A DNA stretch of 63,983 nucleotides, counting the filler, from Neoconidiobolus thromboides FSU 785 (lineage: Eukaryota > Fungi > Entomophthoromycota), in NCBI GenBank assembly GCA_025603075.1. It is 12 parts of 12 records of this genome, joined end to end, with 100 filler letters (N's around TTAATTAATTAA, not from the genome) between each part and the next. Parts side by side here need not be neighbours in the genome. Positions count along the whole stretch, not along the records: positions 49,833 to 53,683 come from MU626801.1; 11 more parts are not named here. One strand, 5' to 3'. Both the position numbers and the translations under genes were made by a program. Below are positions 1-63,983 of the stretch, one piece after another (the stretch's first letter is position 1; each line of letters opens with the position of its first letter). A model generated the notes under the pieces. The model was given only the letters and a program-made list of their open reading frames with translations. It ran no database searches and had not been told where the DNA came from.

Positions 1-1
1 G

Positions 2-467
2 TGTGAAACATCACTTTGTCAGTCCCATGGTTAATTATAGCATAAAAATTGCCTAAGCTGTTGTGCTCTCGATTTTAGAGACAATTAATCACACATTCTT
101 AGTTTGATTTGCTATGAGAACTTCTAGCTTCATCCCAAAGAATGTTATCTTCTCATTTTGATATTTATACTTTTCAGAGTATAAAAGAGTTTATAGAGTA
201 TAGTAGTTTGAGGCTTTTTAACTGAATTATCCTTTGGTGTCTTGTACATTTAATAAAGCCAGTAAGCTTCCTTAATAATATTTTACGTAGATTTACAGTA
301 ATATTGTCTATTTTATTTATCTTACATAGTCGATAGTCTATTACGAGCTATTCTTCATAATTCAAGTCTATCTTAGTCACATAAACTAAGATCTTTCGAC
401 TTATAGTGTAGTCAACCAGGCAATAGCTGTTTTTGACTCCAATCACTGAGTACCACCAGGTTTCACA
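2..467 (-). mobile_element. Solo-LTR-like repeat (~465 bp, TG...CA, TGTGAAA/TTTCACA terminal inverted repeat)
   Basis: Full-length reverse-complement similarity to 18011-18473; partial copies at ~500-580, ~35140-35220, 58347-58490 and 63835-63983. No TSD could be confirmed. Confidence 0.7.
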
Positions 468-833
468 AGCTCATTATATACCATTTTTATTAATTTGAGC
501 CTATCTTAGCTATATAAACCAAGACTTTTTGACTTATAACTAACTAATTAAGCAAAAAGTGCTTTTAACTCTAACTACTAAATATTAACTTTCTTAGTTT
601 TAGTATAAAAATAAAACATGATAATTATTCAAGCAGCTAAAATATAAACTATAAAACTAAATTTTATAGTTTATACTTCCTCACTAAATTATTTAAAACC
701 ATTGAAGGTTTAATTCAATTTTAAAACTTTTTGTTTAAATTAATTTATAAATACTATTGTTTTATCTATAGTATTTTTAATCAAAATGCAATAATTTTAA
801 AAATAATTGCTATATTATAAATTATTTTTAAAT

Positions 834-931
834 GGGGATGTATTTTTGTGTTTAAGAACTTTACTAATAAATTTTCCGCTTAAATAGCGCTTAAAAATGG
901 AAAAAATAATGAAGTCAAAAAAAACACTCCC
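834..931 (+). mobile_element. MITE family A copy
   Basis: GGGG...CCC termini; TSD AAAT/AAAT. Confidence 0.9.
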
Positions 932-1123
932 AAATGTTAAAAGTAATTACTAAATAAAAAATTTTATGTGATTATTATAAACAAAGCATGAATTAGTTTA
1001 AATGACTATAATAATAACAATTACAATAATTATTATATAAATATAAAAAAATTAAGATTGTTTAAAAATAACTGCAAAATACTTAAATTATGAAACTGCT
1101 TTTAGTAGTTAAAAACAACATAT

Positions 1124-1401
1124 GGGGATGTATTTCTGTATTTAAGAATTTTACTAACAATTTTTCCACCCAAATAACGCTTAAAAGATGGAAAAAGTAA
1201 TGAAGCCAAAAAAAACAGCCCCATATGGGGATATTATTTTTATGTTTAAGAATTTTACCAGCAAATTTTCTATTCAAATAGTGCTTAAAAAACAACTCCC
1301 ATGTGATAATGTATTTTTTGTTTAAGAATTTCACTACAATCTTTCCACTCAAACAGTGCTTGAAAAATGGAAAAAATAATGAAACCAAAAAAAACAGCCC
1401 C
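1124..1401 (+). mobile_element. Three tandem MITE-A copies (1124-1222, 1227-1300 internally deleted, 1305-1401)
   Basis: Units separated by single 4-bp sites ATAT and ATGT; left flank ATAT. Confidence 0.85.
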
Positions 1402-1666
1402 ATTCGATACTTTTTCCCTAAATTTTTTATTTGTCACATTCTTGCTTATATGTTAGTCAATTTAATATTATGATTATCTATTGTTTAATATAATGACATT
1501 TAATTTAACAATTTAATGGTAAATTATATTTATACATATGACCTAAGTTTAAAATCGTTTTATAGTTATTAATTTAATGCCATAAAATCTTAAACTGATT
1601 ATAATGATGTATTCATTTTATTAACAAATAATAAACTATGAATGCGATCAAACCTATATTTTCACC

Positions 1667-2816
1667 TTATTTACGTAAAGCATGTGATTCCTTTTTGATA
1701 GCTTCGAGGTAAGCTCTTAAGTTATCAGGATTATGATTAGGTAACATACCATGGCCTAAGTTAGCAATTAAAGGTTGCTTGGCAATTTGGAATTTCTTTA
1801 GCATATCTTTAGCACGTTGCTGGATCACTTCGGGATTAGCAAATAAAACACAGGGATCTAAGTTACCTTGTAAAGTGTGGTTTTTGTTACCGATATGCTC
1901 AACAGCATATTCTGGATCAATAGTCCAATCCAATGATATAACTTCAAAGACGTTTTGGTCCCCAAGTTTTCCTAAAGCATAATGCGCACCTTTTGCGAAC
2001 AATATAAGAGGGGTGTCATATCCAAGCTCAACCAAATTCTTTTTAACTTCAGTACCAATTTGTAAAAGGTAAGGTAAAGAGAAAGTTTCAAAATCAGATG
2101 GACTTAATTCCCCAGCCCATGACTCAAACAATTGAAGCATTTGAGCACCAGCTTTAACCTGCTCAACCATATATTCAATTACAACTTTGGTTATACGCTT
2201 TAACAGCAAGTGGCTTTCCTCTGGGTGATTAAACAACCAACTTTTTGCATTTGAGTGGTTCGATCCGCTTTTACCTTCAATCATGTAAGAAGCTAAAGTC
2301 CATGGAGCACCAGAGAATCCGATTAAAGGTACTCGGCCATCAAGAGTCTTACGAGTTAAAGTGATAGCATCTAAAACATATTTTAAACTACTTTTGACAT
2401 CAACGTTTTTAACTAATTTAGTTTCAATATCACTTGGAGTTTCTAGTCTTTCTTCAAAGTGGATTCCATATCCAGCTTTAATTTCAAATTTTAATCCCAT
2501 TGCCTCACAGACAACTAATATATCTGAAAATATAATAGCAGCATCAAGAAGTCCATCATAACGATCTATAGGCTGTACTGTAACTTCACAGGCTAATTCA
2601 GGGGTACGACATACTTCATTAAAGTCATGCTTTGCCCTTACTTCTCTAAATTCTAAACTATAAAAAAAGTCATAAATAATTTTATGTCCTATTACCTGGC
2701 AGATATCTACCTGCTTGGCGCATTATCCATGTAGGAACTTTATCTGTAATCTCGCCTCTGGCTGTGCGGAGAATAAGATCATTTTTTAATGGCGGAAAAT
2801 CGGAGTCTTTTAACAT
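1667..2816 (-). CDS. HEM12: Uroporphyrinogen decarboxylase
   Basis: [13 protein letters not shown]...[12 protein letters not shown] exon, 43-nt GT-AG intron at 2653-2695, then [17 protein letters not shown] and ANLGHG motifs. Confidence 0.96.
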
Positions 2817-3309
2817 AATGAAAGATGAAATAAAAGGATGACTTCACTCCTTTTTTATACATTATATTTTATCCAATCATTGCTAACTAAATAACTATTT
2901 TAAACATTTTCAAACTGAAATACACTCCTTAAAATTGTAATGTTTAAAACGTTAACTTGTTTCATTTAAATCATCATATAGATGTTAATATTTGTCCATA
3001 AATAAAAAGGATCCCCATGTATAAATAAACGAAGATAGTTTAAATTATGTCTAAATATTAAAGCTACTATCATTAATTAAAAGTTTCAGTAATATGACAT
3101 TTTTTATAAAATTAATAAGGCTTTATATACTGTTCTATTTAATTCTACTAGATGTAAAATTTGCTTATCAATTTTTCTATCACAGTTTAATGTTTGATAT
3201 AATTATAATTTGTTTTTTTAAGCATCAGTCGTATTTTTTTTAAAACTTGGATAAAACTAAAATTATTCTATTTTAATCTATTTATTAGGATTAAAGTGTG
3301 TAACGTCTA

Positions 3310-5485
3310 TTATACTTTTTTCTTTTTATATTCTTTGGTTCCTAAAACTAATAAACAAAAGTAAGCATAAATATTTGTAATAAAAATATCGATTAAGTTA
3401 CCTGAAGCTTTCTTCTTTTCTGAACTACTTTGAAACCATGTTCTTGCTGGTCTTGCTTTAATCTCTGCTTCATGTTTCATCAAATTTTCAGCTTTCGTTA
3501 TTTCCATTTCTGCTTTGGAAAGCTACACCAAATATTAAACATTAATAGAAATATGTACAAATAATATATTTACCATTTTTTCTTCTTTCTCTTCTTTCAA
3601 AATTGCTTCTATCTTTGGCGCTAATTTACTCAATTTTTTAGAGTATTTTTCTACAAGTTCTTGTGGAAGATTTCTATGTTTAACTGGATTATTTTGTTTA
3701 TCTGTATTTGATTTAATGGCAGCTTTTAACAGTTTACGATCTGCCTCACCAACCAAACTTATGGACCGACCAGTTCTCCCAGCACGTGCAGTACGCCCAA
3801 CTCTATGCAAATATTGTGCAAATTGGTTAGGCATGTTATAATTAATGACAGTATTGACCCCTTGTATATCCAAACCACGAGATGCTAAATCAGTCGCCAA
3901 TAAATAGTCCACATTACCATCCCTAAAATCCTCTAAAGCTTTTATTCTCTGAAGCTTATTAGAACTTTATTGCTTATTTAATAAAATTTAGTTTTACCTG
4001 CTCTTGTGTCAAATTTCCATGCAATTCTGCAGCGTTTAAAGACATCAATCCAAAGACAATTTTCATTTGATGTGCAGCGGCTTTAGAGCGGAAGAATATA
4101 ATACATTTGTTTCTAAATTTCTTACATAATGTTATTAACATTGCAGCTCGGTCATCTTCACGGTGAGAACGAACTCTCACAAACTCTTGAATAAGTCTTT
4201 TTGCAGCAGATTTACTTGAATCAATCATTAAACGAACTGGGCGCTTCAAGGACAGACGAATAAGTTCATCAACATTATCAGTCATGGTAGCAGAGAATAA
4301 CATAGTTTGTCTTTCTTTAGGGCATGATTTTACAATTTCGTTGAGCTCATCTGCAAAACCATCTTCTAACATTCTATCGGCTTCATCCATAACTAGAATT
4401 TCAATAGAATCTAAAGAAAATGACGCAGAATTCCTAATGTGATCAATCAAACGGCCTGGTGTAGCGATTATAAAATCAGGTCTTTCTTTTAAAGAAGATT
4501 CCTGGTTTTTCAAAGAGAGGCCACCTAAAAATAAATTAAAAATGGTACTAGAATATTAAATAACATTACCGACACAAAGACAAAAAGTGATATCTGTAAA
4601 AGTTGCTATTTTGACTGCTACATTATGGCATTGCATTGCCAATTCACGAGTAGGACATAAAATTAGTACTCTTGTAAGAGGGACAGAGCGAGGACGGTAA
4701 AGGAGTCTCTCAACAATAGGCACTACAAAAGCCGCAGTTTTACCTGAACCCGTTACAGCACCACCACATAAATCTTTACCCATAAGTGCAACTGGTATAG
4801 CTCTAGCTTGAATTGGCGTAGGTATTACAAAGCCTAAGCTACTTAACCCCTTTAAAATTGGTCTAGAAAGATTCATTGAAGCAAAGGTGTCCGCAACTTC
4901 TCCATCATTATCCTCTTCTGGAGCAAAATAAGCCTTTTTACGTTGCTTTTGTTCTTCAGTTTCTTCTTCACTGTCATCTATTTCGGTTTCATTTTCGGCC
5001 TCTTTTTCTTCATCTTCGCTTTCACTTACAGTCCCTTCAGAGTCCGCTTCCTCTTCTTCTTCAGAACTAGATCCGATTTCTGCCTGCTCGCTTTCATTTT
5101 CAGATCCTTCTTCATCTACACCTACATCTACACCAACTTTCTCATTTTTTGAAACTTTCTTTGCTAAATGATGTGAAATCTTTTCATCAATTGTAGTTCG
5201 GGTCGAGGTAGAGGTGGATCTAACTTTCAACCCTGTTTTAGCAGCAGAGAACTCCATAGTGTTAAAAGAAGAGGCAATGCTATCATCCATTAAATCAAAA
5301 TTAAAGTCTGGGTTCAACTCTTCTTCAACTTGAATCTTAGCTTTCTTTGATGATTTTTGTTTCTTCTTATCCGTTGGAGCAGATTCTTCGTTCTCATCGT
5401 CATCAAAGTTTATTATTTGATCATCTTTAATAGTTCTTATAAAGTCATCAGAAGCCTTCTTTTTATTAGCTTTGGTTTTTGCCAT
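3310..5485 (-). CDS. DRS1: DEAD-box RNA helicase for 60S biogenesis (DDX27 family), multi-exon
   Basis: Acidic N-terminus, [32 protein letters not shown] and ARPARTWFQ motifs; last exon boundary uncertain. Confidence 0.92.
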
Positions 5486-5697
5486 TTTGAAATAAAAATA
5501 TTAATCAAGGTAGTTTTGAATTTTAAATTTTAGCTTGATAGTTATTTTTATTTTTAGTGGTTAATGACAAATCTTAATAAAATAAAAATGGTATAAACTT
5601 TGACAAAAATAATAAAATAAACTTTAAACTAATAATAGTAAAATACTTATTAATTTAATATCTAATTAAACATCAAGATACTTAGTCAAAACTCTAA

Positions 5698-6575
5698 TTA
5701 TTTATTATTCCGTGATAAAGATACACCTAACGAGTGTGCTATCATCCTCTTGGCTGGACCACAATCAGCTTTAGGCTTAATTCTTGTTACTTTAGATGCT
5801 TCTATTATATCTTCTTAAATAATTAATATTATTGTATAAAAAGATAATTTAATACCTTCTGCATTTCCATTATTTGTATCTTGTTTATCATAATAACTCA
5901 AAGTACCACCTAATTTTCTACTCCTATAATATCTCAAAGCTTCCTCAGCTTTATGCTATTAAATATAATTTCCAGAAACATTAAAAATAAAATATTACCT
6001 AATTTTAAAGACTCAAAATTTAAAGTAATAGTTGAATCATTAATATATCTTAATTTTATTCCCTTATTTCCTCTATATGCTTTAAATAAGTCCATAATGC
6101 TAAGTACATCTAATTTCTCTGGGTAATCCTTCCATTCTAAAGTCGCAGTTATCTCTTCCTTAATCTGAACTTCCTCTAACCTTGAAGTTAAGGAATCTAC
6201 AGGATCATAAACTGTTGAGGCCCATTTACTACTTTCCAATCCTCCTTTAATAGTATTATTTTTTTTGCTTGGCTTTATTTGATTTGTTCCATCGTTGTCA
6301 TTTTCTACTTTTTTGACATTCGTTTCTTGTCGAGACAACTTTACTGCATCAGAATCCTTTTTAACTGGCTCTTTACTCTTCTTCGTAGTTTTTTTTGGTA
6401 AATTGATCGTGTCCTTTATCTCTATAGTTGACCATTTACTACCTGATAATGTATTATTTTTTTCGGTCTTTACGTTAACTTTATTTTCTGTTTTCTCAGT
6501 TGTTTTTTGGTTTGGCTGAAGGATTTCAAGCTCTTCCTCTACTTCATCTGCCCAATCGAAGCTATCTAATGACAT
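5698..6575 (-). CDS. R3HCC1/R3HCC1L-like protein (RRM-like domain plus conserved C-terminal AxRxIxxxLG helix)
   Basis: DYPEKLDVLSIMDLFKAY...KLRYINDSTITLNF and spliced C-terminus KPKADCGPAKRMIAHSLGV resemble the R3HCC1L C-terminal region (recognised from memory, no search run). Confidence 0.5.
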
Positions 6576-6667
6576 TTAAAAAATAAATTCAACTTCGAAT
6601 ATTACGTAATTTTTAACATTGCTTATTTTAAGCAATATGAAACAAGAATTGTGTTTTATTTTTAGTA

Positions 6668-8141
6668 ATGAAAAGACATAATACCAAAATTACATTAGAA
6701 AATGCAAATAAAAGAAATACAAACATAAGGCCAGAGTATAATAATAATAATTTGAAACTATTTAACTCGAAATATTATCGTGGGTATACTATTCCATATT
6801 TAAAGCCTAGAGAAATTGGGCATTTTTGCTATAACAATAAACGAGAATTTAAATATGGTAATTCAGAAATGGTAATTTCTTTACTTGATTTAAACATCAT
6901 AGTAAATATGACATTAAAGCGTTACTACTATCCTACAGACTTGAATTATGGGAATTTAGCTAATGGCTTTGAGAAGTATATAGATCGCGATACTTCAAAA
7001 CCGGAGAATTTGAATGGATTACTTAGATTTTTGATTAATTCGAATCATCCCGAGATTTCAAATAAAATAGATTTTGTAACTATATACTCTAAGCCTAAAG
7101 CTTTACTACAATATTATTAATAGATCCTTTATAGAGGAGTTATGACACGGATTTTGATAGCACCATACCAAAACAGAGAAAGTATGAAATTGGAAATAAT
7201 TAAACTTAATGTAAGAAAGATAGTAATTTAATCAGAATTTTATTGACAAAATGTTACAAAAATAGAATATAATTTATATAAACGATATAAAAGTTAAAGA
7301 GCAAGATATTTCAGAGAGAAATAAGATGTTTTGCTTTTATGGCTACAAATTTGAAACTTTGTCTACAATACCAAAGCTCACCAATGATAAGGAGGAACTT
7401 GAGAAAATGCTTAAAGAGAGATCAAATGAAATTGTGGATAATCATATTGAGTCTGCTTCAGTATTTGAAACTAAATTGGGTGAACATTCTCTTTTGATGG
7501 GAGCTGAAGTTGACTGTATAGATGGTAAATTTATGATCATGTTAAATTGAAGTATTTAAGTATTTTCAATAAGATACGAACCGTAATAGTTATGTTGAAT
7601 TGAAAACATCTAGAATCATTGAAAATGAAAAACAACAATTTTCTTTTGAAAGGTAAGCCCATTTGTATTTAATAATTTTAATTATAATGTTATTTTAAAA
7701 GGTATAAGTTACTAAAATTCTGGGCCCAATCTTATCTTGCGGGTATACCTAAGATAGTGATCGGCTTTAGGGATGACAATGGAATGTTGAAACAGATCAA
7801 AACCTTGAATACATTAGAAATACCAAATATGGTAAAAGGGAAAAGAAGTGAATGGGTAATAAAAACTAACTTGTGTTTTTACATTAGAATTTATATTTAT
7901 TTAGGACCCAAACGTATGTTTATGTTTTGCAAATGGTTTTTTTAACTGGTTAAAGCAAAATATTAGTGGTAATAATCAGAATAATTATTATATTGTGAAT
8001 TATGATTCAAGTATTATGACATTCAATATTCAAAAAGAAAACAATTCTTGCGAATTTTTGCTTATGGAATATCTAAATTCAATTAAGAGTTTTAATCAGG
8101 GTGGTGATATTAAGGGTTCATTGGAAAATAAACAAGATTAA
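6668..8141 (+). CDS. RAI1: Rai1/DXO decapping nuclease, multi-exon
   Basis: YGYKFE, GAEVDC, YVELKTS and KFWAQSYLAGIPKIVIGFRDDNG motifs spread over exons. Confidence 0.92.
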
Positions 8142-8864
8142 CCAAAAAAAATTATATTTTCAAACATTGTAACCATATTGTTAATATCGAATATTGTTTG
8201 AATTTATAAATTCTATTGAAAAAAATTAAGTTTCTAATGCAATAGTTTGAAGAAATGATTGAGAGGTATAAGTTAGATAGACTTGGCATTATTTAAAAAA
8301 TAAATATTTTTTAAATATATCTGTGTGAAATATGTAGCTTAGTTAAACTAGAAAGTCTTAAACCAAACATATTAATTTAGATGATCTTTAGTTAAAATAA
8401 AAACCTTTAATATATAATAAAATAGTTTATAAATATAGCTATTTTTTTGTTTACTCTTTTATTTGTTGTATTATATAAACTAAAGCTCTCAAAATAAAAT
8501 CTTTTTTCATAAAGCTTTCAAATATTTTAAGGAGTTGATAACAATAAAAATAAAAATTCAATTTATTAGTATATTGATAGCTTATCACTTTGAAAATGTA
8601 TGGAATAAAATAAAACAGACATCATAAGATCAATTCAAATAGTACAAGTAACTTTATTTAAAACTCCATTAACTTCTATTGTTAAATATAAGTAACATTT
8701 ATTGTTTATCTTTAAATATGAACCTAAAAATAGATTTTATAGTTAAAATTAGTTAGTGTATTAGCAGTTTAATAAATACTATTGGCTATTTATAAAACGT
8801 CATTTTATATACGGATATTTGAACTAATCTGGTTAATCGTTTAAAACTCAAACATTTATTTAGG

Positions 8865-10434
8865 ATGGGGGACAGTGAAAAAGAAATATATGAATCAAAG
8901 CATATGTTAAGGAAAATATTAGAAGTAATCTATTAAATTATAGTATTAATATCAATATTAAGTATTCAAAAGGAAACCCTTTCAATAGTCTTAGAAAATA
9001 GACCAGAGGCTCCACTTCAATATATTGCAGAGTGTTTACAGTCTTTACAAGCTAAAGCATACGAAGAAGAATTAAAAAATCAAAATATTAAAGTATGAAT
9101 TTATATACTAAATTGTTTATAGATAGTTAATATTGATAGGTTTTTCTAAAGGAAGTAGCTGAAGAATTACAAGACCAAACGACAGAACTTCAAGATAAAT
9201 ATTCATTAACACAACCCTTACGTAAAAAAATTAGACCTGATAAAGATAGGTAACTTAATTAGTATAACAATATCCCCTATATTTATATTTTTAGCGAAAA
9301 CTTTAATTTTTCAAACGGAACTAATATCCTATCAATAAATCAATTTCAAGATAGCAATACAGAAAATATGGCTCCACTTATATCAAGAACCTCATTAAAC
9401 ATAATACCACCATCGTTTAATAGGACGCGTAGAGGCTCTGTTTCTGCAGAATCTATACAGCCATCTGAGTTAAATCATTCAACAGCCATTATACCAAAAT
9501 CACTTGAATCTAAAATGAGAATAGCTTCAGCAACAAACAAAAATTTATTATTTAGAAATTTAGAAGATGAACAAAAGCAAGAAATAGTAATAACCAAAAG
9601 TTTTATTTACTGTCTTATTAATAAATTTAAAGGTAGATGCTATGTTTGAAAAGCTGGTTATCTCTGGCGAAGAAGTGATAAAGCAAGGTGATGAAGGAGA
9701 TAATTTTTATGTTGTAGACCAAGGCAATTTTGAGATTTTTGTAAATGACAAAAAGGTAGTTGAAGTATCTCAAGGTGGAAGCTTTGGTGAACTTGCCTTA
9801 ATGTATAATGTAAGCTAATATCATTTATATCGTTGGAGTAAATAATAGTTTAGACCCCACGTGCAGCTACTGTTAAAGCCATATCAGATGGTGTTTTATG
9901 GGCAGTTGATAGATCTACATTTAGAAAAATTGTAACAACAAATACATTTAGAAAAAGGAGATTATATGAATCGTTTTTACGTACAGTTCCATTACTTAGT
10001 TCTCTACAGCTTAATGAAATTGCAAAAATATCAGATGCTCTTGAGCCAGTAAACTTTTGTAAAGATGATATCATTATTGAGCAAGGAAGTATGGGAGATT
10101 ATTTTTATATGATTGAATCTGGTGAGATAAGAGTAGTTAAAACTAATGAATCTGGAGAACAAATCGAGTTACCGAATTTAAAGGTAGGAGATTATTTTGG
10201 AGGTAGGTATCATGATATTAGCATAAATTAAAATAATCTTAATTGTTATCAGAACTGGCTCTATTAAACGATTCGCCACGTATGGCAACAATAATTGCTC
10301 ATACAGATGTTAAACTTGTAGCATTATCAAAAGATGCTTTTGTAAGACTTTTAGGACCTGTTGTGGATATACTTAGACGTAATGAAGTAAACTATAACAC
10401 AAATGATTTACAAAATGGCTCAATTAAAGAATAG
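8865..10434 (+). CDS. BCY1: cAMP-dependent protein kinase regulatory subunit, multi-exon
   Basis: RRGSVSAES inhibitor site; two cNMP-binding domains ([15 protein letters not shown]; [14 protein letters not shown]); N-terminal dimerisation-like segment. Start codon approximate. Confidence 0.93.
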
Positions 10435-11265
10435 TACTTTAATAAATATTATTCGGTACAACGATAGTACTGTATACAACCTCTATTTTAAACAAGTTTT
10501 AATATTAATGTTTCTTATATAAGCTTAAAGATAATATTAGCGTACTTTCATGAAAAAGCCTTTTGTTACTTTAGTATTTACTATTTTTATTCCTGGACTG
10601 CATAAAAAATAGACGGAATAACAAAACAAAAAGACACTTGTATATTAAAATTATTTTTGAATAAAATATATATTTATCATAAAAGTCAAAGCCTTTGCTC
10701 TCATTACTATTTCATGGGAACGTCTTTAACTTCATTTGTTTAATTTTGTATAACAAAGAACCAAAAAATTCTAAGTATAGGAACAAAAAAGGCATTCCTA
10801 TTTTTTGTATTTACAATCCATTTAAAAATACCATAATTTTTGATGATCTCATTTTTAGCATTTTAATCGATGATAAAAATAAATTTGTTAGAAAAAATAT
10901 TTAGTGAGTATTTGAAAATTACAAAGGTGTTGTCGACATTACTATTAAAACAATCGAGTTTTCATAACATTTAAAATTTAAACTGATTTGAAAAGTATTA
11001 GCTTAACAATTTTAAATATGATTATTACTATCAAAATCTGTATTGCGTTTTATTTTTTTTTTATTTAGTTTTACATAGAACGTCCTAGAAAAATAGTACA
11101 GGATTTGATCAAGTACTAGTTAGAATGTTAAATTTTAGTTTTAGCTTTTTTTCCGTTACAGTTAATTAAATGATTTTTGTTTTATATTTACGCAGCCAAT
11201 GGTATTTTTCACTGCGTAAACAAATTGATATTTAAGACTCTTATTTAGAATAATAAACTTCAAGA

Positions 11266-11874
11266 ATGAAAGACGTAAAAAGTATAATAAAATTAACCCT
11301 TGTTGATTTAGATTTATGGGATATTGATAATGAAAACTTGGAACAAGAATCAATTTTAGAATACTTGTTAGATGAAATCAATGAATTGAGCACTGAAAGT
11401 TATGACATGATGAAACTCAAATCAAAGATCAATGATTGCTTTGAAGATTTTGGTCTTAACGGAAAATATGACTCTGATGAACAAATTGTTGAAAAATTCT
11501 CAAGAGTATTAAGTACTAGATTATTTGATAATCAATCTTATGGTGATGAAGTTCCCGAAGAAGTTGATGTTTTTGCTAAACATACTTGTGAGCTTTGTAA
11601 AAGAATATGTCCATTAACTTTCCATCATTTAATACCTAAAGAAACTCATTCTCAGATGTTGAAAAAAGGTCTCTTTGATAAAGAATATATGAGAACTCAC
11701 GGTGCAAATATATGTAGAATGTGTCACTCTGCTGTCCATAGAACATTTTCTAATAAAAGACTGGCTCTAGAATTTAATACTGTTGAAAAACTGTCATCTA
11801 ACGATGATATTCAAAAATGGATCAAATTTGCTGAACGACAAAAAGTTCGAATTAAATACTTTCGTTCAATTTAA
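11266..11874 (+). CDS. HNH-type zinc-binding nuclease-like protein (YisB-like)
   Basis: CELC-x7-HHLIP...CRMCHSAVH pattern; intronless 202 aa. Confidence 0.7.
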   Translation: MKDVKSIIKLTLVDLDLWDIDNENLEQESILEYLLDEINELSTESYDMMKLKSKINDCFEDFGLNGKYDSDEQIVEKFSRVLSTRLFDNQSYGDEVPEEVDVFAKHTCELCKRICPLTFHHLIPKETHSQMLKKGLFDKEYMRTHGANICRMCHSAVHRTFSNKRLALEFNTVEKLSSNDDIQKWIKFAERQKVRIKYFRSI

Positions 11875-11908
11875 ATAAAATATTATGAATTTATTTGCTT
11901 ATTTTAAT

Positions 11909-12490
11909 TTATTTGTTAACAATACCGTCATACTAAAAAAAAGTTAAACATTATTTTAAAAAATGTTGATAAATTACCTTGTTCTTGAACCAGTTTACAG
12001 CATCGGATTTTGTAAGACGATGTTGGAAACCAACACGGGACTTGCAACGCTTACGACGGGAAACACGATATCCTGGACGTCCAAGGACAACATAATAATC
12101 CATACCGTAAATACCAATAGAAGGATCATATTTGATACCTAAATCGATATGTTCATCGATACCGAAACCAAAGTTTCCATTATCTGAAAAGTTACGGGAA
12201 TTAAGTTCATATTCTTTTACTTTAAGACCACGTTCAAGGATTTCTTCGGCTTTAGCACCACGTACAGTGACGTGTACAGCAATCTTTTCGTTACGACGAA
12301 TAGAGAAAGAACGTACAGTAAGACGGGCTTTAGAATAAACTGGGGTTTGACCGGTAAGTTGTTCTAAAACTTTAGCAGCACGGGTTAATCTATCACCAGA
12401 TTCACCGACTGAGATGTTAAGAACTAATTTTTCGATCTTAACCTCACGCATAGGGTTAGCGGCCTTTTTGGAAACTTCAGTTGCCTTTTA
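11909..12490 (-). CDS. RPL11: 60S ribosomal protein L11 (uL5)
   Basis: [34 protein letters not shown]...; final exon YDGIVNK* after a short intron; first exon not resolved. Confidence 0.97.
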
Positions 12491-13097
12491 ACATTTTAAT
12501 AAATTTTATGTTCGTTTTCATGATTTGTAAATTCTGCTTCACTATTTTCAATCTTTATATACTTTAGTCCTTGATTTTTTAATGGATGTATCTACTTTGT
12601 TATCTGGTTCATTTTGTAGTTGTATTTCTGTAATAGCTTCTGATCATCTCATACATCTTTATAAACTAAGAGTAATAATGGCTTACCATTTTATCTAACT
12701 TTTCGATATGGGTAGAAGAGGATTTAAGCTAAAGGAGGTTGGATGCACCAATAACCTAGATTTGAAAGAGAACGTTTCCATCGTTATTATTTGTCAATTT
12801 GACTAGACTAGACTATAAGCTATTTTAACTGCTGCTATTAAATTGCATAAAATACTAAGTTTAATTTTGTGCAAATTAAAATAAGTTCGTTGATACATAA
12901 TAAAAGTAACATATGATAGGAAGTAAATAGCTATATATATATCAATGTATCAAATTAAATTGATTAAATAGTGCCATACGCTATGAAAATTATTATTTTA
13001 TGATATTGTTACTTCGAGTTATATCAAAACTAGTTTTTTTAAATAATTAGTAATAATAAATTAGATAGCAAAGTATCTTTTATTTTGATATTTATAC

Positions 13098-13196
13098 GGG
13101 GATGTATTTCTGTGTTTAAGAACTTTACTAACAAATTTTCCACTCAAATAACGCTTAAAAGGTAGAAAAAATAATGAAGCCAAAAAAAACACCCCC
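13098..13196 (+). mobile_element. MITE family A copy
   Basis: TSD ATAC/ATAC. Confidence 0.9.
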
Positions 13197-13411
13197 ATAC
13201 TTATCCCAAAAAAAAGATTAACTGAAAGTTAGATTATAGATAAAAAGTACATCCTTACATATGTATGATAACTTTATAATTGATGCATACTTATACCATA
13301 TGCTTCGTTAATACATATTATTTTAAAATAGATAATGATGTAATGGCATAAAAAATACAAATGATAAATTCAATATTAGGACTCAAGTTTATTTTAAATA
13401 ATTCAAGATAT

Positions 13412-13506
13412 GGGGATGTATTTTTGTATTTAAGAATTTTACTAACAATTTTTCACCCAAATAGTGCTTAAAGATAGAAAAATAATGAAGTCAAAAAAAC
13501 ATCCCC
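13412..13506 (+). mobile_element. MITE family A copy
   Basis: TSD ATAT/ATAT. Confidence 0.9.
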
Positions 13507-13905
13507 ATATACTCTTTTATAAGATCCTTTAAAAGCATGTAAGGTGTTAATAATAAAAATAAAAATTGTTATAAAGACAAAAAAACATGTATGAAAAGAT
13601 AAAATAGCAACATTTGGGTGTTATTGTTATATACTTCATACCTTATACTTACTTGATAAAGACATTAATACTTTCAAATATATTCCATTATGTAGTTACC
13701 AAATAAATTAAAGTAACAAAATAATAATAAAGTTAATGGTATAGTAGCTTTCATACTCCCAAATACTTTTTGCGCAAATATATAATAATTAAATTAGTAT
13801 ATATTTACATGACTCTATTTAAAAATGTTAAAGAAAAAGGGTCAAAGTTAAATGAGCCATTATAAACCATTGTGAATTTAAAAACGTATATCAAAATCAA
13901 CTTAT

Positions 13906-14002
13906 GAGGATGTTTTTTTGATTTCATCACTTTTTCTATTTTTTTAAGCGTTGTTAAGCGGAAAATTCATCAGTAAAATCCTTAAACAAAAAACACATCC
14001 CC
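13906..14002 (-). mobile_element. MITE family A copy
   Basis: TSD TTAT/TTAT. Confidence 0.88.
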
Positions 14003-14299
14003 TTATGTTAGCTGTATTTTCTTGATTCGATATCTAGAAAGCACCGACTTAATGTTGTTTGCAAATTGTAGGATTAATTAGGCATTAAATATCATTTAAA
14101 TTTAAAAATCACCACCTTTAAAACAAAAGTCATAGTTTTATTTGAATATATAAGTATAGTAGTTAACATGTAAACATTCAGTTTTTAGCCTTTTTTTAAA
14201 TATCCTTAAAAATAAAGTTAATTTCATTTAAATTATCTCATATGAGTAATTAAATGCTATTTGAATTAATAGCTACACTCAACATTTTATTTAGGTGGG

Positions 14300-14720
14300 T
14301 ATCTATTTTTAATTTCATAGACGATTTCTCTGGGTGGCTATTGACAAGTAGTTTATGTTTTAATTTCAGTTTTAGTTTCGGTAATAGTAACGTTAGGGGA
14401 GCCATAAGTTTCAATTTTGGCTTCGGTAGAAGTAAGACTAGGAAGCAGTATTAGTTTCAACGTCAGTTTCATCCTTGTTAATGAGTCCACTTACAATATT
14501 TTAAATCTCTTGCGGCTTTTTCTAAGATAAGAGTATATGCTTGTAGGGGATATTACAATGGCTTTTACTGTAATTTCAACTCCGATTCCGACTTCGCTTG
14601 ATTAATTAATCGAATAGTCAGGGTCAGACTAGAGTGGTTTCTCGGTTACAGTTTGACTTGATGTAATTTTAACTGCTGATTTCGGTGATCATGGTTATGG
14701 TAATTAGCTGCTGACATAAA
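14300..14720 (-). pseudogene. Possible decayed Ser/Thr-rich protein relic
   Basis: Higher-GC island; broken frames give TSTEAKIETYGSPNVTITETKTEIKT* and SAVKITSSQTVTEKP. Confidence 0.25.
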
Positions 14721-15648
14721 TTAGCTTATGTTCAAAATAGAGATTAAAATAATTTATTTTAGGATAGATCTAACGATGGTAGTCAATAACAAATGCTGAA
14801 TGTTTTTATATGAAATGAAAGTAAAGCGATCACTATTTTTACACTTTGGACTATTACAAATCTAAGTCAAGCGAAATTTTCATTTCTTGCTTTACTATTT
14901 TAATCAATAGTAATACAATATTACTGATAAATTAATTTATAGTTTATTAGAAACATCAAGTTTTCAATTTATTAAAAACAAAGAAACAAAAAAATTAAAA
15001 TAAAAGCTACTACTTTGTAGCTTATCAATCAAATATATATTCCGATTTCAAAAATAAATAATATATTATGTAAATTGTTTTATTTGGTTTGGTTTAAAGG
15101 AAGCAAGAAGTCATCATATTTAAAGAGACAAAAAGTCGATATTTTTATATATAAAATTAATACTAAATAGCTTTATAAGAAGATTTTTTATTTATTTGAA
15201 AAAGTAAAGCAAAATAAACAGAAATTAAATATATGTATTAGCTATAATAAAAATCAAATTAAATATTATTTATTAAATCTATTTGACGTACCTAATTAAA
15301 AGTTTTAGTATGATTAAATTAGACCAGTACACACAACTTCATAAAAGCAGGTATTTATATTTTGAGAGTTCGATAAAGCTTTAATTTAATAATATGATAT
15401 GATAAAAAAGGCTTTGAAGTATATGTCAACATTTTTCAAATTAAAAATTACTATTAAAACATTTAAATATTAAATTTTTCAATAACTGGTTAAAAATTAG
15501 TAATATAAAACTTAAAACGAATAAAATATAAGTTATTTTAAATTATATTTATGTTTTATAACTATCTTTGCTCTTTTACCAAATCATGTTACCTTGAAAG
15601 TGTTTATATAAAGTATAAGGACCCTATGATTTATCCAAAGTTTCATAT

Positions 15649-15745
15649 GAGGGGATGTATTTTTGTGTTTAAGAATTTTACTAACAAATTTTCCGCTTAA
15701 ATAGCGCTTAAAAAATGAAAAAAATAATGAAGTCAAAACACTCCC
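15649..15745 (+). mobile_element. MITE family A copy
   Basis: TSD ATAT/ATAT. Confidence 0.88.
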
Positions 15746-16025
15746 ATATAATGATAAATTATTTGATGACTCATAAAGCCTTTATAGTCTATAATTAAAA
15801 AACATAGTGTTGGTGTTATCAAATATTTGTACAATTTCTAAAAAAACATGGCCATATCGCATGGTATTTTGCTCTTAAATATTTAATAAATAAACTATGG
15901 ATTAATTATAAATATTTACTGTTTATAAACATTTCAATATCTCATATTTTTAATTAAAGACTTGAGTTTTTAAATCATAATTTAATTAATAGTATACCTA
16001 GTTATTTTAGTAGATTATAATATAT

Positions 16026-16119
16026 GGGACTATTTTTTTGTTTCATTATTCTTCTATTTTTTAAGCGATATTTGAGTAGAAAGATGTAGTAAAATTCCTA
16101 AACACAAAAATTCATCCTC
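16026..16119 (-). mobile_element. MITE family A copy
   Basis: TSD ATAT/ATAT. Confidence 0.85.
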
Positions 16120-16417
16120 ATATATAATCTATAATTATTATAAAGGATTTTTAAAAGGCAGTAGGAGTAATAAATCAGATATCGAGAATCTACTAGTTTA
16201 TAATTGATTTGAAATAGTATTGTTATATGACAAATATTACTATTATCCATACAAACGCTTTATAATAGAATTCTACTTGTTCAATTACAATACATTTTTT
16301 AATTATTATATACTTGATACCCAATAAAAAAGCCTATTCTTTTATACATTGCATTTTAAAATTAGAATTTTTTCTTAATTTTTTAAAAATTATTCCAATA
16401 TAAATAGACGATATACG

Positions 16418-17260
16418 ATGATATACGCTTTTAATAAACCCGGGAAACTAAAACTATATGGACCTATGGATTATTTGATTGATTTTATGGAGTTAAATAG
16501 TTTACTTTTAGGAAGTTTTCAAGATATTGATAATAACACTCTAGCTCGAAGTTTAGGTGCATTTTTTATTAAAAATTCTATTGAGATTATAAGTTATGAG
16601 GACGCACAAGAAAGGCAAAAAGGTTATGAAGGTTATCATATTACTTGCGATGACTCTATTACAGAAGGTAAAAGTGGTATGTTTCGACCATTCATACATA
16701 ATGATAAAAAATATCATCTTGAAAAAGATTTCGAAAGCGAAACTTTAATAACAGATTTTCCTGGGCTTTTAAGGTATACAAATCATTTCTATCATACTAA
16801 TGTAACAAAGTTAGTTAAATCTAAACGTGGTTTAAAATACCCTAAGATATGTTATACCTATAATGAAGAAATTAGTATAAGAGAAATTCAAGAAAAAATT
16901 GGATGGAATTTATTTTGTAATGTTTTAAATTTAGATTTAGATTTTAGGAGTTTGAGGACCAAAAGCTCGTTAGAATTATTATTCTTGTCAATATCTGAAA
17001 ACTTTATTGCTGTTAAAATCGAAAATAGAGCTCATTCAATTGATCCTTTTATTAGTACAAATATTAAATTAGTTGATAAGAAGATAGTTGAAGTTGGTTT
17101 TGGTGAGGATTGCGAATTTGAATATTCACCAGAATTATTTCGACTTAAAAGTAAAGTTTTTCCTGTTGTAATTTATCACGCTCATTCGTACCTTGTTTTA
17201 AGTTCTGTAGCAAAGAATATAAATACCTATTTAATTTCATCCATGTCTAACATACATTAA
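16418..17260 (+). CDS. Hypothetical protein with C-terminal degenerate WRN/EXD2-like (DEDDy) 3'-5' exonuclease domain
   Basis: ICYTYNEE...VLNLDLDF...SSLELLFLS...LVDKKIVEVGFGED has the same order and spacing as the EXD2/WRN ExoI and ExoII regions; no ExoIII motif. Confidence 0.55.
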   Translation: MIYAFNKPGKLKLYGPMDYLIDFMELNSLLLGSFQDIDNNTLARSLGAFFIKNSIEIISYEDAQERQKGYEGYHITCDDSITEGKSGMFRPFIHNDKKYHLEKDFESETLITDFPGLLRYTNHFYHTNVTKLVKSKRGLKYPKICYTYNEEISIREIQEKIGWNLFCNVLNLDLDFRSLRTKSSLELLFLSISENFIAVKIENRAHSIDPFISTNIKLVDKKIVEVGFGEDCEFEYSPELFRLKSKVFPVVIYHAHSYLVLSSVAKNINTYLISSMSNIH

Positions 17261-17599
17261 TAAGTAGTATATATATTTACAAAAGTGTCAGGTCTATGGT
17301 TGTAATAGTAAATAATTAAACTAAAATGGTTACACTATTTAAAAAAATAGAAAACGTCATCATTGTTGATGTATTAAAAATCGAAGTTATAGAAATTTGT
17401 AATATTCGCAGTTGATTTATAAATATTAAAAAGTACTTAGGGCACTCTCTTTTAGAGGAGAGAAATGTCATTTTAACATTTTTTGTTGATGCTATTTTAA
17501 TATTAGTAAAAAAATCCTAAATATTTTTAATCATAACAGTCTTGATAAAATAAATATTTTGCAAATTCCAGAAAAAAATCAAGTAAATTTTACAGTTTC

Positions 17600-17935
17600 T
17601 AGAAGTTCCAAGTTTTAAAATAAACTAATTTATAATCACTCTTAAAAGCTTTATATTTTAGAAACTTTGCTTGAAATCTATAAAAATAAACTTTTATTGA
17701 AAAAAAATCTCATACAGTTTTAGCTCATTTTATTATAATATATGGGGTTGTCTCAATTAGTTTCATTATCTTATCTAATTTTTAAAAATTTTGTATTTAA
17801 AAACTTTGCTTAAAACTCTACAAAAACAATTTTTTTATTAAAAGTACCTGGGCACAGTTCTAAGTCATTATATGGGGTTGTCCGAATTGGTTTCAAAATT
17901 TACCTAGAATTTAATCCAAATCTGTGTCTAATGTG
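17600..17935 (+). mobile_element. Tandem family-B terminal units (GGGG termini at 17744 and 17874; degenerate unit upstream)
   Basis: ATAT|GGGGTTGTC...; the ~126-bp unit matches 31649-31754, 28098-28204 (reverse) and 52692-52826. Confidence 0.65.
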
Positions 17936-18010
17936 ACAGTTAAATCTAAAAAGCCTAAATTAAATCTCTTTATTTAAAACTTGTTTTAATTGTTTTCTTT
18001 TCTTAAATAG

Positions 18011-18473
18011 TGTGAAATCTGGTACTCAGGGTTTGGAGTCAAGGACAGGTATTGCTGGGTTGACTACACTATAAGTCGAAAAGTCTTAGTTTATGTGACT
18101 AAGATAGACTTGGATTATAAGGAATAGCATGTAATAGGTTACAAGCTATATAAGACAAATAGAATAGATAATACTAATGTAAAATCTATGTAAAATACTA
18201 TTAAGAAAACTTAGTGGGTTTATTAAATGTTCGAGATATCAGGAAATAATTAAGTTAAAAAGCCTCAAGCTACTATGCTTTAGAATCTCTTTTATACTCT
18301 GAAAAGTATAAATATCAAAATGAGAGGATAATATTCTTTGGGATGGAGTTAGAATTCTCATAGCAAATCAAACTAAGAACGTGGGATTGATTTCTTCTGA
18401 ACTCGAGAACACAACAACTTAGGCGATTGTTATGCTATAATTAAGCATGGGACTGACAAAGTGATATTTTACA
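18011..18473 (+). mobile_element. Solo-LTR-like repeat, full length (463 bp)
   Basis: TGTGAAA...TTTTACA ends; colinear with 2-467 (reverse); flanks AATAG/AGGGT are not a TSD. Confidence 0.7.
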
Positions 18474-18555
18474 AGGGTTAGGGATAGGGATAGGGATAGG
18501 GATAGGGATAGGGATAGGGATAGGGATAGGGATAGGGATAGGGATAGGGATAGGG
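18474..18555 (+). repeat. Telomere-like hexamer tandem repeat (GGGATA)n, first unit TTAGGG, running into the gap
   Basis: About 12.5 perfect GGGATA units preceded by AGGGTTA. Confidence 0.9.
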
Positions 18556-18655
18556 NNNNNNNNNNNNNNNNNNNNNNNNNNNNNNNNNNNNNNNNNNNNT
18601 TAATTAATTAANNNNNNNNNNNNNNNNNNNNNNNNNNNNNNNNNNNNNNNNNNNN
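18556..18655. other. Artificial assembly spacer N44-TTAATTAATTAA-N44 (also at 27998, 31755, 42789, 49733, 53684, 55547, 58247, 59654, 61121, 62632)
   Basis: Identical 100-bp structure 11 times; linker has stops in all frames. Confidence 0.97.
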
Positions 18656-19905
18656 TCAATTATTAATTGAGCAAAGTAGGTTTTATTCCAACAATGATAC
18701 TAAAGATAAAGATACAACTACACTTTGGTGGATACCCTTATTATTAAACCAAACAAACTCAATTGAAGTATTAAATGAGAAACAAATGATTTTAGATATC
18801 CAATTAGATCAATTTATTAAGTTTAATATTAATTCTATTGGTGTTTACAGAGTATGTTATGATGAGCAATGTTTGTTAGATTTAGGCAAACAAATTGAAT
18901 CTGGAAATTCTTTAACAGATTCAGATAAAATAGGTTTATTATCTGATGTTTACCATACAGCTATTTCTGGACATTCAAGTATTACATTTTATTTAAATTT
19001 CATATTTAAATTCAAAAATGAAAAGAATCCATTGTAAGTGTTTATTATTATTTTATTCTTATTAATATAGATTAATCTATTTTTGTTAATAATATAGAGT
19101 ATTAGAACAAGTAGCTATTAGTTTAAATAATATATCTTCTTTATTTTATAAATCTTCAGTTGAGGTACAGAATGGTTTAAATAAATTAATTGCTTCTATA
19201 TTCCAACCATGGGCTGAAAAACTTGGTTTTAATAGCGAACCCTCTGAAAATCCCTTGTTATCCACATTAAGAGTCACTGCCATTTCCAATTTTTCTAAAT
19301 CTGCTAACAAAGAATACATTGATTCTCTTTTAACTTTATATCATCAACTCATACAAAATCAAAATCCCAGTGTAGCTAAAGATTTAAAACCATTATTATT
19401 AAAAATAGCTATCCGGTTTGGGGATGAGAAAGAGTATCAAGAAATTCGAACTAAGTTTGAAATTGAAAAAACAATGGATCAAAAATTAAAAGCATTAGTT
19501 GCTTTAGGTTCTACAAGCAATAAAAATTTGATTCAAACAAGTTTAAACTACTCAATTTGTAATGCAGTGCGTCCACAAGACACATTAACTTTAATATCAG
19601 CATTAGCAATTAATTCTAAGGCACGTGAAGATACTTGGAAATTTGTGAAACAAAACTGGAATTTATTTGAAGCTAGATACAAACAAAATGTATCCACTTT
19701 AGGTAATATCATTAAATCAACTGCTGGATTATTGACGAGTAAAGAAGAATTGAAGGATATTGAAAAGTTCTTTGAAGGAAGAGATATTAGTGCTTACAAA
19801 ATGGCACTTAATAATACCATAGAACAAGTAAAGATTAATTCTACTTTTGTAACTAAGGCTAATAAGGATTTGGAAATTTGGTTAAAGGAAAATGGATTTC
19901 AATGA
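18656..19905 (+). CDS. M1 (puromycin-sensitive/Ape2-like) aminopeptidase, 3' portion with ERAP1-like C-terminal domain
   Basis: TLWWIPL, KFNINSIGVYRVCY, VRPQD and AREDTWKFVKQNW motifs; catalytic N-terminus missing at the gap. Confidence 0.88.
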
Positions 19906-20078
19906 TTTATTGATTAAAAGATTTATCAAATATTAAAATATCAATTTTACTTTTGCATTTTATTAATTTTATTACAAATAATATAAAAATCTAAATAAAA
20001 AAAGATTTTATTTTTATTGATAAAAGTAACATAAAATATCATTTATAATAACCAACTCCTTTAAACTTTGATTTATAT

Positions 20079-23000
20079 TTAAAGAACCATTAATCGTGGT
20101 GCAATATTCATAGCCATAAGTTCTTGGAAAAGAAGCTTACATGCATATGGAAGATAAATTTGAGATACCTAAAATAATAAGTAATAAATAAAAATATTTG
20201 ATATTTTGGATTTTAAATCTTACCTGAGTACGGTTACGACATGATTTACATTCAAATGAATTTTTAGTTAAATTAGCAATGATCATTAAACCACATAAAT
20301 CACAAACATGTACTCTATAAGCATCTGAAGAATCAAACAAACGTTCCTAAAAAAAGTCATTAAGTTGTATTTTGACAAAAAAACAAGATCTTTACCTTAA
20401 GGAAATTAGCTGCCCCATGTGAAATCATACAATCACGTTCCATCTCACCAAAACGTAAACCACCATCTCTTGATCGACCTTCTACTGGTTGACGTGTTAA
20501 AATTTGTACAGGTCCACGAGCACGTGAATGAATTTTATCATCCACCATATGTTTAAGACGCTGATAATAAGTGGGTCCAAGATAAACTTGAGCTGTTAAT
20601 TTTTGACCTGTCATACCACTATACATAACTTCAAATCCACGTTTTTGATATCCATGAGCTTCTAATGTTTTAGATATACCTTCTACTGTAACTTCTGTAA
20701 AAGGGGTAGCATCTCCTTCACTACCACTTAAAGTAGCTACTTTACCCATTAAACATTCTACCATATGACCAATGGTCATACGAGATGGAATAGCATGTGG
20801 ATTAATAATTAAATCGGGCACAATACCTTCACGTGAAAAAGGCATATCTTCATGACGATAAGTAATACCAATGGTACCTTTTTGTCCATGTCGAGAAGCA
20901 AATTTATCACCAATTTGAGGTACTCTAGTAGAACGTACCCTAACTTTAGAAAATCTCATACCTTCTGCATTAACCGAAAGCATAACTCGATCAACAATAC
21001 CATTTTCAGTGCTTTTAAGTGGAGTACTTGCATCTCTCTTTGTATGGGTTTGTGTACGTTGCCCAAGTTCTTCACTATCTGGGGGTACTGGACAGGTTTT
21101 TCCAATAATGATATCACTGCCAACTACTCTAGTACCAGGTGCAATCAAACCATCATCTTCTAATTTTTCATAAGTACCGTGTTTTAAACGTAAAGTATTA
21201 TCTCTAGATGGTTTTTCAAAGGACTCTGTGTCAAACAAACCTTGTTTCTTTTCTTGATCCATATAAGTACGGAAATAAAGTGAACGGAACAAACCACGAT
21301 CAATAGAACTTTGATTCATAATAACAGAATCTTCTTGATTATAACCTGAATAACATAAAATGGCTACAATAGCATTCTGTCCAGCTGGAAGTTCTCTAAA
21401 TCGTAAATATTCCATACCACGAGTAGCTACCAATGGTTTTTGTGGATAATAAAGGATATTAGCAAGTGTATCCATTCTAAGCTGATAATTTGTAAGGTAA
21501 ACTCCCATAGCTTGTTTACCCATAGCAGATTGATAAGTATTACGTGGCGATTGATTATGATCTGGGAAAGGTACAATAGTAGCACAAATACCTAAAATCA
21601 TGGATGGATGAACTTCGCAATGAGTCCAATGATGTGAATAATATTTTTGACTAGATTTAACGGTAGCTGTCATATCCTTTGGCTCTTGATCTTTACCATC
21701 ATCCCCTTCATCATCTGAAACAGGCTCTGGACCTGGACCAAATTTTTGATAATGATCATCAACATCAAGTAAATCTTCAAGTGTCATTGAAATAAGAGCA
21801 GATTCTTCTTCTTCAGCATCAATAAACTCCATTAGACCACTTTTTACATAATGACTAAAACCGAACACTTCATCTGGGAATAAGGGTGTACCCATCTTAC
21901 CTAAATATTCAATATGCCTTTTCTTTACTAATAATTGATTATGACGAACAATAAATAATGGTCGAGTTACGCGACCTGAATCAGTATATAACCTTATCTC
22001 TTGTTCACGGATATCCCAAACAATACCAATTTCTGGTGCTAAATCGTAATGCCTTCTCAATCTCCTAAGGTTATAAACAAGCTGTAAAGGTGTATGAATT
22101 ACACCAACAATAGCACCATCTAAAAATACTCTAGTTGGTTGATAAACCATAGCATCTCTTTGACCATCTGCTTTGTATCCTGGAACAGATTCTGGATTTG
22201 GTACTAATTTAGGCCCATGTTCTTTTTCTCTTTTAGCATCTTCCATATATTCTTTAAGGAATCGTTTAATTGAAACATCATTAGTACCAACAGTAACATA
22301 AGCCATTAGTGATAAATTTTTAACTAAACCACAAGCTTGTCCTTCTGGTGTTTCTGCAGGACAAACCATACCCCAATGAGTATTATGTAATTGACGGGGT
22401 TTAGCAATCTTCCCATCTCTCCCAATTGGTGTATTACAACGCCTTAAATGAGAAAGTGTTGATGCAAAAGTATATCTATTAAGAACCTGTGAGACACCTG
22501 CTTTTGAAGACATTGCTTTTTGTTGATCACCCCAATTACCTGTAGCTAAAGAGTATTTAAGGCCATTAGTAAGGATAGTGGATTTAATAGCAAGACTAAT
22601 GTTAAAATTTTTTGTTTTATTATCAATACATTTTTGTATGTATCTTGTGACATCTTTAGTAAATTTTAAAAATAGCATTTTAAATAAATTAGCTAATAAT
22701 GGACCTGCCATATCCATTCTTTTTCTACCATAATGATCACGATCATCAAGTTCTCTTCTTTCTAAGCAAGCTGAAAGTAAACGATGCAACATATATCCAA
22801 GGAATTGTGCTTTTTTGAAATTAGCTTCCCCCATAGAAGATACATGTGGAAATACTTCTGTATTAAGGATGTTTCTACAATAAGATATAGTCTTTGGTGA
22901 ACTCTTTTCTTCAGAGCTACCACGTCTACCAATATATAATAATGCAAGTGATTCATCTTCAATATCAATTGCTTCTTCAAGGCAAGGTTTAATTAAATCC

Positions 23001-24181
23001 ATCATAGCTTCATCATTATAATCTGGACATATGAGATCAATAATATCTTTATCACTTCCAATTCCTAATGCACGGAAAAGAACAATGACCGGAATATCTG
23101 ATTTAATATAAGGAATAGTTACATGTATAGGTTGACCACTTGATTCTTTATCTTCACTACGTGCTAGCATTTTTAACATAATAGCACTAGGTTTCCTATT
23201 ACCTTCAACAGGGACAGAGCGAATTTCACAAGTAAAGGAATATTTGTTTGGCATTGCTTTTTTAAAGACATAAACTTCATTACCAGCCATTCTTTCCTGT
23301 GCAATAAGTACCTTTTCAGACCCATTGATAATAAAATAACCACCTTGATCATATTTACATTCTGATGTTTTATAAACTGCATCTTCAGGTACATTCTTTA
23401 AAATACAATAAGAAGAGCGAACCATTACTGGTACATTTCCCAAACGTACTCTAGTTATTTCTTCTTCGTCATCAATCATACCTTCCAACATTTTATAATC
23501 ATTGGGATTGGTAACGTCAATGTTGTCTTTATCTTGAGGATCAGCATAAGATACAGATTTTATTACATCTGCGAAAAGAGGAGCACAATAAGTCATATTC
23601 CTCAACCTAGCATCATGAGGTGTCATATCTAAATTACCACCATCTGCTTCTGTGGCAGTTGTTGGAGATAGAGAAATATTATTAAAAATGACCCTGAATC
23701 TTTTAAGCATATCCTTATCTGCTGATTTATTATGAGTAGTTGTTTGAAGGATAATTGGGGCTGAACCACATACAATATCCGGAATAATTTTATTAACAAA
23801 ATCATCAAAAGAATCCAATTGTTGTCGAACAAGACCTTTTTCTTCAAAAAAAGAAGTGATAATTCTCCATGCATCTTCTTGATCAATTTCTTTATCACCT
23901 TCGATAGGCAAAGATTCGGGTGGAAACTGAATCTCATAACCTGGATGAACTCCTGAATCATCATTTTCTTCAGGATTTAAACCGATAACATTAAAGATCC
24001 TTCCTTCATGCTCATAAAAGAGTTCATCACCTTCATCTTCTTCTAACTCCTCTAACTCTTCAATATCTTCGTTGTAAGTTTCTACCATTTCATCCATTCC
24101 TTCTTCTTCTCCAAAAGAATCATTTTCACCGAATGAGTCTTCGGCTTCATTATTTAAATAATCGTTCTCCGGGCTTGACAC
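20079..24181 (-). CDS. RPB2: RNA polymerase II second-largest subunit
   Basis: [22 protein letters not shown] and HNTHWG motifs; two 3' introns ending ...APRLMVL*; true first exon/ATG unresolved. Confidence 0.99.
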
Positions 24182-24655
24182 TAAAAGAACTTAGTTTTCA
24201 TTTTTTTTTATAAGCTGGATAGTTACTTTCTCCGTAAACTGCCTTTTAAAAAGAAAACGAAATAACCTAACTAATTATTGATTATTTTAAAGTTTTGCAT
24301 GGCTCACTTAGCAAAAACAGCAAATTAAATTGATTTTGGTAAAATGTCTGCGAATTGCTAAGCATTGGGCAAGAATTGAAAATTTCTTGTTAGCATGGGA
24401 TTTAGCTGTATAAAAAGTTTGATGACAATTTAATTGAAAGTTTATACTTTACATTAAAGTTTAATAAAGTATTATACATTTAATATATTAAGGATACAAA
24501 AACAAAATTTAGTTGTTATAGGTACTTGAATTTTTTGATTTTATTATACAATTAAGATTATAGTAAAGCTATATTTAATGTGACATCCGTGATTAAAAAA
24601 GGAGTATCTAGTTTTCAATTTTCTACTACTATTATTTTTGAATATTAGACTATAT

Positions 24656-24753
24656 GGGGATGTTTTTTTTGATTTCATTATTTTTTCATTTTTTAAGCGC
24701 TATTTGAGTAGAAAGGTTGTTAGTAAAATTCTTAAACACAAAAAAACACCCCC
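24656..24753 (-). mobile_element. MITE family A copy
   Basis: TSD ATAT/ATAT. Confidence 0.9.
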
Positions 24754-25099
24754 ATATGCTGTTTTAAATACTATATATGGTTGTATTTTTTTGATTTAGT
24801 TTGATTCAATTTTTCCTCTTTAATTTAATTTAATTTAATTTTATTTTATTTTTACTTTTAAATATATTTTTATATTATCTCTGCAAAAGAAAACTATACT
24901 CAGCTCATGTAGTTCTTTTAAAAGTAAAAAAAGATAAATGGTATATAAATTCAGTATTTTACATTTGTTAATTAATTATAGAATTATAAGAATCATATTA
25001 AAAAATGATATTATGTATTAAAATTACTCTTAATACTTGATTTAAAATGAGTATTTTATTTATATAAAGTTCTATGAATTAAAATAGGCAATAAATTAT

Positions 25100-25190
25100 G
25101 GGGATGTATTTTTTTAAGAATTTTACTAACAATTTCGGCTCAAATAGAGCTCAAAAGATGGAAGAAGTAATGAAACCAAAAAACATCCCC
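25100..25190 (+). mobile_element. MITE family A copy
   Basis: TSD TTAT/TTAT. Confidence 0.88.
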
Positions 25191-25611
25191 TTATGTTCTT
25201 ATGAGTCAAAAATTAAGAGATATTAATAGTTGTTTATTGACATGATTATATATTCAAGGCTTTGAATTATAAGTTTTTTTTATTAAAACTTATTTATATT
25301 AGTATTTATTTAGGGTTATCTTAAGGGTATTTAAGTTGATGTCTAATTGTATTAATACTATTCACCCGATGAAAGCTTTATAAAATTCCTTAATATATGA
25401 AAAATAGTTTTAATACTCATATGAGATATAATTATTAAAAAGCAGAGCAAATAAAAAATTAGATTGATAAATTCAAAATGGTCTTAATATGAAATGTGAC
25501 TATATAAAGTCTGTAAATATAAAAAACAAGATCAATGTAAAAAGTATAATAATTAAATACACTTATAACATGATAAAAAGTAACTAATAAATTATTATTA
25601 TAGTTACATAT

Positions 25612-25712
25612 GAGGATGTATTTCCTGTGTTTAAGAATTTTACTAACAATTTTTCCGCTTTAAATAGCGCTTAAAAAGTGGAAAAAATAATGAAGTTAAA
25701 AAAAACACTCCC
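25612..25712 (+). mobile_element. MITE family A copy
   Basis: TSD ATAT/ATGT. Confidence 0.88.
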
Positions 25713-25828
25713 ATGTATTAAAGCTGTAATTTAGACCTATTTATTGGCACAAGTAGCATAAAAATTAATTGTGACACGTAATCAAAGCTCAACTTTGGAA
25801 CAAAAGTATAGGAGTAATGAGAATATAT

Positions 25829-25927
25829 GGGGATGTATTTTTGTGTTTAAGAATTTTACTAATAATTTTTCCACTCAAATGATGCTTAAAAGATGGAAAA
25901 AGTAATGAAGCCAAAAAAAACACTCCC
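25829..25927 (+). mobile_element. MITE family A copy
   Basis: TSD ATAT/ATAT. Confidence 0.9.
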
Positions 25928-26182
25928 ATATAAAATAGTCTATAAAATTCACAACGTTTTATACAATTTGACAAATTGATATAAATAGTATAACTTAACA
26001 CAATCATCAAAAATGATTGTTGTATGCCAAGACATGTGATGTTTATTTTAGTACTACAGTGGCTCCCAACTGTAGAACTGAAAGACTTTACAATTCATGG
26101 TTTATGACCGCATATATGCCCGGATCCTGGCAAACTAAATAAGTATGGTATTATTAAGAATTTCTCAGAGGGTAATACATAT

Positions 26183-26281
26183 GGGGATGTATTTTTGTGT
26201 TTAAGAATTTTATTAACAATTTTTCCGCTCAAATAGTGCTTAAAAGATGGAAAAAATAATGAACCCCAAAAAAATACCCCC
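26183..26281 (+). mobile_element. MITE family A copy
   Basis: TSD ATAT/ATAT. Confidence 0.9.
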
Positions 26282-26346
26282 ATATGGTGATAGTAAACTT
26301 GAATCATTGATGAGTAAAAGTATTATTAAAAGGATATATTGGACTA

Positions 26347-26754
26347 TTGACCAAATTCAAAAGATCCAAAGAAGTCCAATTTTTTTGGAATTATGAGTGT
26401 AAGTCCCACAGTACTTGTTATACTCCTTATTGGAATTCAATACGGTCTGGGGTGACAGGATACCTAAAGAAGGAAGTAGACATCCTAGATTATTTTACTA
26501 GCATTATAAATTTGGAAGACAAATATGCTCCAGATATTATTGAGTTCGACCCCTTAGCTGATGGTAAAAAGTATGCTTTAGATGAGATCAAAAAAGCAAT
26601 TACTTTAACTGATGAACATAAAACAAAACGCATAAAAAGTAAAAGCGGTGCTGCTTTTTTTAATGAAAATTATTTATTTATTACAAGGGATCAAAATATG
26701 AACTATCTCCAATTATGCCAACTACTCATAGTTGTAAAGAAGCTCAAATTGTAA
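26347..26754 (+). pseudogene. Unknown coding relic or hypothetical ORF, probably the 3' part of a MITE-interrupted gene
   Basis: 135-codon open frame without ATG start; upstream coding-like pieces lie in other frames. Confidence 0.3.
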
Positions 26755-26812
26755 TCCAAAAAAATACAACTGCTTCTTAATAAATCATCGGATAGCTTGA
26801 AATTTTATGTAT

Positions 26813-26906
26813 GGTGATGTTTTTTCGGTTTCATTACTTTTCTATTTTTTAAGCGTTATCTGAGTGGAAGGATCGCTATTAAAATTTTTAAACAAAATAC
26901 ATCCTC
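26813..26906 (-). mobile_element. MITE family A copy
   Basis: TSD GTAT/ATAT. Confidence 0.83.
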
Positions 26907-26927
26907 ATATATTTATTTTTTGTAAAT

Positions 26928-27997
26928 TTATTTCAAACCATTATAAATCAAATTATTTTTTGTACTGTTTGAAAATCCTTTTACATAACCTTTAGTTGCT
27001 ATACTTTGAAGATGATTTTTCATTTGTTCAATAGTATAAGTACCTTTCGAATAAAAATAAGCAGCAAGTCCAGCCACATGAGGAGTAGCCATGGATGTAC
27101 CTGACATTGTATATGTAGAACCATTATTCCAAGTGGATAAGATATCTACACCTGGTGCAATGATAGAAACACATTCCCCATGATTTGAAAAAGATGCTTT
27201 ATTATCATTTTGATCCGATGCTGCTACTGTAAAGGCACTGGATGAAGAACCTGGAGAATGTTTACAAGAATCATCGTTGTTATTTCCTGCAGCTATAACC
27301 GAAAAGATACCTGAACTAACTGCAGAATCAATAGCATCATTACATGACTTTGAATATCCACCAGAAATCGACATACTAATAACATTGGCGTATTTTCCAC
27401 TCTTGTTTTTAATTACCCAATCAATACCAGCAATTATATTGCTCCATGTTCCGTCTCCATTTTTATCTAATACTTTGACAGCAATCAAATTAGCTTTTTT
27501 ACTTATTCCATAATTCACAGATCCTACTGTACCAGCACAGTGTGTTCCATGGCCTTGTTCATCATTGTCTGGACTACCACTTACAAAATTGGCTCCCCAT
27601 TTAGCTCTTCCTTCAAACTCAGGATGATTGATATAAATCCCAGAATCAATGATATATACATTGACACCATTTCCATCACCATCATAATCATATTTTGATC
27701 TATCAACAAATTGACGTTGGGATGTTCTAGCCAATCCCCAAGGAGCATTAGTTTGGGTTGATTGTATACTGACTCTACTATCCGCTTCAATATAATCCAC
27801 ATCCTCAAAGTTTCTTACTTTTTGTAAAACACTATCACTAAATTTAGCATGATAAGCTCCTCCAATTGAATGATATATTTTATTTATACTATTATTAAAA
27901 CTTCTTTCAATAAACAATTGTTGTACTTTATTTAAATGGAGTTCTATGCTAGAACGTAATTCTTTTTTTAAATTTATGATATAACTTCCAGGAATTG
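26928..27997 (-). CDS. Subtilisin-like S8 serine protease (proteinase K type) with I9 propeptide; 5' end lost in the gap
   Basis: IIDSG, GHGTHCAG and SGTSMATPHVAG catalytic triad motifs; QTNAPWGLAR mature N-terminus. Confidence 0.96.
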
Positions 27998-28097
27998 NNN
28001 NNNNNNNNNNNNNNNNNNNNNNNNNNNNNNNNNNNNNNNNNTTAATTAATTAANNNNNNNNNNNNNNNNNNNNNNNNNNNNNNNNNNNNNNNNNNNN

Positions 28098-28204
28098 TTT
28101 TTGGTTTTTTAACAAAGAAGTTATTTTTATAGAATTTTAAGCAAAGTTAAAATATAAAATTTCTAAGAATTGGATAAAAAATGAAACCAATTCGAATATC
28201 CCCC
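28098..28204 (-). mobile_element. Family-B terminus truncated by the gap
   Basis: Ends CCCCC|TTAT; 95-bp perfect inverted match to 31660-31754. Confidence 0.7.
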
Positions 28205-28462
28205 TTATAGTGTGTTCCTATAACGTCAAATAAAGTTATCAAAATAAGGTAGAATTATTTTCATTCTAAAAGAAGCTTTATTTGATCATTTGAGAAATCT
28301 GGGCTTAATTTAGGAACTATTATAATATCATAAATCAAATTATTAAAAAGTGAAAAAGTAATTAACCTCAAAGCGGTGAAATAAGTTGATTTTGTAAATC
28401 CAAATAGTATTTAAAGAAAACAAATGAATTAAAGATAAAAAAATAAAAAAACAATCTCACGA

Positions 28463-28957
28463 ATGAAAAACAATTCTATTAACACGATAACCCATGAAAA
28501 AACAACCTCATTCAAAAAATCTAAAGATAACGCTATCGATTTCCTTCGCTCTTTATTAAGCCCATCAAAAAAAATAAATAAAACTAAAAAATCAAAACAG
28601 ATTAACTCAACTCAAAGGTCCACTCCAAATAGGGATTCAATTCGATTTGATGCTTTTATGCAGTCTATTAGTCATCATATTGATATAACTAATAGTGATT
28701 CCGATAGTCATAGAATGTATGCCAATGGTCATTCGAACATAAGGTGCAATTTTGATAATTATGACTATAATTATACTCATAATCATGCTCATAATCATTC
28801 TCATAATCATATTCATACTCATACTCACTCAGTAGATCATAGTTATCATGACCATCACCACGGGGGATTTATAAGTCACAGCGATCACCATCATGGAGGA
28901 TTAACAAGTCACAGCGATCATCACCATGGAGGATTTACTAGCCATAGTCATGAATGA
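28463..28957 (+). CDS. His/Ser/Gly-rich low-complexity protein, paralogue of 30399-31175
   Basis: Shared N-terminal motif; three HHHGG(F/L)xSHS repeats; paralogue-like frame continues past the TGA to 29053. Confidence 0.65.
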   Translation: MKNNSINTITHEKTTSFKKSKDNAIDFLRSLLSPSKKINKTKKSKQINSTQRSTPNRDSIRFDAFMQSISHHIDITNSDSDSHRMYANGHSNIRCNFDNYDYNYTHNHAHNHSHNHIHTHTHSVDHSYHDHHHGGFISHSDHHHGGLTSHSDHHHGGFTSHSHE

Positions 28958-29181
28958 GCAAGTAGCTATAATCACGCGGGCTCAAGTAGCTGTGACTATA
29001 ATGGATTAAATAGCTATAATTATTACTTCAGACATAAAATGTTGTCAATATGAAGTTTCAATGTAAATATTAATCGGAATAAAGCAATAATTACTTCGTT
29101 AAGTTAAAATAGTTTTAAATTTTATTTATTCATGGTTTACAGTTTTGATTTAGTTAATATTATTTTGGGTTTTTACTATAT

Positions 29182-29279
29182 GAGAGTGTTTTTTTTAACT
29201 TCATTATTTTTCCACTTTTTAAGCGTTATTTAAGCGGAAAATTTGTTAGTAAAATTCTTAAGCACAAAAATATATCCCC
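29182..29279 (-). mobile_element. MITE family A copy
   Basis: TSD ATAT/ATAT. Confidence 0.9.
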
Positions 29280-30398
29280 ATATATAGTTCAAGTTGTATT
29301 AAATAATATTGTTTTTTTCTAGAAAATGTATAAATAAAGTGATCAAATCGATAGGATGTATTTTATATATTGTAGTTAATACGTTTGAAGCAATATATAG
29401 GAAAGTCTATCTATCAGGTTCAGAAAGTTATCAATAGTCTTCACCATTTTCATATAAAAAGCAAATAAACTATATTAATTTTGATATTCATAACTTATTA
29501 GCATTTAGTTAGTATAATAATAGAGATCAAACTAAATACCTTAAGATTTTAATTTTCACTATCAGTTAATATAACGCTTTTCGTTTGATGTTAATTAACT
29601 CATTTTAAATAACTCAAAAAAAGTGCAAATTGTTTATCTGTTAGTGTAATGTACCATTTGTTCTCTATTCGAATGTCTCATAACCTCAAATATTAGTTTT
29701 CTTGAATCTAACTACATACCTTAAATTGGACGGCTTAATAATAGGTAGCTACTATATATGTTACATTAAATATGCTACTATAATTTTGTGAATAAATAAA
29801 AGCTATAGCTCTATAATCAATAATAAAGCGGACAAATATATTATGATTATAATATAGAATTGATTGAAAAAAATTTAAGAACCTTGCAAATAATTTGATT
29901 CATCTTGATTATTCCACTACTTAAATTGAAATAAACTCAAATATCCTTTTATATAATAAGCAAGTAATATTAATATGACAAAAAGTTTTCTAGGATCAAT
30001 AGTTATAATTAACAATTCATTTATAGTAAAACTTTAAATTGCTTTTATTACATTATCATACAACTAAATTATTTGTTGAGTGCTAATTAACCCATTGAAT
30101 TAATTGAATAAACATAAACAAAAGCTTTAAAACTTCAGTGTTCTTATAATTTTATACAATATCATATCAAAACAACGTGGAATTATTTAAACTACATAAT
30201 AGAACTTTGCTTTTGATTATTTCATAAACTTCTATTAAATTCACGATTTATTTTGATACTGTTTATTAAATTTTGTAAAAGGTAAAAAGCCTATATAATT
30301 TTAAGGACGGTGAAATTGATAACTTAAGAACTCAAAGACATATAAAAAAAGCAAAAATCCTCAAAGTAAGAAAACAAAGTTACAAACAATTCATAAAG

Positions 30399-31175
30399 AT
30401 GAAAGAAAAACAACCCACCGGTACCATAATCCAAGAGAAGATAAATAACAACAATAAAGTTAAAGATAAAGCAGTAGGTTTATTTCGTTCTCTATTTCGT
30501 CTATCAAAAAAAAAGGATAAAATTAAAGAAAAGCAACAATTTAATTCTAGTCAAAGATCCGCTCAACCTTCAAGTCCATTACAATCTGAACTTACCTTGC
30601 AATCTAATAATGATATTGGTTTAATAACTAATCAAGTTGATGATAACACTTATTTGGTTGACATGAGTAAACGAGATGACATAGTTAATGGAAAAGATAA
30701 TTCTACAGCAACTGTGTGTAGTATTAAAAATAAAACACATAATAAAAAGGAGCAAAAGGAATACGATCAAGATGTTACAGTTACTGTATTAAATGATCAT
30801 TCACTTTATGATACTCAAGAAAGAAAAAGTAATAAAAAAGTGGATGAAATTATAGCTACTAGTTATTCAAATAAAAACCATATTCATACTATATATGATA
30901 ATCATGATTCAGTAGCAAAGCATTGCAATAGTGGTTATGATCATAGCCAAAGCTATAATCATAGTCATAATTGTTCGGCAAAGCATAGTCACAATAGCCA
31001 TAATCATCAAAGTTTGAGTAGTTATGATAATCACAATCATGGAGGATCAAAAAGCTATGATACTCATAACCATGGAGGATCAACTAGTTATGGCTATGGA
31101 GGATCAACTAGTTATGATTATGGAGGATCAAGTAGCTATGATAATGGAGGATCAAGTAGCTATGATAATTATTGA
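30399..31175 (+). CDS. His/Gly/Ser/Tyr-rich low-complexity protein
   Basis: 258-aa intronless ORF; C-terminal GGSxSYD repeats. Confidence 0.7.
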   Translation: MKEKQPTGTIIQEKINNNNKVKDKAVGLFRSLFRLSKKKDKIKEKQQFNSSQRSAQPSSPLQSELTLQSNNDIGLITNQVDDNTYLVDMSKRDDIVNGKDNSTATVCSIKNKTHNKKEQKEYDQDVTVTVLNDHSLYDTQERKSNKKVDEIIATSYSNKNHIHTIYDNHDSVAKHCNSGYDHSQSYNHSHNCSAKHSHNSHNHQSLSSYDNHNHGGSKSYDTHNHGGSTSYGYGGSTSYDYGGSSSYDNGGSSSYDNY

Positions 31176-31648
31176 TTGAATACCAAATATTATTACGATC
31201 CAAATCTACTATAAACATCAAGTATAATAAACAGTTGAATAGCTTCAAGACTTTATTAAACCTAACTTTTATTTGTTTATTACTTCTAAAATAATTATAA
31301 ACCTAATAGTCGAGATACAATCCATGAATAAAACTAAATAAGTTAATTTAGTCACAACTGTTCTAAGCAGTTATACAAAGCGATATAAAACCTATTAAAA
31401 TAGCCCCATTTAGAAAACTGTACGTAAAACGCAAGTCGTTAAACAGCTTTTTATTTGTTTATATACTCCTTTTCTTTTCTAGGTAACTAATTTTTAGATA
31501 TGAACATTCACTAATTTCAATAAACTCAAGTGACCTATTAACCATTTTTATATTCAAAATTTACATTCAAGTGTTAAATAAGCTTATGACGCTTTCTTAC
31601 TTTTTAAAGAGATACATGTTTAATATTCTAATGATGTTTGGATTGTAT

Positions 31649-31754
31649 GGGGATATTCAAATTGGTTTCATTTTTTATCCAATTCTTAGAAATTTTATAT
31701 TTTAACTTTGCTTAAAATTCTATAAAAATAACTTCTTTGTTAAAAAACCAAAAA
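31649..31754 (+). mobile_element. Family-B terminus truncated by the gap
   Basis: GTAT|GGGGATATTCAAATTGGTTTCATT. Confidence 0.7.
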
Positions 31755-32030
31755 NNNNNNNNNNNNNNNNNNNNNNNNNNNNNNNNNNNNNNNNNNNNTT
31801 AATTAATTAANNNNNNNNNNNNNNNNNNNNNNNNNNNNNNNNNNNNNNNNNNNNAAGTTTGGGATTAGTTTTTTATATCAAAATAAAATTTAATTGCAAT
31901 TTCTTTTATAACTTTAACTAAAATCTTGGTCTTTATATATAGTTTTTTAATATTTCAATATATTGTCATTAAATTAGTTGAATAAAGTATTTAAAAGTTC
32001 TTTAAATGAAGGAGGTCATCTTTGAAATAT

Positions 32031-32129
32031 GTGGATGTTTTTTTTGGCTTCATTAGTTTTTCCATCTTTTAAGCGCTATTTGGGTAGAAAAATTGTTAGT
32101 AAAATTCTCAAATACAAAAATACATCCCC
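32031..32129 (-). mobile_element. MITE family A copy
   Basis: TSD ATAT/ATAT. Confidence 0.9.
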
Positions 32130-33620
32130 ATATGGTAAATCTAAACAATGAAATAAATAAAAATAAAGTTTATTAAATAACCTTACTAACATTTATTTAA
32201 AAAGCTCTCAATTAAGTTAAAGAATATATTAATAGCCTATAACATCCTTGATTACATTGTTGAATTCAACTAGTAACCTCAATCTCCTTTTCCATACAAA
32301 CAAAACATTAATAATGAGTAAAAAATAATTTACTCCATGGTATTTTAAACAAATAGTTACATTAATTATCATGATATATAAGCACTTACTGGTACTAATG
32401 TCTAAGTCAATTTGACTGATTAGTAAACTAGAATTTTATTAAATCGTATAGTAAATACAATGAATAAAAATCAGCTCTAGTACTTCACTACAATACATAT
32501 ATTAGATTTTGTAAATTAATAAGAACTAAAACTTTATAAACTATATAATAGAGAAATAAACATAAATTTAAATAATAAATAATAAATAATAAATTATTAA
32601 GATAAGTTTGTATCCGAAATATTACTATTACTTATACTTATAAATATTAACTAACAAAGATACTATAACAAAAAAACAAAAATAAGTTTGAAAAACAATG
32701 AAATAAATGGGGAAGAACAAATAAATAAACGTTGGAAAACATCAATAAATATAATGTCAATCTCAGATGTAGCACTTACAGAGCTTTTTTGGCAAGTCGA
32801 GCGACCTTTTATAATTTTGGCCCTTATCAAATCCCATTATTTGATATAGTAATTTAGTTGCTGAAAAGACAACCAGTTTAAAATATTATATTAGTAAAGG
32901 TAACATCAATACATTTTAAATTCAAAAAATCTTCCAATTCGTTAATGCCTTCATTTGAAAAGGCTTATAACAAATTAAAAGGCTAAACTGCATTTAAGCT
33001 ACTTCAGTTGTACCACCTAATTTTTTATTTCTTATAGTTTAAATTTAAAGTAATTCATATATAAATAACTACGTGAAAAGTGAGATTATGTTATAATGTC
33101 AATACTTCACCCTATAATAGACGATTACAAATTATAAATTCATACATAAAAAGTTACTAAAAACTTTAAATAACATACTAAACTCATATGAAAAACAATT
33201 TATTAAACTAAACTTTCATCGGAAATAAACTTGGAATTTGATCATATTGGTCATATTAGAAACCAACAGTTTTAGGGGTCGCAGTAGCAATTAAAATTAA
33301 AAGAGTATCGACTCTATAATTAATATTGATTTCACCATTGACTAAATAAAATTCACCCATCTTAAGCAATTCAAGGTTTGGAAAAAGATATAGTAAATAA
33401 AGAAAAGTTTCAAGTGGAGTAACGAGGCGGTTCATATGAACTTTTCGAGCTGAATTACATTTAAGTCCATTACATTATAAATATTAAAACCAATTACATT
33501 TTGTTATTAAATATTTGTGAATATTTAAAATTCATATGAGAAAAGTGGATAGTATTGATATTTGGTAATAAAGCAATTCTTTTTAATAAATCTCTATTTA
33601 ATATTTTAAGATAAATATCT

Positions 33621-33719
33621 GGGAGTGTTTTTTTTGACTTCATTACTTTTTCCATCTTTTAAGCGCTATTTGAGTGGAAAAATTATTAGTAAAATTCTTA
33701 AATACAAAAATACATCCCC
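33621..33719 (-). mobile_element. MITE family A copy
   Basis: TSD ATCT/ATCT. Confidence 0.9.
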
Positions 33720-33753
33720 ATCTCTTAAAGTTGGTATTCTTAAATAATTCATA

Positions 33754-34629
33754 TTAATTTTTTCTTTTAACAAGTAAACCAAAAAGGCCTAGACTTTTGA
33801 TATTATATTCTTGAGATAATGGCTCACATTTTAGATTATGACAGCCTTGTTTAGGTAATTTATCCGATTCTTCCTTTAAACCCAACCTTCTTGTATGCTG
33901 TAAATCACCAAAGCACCCAACGATTCCATTATTAAATTTACCGCTAATTTTAGTCTCAATTTCATTAGAAACAAAGCCACAACAAGATTCAATCATTATT
34001 GAAATTCTGATCTTTTTATTACATCTTGAACCCAATAATTTTAATCTTCTAGAGATCATCTTAATTGTATCAATTCTATTCATATATTGATAACATCCAG
34101 AGTGTAATTGAGATGTCTTTAATTAACATCTTTCAGTGAAATAAGGAATAATCCTATAAATAAATACTGAGACTCTAAAGATCCCAATTTGACCTACTTA
34201 ATTTCTAAATATATTAAATACTTGTAGATACTTGTTTAAATCAATATTTAATTTTTTCATATATTCAAATATGATTACTCTAAGATTTCTATCAATGCTG
34301 CTATTACTATTCATCTTAAAATAGATGGATCCTAAATTGGGACATTGATTTATAAGCTCAAGGATATTGTTATTGATATTAATATGAATCACTTTCTATA
34401 GGTATTCATTGATGAACTTCACTTGATAATCTTTATACTTCTCTATACCAGGTCTATTATAGATGGGGCGAGTTGAATTATATTGGATAGTCTTAACGGC
34501 AACTTTGAGCAAATACTTACTTGAAAAATATAGATCAAAAAACTCATCTAGATTTGACTTCTTAGAGATTTCTTCAAGTACGATTTCTGGTAAGCATTCA
34601 AATTTGATGGCATTTATAAAAGCATACAA
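33754..34629 (-). pseudogene. F-box/LRR-like pseudogene
   Basis: F-box-like FECLPEIVLEEISKKSNLDEFFDLYFSSKYLLKVA and LRR-like QCPNLGSIYF; three ORF-track pieces are one frame broken by stops at 34398, 34200 and 34125. Confidence 0.6.
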
Positions 34630-34698
34630 ATTGAAGAAGAAACAATCAATTTATTTTTAGTTTACAATTTTTCAATTTTATGATCCAAGACAACATTT

Positions 34699-34795
34699 GG
34701 GGATGTATTTTGTATTTAAGAATTTTACTAACACTCTTTCCACTCAAATAACACTTAAAAAATGGAAAAGTAATGAAATCGAAAAAAACATCCCC
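34699..34795 (+). mobile_element. MITE family A copy
   Basis: TSD ATTT/ATTT. Confidence 0.9.
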
Positions 34796-35248
34796 ATTTA
34801 AAAATAAATCTTATTTACCAAAGTAACTGTGGTTATTCTGTTTTAAAATTAGCCAATAAAATTGATTATGGGTACTCCCTCCAAAAAGAGGACATGTAAT
34901 TTAAAGTCGGTTTAGTAAACTAATACTAAAATAATAGGAATAAGAATATCTTTTTAAAATAGATATTAAAACAAATATCCTACCAAAAAGTCGCATAGCT
35001 TGTATTTATCTTCTCATTTGCCTCCATTTGTAAAAAAACTTTAACTTCCAGTCTATTATCTGATAGTTTTTACCTGTTAATAAAACATTTGGAAGCTCCT
35101 GCTTTTTGATTTATTTAAAATTATTGCTGTAAAAGTTGGTACTCAGTGGTTGAATTTAAGAGTAGTTCTTGTTTAATTAACTGGATGTAAGTCAAAAAGC
35201 CATAGTTTATAGAACTAAAATACGTTCAAATTTATAGGAATAGCATAT

Positions 35249-35346
35249 GGGGATGTATTTTTGTGTTTAAGAATTTTATTAACAATTTTTCCGCTTAAAT
35301 AGCGCTTAAAAAATAGAAAAAACAATGAAGTTAAAAAAATACTCCC
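35249..35346 (+). mobile_element. MITE family A copy
   Basis: TSD ATAT/ATAT. Confidence 0.9.
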
Positions 35347-35571
35347 ATATAATAAGCAATGAATTATATAAAGTAAGTAGAATAAAAAATATCATTGTAA
35401 ATTTATATAGAATACTACAAGACTTAGTAGCTTTATTAAAAGTATGATATCAGAGAACAATTTGATCAAAAAGCCTTGAATTATTACGTTAGAAACTTTA
35501 CTTTATATTTTAATTGAGTAGTTGTAATTTATTATCATGATTACCAAACATAAATATCAAAACAAGGAAAT

Positions 35572-35669
35572 GGGGCTGTTTTTTTTGGTTTCATTATTTT
35601 TCCGTTTTTTAAGCGCTATTTGAGTGGAAAATTTGTTAGTAAAATTCTTAAGCACAAAAATACATCCTC
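35572..35669 (-). mobile_element. MITE family A copy
   Basis: TSD AAAT/AAAT. Confidence 0.9.
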
Positions 35670-36661
35670 AAATAATGTTTTTTGGAACTAAGTGATAAAA
35701 ACCCTCATAGCAAATTAAAACAAAAAACTCTAAATTAGTTGTATTATATGAATTATAATTAATTACAAGCTGATAAAGCAATATTTCACATTACCATAAA
35801 AACTTATTAAATGGCTTAAATATTATGAAACTCACTTCAATTTAATACCATTTTTTTTAAATGGATAATTGTTTAGTTTAAAAGGTATAGCTCTTTTAAA
35901 AGTTACTTAGCTTATATTATTTTTGAATTGTTATAATACTAAAGCCTAATTTTATAAATATCTAAAATAAGGGGATGTTCTTTTTGGTTCTATTACTTTT
36001 TTATATTATTAAATTATAATAAATTATATCAAAGCTGGGAATTTAAGCTTAATTTTTAGCAATAGGTAATACTGTTATTCTAGTATTAATTGATAAATAT
36101 TTATTTGAATATTAGTATAATTTTTAAAACTTTACCAGGATTTTTAATTAAAGTCAAAATAAAATCAAGATTTTAACTTTTAAACAAATAATTTAGTATT
36201 ATATAAAATATTATTTTACTAACTATTAATTAATTATATAGTAATTACTTAAATTAAATATTAAATATATTTGTAATTTTATTGTTGTTTCATCAGCTTT
36301 TAAAATTAAAAAATTTATTATTCATTTATTTTTAAAAAAAACATATCTCATAGATTATTTTGAAATTGCAAAAATTTAATTCAATCTAAAATTTTAAATG
36401 CGTAATTAAACCGAACAGCTATTTATTTTAAAAAATACTACTGAATTTAAGTTTTTTAATATTATAATACTTTTTTTTATCTTTCAGTTTATCAGTTTTA
36501 TAAATACTTTCTTCTATATAAAAATACGATTAATCTTTTTACTGGAAATTCAAAATAATCCTTACTGTTTGAGAAATAAATCCTTAGTTTTAATTTAACC
36601 AAATTTTAATACTAATTTAAATTCTGTCCGTTTTTTAAGTAGTTTAAAATAGAAAAAATTT

Positions 36662-36759
36662 AGGGATGTACTTTTGTATTTAACAATTTTATTAACAATT
36701 TTTCTACTAAAATAGCGCTTAAAAGATGGGAAAAGTAATAAAGCAAAAAAAACATCTCC
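36662..36759 (+). mobile_element. MITE family A copy
   Basis: TSD ATTT/ATTT. Confidence 0.88.
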
Positions 36760-36839
36760 ATTTGTTAGCTCAACCTTTAAATAAAAAACATATTCGTTAA
36801 ATTCTTGAATAATTTGTTATCCTAAAACTTTATATATAT

Positions 36840-36938
36840 GGGGGTGTTTTTTTTGAATTCATTGTTTTTTCCATCTTTTAAGCGCTATTTTAGTAGAAAA
36901 ATTGCTAATAAAATCCTTAAATACAAAAGTACATCCCC
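36840..36938 (-). mobile_element. MITE family A copy
   Basis: TSD ATAT/ATAT. Confidence 0.9.
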
Positions 36939-38426
36939 ATATGCTTTTGTTCCATTTTCGATACTGTTATCTTGTATCCATTTTTTTTGAAAAATCTAGT
37001 GTTGAATCAAAAAAGTTTTTACATTAAATGACAAAAAATTTCTTGTTATCAGGGCCATTAATTAAGTTATTTACTTTTCAAAATATAACGTTATAATTGG
37101 GATAGTATTCAATAGAAACTGAATACATTTTGAAAAATTATGCAAAGAATCAATAATAAAGTCATTACTAACTTTGATAAAGTTTATATTATATATACAT
37201 ATAACGTAGTCCAATTGATGCATTCGTACTCATAAAAACTATACAGGCAAACTAATCTCTTCTGTAAATCTTTCTTTATTGCTATTTATTTTATCATTTA
37301 TTTTATTATTTATTTTATTATCTATTTTATTGTTTGTTTATAAAACAAACTATCCTTTTAAACCTTATTAGTTACGTTAATTTAATTAATTCAAAGTATA
37401 ATTTTATTTTGTATTTATTTATAAAGGCCTAAAACCTATCATTTCTATTTTTCAAGCATTAAGACTACCTTATCTTACTTTATATAAGCTTATCAGTCGG
37501 CAAATCACTGGATTGAGAACTTCATAGCCTTTGTGACTTACATATATGGATCTGTTATTTAAAGATTAGGTAACAAAATTGTTTTTAAGATTATGAGCGA
37601 TTTAGAGCTCAAATATGGGTTAGTTTTATAAGGAGATTAATCAGATACACAAGCTTTAATGGGTTGTTATTACTTTCAAGGACTCAAAGATGTTATAATG
37701 AGGCAAAGAATGATACGAGATATAAAACTCCTAGCTGGAGTTAGGCAATAAAATTAAATAAGAGTAGTTCATTACAACTTTTTATTGTTATATGTTAGTT
37801 TATTATCATATCATTAACATATTATTTATAAACTAATATACTTTCAATTTACTATATCTGATGATTCAAATCATATAAAGTTAAGGTTGAATTAAATTAA
37901 TTAAGATTAGATAATAATTAGTAATTCTAGAAAATAGCAGGTTAAAAGCATTAATTTTTGGGCAAAGAAAATAGACCATAATTAATATAATAAATGCCAG
38001 TGTATAAAATTGTAAGTTTTAATCTAATTATGACTATACATAATATACCTCCTCATTTATGTAGAAAATAATAAAAGCCAATCAAATACTAAAAAATCAA
38101 AATCTAGAATATAATAGCATCCTCAAACTAGCGTTTATTGTTAAAAATGAATTGATTAATAATAAAATGATGTCGGATCTAAGATAGCAGATAAAAGCAT
38201 TAAACTTTCAAATATTAAATATTAAAATTAACCAATCAATTGCGATTTATCCCTGAAATTTCATCATTTGAAGTGATGATTTTACCATTCACCATAAAAT
38301 CGATGAAATTTAAAATTTAAATGGTATCATTTAAAAAAGATGAATACTATAAAAGAAAAGAAAAGAAACTAAATAACAATTGAAAGAGTATATAAAAATT
38401 AAGAGACAAGAGAGTAAAAGAAAATT

Positions 38427-39258
38427 ATGACTTTGAACTACGATATAGACGATCACTTGTTAGAAACTAGTTTAGCTTCCTCGGATATCATCTATATTGC
38501 TGATGACAGCATTAACTATTCCACGAACCCTAAAATTCAACCCATCACTAACATCAATGACATATTATACCAAGAAAGTCCTGTTTCGACAATTTATTTA
38601 GCTCAATCACAATTACCTTATATTTATCCTATTTTATATAAATTAAACTCTACTTTAAATCAAAAAAAAGATATTTCAATTCATATTAAAGTAATTATTA
38701 AAAATGTTTATGATGAAGAAATTGAGAATTTAATTAATATAAATCTAAATCAATTAAATTGGTTCACTACTAAAAGTGTTGAGGAATTCCTTAAAATTGA
38801 AGAGTATATCAATCAATTGAAGAATCAAATTACGGTACATTTGGTGGATGAAAAGGTGTTTTCTAGAGAGGAAGTTAAAATTAATGGAAATCAAAATGGA
38901 TATGTAAATGGCACTGGTGAGAATTTTAAGTTTTTTAAATTTGATAAAAAGGAAGGAAGTGATATATTAACAATTCAATATAATTTTAATTATGAGAATG
39001 AAGATAGTAGCAAGGATAAGAGTGTAATAAGTATTATACATATTAATAAGAAAGAAATAGAAGAATATTATCAATTAATTAAGAATATTAATGAATTAAA
39101 GATAATTGAAATCATATTAAATAATAATCAACAAATTAATACTGAATTTAATCAATTATATCATTTTATTTTACAAATACTTTATTTCAGTGAAGATAAT
39201 ATTATTAATGTAGATATTCAATTTAAGTATTCAAATAAGCAATTAGTTACTGGAAATC

Positions 39259-39317
<59 letters not shown>

Positions 39318-42300
39318 AATGAATTACCTCATTTGAAGAGTTTAAAATATATATTTAAACAACGATTATTTTTAGGAAACGAATTAAATTTAAATAATAA
39401 AGAGAGTATTGATTATGGATATAGTAAAATATTAAATCATATTAATTATCGTAATGAACAAAAAGAAAAAGTACAATTATGGCTAAACAATATTGATTTA
39501 TCTCAATTTAAACAATTTAAAGATTTAATTTTTAATTTTTTATTAAATTTTAATAGCAACAATAATAATGAAGATGATTTACTATTGTTAAATTATATAC
39601 AACAAAATAAAGATATATTGAAACAAAATATATCTAATATTGATCAATTATTTAATGAAGATTGGATATTACATCGTTCTTATTGGTTAATATTATTTGA
39701 TACATTAAACAACGATTTATTTAACAATGGTTATCAACGAGTATTAATGAATGAAAATATTAATATTAATTTGATTATAATTAATAACAATTTAAATCAA
39801 AAAGATTTAGGGTTATATGCTATGAATTATAATACAAGTTATGTAGCATCTACTGCTATTTATCAATCTTATCAACAAACAATACGATCTATTATTGAAG
39901 CTAATTTATTTAATGGACCTTCTATTTTATTAGGATACTTACCTATTGATAATTTATTACAATTAAATCATATCAAATTAATTCAACAAAGTAAAAGAGT
40001 TGTTGATTCAGGAGATTGGCCTTTATATCGATATAATCCTAATAATAGTAATATGGAATTAGATTCAAAAGTAATTAAACAAAATTTACAACAGTTTATT
40101 GATAAACAACAATTATTTAGTTTATTAACTAAACAAAACAATACTAATATCAATAACAATAATAATAATCAAGTAGATAATTTAATTAATTCACAGCAAA
40201 AAAAAGAAGAATTTATACAAAATTCATTTAATAGCTTACTAAATAATTTAACAAATAATGATGAGCCCCCAATTACTATATTATATGGCTCGGATGGTGG
40301 TAATGCTGAAAAAGTAGCTAAAAAGTTAAGTCAAAGTATAAAACAACGCAATAAAAACGTACAATTATTTAAAGGCAATGATTATGATATACAACAATTA
40401 AATAAAGAACATTTAATGTTATTTATTATATCAACTGCAGGACAAGGGGAAGCCCCATTAAATATTAAACATTTTATTAAATCAATTAATCAAAAAGATA
40501 TTGATTTATCTCATTTAAAAATAGGAATCTTTGGTTTAGGTGATTCTCATTATTGGCCTAATGATAAAGATTTAATTTATTTTAATAAACCTAGTAAAGA
40601 TTTAAATTTAAGACTACAACAATTAAATGCAACGTCTATAATAGAATTAGGATTAGGGGATGATCAAGATCCAGAAGGTTATCAAACTCAATATAAATTA
40701 TGGGAACATCAATTATTTATAAAATTAAATATTGATGATATTAAAGTTGATGATGAAGTAATTATTACAGATGACTTACATAAAATTAATTCTAACTATT
40801 TACGTGGTACTATATTACAAGGTTTAAATGATTCAAGTACAGGAGCATTAAGTGAAGGAGATACTAAATTAACTAAATTTCATGGTATTTATCAACAAGA
40901 TGATCGAGATTTAAGAGAAATAAGATTAAGTAATAATTTAGAACCTGCTTTTTCATTTATGGTAAGAGTAAGGGTACCAGGTGGTATTGCTACTGCAGAA
41001 CAATATTTGCAAATGGATGATATATCAACTAAATTAACTAATGGCAGTATTAAAATAACCACAAGACAAGCTTTCCAATTTCATGGAGTTATTAAAAAGA
41101 ATTTAAAACCAACAATACAAAATATAAACAAATGTTTAATGGATACATTGGCTGCTTGTGGTGATGTCAATCGTAATGTTATGTTAACTGTTAATCCACA
41201 AGCTAATCATGCCTATGAAACTATATTTAAATTTTCAAAGGATTTGTCCGAATATTTATCTCCAAAAACATCTGCTTATCATGAAATCTGGCTACAAGAT
41301 AAATTAGTAGCAGGTGGGGATGTGTTAGTAGATTATGAACCTTTATATGGCCCAACTTATTTACCACGTAAATTCAAAATAGCTATAGCAATACCACCAA
41401 ATAACGATGTAGATGTATTTGCTCATTGTTTAGGCTTTATTGCTATTATTAAAAATAATCAGTTAATTGGTTTCAATGTTACTGTTGGTGGGGGTATGGG
41501 TATGACTCATAATAATACAACTACCTTCCCTAGATTAGCAGATCATTTAGGCTTTTGTACTTTAGAACAAGCATGTGAAGTAGCTGAAAAGGTATTATTA
41601 GTACAAAGGGACTTTGGAGATAGAACTAATCGTAAACATGCACGATTAAAGTATACTATTGAAGATAGAGGGATCAACTGGTTCCGTAATGAAGTTGAAG
41701 ATAGATTAGGTTATAAATTAGAAACTATTAAAGAATACTCCTTTAAATCTAATGGGGATCGTTATGGTTGGTATCAAAATGAAGGTAGTTTAAATTATGA
41801 ATGTGGTTTGTTTATGCAAAATGGACGAATTAAAGATGAATCTGGTTATACATGGAAAACTGGATTACGTGAAGTTTGTTTATTAATGAAACAGTATAAT
41901 TTTGGTCGATTAATATTAACTCCAAATCAAAACTTAGTATTATCTAATATTCCACCCAAATATCAGAAACAAATTGAATCTATATTAACTGAAAACAACT
42001 TATATCAAACTCCTAATTTTACTAAATTAAGATTAAACTCTATGGCTTGTGTAGCATTACCTACATGCTCTTTAGCTATGGCTGAAAGTGAACGTTATTT
42101 ACCAAGTTTAATAGATAAACTTGATAATTTAATTCATGATAATGGATTATCACTACAAGATATAAGTATTCGAATGACAGGATGTCCAAATGGATGTGCA
42201 AGACCATATGTAGCTGAAATTGCCTTGGTAGGTAAAGCAGCCAATATTTATAATTTATACTTAGGTGGTGGATATCGTGGGGATCGATTAAATAAATTAT

Positions 42301-42461
42301 TTAAAGAAAATGTTGATGAAAAAGAAATCATTAATATATTAAGTAGATTGTTTAAAAGGTATGCTTTAGAAAGATTAGTGGAGGAAAGATTTGGAGATTT
42401 TGTTATTAGAACAAATATCATTAAGGAAACTACATCCGGGAATAATTTTCATGTTTTATAA
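38427..42461 (+). CDS. MET5: Sulfite reductase beta subunit (flavodoxin plus siroheme/4Fe-4S domains)
   Basis: ILYGSDGGNAE flavodoxin; FHGIYQQDDRD, ACGDVNRN, CVALPTC and MTGCPNGC motifs; intronless 1344 aa. Confidence 0.95.
39260..39320 (+). repeat. (AAT)n microsatellite encoding poly-Asn in MET5
   Basis: Direct inspection. Confidence 0.9.
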
Positions 42462-42888
42462 ATAAAAGATTATTATATATTATGTTTATTTATTGCCTGT
42501 TTTTAATGTCTTGAAGAATTTCAATTTTTATTGACTTCAATTTGAACTATCATGTAATCAGTAAAGAATATTTAATATTTCAGTATTAAATTATTTAAAA
42601 AAAAGTGATTCCATATTATTTGTAATTACCTTAACATCAATGATTGAAGTAACAAAAAATCATAAATAAATACTGAAATTTTAATTAAATATATAAAAAA
42701 CTATATATAAAGACCAAGATTTTAGTTAAAGTTATAAAAGAAATTGCAATTAAATTTTATTTTGATATAAAAAACTAATCCCAAACTTNNNNNNNNNNNN
42801 NNNNNNNNNNNNNNNNNNNNNNNNNNNNNNNNTTAATTAATTAANNNNNNNNNNNNNNNNNNNNNNNNNNNNNNNNNNNNNNNNNNNN

Positions 42889-43550
42889 ATACTATATTAT
42901 ATTGTATTGTATTGTTTATTAAAATGTTATCTAATTAAGATGAAAATATTTTATCTGGTAATGGTAAAGATTTATAACTATCGCTTGAAGGATGACGATG
43001 AACTCCACTAATTAAACCAAAAGAACCTCTTTTATAAGAACTATCAATAACAGCCAATGTACGATTAACTAATAGAGATCGTTGACTTTGGTCTACTTCT
43101 TTATACAATTGACATGCACCATTATTTACATTATTATCTTTAACAGATTGAATTGAATTCAACAATTCCATATTATCTTCATGTAAAGCCCAAATCATCA
43201 CTCCTTTCAAACCTTGGCATTTGGTATACTCTACTTTATGTTTTAAAGATTCTGGATCATCATAAGTAATTAATAACTTCTTTTGCGCACTATATAACCA
43301 AGGGGTCATTGTAACTTGATCAAAATGACGCTGCCAACCATTAGTTGTATCTGAAGTCAACGAGTCTTTTAATAAACCTTGAGATCGTAAATTTTTCATC
43401 GTCAAACGTTAGAATAAATATGAAAGATGTTAGGATAAAGATAAAATTAAATAGTAGCTTGATAATCACTTTGAGGGTACTTATTTTGAAACAAGAATAG
43501 AAAATGAATGTTTGTTTATTTAAATTCAATTTTAATATGAGATAATTAAA
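42889..43550 (-). pseudogene. Inverted partial copy of the GH18 chitinase 3' end
   Basis: 42889-43397 is the reverse complement of 49224-49732 with one mismatch found; 43398-~43550 is a decayed homologue of 49060-49223. Confidence 0.85.
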
Positions 43551-44732
43551 ACCTATTTGCTATTATAGGGGATATTATTATATTACACTTAATGATACTT
43601 AACTGTAGGTTATTAACGAGGTTTATTTCTATAGTCAAAGCGATTATATTACTATATTGTTTAGAAAGATGATAAGATTACTTTTTAACTCATCTTTGTA
43701 AAATTATTCTAGTTGTTTAAACCAAATAATTTATTATTTTAAAAAAAGTGGTACAAAGCTTTTAACTTTAAATAGTTTAATGTTAATATAATATTAAAGT
43801 GTCAAGCTTTAGATTTTCTTATATTAAAAAGTAACTATTATTAGCAAAGAGTAGTTAATTATATTTTTTAATAGCCTAAATCCATCTTGAAAAAATATTG
43901 AAAATTTCATTATCTTTATATATAAAGTAGTTATCTACATATGCTTGTATGCTTAAAATAAGAAATTAGTATAAATACTTTAAAGTAATTAATTTATATT
44001 ATTTCATAAAATTAATAGTAAGATAAATAACATTCTGTCGATTAACTTTATTGAATTAAAAATTAGTAAGAACTTTTTTCAATTATTAATTCTATAAATT
44101 TTTGAAAGGATATGTACATTAAGGTTACTACTACCTTATGTTAATAAATAAGTTAATAATTACTATATTTTATTAGAATTATTGAATTTCATAATAAACT
44201 TTAATACATAATCAACCGACTAAATTTAGAAACCTTGTTCATAAAAATATTGAAGATTTTAATGCTCGATAAATAATTATATAGAATTGATAAATTAATA
44301 ACTTACTAAACTAAGTTAATTTAGTAACTTATCAATAAAAAATCAACAAAATTTAAAATTTAATTTTTCAATTTAATATACATAATAGAAACGAGAAAGC
44401 TTTTATTTATTATAAACATTCAACTTGATGTTAGATGATTTTATTGTTACTTAAAAGAAGTTGGGCTAAACAACTTATTTGAGTTAAAAAGCCTAATTTT
44501 TAAAAAAAAATCAACAAACAAGCATCTGGTCAAAAAAATAAAGAAAATGTGGGGTGAAGAAGTTAAAAGCTTGCGGGGAAAAATTAAAAAAATAAACGTT
44601 AAAAATTAAGTAGCCATAAAAAATTAGACGTTAAAATTAATAACTATCATTCAAGGAAAATAATATAAATACTAAACTATATTCAATTAAGATTCTATTT
44701 TTTTATTTAATTATTAACTACTAACTTTCGAA

Positions 44733-45845
44733 ATGCTTATTAGTTATTTACTATTATTTTTATCATTAATAACTCCTACGCTTTCTTGCGGAACGGATGG
44801 CAATCAATGTGATACTTGGAGTCCCTGTTGTTCTAGTCATGGATTTTGTGGGAATGGGTATAACTTCTGTGGTATTGGATGTCAAAAAGAATACTCGATT
44901 ACGGACGATAATGGAAAAAATGCGTGTTTATTACCTCCAGCATGTGAATCCAAAATGTATCAATTCACAGATTCCAGTAAATTCCATCCCTTAGATAACT
45001 ATACTGGTGATTATCGAAGTGTTGAATGGGCTACCACTGGTCAAGTCGAAATTCAAAATAACCAATTACTAATTAAAATGCCAAAGGGTAGTGGAGGTGG
45101 AAGGATTACTTCCACAAGGTATGTTAACTTTGCAAAGATAACTGCTAGTTTAAAAACAAGTAAAGGAGCAGGTGTAATCACTAGTTTTATTACTATGGCC
45201 GAAGATAAAGATGAAATTGACTTTGAATGGATTGGTAGCAACTTAAATGAAGTACAATCTAATTATTATTATCGTGGTATATTAGATTTAACAAAAGGAA
45301 TGAAACATCCTATTCAAAGCAGTTCCTATTCAGAATATCATGATTATACTATAGATTGGAAAGAAGATGAATTAAATTGGTTAGTTGATAATAAAATAGT
45401 AAGAACGTTAAAGAAATCAGATACATTGAAAGACGGACAATATAATTATCCTAGTTCGCCATCTAGAATTGAAATTGGTATTTGGGATGGTGGTGCTGGT
45501 GCTGAAGGTACAAAAGAATGGGCAGGTGGGTCAATCAATTGGGATGATCCGGATATCACTAAACAGGGTTATTTATTTATGGCTTTAAAATCAGTTAACG
45601 TTGAATGTTATGGTCCAGCTACTTCATCTGATAATGATTTTTCATTAGTATTTGAAGGTAAATCTAATATGACGGGTAAATCTATTCAAAATAATGAAAA
45701 CAATGGAGATGGGGACAATAGTAATAATAATGGTATGGGACTTCAAGTTAAAACATTTTATAATTCAAATGGTTTAACTTTATACCCAAATTTAATATTA
45801 TCTACATTATTAAGTATAATTTATTATAGTTTAATTAATATTTAA
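44733..45845 (+). CDS. GH16 Crh/Utr2-like chitin transglycosylase with N-terminal CBM18-like module
   Basis: Signal peptide, CCSSHGFCG, DEIDFE catalytic motif, hydrophobic GPI-type C-terminus. Confidence 0.92.
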   Translation: MLISYLLLFLSLITPTLSCGTDGNQCDTWSPCCSSHGFCGNGYNFCGIGCQKEYSITDDNGKNACLLPPACESKMYQFTDSSKFHPLDNYTGDYRSVEWATTGQVEIQNNQLLIKMPKGSGGGRITSTRYVNFAKITASLKTSKGAGVITSFITMAEDKDEIDFEWIGSNLNEVQSNYYYRGILDLTKGMKHPIQSSSYSEYHDYTIDWKEDELNWLVDNKIVRTLKKSDTLKDGQYNYPSSPSRIEIGIWDGGAGAEGTKEWAGGSINWDDPDITKQGYLFMALKSVNVECYGPATSSDNDFSLVFEGKSNMTGKSIQNNENNGDGDNSNNNGMGLQVKTFYNSNGLTLYPNLILSTLLSIIYYSLINI

Positions 45846-46967
45846 ATAATAAATATAGCTTTAATAATAATACCTACTTACCCTTTAATTACCAAATATT
45901 ATTTGAATTTGAATTCAACCCTTTATCTCATTTACCTTTGTGAAATAATATCTTTTTCATGTATATTAATTCGATATTTTTCTTTAAATAAATTTTTTAA
46001 CTTATTTTCTTATTTTGTTTTTGATTACTTTTTTTCAAACCCACAATCTTTTAATTTCCATAGTTATAATATGCTCCGATTTTAAAATTTTAAAACTCTT
46101 TACCGAATAATACCTTTAACATTCAAGTCTTTATAAAATGAAATAAGTACACTTAATTTATGAACTGGTTCATGGCGATTAAGTCTACTTTTTTCAATTA
46201 TTTAGATAAAGTATTTTATGTTAGGATAAAATATTAATTGAATTGTTTTTAAAGGTTATATGAAATTTAATATTCCCATTCAAGATTTTAATAATCTTAT
46301 GGAAACTGATTTAATCTAAAGATTAATTTATATTTTTAAATTAATTGCTAAGATTAGGGTTTAGTCACCATTCAGTTGACATTTACTTAATAATAATAGT
46401 CGGGTATGTCTTTACCTTATTTTAATTAATAATAAGTTAATATTTTTCATAAATTATATTGATTTACAAGCTAATTATTGATTAACTGATGATTTTATTT
46501 AATAATTTTCAATTTCAAATGATATAATTACCACATGATTTGATTTACCAGAAGAGCCAAGATAACATTTAAATAAACGTTGAGTAACAAAAGTATCAAC
46601 AATAGAAACAAAAATAATAGAAATTAGAATATAAATAAATACAATAATATTAATTAAAATCATTTTTATTTCTATTTAATTTAATATTCCAATTTTATTT
46701 TGATAATAATATTATTAATAATTGTAAATGGCTCAATTAAAATTTTTACAAGTCCCAATAGAACAAAGTAATCGAGAGTTAAGAATTATAACATTTATAA
46801 GAGCTTTATTTTTTACATCTCAAACTTTATTATTGGTAATTTTTAATAAATTCAAATTAATATAAAATATAACATTAATATGATATTAATATAATATTTA
46901 TTAAATTAGTGTATCTTAATTCTATTAACTTTTTTTGATTTTTGGAATGTAAGTAATCGAGGTTCCA

Positions 46968-47419
46968 TGGTATGGCTACCCTTAATATTAAATTTATTTA
47001 CATGTGCTATTTTAATCTTTTCTATTGTATCAATAAAAAATGAAGTTGAAGAAGCTAATAATTGGGTAAGTTTAATATAACTCTTTTTATTTCCTTTTTA
47101 TTAACCTTTTTAATAGTATACCATGACATGTGGTAGCTTAATATTTTTATTAATTCTATATTTATTTTATATCTCTCATATTATTCCAATAAACAAACAA
47201 AATGCTTATATCTTTGCTCCTTATTCACCTTATAGAGATAATTGGGATGAGTTGAATTTATGGTATGAATCTCATTATCAAATACCCACCGACTTCCCCT
47301 TTGCTTTTTGGTTAGGCGCTACTATTGAAGGTTTAGCTGGTCCGCCTGCAAGTCAAATTGTTTTAGCTATTGTTATTTTATTGATTTTATTGTTGGTAAG
47401 CAAAAGTTTTTTTATATAG
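46968..47419 (+). CDS. Small hypothetical membrane protein (two exons predicted)
   Basis: MVWLPLILNLFTCAILIFSIVSIKNEVEEANNW, GTAAG...TAG intron, then YTMTCGSLIF...; three hydrophobic segments. Confidence 0.4.
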
Positions 47420-48174
47420 ATGATAGGAGTTAAGATTGCTTAATGTTTTTTATTAGGCGTTTGGTGCAGTGTTAGCTTTTAATTTACCTAAATTTAAGCC
47501 TAAAAGGTTTTCTCAAATGATTTATGTGTAGATATAAGTTTTAGAAGGATAGAAATGAGTGGTGTAGAATTACAATTAGTTAATGTTTAATAATAATAAA
47601 AAAGATATATTCTATATAACATTTTGGGGGAAGCTTAACGTATTTTTATTAAAGAGAGGTATATAATGATATCTATTAATAATATTGATTTTATAAAATA
47701 ATATATAATATATAATATATAATATATAATATAACTTATAAAAAAATCAAATTTAATCAACTTTGCCTTAAACTTTTCAATTTTGTTCAATAAACTTTAA
47801 TAATTTTTCATTACTTTTATAATTTTTTGAAACCAAAATTTGTTTAAAGTTTAATTTTTAATATAAAAAACTTTGATAACCTGTCAAAATAAATAATAAA
47901 CTATAAAAAAATTCTAACATTTCAAACAAACTTTTATAACAAATCAATATGCTATAAAAAGTAATTTAAAATAATTTAAGACTTGAATTTAAGTTTTAAA
48001 ACCTGGAAATTTCTATTTCTCATTTTTAGAATTTTAAAGTCTCAATCAATTCTCTATCAAAGCAACTGTAAATGCCAAACTCAACTTGTATAAAAGCTCT
48101 AAAAAATAAACTAACTTTAATATTTAGTAAAAAAACCATTTCATTATTATTAACATTCTCAATTACACTATAAA

Positions 48175-49686
48175 ATGAAAAAAATATTAATATTGACATT
48201 CTATTTAACTACTATCTTCTCCCAGTCCATAATCCGACGTGATTCTTATTACAATGAAAACCTACCATCAGAATCTGGAGATCAACCTAATGATATTGAA
48301 GCAATCAAAGACTCCGCTTATGCTACTAGTGCCAGCGACAAGGTGATAGTAGGCTACTATGCGGATTGGAAAGCGAATGAATTAATACCTGAAAAAATTG
48401 CATTTGATAAACTCACACATATCAATTATTGTTTTGCAATAATTAAAGAGAGTACTTATGAACCATATTTAGAAAGTGAATATTTATTGCCACGAGTAGT
48501 TAAAGCAGCGCATGATAACAATGTTAAAGTACTATTATCTATTGGTGGTTGGACAGGAAGTAAAGTAATGTCCGTGATCTTTAATGATAAAGATAAAAGA
48601 AAGATATTTATTGATAAAATTGTTGATTATATTAAAAAGTTCCAATTAGACGGAATTGATATTGATTGGGAATTTCCAGGAAGATTAGGAATGGCTTGTA
48701 ATATTATTAATCCTCAGAACGATTATAATAATTTTATTATATTATTAAGAGAATTAAGGTCAAATTTAGATATTATTTTTAAAGATCAAAAGAAATTAAT
48801 TACATTAGCTGTACGTGTAGAACCTTTAGATGGTCCTAATGGTCCTATTAAAGATACTACAGAATTAGCTAATTTAATTGATTTTATCAATGTTATGGCT
48901 TATGATATCAATGGCCCATGGTCTAGTACTACTGGACCTAATGCACCTTTACGTCATACTACTGCTAATGGATTTCAACAATCGTATATGAGTGGAGTTA
49001 CTTCTTGGTTACAAGCTAAGTTTCCAAAAGAAAAACTAGTGATGGGTTTAGCCTTTTATGGACGTTCCTTTAAATTACAAGACGAATTAAAATTGGATTC
49101 AAAAGATAAAAATCAATTTTATGTTCCATTTTCAAAAACAATACCCCAAGGAGATCAACAAGACGCTATGTGGTCAGACCCTTGTCCAGGAGCTCCTTAT
49201 ACTTATTCAGGTGTTTGGCAATGGAAAAATTTACGATCTCAAGGTTTATTAAAAGACTCGTTGACTTCAGATACAACTAATGGTTGGCAGCGTCATTTTG
49301 ATCAAGTTACAATGACCCCTTGGTTATATAGTGCGCAAAAGAAGTTATTAATTACTTATGATGATCCAGAATCTTTAAAACATAAAGTAGAGTATACCAA
49401 ATGCCAAGGTTTGAAAGGAGTGATGATTTGGGCTTTACATGAAGATAATATGGAATTGTTGAATTCAATTCAATCTGTTAAAGATAATAATGTAAATAAT
49501 GGTGCATGTCAATTGTATAAAGAAGTAGACCAAAGTCAACGATCTCTATTAGTTAATCGTACATTGGCTGTTATTGATAGTCCTTATAAAAGAGGTTCTT
49601 TTGGTTTAATTAGTGGAGTTCATCGTCATCCTTCAAGCGATAGTTATAAATCTTTACCATTACCAGATAAAATATTTTCATCTTAA
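48175..49686 (+). CDS. GH18 chitinase, secreted
   Basis: Signal peptide; KVLLSIGGW, LDGIDIDWEFP, INVMAYD and GVMIWAL motifs. Confidence 0.96.
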   Translation: MKKILILTFYLTTIFSQSIIRRDSYYNENLPSESGDQPNDIEAIKDSAYATSASDKVIVGYYADWKANELIPEKIAFDKLTHINYCFAIIKESTYEPYLESEYLLPRVVKAAHDNNVKVLLSIGGWTGSKVMSVIFNDKDKRKIFIDKIVDYIKKFQLDGIDIDWEFPGRLGMACNIINPQNDYNNFIILLRELRSNLDIIFKDQKKLITLAVRVEPLDGPNGPIKDTTELANLIDFINVMAYDINGPWSSTTGPNAPLRHTTANGFQQSYMSGVTSWLQAKFPKEKLVMGLAFYGRSFKLQDELKLDSKDKNQFYVPFSKTIPQGDQQDAMWSDPCPGAPYTYSGVWQWKNLRSQGLLKDSLTSDTTNGWQRHFDQVTMTPWLYSAQKKLLITYDDPESLKHKVEYTKCQGLKGVMIWALHEDNMELLNSIQSVKDNNVNNGACQLYKEVDQSQRSLLVNRTLAVIDSPYKRGSFGLISGVHRHPSSDSYKSLPLPDKIFSS

Positions 49687-50949
49687 TTAGATAACATTTT
49701 AATAAACAATACAATACAATATAATATAGTATNNNNNNNNNNNNNNNNNNNNNNNNNNNNNNNNNNNNNNNNNNNNTTAATTAATTAANNNNNNNNNNNN
49801 NNNNNNNNNNNNNNNNNNNNNNNNNNNNNNNNCAAGGTACGCTTTATAGTTTAATTTAGTTATTCTTTAAATTGATCATGTAATCTGACTTTTGATTTCA
49901 TTACAATATTATTCTATTTAGTTATTAGATTTTAATGATATTACTTAATCAAATTGATTAAATATACTTTAATTAAATTAAGTAGGAGTAGCTTAGTCAT
50001 GAGAAAAAAAGTTAATAAAATACGGGCAATTTTTTATCGCACGTTAAACTTAGAAAGTATGTTTTGAAGGATCACCAAAGACTTACAATTCATTTAATCA
50101 ATGCAACCCTAAAATTACAGCTAATGAAACGAGTATTGATAAAAAAACAGCCAATTTTTCGATTCATTATAATATTTGATAATTAGTAAAAATTAAGCTT
50201 AAATTAAGTATTAAAAGTTTAGGGAAAATATAAATGTATGTCAAAGTAATAGTATTGGCATATCATTGTCTTCATCAAAACTTTTTTTAGCTATCATTTA
50301 TTTAATAAGCTAAAAATTGGCTTCATTTTTTATTTTATTAGCTGAAATTTTTTGGGGAGTTACACTAGTCAAAGATGACTGACCACATTCTAAGCTTAGT
50401 TTGTGAAAAAATGACTCTAGCCTTCCCATTCCCAATTAAATTTTGCAGAAAAATCAAAACCTTAAATCTCCCGCTTTGTATTACTATTTCTATATTTATA
50501 AAATTATCTAATAGTACTACGCTCTTTTGTACTTTTTCTCGAATTTGATTTTAAGTATTATTTTTTTTATTAGATACAAACGGTATTGTATATATTTATC
50601 TTTGTTACGTTTTTCATATATATTCCTAATCTTTAGTTTCATATTTATTTTACTCAATTTTAGTCTTTATAATTTAATAAACTATTAATAATAACTCTTC
50701 ATATATTAGTTAAAGGTGTAATACAACTTAAAAAGGGTGTAATTACTGTTAACATCAAATAATTATAATAATAAAATTTTGAATAATGTAGGTATAACTA
50801 TTTAAATTTAATAAAAGTAAGATAAACGTAAGCCTAGATTTATTAGTATAAGGACTGATATTCGTTTTAAGATATTGAAAAAATAACCCAACTTTGATTA
50901 AAACAATCAATTAATCTATTAATTTGAATAACGAAAAAGTTCATAACAT

Positions 50950-51047
50950 GAGGATACATTTTTGTGTTTAAGAATTTTAGTAACAATTTTTCCACTCAAA
51001 TAGCACTTAAAAAATGGAAAAAGTAATGAAACCAAAAAAACATCACC
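50950..51047 (+). mobile_element. MITE family A copy
   Basis: TSD ACAT/ATAT. Confidence 0.87.
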
Positions 51048-51464
51048 ATATAAATTTAATAAAATAATATAAAACATAATTCCTTTATGCAATATAGTTT
51101 ATAGGCTGTTTCTGTACCTTTGAATTAAAAAAATTAACTGGTTTTAATTATTCTATTTTTACTTTTTACAACTATTAGAACAAATACTAATGATTAAATT
51201 ATATCCTAATTAAACCCTTGACTTATCTTATTATATTATTCATAATTATTCTTTATATGTATTTTTAACTTTTTGATATTTTAGGTTTTTATGATTTGGT
51301 TTAAGTTACTATTAATAAGAGGTATTTGTATATTAGTCAAGGGGGTAATATTTATTGATATGAAATAATTGTAATATAGAATAAATATTAGATAAAGAAT
51401 GATTTTTAATTAAAGATATAGGAATGCCCAAATTGGTTTCAGAATTTTCTAAAATCAATCAAAT

Positions 51465-51557
51465 GGGAGTGTTTTTTTTACTTCATTATTTTTTCCATCT
51501 TTTAAGCGCTGTTCGAGTGGAAAATTTGTTGGTAAAATTCTTAAATACAAAAATACA
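51465..51557 (-). mobile_element. MITE family A copy truncated by the N gap
   Basis: AAAT|GGGAG... consensus match. Confidence 0.85.
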
Positions 51558-52386
51558 NNNNNNNNNNNNNNNNNNNNNNNNNNNNNNNNNNNNNNNNNNN
51601 NNNNNNNNNNNNNNNNNNNNNNNNNNNNNNNNNNNNNNNNNNNNNNNNNNNNNNNNNNNNNNNNNNNNNNNNNNNNNNNNNNNNNNNNNNNNNNNNNNNN
51701 NNNNNNNNNNNNNNNNNNNNNNNNNNNNNNNNNNNNNNNNNNNNNNNNNNNNNNNNNNNNNNNNNNNNNNNNNNNNNNNNNNNNNNNNNNNNNNNNNNNN
51801 NNNNNNNNNNNNNNNNNNNNNNNNNNNNNNNNNNNNNNNNNNNNNNNNNNNNNNNNNNNNNNNNNNNNNNNNNNNNNNNNNNNNNNNNNNNNNNNNNNNN
51901 NNNNNNNNNNNNNNNNNNNNNNNNNNNNNNNNNNNNNNNNNNNNNNNNNNNNNNNNNNNNNNNNNNNNNNNNNNNNNNNNNNNNNNNNNNNNNNNNNNNN
52001 NNNNNNNNNNNNNNNNNNNNNNNNNNNNNNNNNNNNNNNNNNNNNNNNNNNNNNNNNNNNNNNNNNNNNNNNNNNNNNNNNNNNNNNNNNNNNNNNNNNN
52101 NNNNNNNNNNNNNNNNNNNNNNNNNNNNNNNNNNNNNNNNNNNNNNNNNNNNNNNNNNNNNNNNNNNNNNNNNNNNNNNNNNNNNNNNNNNNNNNNNNNN
52201 NNNNNNNNNNNNNNNNNNNNNNNNNNNNNNNNNNNNNNNNNNNNNNNNNNNNNNNNNNNNNNNNNNNNNNNNNNNNNNNNNNNNNNNNNNNNNNNNNNNN
52301 NNNNNNNNNNNNAACCAGATTTAATAAATTCAGGTTGTTATAATAAATAGCTATCTCAATATTCTAGTTTAATATTATATATATAA

Positions 52387-52447
52387 AACAATAAAATAAT
52401 AAAATAATAAAATAATAAAATAATAAAATAATAAAATAATAAAATAA
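52387..52447 (+). repeat. (AAAATAAT)n 8-bp tandem repeat
   Basis: About 7 units. Confidence 0.8.
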
Positions 52448-52503
52448 CAGGTAAAGTATATTTTGGTTATTTATTTAAAATGTTAAATCGTGAATTAATA
52501 TAT

Positions 52504-52605
52504 GGGGATATGTTCTTTTATTTAAGAAGTTCACTAGCAACTTTCCACTCAAATAGCGCTTAAAAGGTGGGAAAAGTAATGAAACCAAAAAACACCCCCC
52601 CCCCC
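52504..52605 (+). mobile_element. MITE family A copy with expanded terminal C run
   Basis: TSD ATAT/AAAT. Confidence 0.85.
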
Positions 52606-52691
52606 AAATATTGATTAGTTAACTTTAAAATCTAAGATTCTTACTTATAAATATAAAAACTATTAATTTAACTATTAATAAAAATAAATAT

Positions 52692-52826
52692 TGAGTTGTC
52701 TGAATTAGTTTCACTATTTTATTCAATTTTTAAAAAAAATTGTATTTTAAAAACTTCGCTTAAAATTCTATAAAATCAAACCTTTTATTAAAACAAAAGT
52801 ACCCAGATATAGTTCTAAATCATTCT
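52692..52826 (+). mobile_element. Family-B terminal unit (degenerate)
   Basis: ATAT|TGAGTTGTCTGAATTAGTTTCA...AGTTCTAAATCATT, colinear with 17744-17869. Confidence 0.65.
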
Positions 52827-53327
52827 ATTATAGTTTATACTGTAAGTTAGTTGAATTTCTACTAGATCTTAAATACATATTCTTATAAAACTTTATAGAG
52901 GAACATTTATTATTAACTGCTTTATAACTAACACTATAGATTTGCTATCAAATAAATAAACTATTTTAATATTATAATTACATTATTAATATATTGCCAA
53001 GTTATTAAATAGCTGCATGGAAGGGAGTGGTTAGTCCCAAAGCTATAATTAACCATCGCTATATAATACAAGTAATATAGTAATACTTTTTACTTATCAT
53101 TACAATTAATTATTCCTTGATTATTTATTAACTTGGATATTAATGATTTAAGTAATATTGACGTTCAATAATCTATTTCTATCATTCAACAAACTATCTA
53201 CTTGCTTAGTAAATATCGAAAAATTTAAATTCTCTGTTATTTTCGCAAGATAAGCTGGGATTGATCTTTTAATTTTTCTATTTTCTATAGACTCTATAGT
53301 TCCAATTAGAATTATGTCGCTTTTTTT

Positions 53328-53683
53328 TTATGTATTAGATACTGGATAACAATGTAGTTTATTGTTATGTTTAATAAAGTGTAAATACTTCTTAATGCCT
53401 TGGATCTCTATTCTTCTTTTTGTATTTTTGTTTCTTTTATACTTTTTAAAAATTATATCTGTTTTCCTATTATTAACAGTCGGGTTATTAATTTTATTAT
53501 GTTCGCAAATAAAAGCCTCAAATCTTGAAATTAATTGATTAATGTCTTCTATTTTACCTAACGCTTTAAAACTACTTTCCCATTTTGAAAGGTTTCCAAA
53601 ATGTCCATCAACTATACTTTTTCCATGATGCTCAGCAAAAAAATTAAGATTAACATCCAAACTACTATTTATTTTATGAATTT
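53328..53683 (-). mobile_element. Putative Sola-like DDD transposase, C-terminal fragment (frame open into the gap)
   Basis: FFAEHHGKSIVDGHFG = F-x4-H-x5-D-x2-FG, the spacing around the third catalytic Asp of Sola-type transposases as I recall it. Confidence 0.55.
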
Positions 53684-53783
53684 NNNNNNNNNNNNNNNNN
53701 NNNNNNNNNNNNNNNNNNNNNNNNNNNTTAATTAATTAANNNNNNNNNNNNNNNNNNNNNNNNNNNNNNNNNNNNNNNNNNNN

Positions 53784-55537
53784 AAATGTTGCTTTTTGTA
53801 TTAATATTAATCGATGATAAAAATTAGGATATTGAATTTTATTATTATTTTCTTTTTCTTTTCCTTTTCCTTTTCCTTTTCCTTTTTCTTCTTCTTCTTT
53901 TCCTTCTTCTTTTTTTCCTTCTTCTTTTTTTCCTTCTTCTTTTTTTCCTTCTTCTTTTTTTCCTTCTTCTTTTTTTCCTTCTTCTTTTTTTCCTTCTTCT
54001 TCTTTTCCTTCTTCTTCTTTTCCTTCTTCTTCTTTTCCTTCTTCAATTATATTATACTTTGGACAATCTAAAGAATAAATAAATTTTCCACCAGTTGCCA
54101 TAGCTAAAAATCGAAAAGATTCGTTATCTGGTACATAACCAAAGCTACTTGCTGGTGTAAAACCAAATGGATTACCTACTTGAATAGCAATTAAATGAAC
54201 TCCTTCTTTAGCCATACCTCTTAATCCATAACCATAATCCATAGGTTTAAATTCTGGTACACCATCCGATATTAAAACTAAAACAGGAGCTGCATCTTGT
54301 GGCATTAGCCTTAATGTTAATAATCCATATTCTAAAAACGAATTTTGTCCTTCTTTTTGTTGTAATAAATCTTCTAAATCATCTGGTATTATATTGTTGT
54401 CATTATTGTTATTGTTATTTAAACTATTATTATTATTTAAATTATTATTGTTATTGTTAATCGAATCTATTGTTGTAGTTTCATTTGCCATTATATTTTG
54501 TAAATAAATAAACCATTTTTGTATTTGATCAAATGTAGCTTTTAAATTTTCCTTGGTTACTATTATATTATGTAATAATGTTTTTATATTATCCTTTGTA
54601 TTTGTATTATTGTGAGTTGAAGAATTAGAATAATCCGCTAATACACTTAAATAAATTTCAGGTTTTACTTCAAAGTAGGTATTTGTTTGACTTTGTGGTA
54701 TTGAAAATTTATCTAAACAACCAAATAAACAATTTTTAAATGTTTCTATGATTTCATTTACTAATACTGTTTTTCTGAAGGGATCAATTGTGGCTAATGA
54801 ACTGGACATATCCAATAAAAATACTAACGAATATCTTTTATAAAATGTATATATTTTAGTATGTGGTAAAATCCTATAAAACCCTTCTTTTCCATCTATT
54901 GTTGACTTACTTTCTTTATCCCCTTGCTTTTCTTTTAATTTTGTTTCATTCATTTCCATTTTATTCATATCTTTATTTTGTTCCTTATCATTACCTTCTA
55001 AATCAATCCAACCTGGTTCTTTTTCATCATTAATTTCAATAACTTGTAAATGTTTATCCTGTAAATGAAAAGTATTCACATGTTAAAAGAGATAATAAAT
55101 TAAAACTCATTTCTTACCTTTAAACTAAAGGGTTTAAAAGGACGAAACATATGATTGATAGCCCATAATACCCAATCACTCTTTGCTATCCTCCAACGGT
55201 TATCTACACAGATTACTAAAGAACGAGCGTCTATGACTTTCTTTTTTGAATATTTAGTTAAATTTGTTTCATTTTTTTAAAGGTTAAACATGCTCCTTTT
55301 ATACAACTAAAGTACTAAATCAACACTTACTACACTTTCACTAATATTCCCATTCGCTCTATTGTCCTCTTTTGTTACTTCCAATCCCTTTTCACTATCT
55401 ATTAAATCACTAGCGCTTCCATTACTACTATTACCATTTTCTAATGTTATCCTTTTATCATATTGTGATTTTAATATCTGTTGAATTCCTTGTTTTCTTT
55501 TACTCTCTTTTTTTATAGCTCCTTTTTTTTCATTCAT
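53784..55537 (-). CDS. SZT2: SZT2 (KICSTOR subunit) homologue, 5' portion; truncated at both ends by gaps
   Basis: RWRIAKSDWVLWAINHM exon; YSLVFLLDMSSSLATID, KPEIYLSV, LVLISDGV and AIQVG...SSFGYVPDNESFRFLAMATGG match the SZT2 N-terminal region. Confidence 0.75.
53880..54045 (-). repeat. 15-bp coding minisatellite (EEGKE/EEGKK x ~10)
   Basis: GAAGAAGGAAAA(A)AA units. Confidence 0.9.
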
Positions 55538-55703
55538 TCCGTTTTTNNNNNNNNNNNNNNNNNNNNNNNNNNNNNNNNNNNNNNNNNNNNTTAATTAATT
55601 AANNNNNNNNNNNNNNNNNNNNNNNNNNNNNNNNNNNNNNNNNNNNTTTTATTAGTTTTTAGTTAAATATATCAAGCAAAACATTTCTCGATTAAAAATC
55701 GAA

Positions 55704-55775
55704 GGGCTCAGCTGGGAATTGAACCCAGGGCCTCTCGCACCCAAAGCGAGAATCATACCACTAGACCACTAAGCC
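55704..55775 (-). tRNA. tRNA-Pro (TGG)
   Basis: 72-nt cloverleaf GGCTTAGTGGTCTAGTGG...CTCGC TTTGGGT GCGAG...GGTTCAATTCC...GAGCCC. Confidence 0.97.
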
Positions 55776-56514
55776 TTTTATCTCTTATATAATAAATAAA
55801 TAAATTATTATATAAATCTAGTGTTAAATGCAATTTTTTTGTAGATTGTAATCTATCTCCAAATGTATTTATTTTGTAAAGGGATATTAATAACATGATT
55901 ACCTTTATATTAAGAGTTGTCTAATAGTAGTTTAAGTTCATAATCAATTTCATACTCTCTAATATCTGCATTATACAAGCTGAATTATATACTCTAGTTT
56001 GTAATTCCGTTTTACACAGATTAGCCCATATCAAAAAAAAGTAGAAGTGTTGTAAGAGAAATGTAGGTACTGTTAGGAGACAAAATAGTATTGAAAAAGT
56101 GAATGGTCTATAAGTTTATGAGTATATAATTATTTGCAGGAAAACCAACCGAAATAGAAGGGACCTGAAAATTGTCAATACGAAAAATGAGAGTCAAAAA
56201 AAGTAGAGAGGAAGCAGTCAAAGGAAGATGAGCACATTTTCAAGGTTATCTATAATCAATATCGCTATCATTACTTTTAATATAATAAATTATTGTGATG
56301 TTGCTTTTACAAAAGTATTTTTTAGACTGAATTGTATTCACGCTATTTAACTATTTAATCATTTTTATTTTTATTTAAGCAAGTATCTTTAATATCAAAC
56401 AATTAAAAATATTGATCTAAATAATTTTTACAAGATAGTATCATCATTTCAAATGGTATTATAAAAATTTAAATTATAAACAAATAATAGCTTTAACTAA
56501 ATGATAAATTATAT

Positions 56515-56604
56515 GTGGATGTATTTTTTTAAGAATTTTGTTAATAAATTTTCCGTTCAAATAGTGTTTAAAAAATAGAAAGTAATGAAACCAAAAACAT
56601 CCTC
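56515..56604 (+). mobile_element. MITE family A copy
   Basis: TSD ATAT/ATGT. Confidence 0.83.
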
Positions 56605-58064
56605 ATGTCTTAAATAAAATTTAAAAATTAATTGTAGAATATTTTATAAATACCAAAATAAAATAAAATAAAATTTAAATTTCAAATTTTAAATACTATT
56701 CAATATATATATCTCCAAAAGAGAATGTTTATTTGATAAAAAGTTTCACCGCCTTTAAACTTAATCAGCTCAAAACAAGGATAGAGCTTCTAGCAATAAA
56801 GTCCTTTGAATCATCCATGCTGGTTTTTACTTTTATTTTCTCTTTCTTCTAATTTTAAATACGGCTAAACTAATATATCTACCACCCTATTAATATTTGG
56901 GTATGAATTGTTTAATATCGTTATGAGCAAAGTAATATTTTTTAATATATCTCATTTACTTTAAAGTTATTACTTTATTAAATGTATAAATAACGTACTT
57001 GTAAATAATATAGTTATATTTAATATTTTAAAAAATTCAATCTTCTAACTTATTTAACATTGTCAAAGTATAAATTATGATTAGGATAAATGTTTAAATA
57101 AGGGACAATAAGAAAGTAAAGTATCAATGGAATTTATATTAATAAAATGTTATATTAATTAAATCAACAAGCTAATATGAAATTGATTAGAAGTACATAT
57201 CAACGTATAAAAGCTGTATAATTTAAGTCTATTTGCATATAGGTTGAATAGACCATAAATTCCAAAGTAATTATAATCCAAAATATTGGTGAGCTGATAA
57301 TGACTTCGAGATATTTTTAGTTGTGATACGTATAGGCATCAAAACTATAAACAGAACAGTAACCTATATAAATATTGATAATGTTATAATAATTATAAAA
57401 CAAACCATGTATTCTTATAGAAACACAAAACAAAAAGCTAGTTTATTATTTATTAAAAAGCGAAAGTTAAAGTGATATAGAGTAACAAATAAATGAAATT
57501 TTGTAATATAAACGTTTATTTCCTAATTAGCTAATTTATTCAGCTATTTCTCGTGTGGTGATAAAAAAGTTGATAGATTTTAATTATTTGATCATGTTAT
57601 ATGATGCAATCCTTATCTATAGCACAATACTTAGTTCATTTAAGTTTGAGTCTATTAATTTTTTTAATAAAAACATCAATTTAAATGAAGCAATTAAAAA
57701 ATGATGATCATAAATGATAAAAAAACAAAACAGATTATTTTCAACTTTCATTTTTTAAATAATATACCAACTACGATTATAAAAGATAGTATTCTAAAAA
57801 CGATTAGTATGTATGATGTTTTAATATTTCAAATGATTTAATAAGGGCCAAAGATCTAAACAATAAAATTTAAAGATAGAGAATGATTATAATTCAAATC
57901 TTTTTAACAAAAACCCGAAATAAATAACTATTACAAAGAGTAGTTGATGCGATTCAAATAAAATAAGAATCAAAGTATAAACAATTCGAAAGTTAAAGTC
58001 TAGACTTTTACGAAAGCATATATAAAACAGAAGATGTAAATAGCAATAATTTGTATAAATCAAA

Positions 58065-58246
58065 ATGAAATTTACACATGTTTTGTTAAGTCTCTCATTC
58101 ACTACCCTTTCTAATTGCATGGTTCCAACTGCCACCACTAAAAGAGCAGCAACACCAACCAATCTTATTGATATAGAACGTATTTTTGAGTACAAGTATG
58201 ATAATAATCAAAATAATTATTATGAGTTAGTTACTCCAAAATCAAA
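58065..58246 (+). CDS. Putative secreted protein, 5' fragment
   Basis: MKFTHVLLSLSFTTLSNC signal-peptide-like start; frame open into the gap. Confidence 0.4.
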
Positions 58247-58346
58247 NNNNNNNNNNNNNNNNNNNNNNNNNNNNNNNNNNNNNNNNNNNNTTAATTAATT
58301 AANNNNNNNNNNNNNNNNNNNNNNNNNNNNNNNNNNNNNNNNNNNN

Positions 58347-58490
58347 TATCTGTCTTATATAGCTTGTAACCTATTACGCGCTATTCTTCATAATCCAAGT
58401 CTATCTTAGTCACATAAACTAAGACCTTTCGACTTACAGCTGGTCAATCAACCAAAAACTGCTTTTAACTCTAATTATTAAGTACTGCCT
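58347..58490 (-). mobile_element. Partial solo-LTR-like copy
   Basis: Matches positions ~320-450 of the window and 63835-63983 (reverse). Confidence 0.7.
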
Positions 58491-58824
58491 TTTATATAAA
58501 AGTTAAAATAAAAAACAAAAAATTTCTAATTCAAACTTAATTCAAATTAGACTCAGTCTAGCAAATCAAATAGCTAATCGAATTTTATAGCGAAATTGAT
58601 AAAAATATTATAATTGGCAACTTCCTTAAAATATGATTGTTTAGTTTTAAAGATTTATATTTAATTTAATAATAACTTTTATTAGTATTGAATTAATTAA
58701 TGAGGTATAGCAACTTTTACCTATTTTTCTTGTGGTATAACACTAGTAAACAAGTTGATATAATTATAGCATGATAATAGTAAACAAAAACGAGAATAGT
58801 TTATAAAGTAATATATATTTGAAG

Positions 58825-59653
58825 TTATTTGAACTCATTTAAGAAGCCTTCGATCAGAGAATTAACATTAGTATGATCAAAATAATGAATCCAATGTCCA
58901 CCTTCAATAATCTAAGATAAAGCATTGTTACATAAACTAAAGTTTCAATAAACTAATCTTACCACTACTGAAGCATCTTTTAAGTAGTTTTGGGCAGCAT
59001 CTTTAAAAGTAGTACAAAAATCACTAGAACCTAAAATCTAAAAATTTCTTTAGGTTTGTATTGTAATAACAATTGAATTATATTTTACTTGTAAAGATTT
59101 GACTTCAATATTGAAATGGGGTTTTTGTTTATCATTAAGCCCATTTAAATAGCTTGTACGATACCAATTGGTAGGTCCTCTTGTCCCATTTAATTTATAT
59201 TGGCTTATTAAATAATTTAAATACTAATAAATAGTTATAGGCTTCAACACAAAATGTAAAAATCTTACATTATCATCAATATATTCTGAATTTGAGGTAT
59301 CATAGGTATCAAAGTGTTCAAACAAGGTCTTATTCAATGGTACATGGACATAGTTTGTAGGATCGAAGCTGGGTTTTTTTATATAAAATGATTTGACGAA
59401 TTTTTCAACATTATTGTCAAATTCTTCTACATTACCCTCGCCTAAGGCAACCTTTAAAATAATAGAATTAAAGTAATATAATAGTAACAAAGAAAATTTA
59501 CTTGATAACCAAATACCGAATTTTTTTCAGCCTTTTGTTTTTCGGTTCTTGGCTCGCCTAAAGTAGGGAAGTAAGGAATACTTAAACTTACATATCCGAT
59601 GATATTCTCTGGATAACGATAAGCCAATTCCCAACCAACGGAACTACCCCAAT
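58825..59653 (-). CDS. Alpha/beta-hydrolase (epoxide hydrolase-like), 3' portion, multi-exon
   Basis: (D)WGSSVGWELAYRYPENIIGYVSLSIPY, GTRGPTNWYR and GGHWIH motifs; stop at 58825. Confidence 0.85.
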
Positions 59654-59753
59654 NNNNNNNNNNNNNNNNNNNNNNNNNNNNNNNNNNNNNNNNNNNNTTA
59701 ATTAATTAANNNNNNNNNNNNNNNNNNNNNNNNNNNNNNNNNNNNNNNNNNNN

Positions 59754-59823
59754 ATTTTCCATTACCAGTTTGACCCGGTTTTTTTGTACCAGGCATTTCA
59801 TGAGCAAAAACTTTGATTGTCAT
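59754..59823 (-). CDS. 5' fragment of a gene, possibly a long-chain acyl-CoA synthetase
   Basis: MTIKVFAHEMPGTKKPGQTG runs into the gap; assignment rests on a weak remembered motif. Confidence 0.25.
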
Positions 59824-60161
59824 TTATAAAATATATATCATCAACTCGATTGACTTCTTTTTATACTTTTTATACTCTTTATACATTTGACATAAATTTT
59901 CATACCACCATCCTAGCCCTTTTAAACCTGTTTTTATATACCCATATTAGGTTAGTTTCTCATTAATATTTCATTCATCAGTATCTAATAATTGTAAAGG
60001 AAGAATAAAATGTGACTCTTATTACTTCAATTTAAGAGTTAATTTCTTCAGTAGTAACTGAACTTTTAAAATTTAGTATTTTATTTTTTGTTTATTCTTG
60101 CTATCTATAGTTAAATAATTTGTTATTCTTTTATATATGCGATTTTTGTTTTTGTACATAT

Positions 60162-60260
60162 GGGGATGTATTTTCGTATTCAAGAATTTACTAACAATTT
60201 TTCCGCTTAAATAGCGCTTAAAAATGGAAAAAATAATGAAGTCAAAAAAAACACTCCCCT
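60162..60260 (+). mobile_element. MITE family A copy
   Basis: TSD ATAT/ATAT. Confidence 0.9.
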
Positions 60261-60912
60261 ATATTTGTAGAAAATAAAATTTTTAATAATAATGAAAAAA
60301 AGAAAAAGGAAAAATTCAAAAAGATGCAATAAAAATACGTTTGTAAAAAACAAATGTGAGTGATAGATAATCACCTTTTTGATATATACTTTGACTAATA
60401 TTGTGATAAGCAAAAGTGAGGTTGTATTAGGCTTTTTTGTAATTCAAAATATTAGTAAAGCTCAGAAAAATAATCAATGTACTTACTTTTGCTAGTCGTT
60501 ATATACAGTACCTGTAAAAATTGTGAGCTTATGGTAAACTATATAATAAATATGGGTAAAAGAAGTATAGAATTTATAATACCCTGTAATTGTTTTTTTA
60601 CCTGATGTAATAAATATATTTAATTTACAACTATAAAACCACTTTATTAATAATCAAAGTACTTTCAATGAAATATTAATTGTGATGACACGAAATTCCA
60701 AAGAGTATTTTTACCTGAAAATAACTATTTAAACATCAAACATAATTAGTGTTGCAATTAGTAACCACATTGTTTTTTGGACAAAAACTACAATGACCTA
60801 TCAAATGATATCATGTTTCAATTGAATCAGATTGAGTTTTATAATGTTAACTATTCACTATTTCTTTTACTTTCATTAGTAAAGCATTAGACATATATTG
60901 ATATTTTTCTAT

Positions 60913-61009
60913 GTAAATACATTTTTGTGTTTAAGAATTTCACTACCAATTTTTATGCTTAAATAACCCTTAAAAGATGGAAAAAGTAATGAAGTCAAAG
61001 AATGTCTCT
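60913..61009 (+). mobile_element. Degenerate MITE family A copy
   Basis: Core matches the consensus, termini decayed. Confidence 0.75.
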
Positions 61010-62731
61010 ATATCTTAAATAGCTAAATTTATTTGTAAAAACTTTCAAAAATGGGGAGAAATTCTTCTTTCACTGCTTTACGTTTGATTTTAAAGCTAGA
61101 ATAATATTAGTTTAATATCTNNNNNNNNNNNNNNNNNNNNNNNNNNNNNNNNNNNNNNNNNNNNTTAATTAATTAANNNNNNNNNNNNNNNNNNNNNNNN
61201 NNNNNNNNNNNNNNNNNNNNATTTCATTTCAAATGAATATCAATTATTATCAAAATAAAATTTATCGAATTTTAATTATTTCGAGATTTACTTTTGCTCT
61301 ATTTATACTATTTTTTTGAATTTAAAAATTCAAATTTACTTATTTGACAATTACATTCATTGGGAATTACTATATTTTTATTCTCTAGCAATGAATTACT
61401 TTGATGCTTGATTTCTTATTTCTAATGATTTATTGATTGCATCTAGCTTATTCAAATATACATCTAATTTTGTATATTTATTAAATGATCTATTTGGTAT
61501 AAATAAAATAAAATGCTTGAACCATTTTAATTCTTTCTAAAAATAACTTACGCTTATTAATTAAATACTTTATATACTCTTAATTTCTTGATTAAAATGG
61601 ATTAACTCCTTTTATTTATTTTCAATTAAATTGTAATTTTATTAGTTTCATTAACTTAAACTCTTGTTATAAATTTAAAGCATATACTTTAAATTTGTAA
61701 TAATTCTATTAACTTAAAAATAACACACTGTATGGTAGTACATTAGGGCTATATTTGTAGTGTTACTCAAAAAATATATTCTTATAATAAATACAAAACT
61801 TCAGTTTCTATTTATATTCAACATTAATAAACCAATTGATTAAAAAAAGTTACGAGTGTAAAACAGGAAAGCTGTATATTATAAGATTGATTTTTTTGGT
61901 AGTTATCTTGCTTTATTTTTAGAAATTAGATTAATACCTCAATAAAGTTAAATATATTTGAATCTTTACATTATATCAGAATAATGCATAAAGAGCGTTG
62001 TAATACATCTATGTTATGCAAATAAAACATTTTATTTGTAGCCTGATGTGTATACTTAAAAACATTAATTGGTCCACATTTTGAAATATTTTTAATCAAG
62101 TTATATACCTTGATGTATAATAGTATATAGTTTTAAGTAAACTGATAGACATGTAACCAAATTATAATATGAATGAGTCTGATCGAACTTGTGAAAATAA
62201 TCTACTGGCAAGGGTATTTAAATAATGAAAAATTAGAATTTTCATATTGATGATAGTTTGCTGGTTATTTAATATGAATATAACAGTATAAAACAAATAT
62301 AGAATTCATTGAAATTCAATACAGAAAGTGCTTAATAAAAATATTTTAACAGGTGGGTATGAAAATATACTAGTTAAATTAGATTGAAATAGAACATAAA
62401 TGTATAGAATAAATAATTTAATCAAAATAGAAGATTAATTTAAATAAAGTAAATGCGATAATAAAATAATTAAAAAGGTAAATGCGATAATAAATAAATT
62501 AATAAAGTTCTATAAATAAATAATGTTACTCTTTTGAAAAATAGTATAAATAGAGCAAAAGTAAATCTCGAAATAATTAAAATTCGATAAATTTTATTTT
62601 GATAATAATTGATATTCATTTGAAATGAAATNNNNNNNNNNNNNNNNNNNNNNNNNNNNNNNNNNNNNNNNNNNNTTAATTAATTAANNNNNNNNNNNNN
62701 NNNNNNNNNNNNNNNNNNNNNNNNNNNNNNN

Positions 62732-63080
62732 GATATAAATGGAACACGTCCCCTATATCTAAAAAACTGGTCTATAATGGGATCATCACTAGCTGGGTCG
62801 CTTAATTTCATTGCTTTCTGTTTAGATCCTACCCTCCAATCAGCGGTGATGAAAACTTATAAAAGATTAACAAGTAGATTTAAGGTTAAAGCTTGGAGAA
62901 GAGGTTCTGGTAAGCATTTTATTTTTCTATTTGAGTAATGACTCAAAATTATAGATGATGTAATGTTGACCATTGACATAAGCTCAGAACTATCTTCTAC
63001 TGCTAGTAGTAATAATGCAGCTGATGTGGATCGTGCAGTTCAAGTAATGTTAGACCAAATAATCAAGTCGCTTTGAATTT
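62732..63080 (+). CDS. 7TM GPCR-like receptor, C-terminal fragment
   Basis: SSLAGSLNFIAFCLDPTLQSAV resembles the last TM (G-x-L-N-x4-DP) of early-diverging fungal 7TM proteins; followed by a GTAAG donor. Confidence 0.4.
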
Positions 63081-63603
63081 TAGATAAATAAGTTATAAAT
63101 ATAAGACTGGTCAAAGTTATGTGTATCCTTTTTTATTTTGATTACGCCTTTAGGAACATAAAATAGACTAGCAAATGCTCTAAACTGCTGTTCAATTATT
63201 TTGTTTTGATTTAATTAATTTATCGAGATTTACAAATGTATAATCAATTACCTCATTTGATCTTTTAGTTTTTCAAGCATTCATAAAAAACTACTCTAAT
63301 ACTGTAGCTTTTATACTAATATCATCAAACTTATAGAGAATTATTCTATATTTTAATTATAGAAGCAGTAAAAGAATGTACAATACAATAAAGTACCATA
63401 CTAAAAGCCTCTGTTCAAGCTTCAATATTATATTAAAAGCTGTATTTGCTTCCTAAGGTAAGTAAAGTAGATTTAAAGCATATTTCTTATTTCAATTTAA
63501 GATACTAAGAGTTAATTTTAAGTAAAGAATAGTTAGCCTCAATTGATTTGCTGTCCTCTAAAAATTATCATAGAATATTAGCATTCTTTTAAAATAAAGA
63601 TAT

Positions 63604-63805
63604 GAGGGTGTTTTTTTTGGTTTCATTACTTTTTGCATTTTTTAAAACGTTATTTAGAGTGGAAAAATTCTTGGAAAAATTCTTAAACACAAAATACGTC
63701 ACCATATGGGGATGCATTTTTGTGCTTAAGAATTTTACTACCAGTTTTTCCACGCAAATAGCGCTTAAAAAATGCAAAAAGTAACGAAGCCAAAAAAACA
63801 TCCCC
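63604..63805. mobile_element. Head-to-head MITE-A pair (63604-63703 minus, 63708-63805 plus)
   Basis: Flanks ATAT | ATAT (shared) | ATGT. Confidence 0.9.
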
Positions 63806-63834
63806 ATGTCCTATTACTAATTTGATTTAAACAT

Positions 63835-63983
63835 TGTGAAATCTGATACTCAGGGTTTGGAGTCAAGAACAGCTATTTCCGGGTTGATTACACTATAAGT
63901 CGAAAGATCTTAGTTTATGTGACTAAGATAGACTTGGATTATGAGGAATAGCACGTAATAGGTTACAAGCTATATAAGACAAA
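63835..63983 (+). mobile_element. Solo-LTR-like copy, 5' part (window ends inside it)
   Basis: TGTGAAATCTG... near-identical to 18011-18160. Confidence 0.75.

Follow-up and report, generated by a model that had tools for sequence, protein, structure and literature searches.

A Sola2 transposase tail, probably from a dead copy, within an old high-copy repeat of Neoconidiobolus thromboides

Introduction

A minus-strand reading frame emerges from an assembly gap in the genome of Neoconidiobolus thromboides FSU 785 (MU626801.1) and points towards the end of a repeat, with several short repeats lying close by. This raises the question of whether the frame is the end of a transposase gene and, if so, whether it belongs to a working element. 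The first-pass annotation of the window (the whole stretch of 63,983 nucleotides, filler included, in which the locus lies) proposed the 3′ part of a Sola-type master element that mobilises its smaller neighbours. The evidence described here leads to a more modest answer, in that the locus is an ordinary Sola2 DNA transposon copy, decayed and cut short by the gap. The reading as a whole, namely a Sola2 tail in an old high-copy repeat that ends at about 52693, with the copy probably dead, is held with high confidence.

The Locus and Its Setting

The DNA analysed consists of positions 49833–51558 and 52313–53683, with an N gap between them. The GC content ranges from 18 to 26% across these two segments, in which no tRNA genes were found, and the sole tandem repeat of the piece is (ATAAAATA)8 at 52383–52447. 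The surroundings of the transposase frame are made up of miniature elements (MITEs) and repeats, without other genes. The features discussed below are collected in Table 1. Within 51209–51349, there is also an inverted pair, ATTAAACCCTTGACTTAT / ATTAGTCAAGGGGGTAAT, the arms of which are separated by 105 bp. The right-arm region recurs at 50673–50723 as a 51-nt direct repeat (76%), and this may be a further small family of repeats whose termini are G/C runs.

Table 1. Features of the locus, in positions of the window.
Feature	Position	Strand	Basis or remark
MITE copy	50950–51047	+	GGGG/GAGG...CCCC, ~100 bp
MITE copy	51465–51558	-	cut by gap
MITE copy C, 102 bp, GGGG...CCCC	52504–52605	+	adjoins repeat spacer
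Low-copy spacer, MITE to repeat	52606–52692	.	contig depth
Candidate element terminus GAGTTGTCTGAATTAGTTTCAC (read inward)	52693–52714	+	depth step
Non-coding 3′ region of repeat	52693–53150	-	high summed depth apart from the 53095–53140 dip
Frame continuation, 59 codons	53151–53327	-	collinear with poorly conserved C-terminal tails of relatives
In-frame TAA, probably premature	53328–53330	-	same frame open 59 codons beyond
C-terminal 117 codons, predicted Sola2-type DDD transposase gene	53331–53681	-	profile match and Sola2_DFa-2 match
Third catalytic motif N-L-N-F-F-A-E-H-H-G-K-S-I-V-D-G-H-F-G	53595–53645	-	invariant columns in comparison with relatives

The Minus-Strand Frame and the Third Catalytic Motif

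The transposase frame is truncated on its 5′ side by the assembly gap at 53684 and stays open from there to the TAA at 53328–53330. Its translation is exactly as quoted in the first-pass annotation. When 1.84 billion representative proteins were scanned exhaustively with HMMER, 75 relatives were obtained at E<1e-3, and the best full-length ones have 31–42% identity to the fragment. A family profile was built from 12 longer relatives and has 443 positions; the fragment matches positions 269–374 of this profile with 94.2 bits (E 6.8e-29). In view of these 75 relatives and this profile score, the frame is no chance ORF. No second segment of the piece matches the family profile in any frame.

The spacing F14-x4-H19-x5-D25-x2-F28-G29 is found in the fragment, and these residues are invariant or nearly so among 13 relatives. 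The alignment with the same 13 relatives gives N13, F15, H19, G20, K21, D25, F28 and L50 as the invariant residues of the fragment, and every invariant residue of the third motif is retained in alignments with relatives. The Asp of the motif is encoded by a GAT codon at 53607–53609. It is the third Asp only that the window holds, as the first two Asp motifs would fall in the N gap.

Placement in Sola2

For Sola1-1_AP, Sola2-1_HM and Sola3-1_HM, the RNase H cores have been printed in Majorek et al. 2014. Among these three cores, the pattern ..DFAEN.. / ..SDD.THD.. / ..TDGC..Q[YF]KN.. / ..NFFATSHG is displayed by Sola2 alone (Majorek et al. 2014), and it is mirrored by the family to which the window's fragment belongs. 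The third-motif blocks of Sola1 and Sola3 read ..ERGHTQS and ..NEPCRGKD, respectively (Majorek et al. 2014). By inspection, both differ from the third motif of the window, ..AEHHGKSIVDGHFG, which has the Sola2 form. In addition, VIVLMDFKENIALGMGPEE, FFWSDGAKHFKS and WQFSAQYHGKSDVDRHFADLS occur in the published Sola2 transposases of two dictyostelids, Dictyostelium fasciculatum and Polysphondylium pallidum (Bao & Jurka 2013, PMC3627910).

The comparison with published Sola2 proteins made use of two 60-residue stretches. BLASTP of the fragment against the 60-residue third-motif stretch of Sola2_DFa-2 gives 13 identical residues of 23 (E 3e-7), while hhalign of family profile A3 against the first-Asp block of DFa-2 gives a probability of 98.5% (E 3.5e-15, 47 columns). 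On account of the printed cores, the dictyostelid sequences and these two matches, the fragment can be assigned on sequence grounds to the Sola2 transposases, as a member of a compact branch. The Sola-type identity first suggested for this 3′ part thus stands, and is made more precise as Sola2.

The Transposase Family and Its Fold

A transposase with an RNase H fold cuts and rejoins DNA by means of metal ions bound by a trio of Asp residues. The full-length relatives of the fragment are 480–640 aa in length and have three invariant Asp-centred blocks in common. The first block is D-F-K-E-N...G-G-G-P-x-E, the second is W-S-D-x-G-x-H-F, and the third is N-[FY]-F-x-E-x-H-G-K-S-x-V-D-G-H-F-G. In the numbering of the relative P0025, the residues D281, D364 and D406 are invariant in family alignment A3. 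Residue D25 of the fragment aligns with D406 of P0025, and the earlier reading of the F-x4-H-x5-D-x2-FG spacing as the third catalytic Asp motif is therefore correct.

The AlphaFold2 model of P0025 has a mean pLDDT of 77.6, and the value exceeds 85 across most of the core. Residues 275–420 of this model form the succession strand-strand-strand-helix-strand-helix-strand-helix. Here D281 sits on the first strand, D364 immediately follows strand 4, and D406 opens the helix that comes after strand 5. As modelled, this layout is that of a canonical DDE/D core. A Foldseek search of the PDB with the P0025 model returns RNase H-fold proteins for all top matches: Argonaute PIWI, Mos1, IstA, ISCth4, TnsB, EndoV, RNase H1, RSV integrase and Tn5. 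VIA-align superposes the model on the catalytic cores of a retroviral integrase, Mos1, Metnase and Sleeping Beauty with Z 10–11.6 and an rmsd of 2.6–3.0 A over 133–170 residues. The RNase H fold anticipated in the first-pass annotation is thus what the structural matches of this relative return. According to the model, a DDD triad on an RNase H-like fold holds at the level of the family, the window itself contributing the third Asp.

A Pfam scan of the fragment gives chance-level matches only (p25-alpha, DUF3463), and in the scan of 12 relatives none scores above the cut-off. DUF7869 (PF25273) reaches E<1 in 2 of the 12 relatives, the best being P0057 with 20 bits (E 5.6e-4), where the gathering cut-off is 26 bits. 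In the protein atlas, the fragment has DUF7869 clusters as its neighbours, and structural neighbours include the DUF7869 protein A7RT39 along with large C2H2 proteins. Judged by sequence, the family appears to be related to DUF7869 yet to lie outside the current Pfam model. A profile search of PDB sequences gave no match.

It could be argued that the fragment belongs to another RNase H-fold group, such as Sola1, Sola3 or a Ginger/retroviral-type integrase. Relatives in the AlphaFold DB are automatically named “Integrase catalytic domain-containing protein”, and retroviral integrases rank highest among the PDB matches. However, fold matches at Z 10–11 cannot tell the DDE/D groups apart, and no rve, integrase or other Pfam family passes its cut-off. 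The third motif matches Sola2 (…FFATSHG; dictyostelid …YHGKSDVDRHF), unlike the blocks of Sola1 (…ERGHTQS) and Sola3 (…NEPCRGKD). Membership of one of these other groups is consequently considered very improbable, and Sola2 is the assignment carried forward.

The In-Frame Stop and the Tail

The frame that closes at the TAA is open again for 59 codons beyond it. An open run of this length has a probability of about 0.003 from composition, and 5 of the 570 stop-to-stop segments of the piece are equally long. When the fragment and the tail are joined with an X at the stop, the score against the family profile rises from 94.2 to 99.4 bits and the alignment reaches position 430 of 443. Tails of comparable length are seen in the aligned relatives. 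As the frame is open for 59 more codons that are collinear with the tails of the relatives, the TAA is probably a premature stop as far as the sequence can tell. The 59-codon tail by itself is not significant against the family profile (-0.2 bits, E about 3), so that the TAA could also be where a shorter protein genuinely ends. A ciliate code, in which TAA specifies Gln, was considered and rejected; full-length relatives on contigs just as rich in AT have intact ORFs when read with the standard code.

The Repeat and Its Candidate Terminus

Copies of the repeat were surveyed by placing Logan contigs from four public runs (X1–X4) on 52313–53683 (1.37 kb), with 1,475–3,180 contigs placed per run. 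Individual contig depth in X1 is about 450–640. The mapping suggests that the copies of the repeat at 52681–53683 number in the hundreds, the summed depth not being equal to a copy count. The contigs indicate copies that are mostly 85–95% alike, with transitions accounting for ~80% of the differences. This level of divergence indicates that the repeat family stems from an old burst.

The homologous frame could in principle be a domesticated host gene derived from a transposase, given that the catalytic motif is fully intact across 117 codons. Against this, there are hundreds of diverged copies of the region, the homologous frame is interrupted by an in-frame stop, and the MITEs and repeats around it include no other genes. 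Domestication is therefore regarded as extremely improbable. Nor does the locus qualify as the autonomous master element that had been proposed. The ORF is truncated by the gap, a probably premature TAA lies within the homologous frame and the copies are mostly 85–95% alike; for these reasons, a decayed copy is the preferred reading.

The boundary of the repeat is marked by a sharp change in depth. The summed depth at 52635–52680 is 708, 37, 128 and 15 in X1, X2, X3 and X4, respectively. In X1, it then rises from 708 to 194,034 at 52681–52726, and in all four runs the depth climbs at least 190-fold around 52681–52700. A repeat boundary at the position first noted is thus borne out. From the stop it is 636 bp to 52692, and the earlier figure of ~500 bp has to be corrected accordingly. 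One contig (X1 record 1) spans 52542–52753 with one difference. The repeat starts with GAG at 52693, and its AT-rich flank is TATT, or ATAT if T52692 lies inside the element. It has been reported that dictyostelid Sola2 elements have 12–22-bp terminal inverted repeats (TIRs) and AT-rich 4-bp duplications (AWWT), and that the 5′ end of DFa-2 starts with GAGCATTT (PMC3627910). The end in the window is compatible with these ends, the GAG likeness being one of three bases and not a test. The repeat end at about 52693 is most likely the 3′ terminus of the element. No second match to 52693–53094 or to its terminus was found in 49833–51558 and 52313–53683.

Inward of the boundary, the summed depth in X1 is 230,000–540,000 up to 53048 and 120,000–530,000 from 53187 to 53683, and the remaining runs are alike. 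Between these two parts, there is a dip at 53095–53140, where X1 falls about 50-fold to 7,910 against 77,000–540,000 on either side, with similar values in X2–X4. The dip reflects either a hypervariable stretch or the junction of two repeats. In the latter case, the Sola2 remnant would end near 53140 and 52693–53094 would be a separate, unrelated non-autonomous repeat (family B of the first-pass annotation) that adjoins it by chance or was inserted there; the boundary at 52693 would then not be the end of the transposase element. The drop in depth seen in all four runs favours such a pair, as does the fact that it begins just past the end of the extended reading frame. However, a contig from another copy (X1 record 3) bridges 52905–53177 at about 86% identity, and three joints, 53013>53458, 53097>53249 and 53159>53444, are found in three to four of the runs, as is expected of internal-deletion derivatives of one element. 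The dip may also reflect an indel-rich stretch, small indels being present at 53111 and 53115 in other copies, or the contig filter. Because of the bridging contig and the recurrent joints, one element with deletion derivatives is favoured, and two adjacent repeats are considered the less likely reading. The coding part and the 52693–53094 block are thus plausibly a single element, and it is as one element that they are treated below.

The 100-bp MITEs Beside the Transposase

Three MITE copies with GGGG/GAGG...CCCC ends, 80–85% alike, lie in the two segments. In the orientation of the element, their flanks are ACAT/ATAT, ?/ATTT and ATAT/AAAT, which for the most part fit the AWWT duplications reported for Sola2. 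The loose-end consensus after the MITE CCCC is often ATAT. The MITE core at 52543–52588 has the top summed depth (1.76 million in X1), about 3–5x that of the Sola2 repeat. The MITE ends (GGGGATATG... / ...CCCC) are unlike the end at 52693 (GAGTTGTCTG...) beyond the leading G-purine-G and the AT-rich flanks. A connection between the transposase and the MITEs is plausible, and the AWWT-like flanks constitute a lead.

Relatives in Other Genomes

The named members of the branch come from Smittium and Dentiscutata, and the remainder are metagenome or Logan contigs. A close copy, of more than ~45% protein identity, was found neither in the protein collections nor in the JGI metagenomes, so that a full-length element of precisely this family did not come to light. 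Searching a word index for proteins closely related to the fragment likewise returned none. The scan of the JGI metagenomes gives 29 loci, all with identities of at most ~38% over the full match, so these are not copies of the element in the window.

Smittium megazygosporum (GCA_003086715.1; L034–L037) has four related Sola2-like copies that are 89–92% identical at the DNA level. Boundaries are common to these four copies only pairwise; no TIR or target-site duplication is visible in them, and N runs are many. In the gene models of this species, the Sola2-like copies are fused with unrelated parts, such as the Myb domains in P0120, and it follows that transposon copies have been mis-annotated as host genes. 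Other unusual gene models were also observed. P0040 (506 aa) combines a Sola2 tail (145–250) with a weak match to the Geminivirus-Rep catalytic domain (E 1.2e-4), P0048 (654 aa, from a beetle) has the third motif three times in tandem, and in P0001 (1417 aa) the fragment is matched in 13 separate stretches. These three are likely to be chimeric or read-through gene models.

Two loci, L001 and L002 (ENA ERZ25071726, 22–23% GC), encode the full-length proteins P0081 and P0092 in repeat-rich contigs, where they adjoin Ty3/gypsy-type pol genes and a Tc3-like HTH gene. These loci have only the ORF in common (70% identity). The dispersed 350-bp repeat around them contains internal CCATATGG palindromes. 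Its inverted copies, which flank both loci, were considered as element ends and rejected, as they represent a separate dispersed repeat. Terminal inverted repeats were also looked for at L003 and L004, and none were found.

Proposed Organisation and Significance

Taken together, 53681–53331 is the tail of a cut-and-paste transposase gene of the Sola2 superfamily. The segment present amounts to the last third of the gene and runs from the third-Asp motif (HGKSIVDGHFG) to the C-terminus, and the DNA-binding part would sit in the unsequenced gap together with the first and second Asp motifs. The coding region is followed by ~460 bp of non-coding DNA (458 bp to 52693) and then by the end of the repeat. 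In view of the probable premature TAA at 53328, this would be a dead copy as opposed to an active master. It is proposed that the boundary at 52693 is the true end of the transposon and that insertion would generate 4-bp AT-rich duplications, as in published Sola2 elements. Related intact copies may once have provided transposase in trans to shorter derivatives.

The fragment itself is mechanistically ordinary. Its value lies in the assignment of a superfamily to an unannotated high-copy repeat of a very AT-rich genome, which aids both repeat masking and gene calling. A fungal survey has reported Sola2 in a single case only (PMC5751038). The compact branch of Sola2 lies well outside current Pfam coverage and occurs in Smittium, in Glomeromycotina and in many environmental eukaryotes. 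If the MITEs are driven by Sola2, the locus would offer a clear example of a transposase paired with its MITEs in a superfamily that has been little studied. A broader proposal can be put forward tentatively, with the odds rather against it: a compact Sola2 lineage (480–640 aa, EYHGKSxVDGHFG), un-named in the databases searched, may be widespread among amoebae of high AT content and among early-diverging fungi (Smittium, Glomeromycotina), may have been amplified to hundreds of copies in this host, and may be the source of thousands of AWWT-flanked 100-bp GGGG...CCCC MITEs.

Comparison with Known Systems

The closest sequences found are those of Smittium (Kickxellomycotina), Dentiscutata (Glomeromycotina) and metagenome or Logan contigs, with 31–42% identity over the fragment. 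These relatives are unannotated, and their third motif is identical to that of the window. They differ in that they come from other hosts and have no DNA-level similarity to the window.

Among described elements, the dictyostelid Sola2_DFa-2 and Sola2_PPa-1 match in all three catalytic blocks, ..MDFKEN..G.GP.E, ..FWSD...HF[KR]S and ..[YH]HGKS.VD.HF..LS. AT-rich host genomes are common to the dictyostelid elements and to that of the window. The ends of DFa-2 start with GAG, and the boundary in the window too starts with GAG beside an AT-rich flank. The published dictyostelid elements are 10–15 kb in length, with a transposase of ~888 aa or longer and often with Fanzor1 aboard, whereas the relatives of the window's fragment are 480–640 aa and often reside on ~2 kb contigs. 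The locus itself differs further in holding the tail only, without Fanzor, and identity to the dictyostelid proteins is confined to the motif blocks. The order of the blocks is also the same in Sola2-1_HM of Hydra and in the animal DUF7869 proteins as in the window's family. In the third block, however, the animal branch reads ..SHGKG..DG.GG, whereas the window's family reads ..EYHGKS.VDGHFG.
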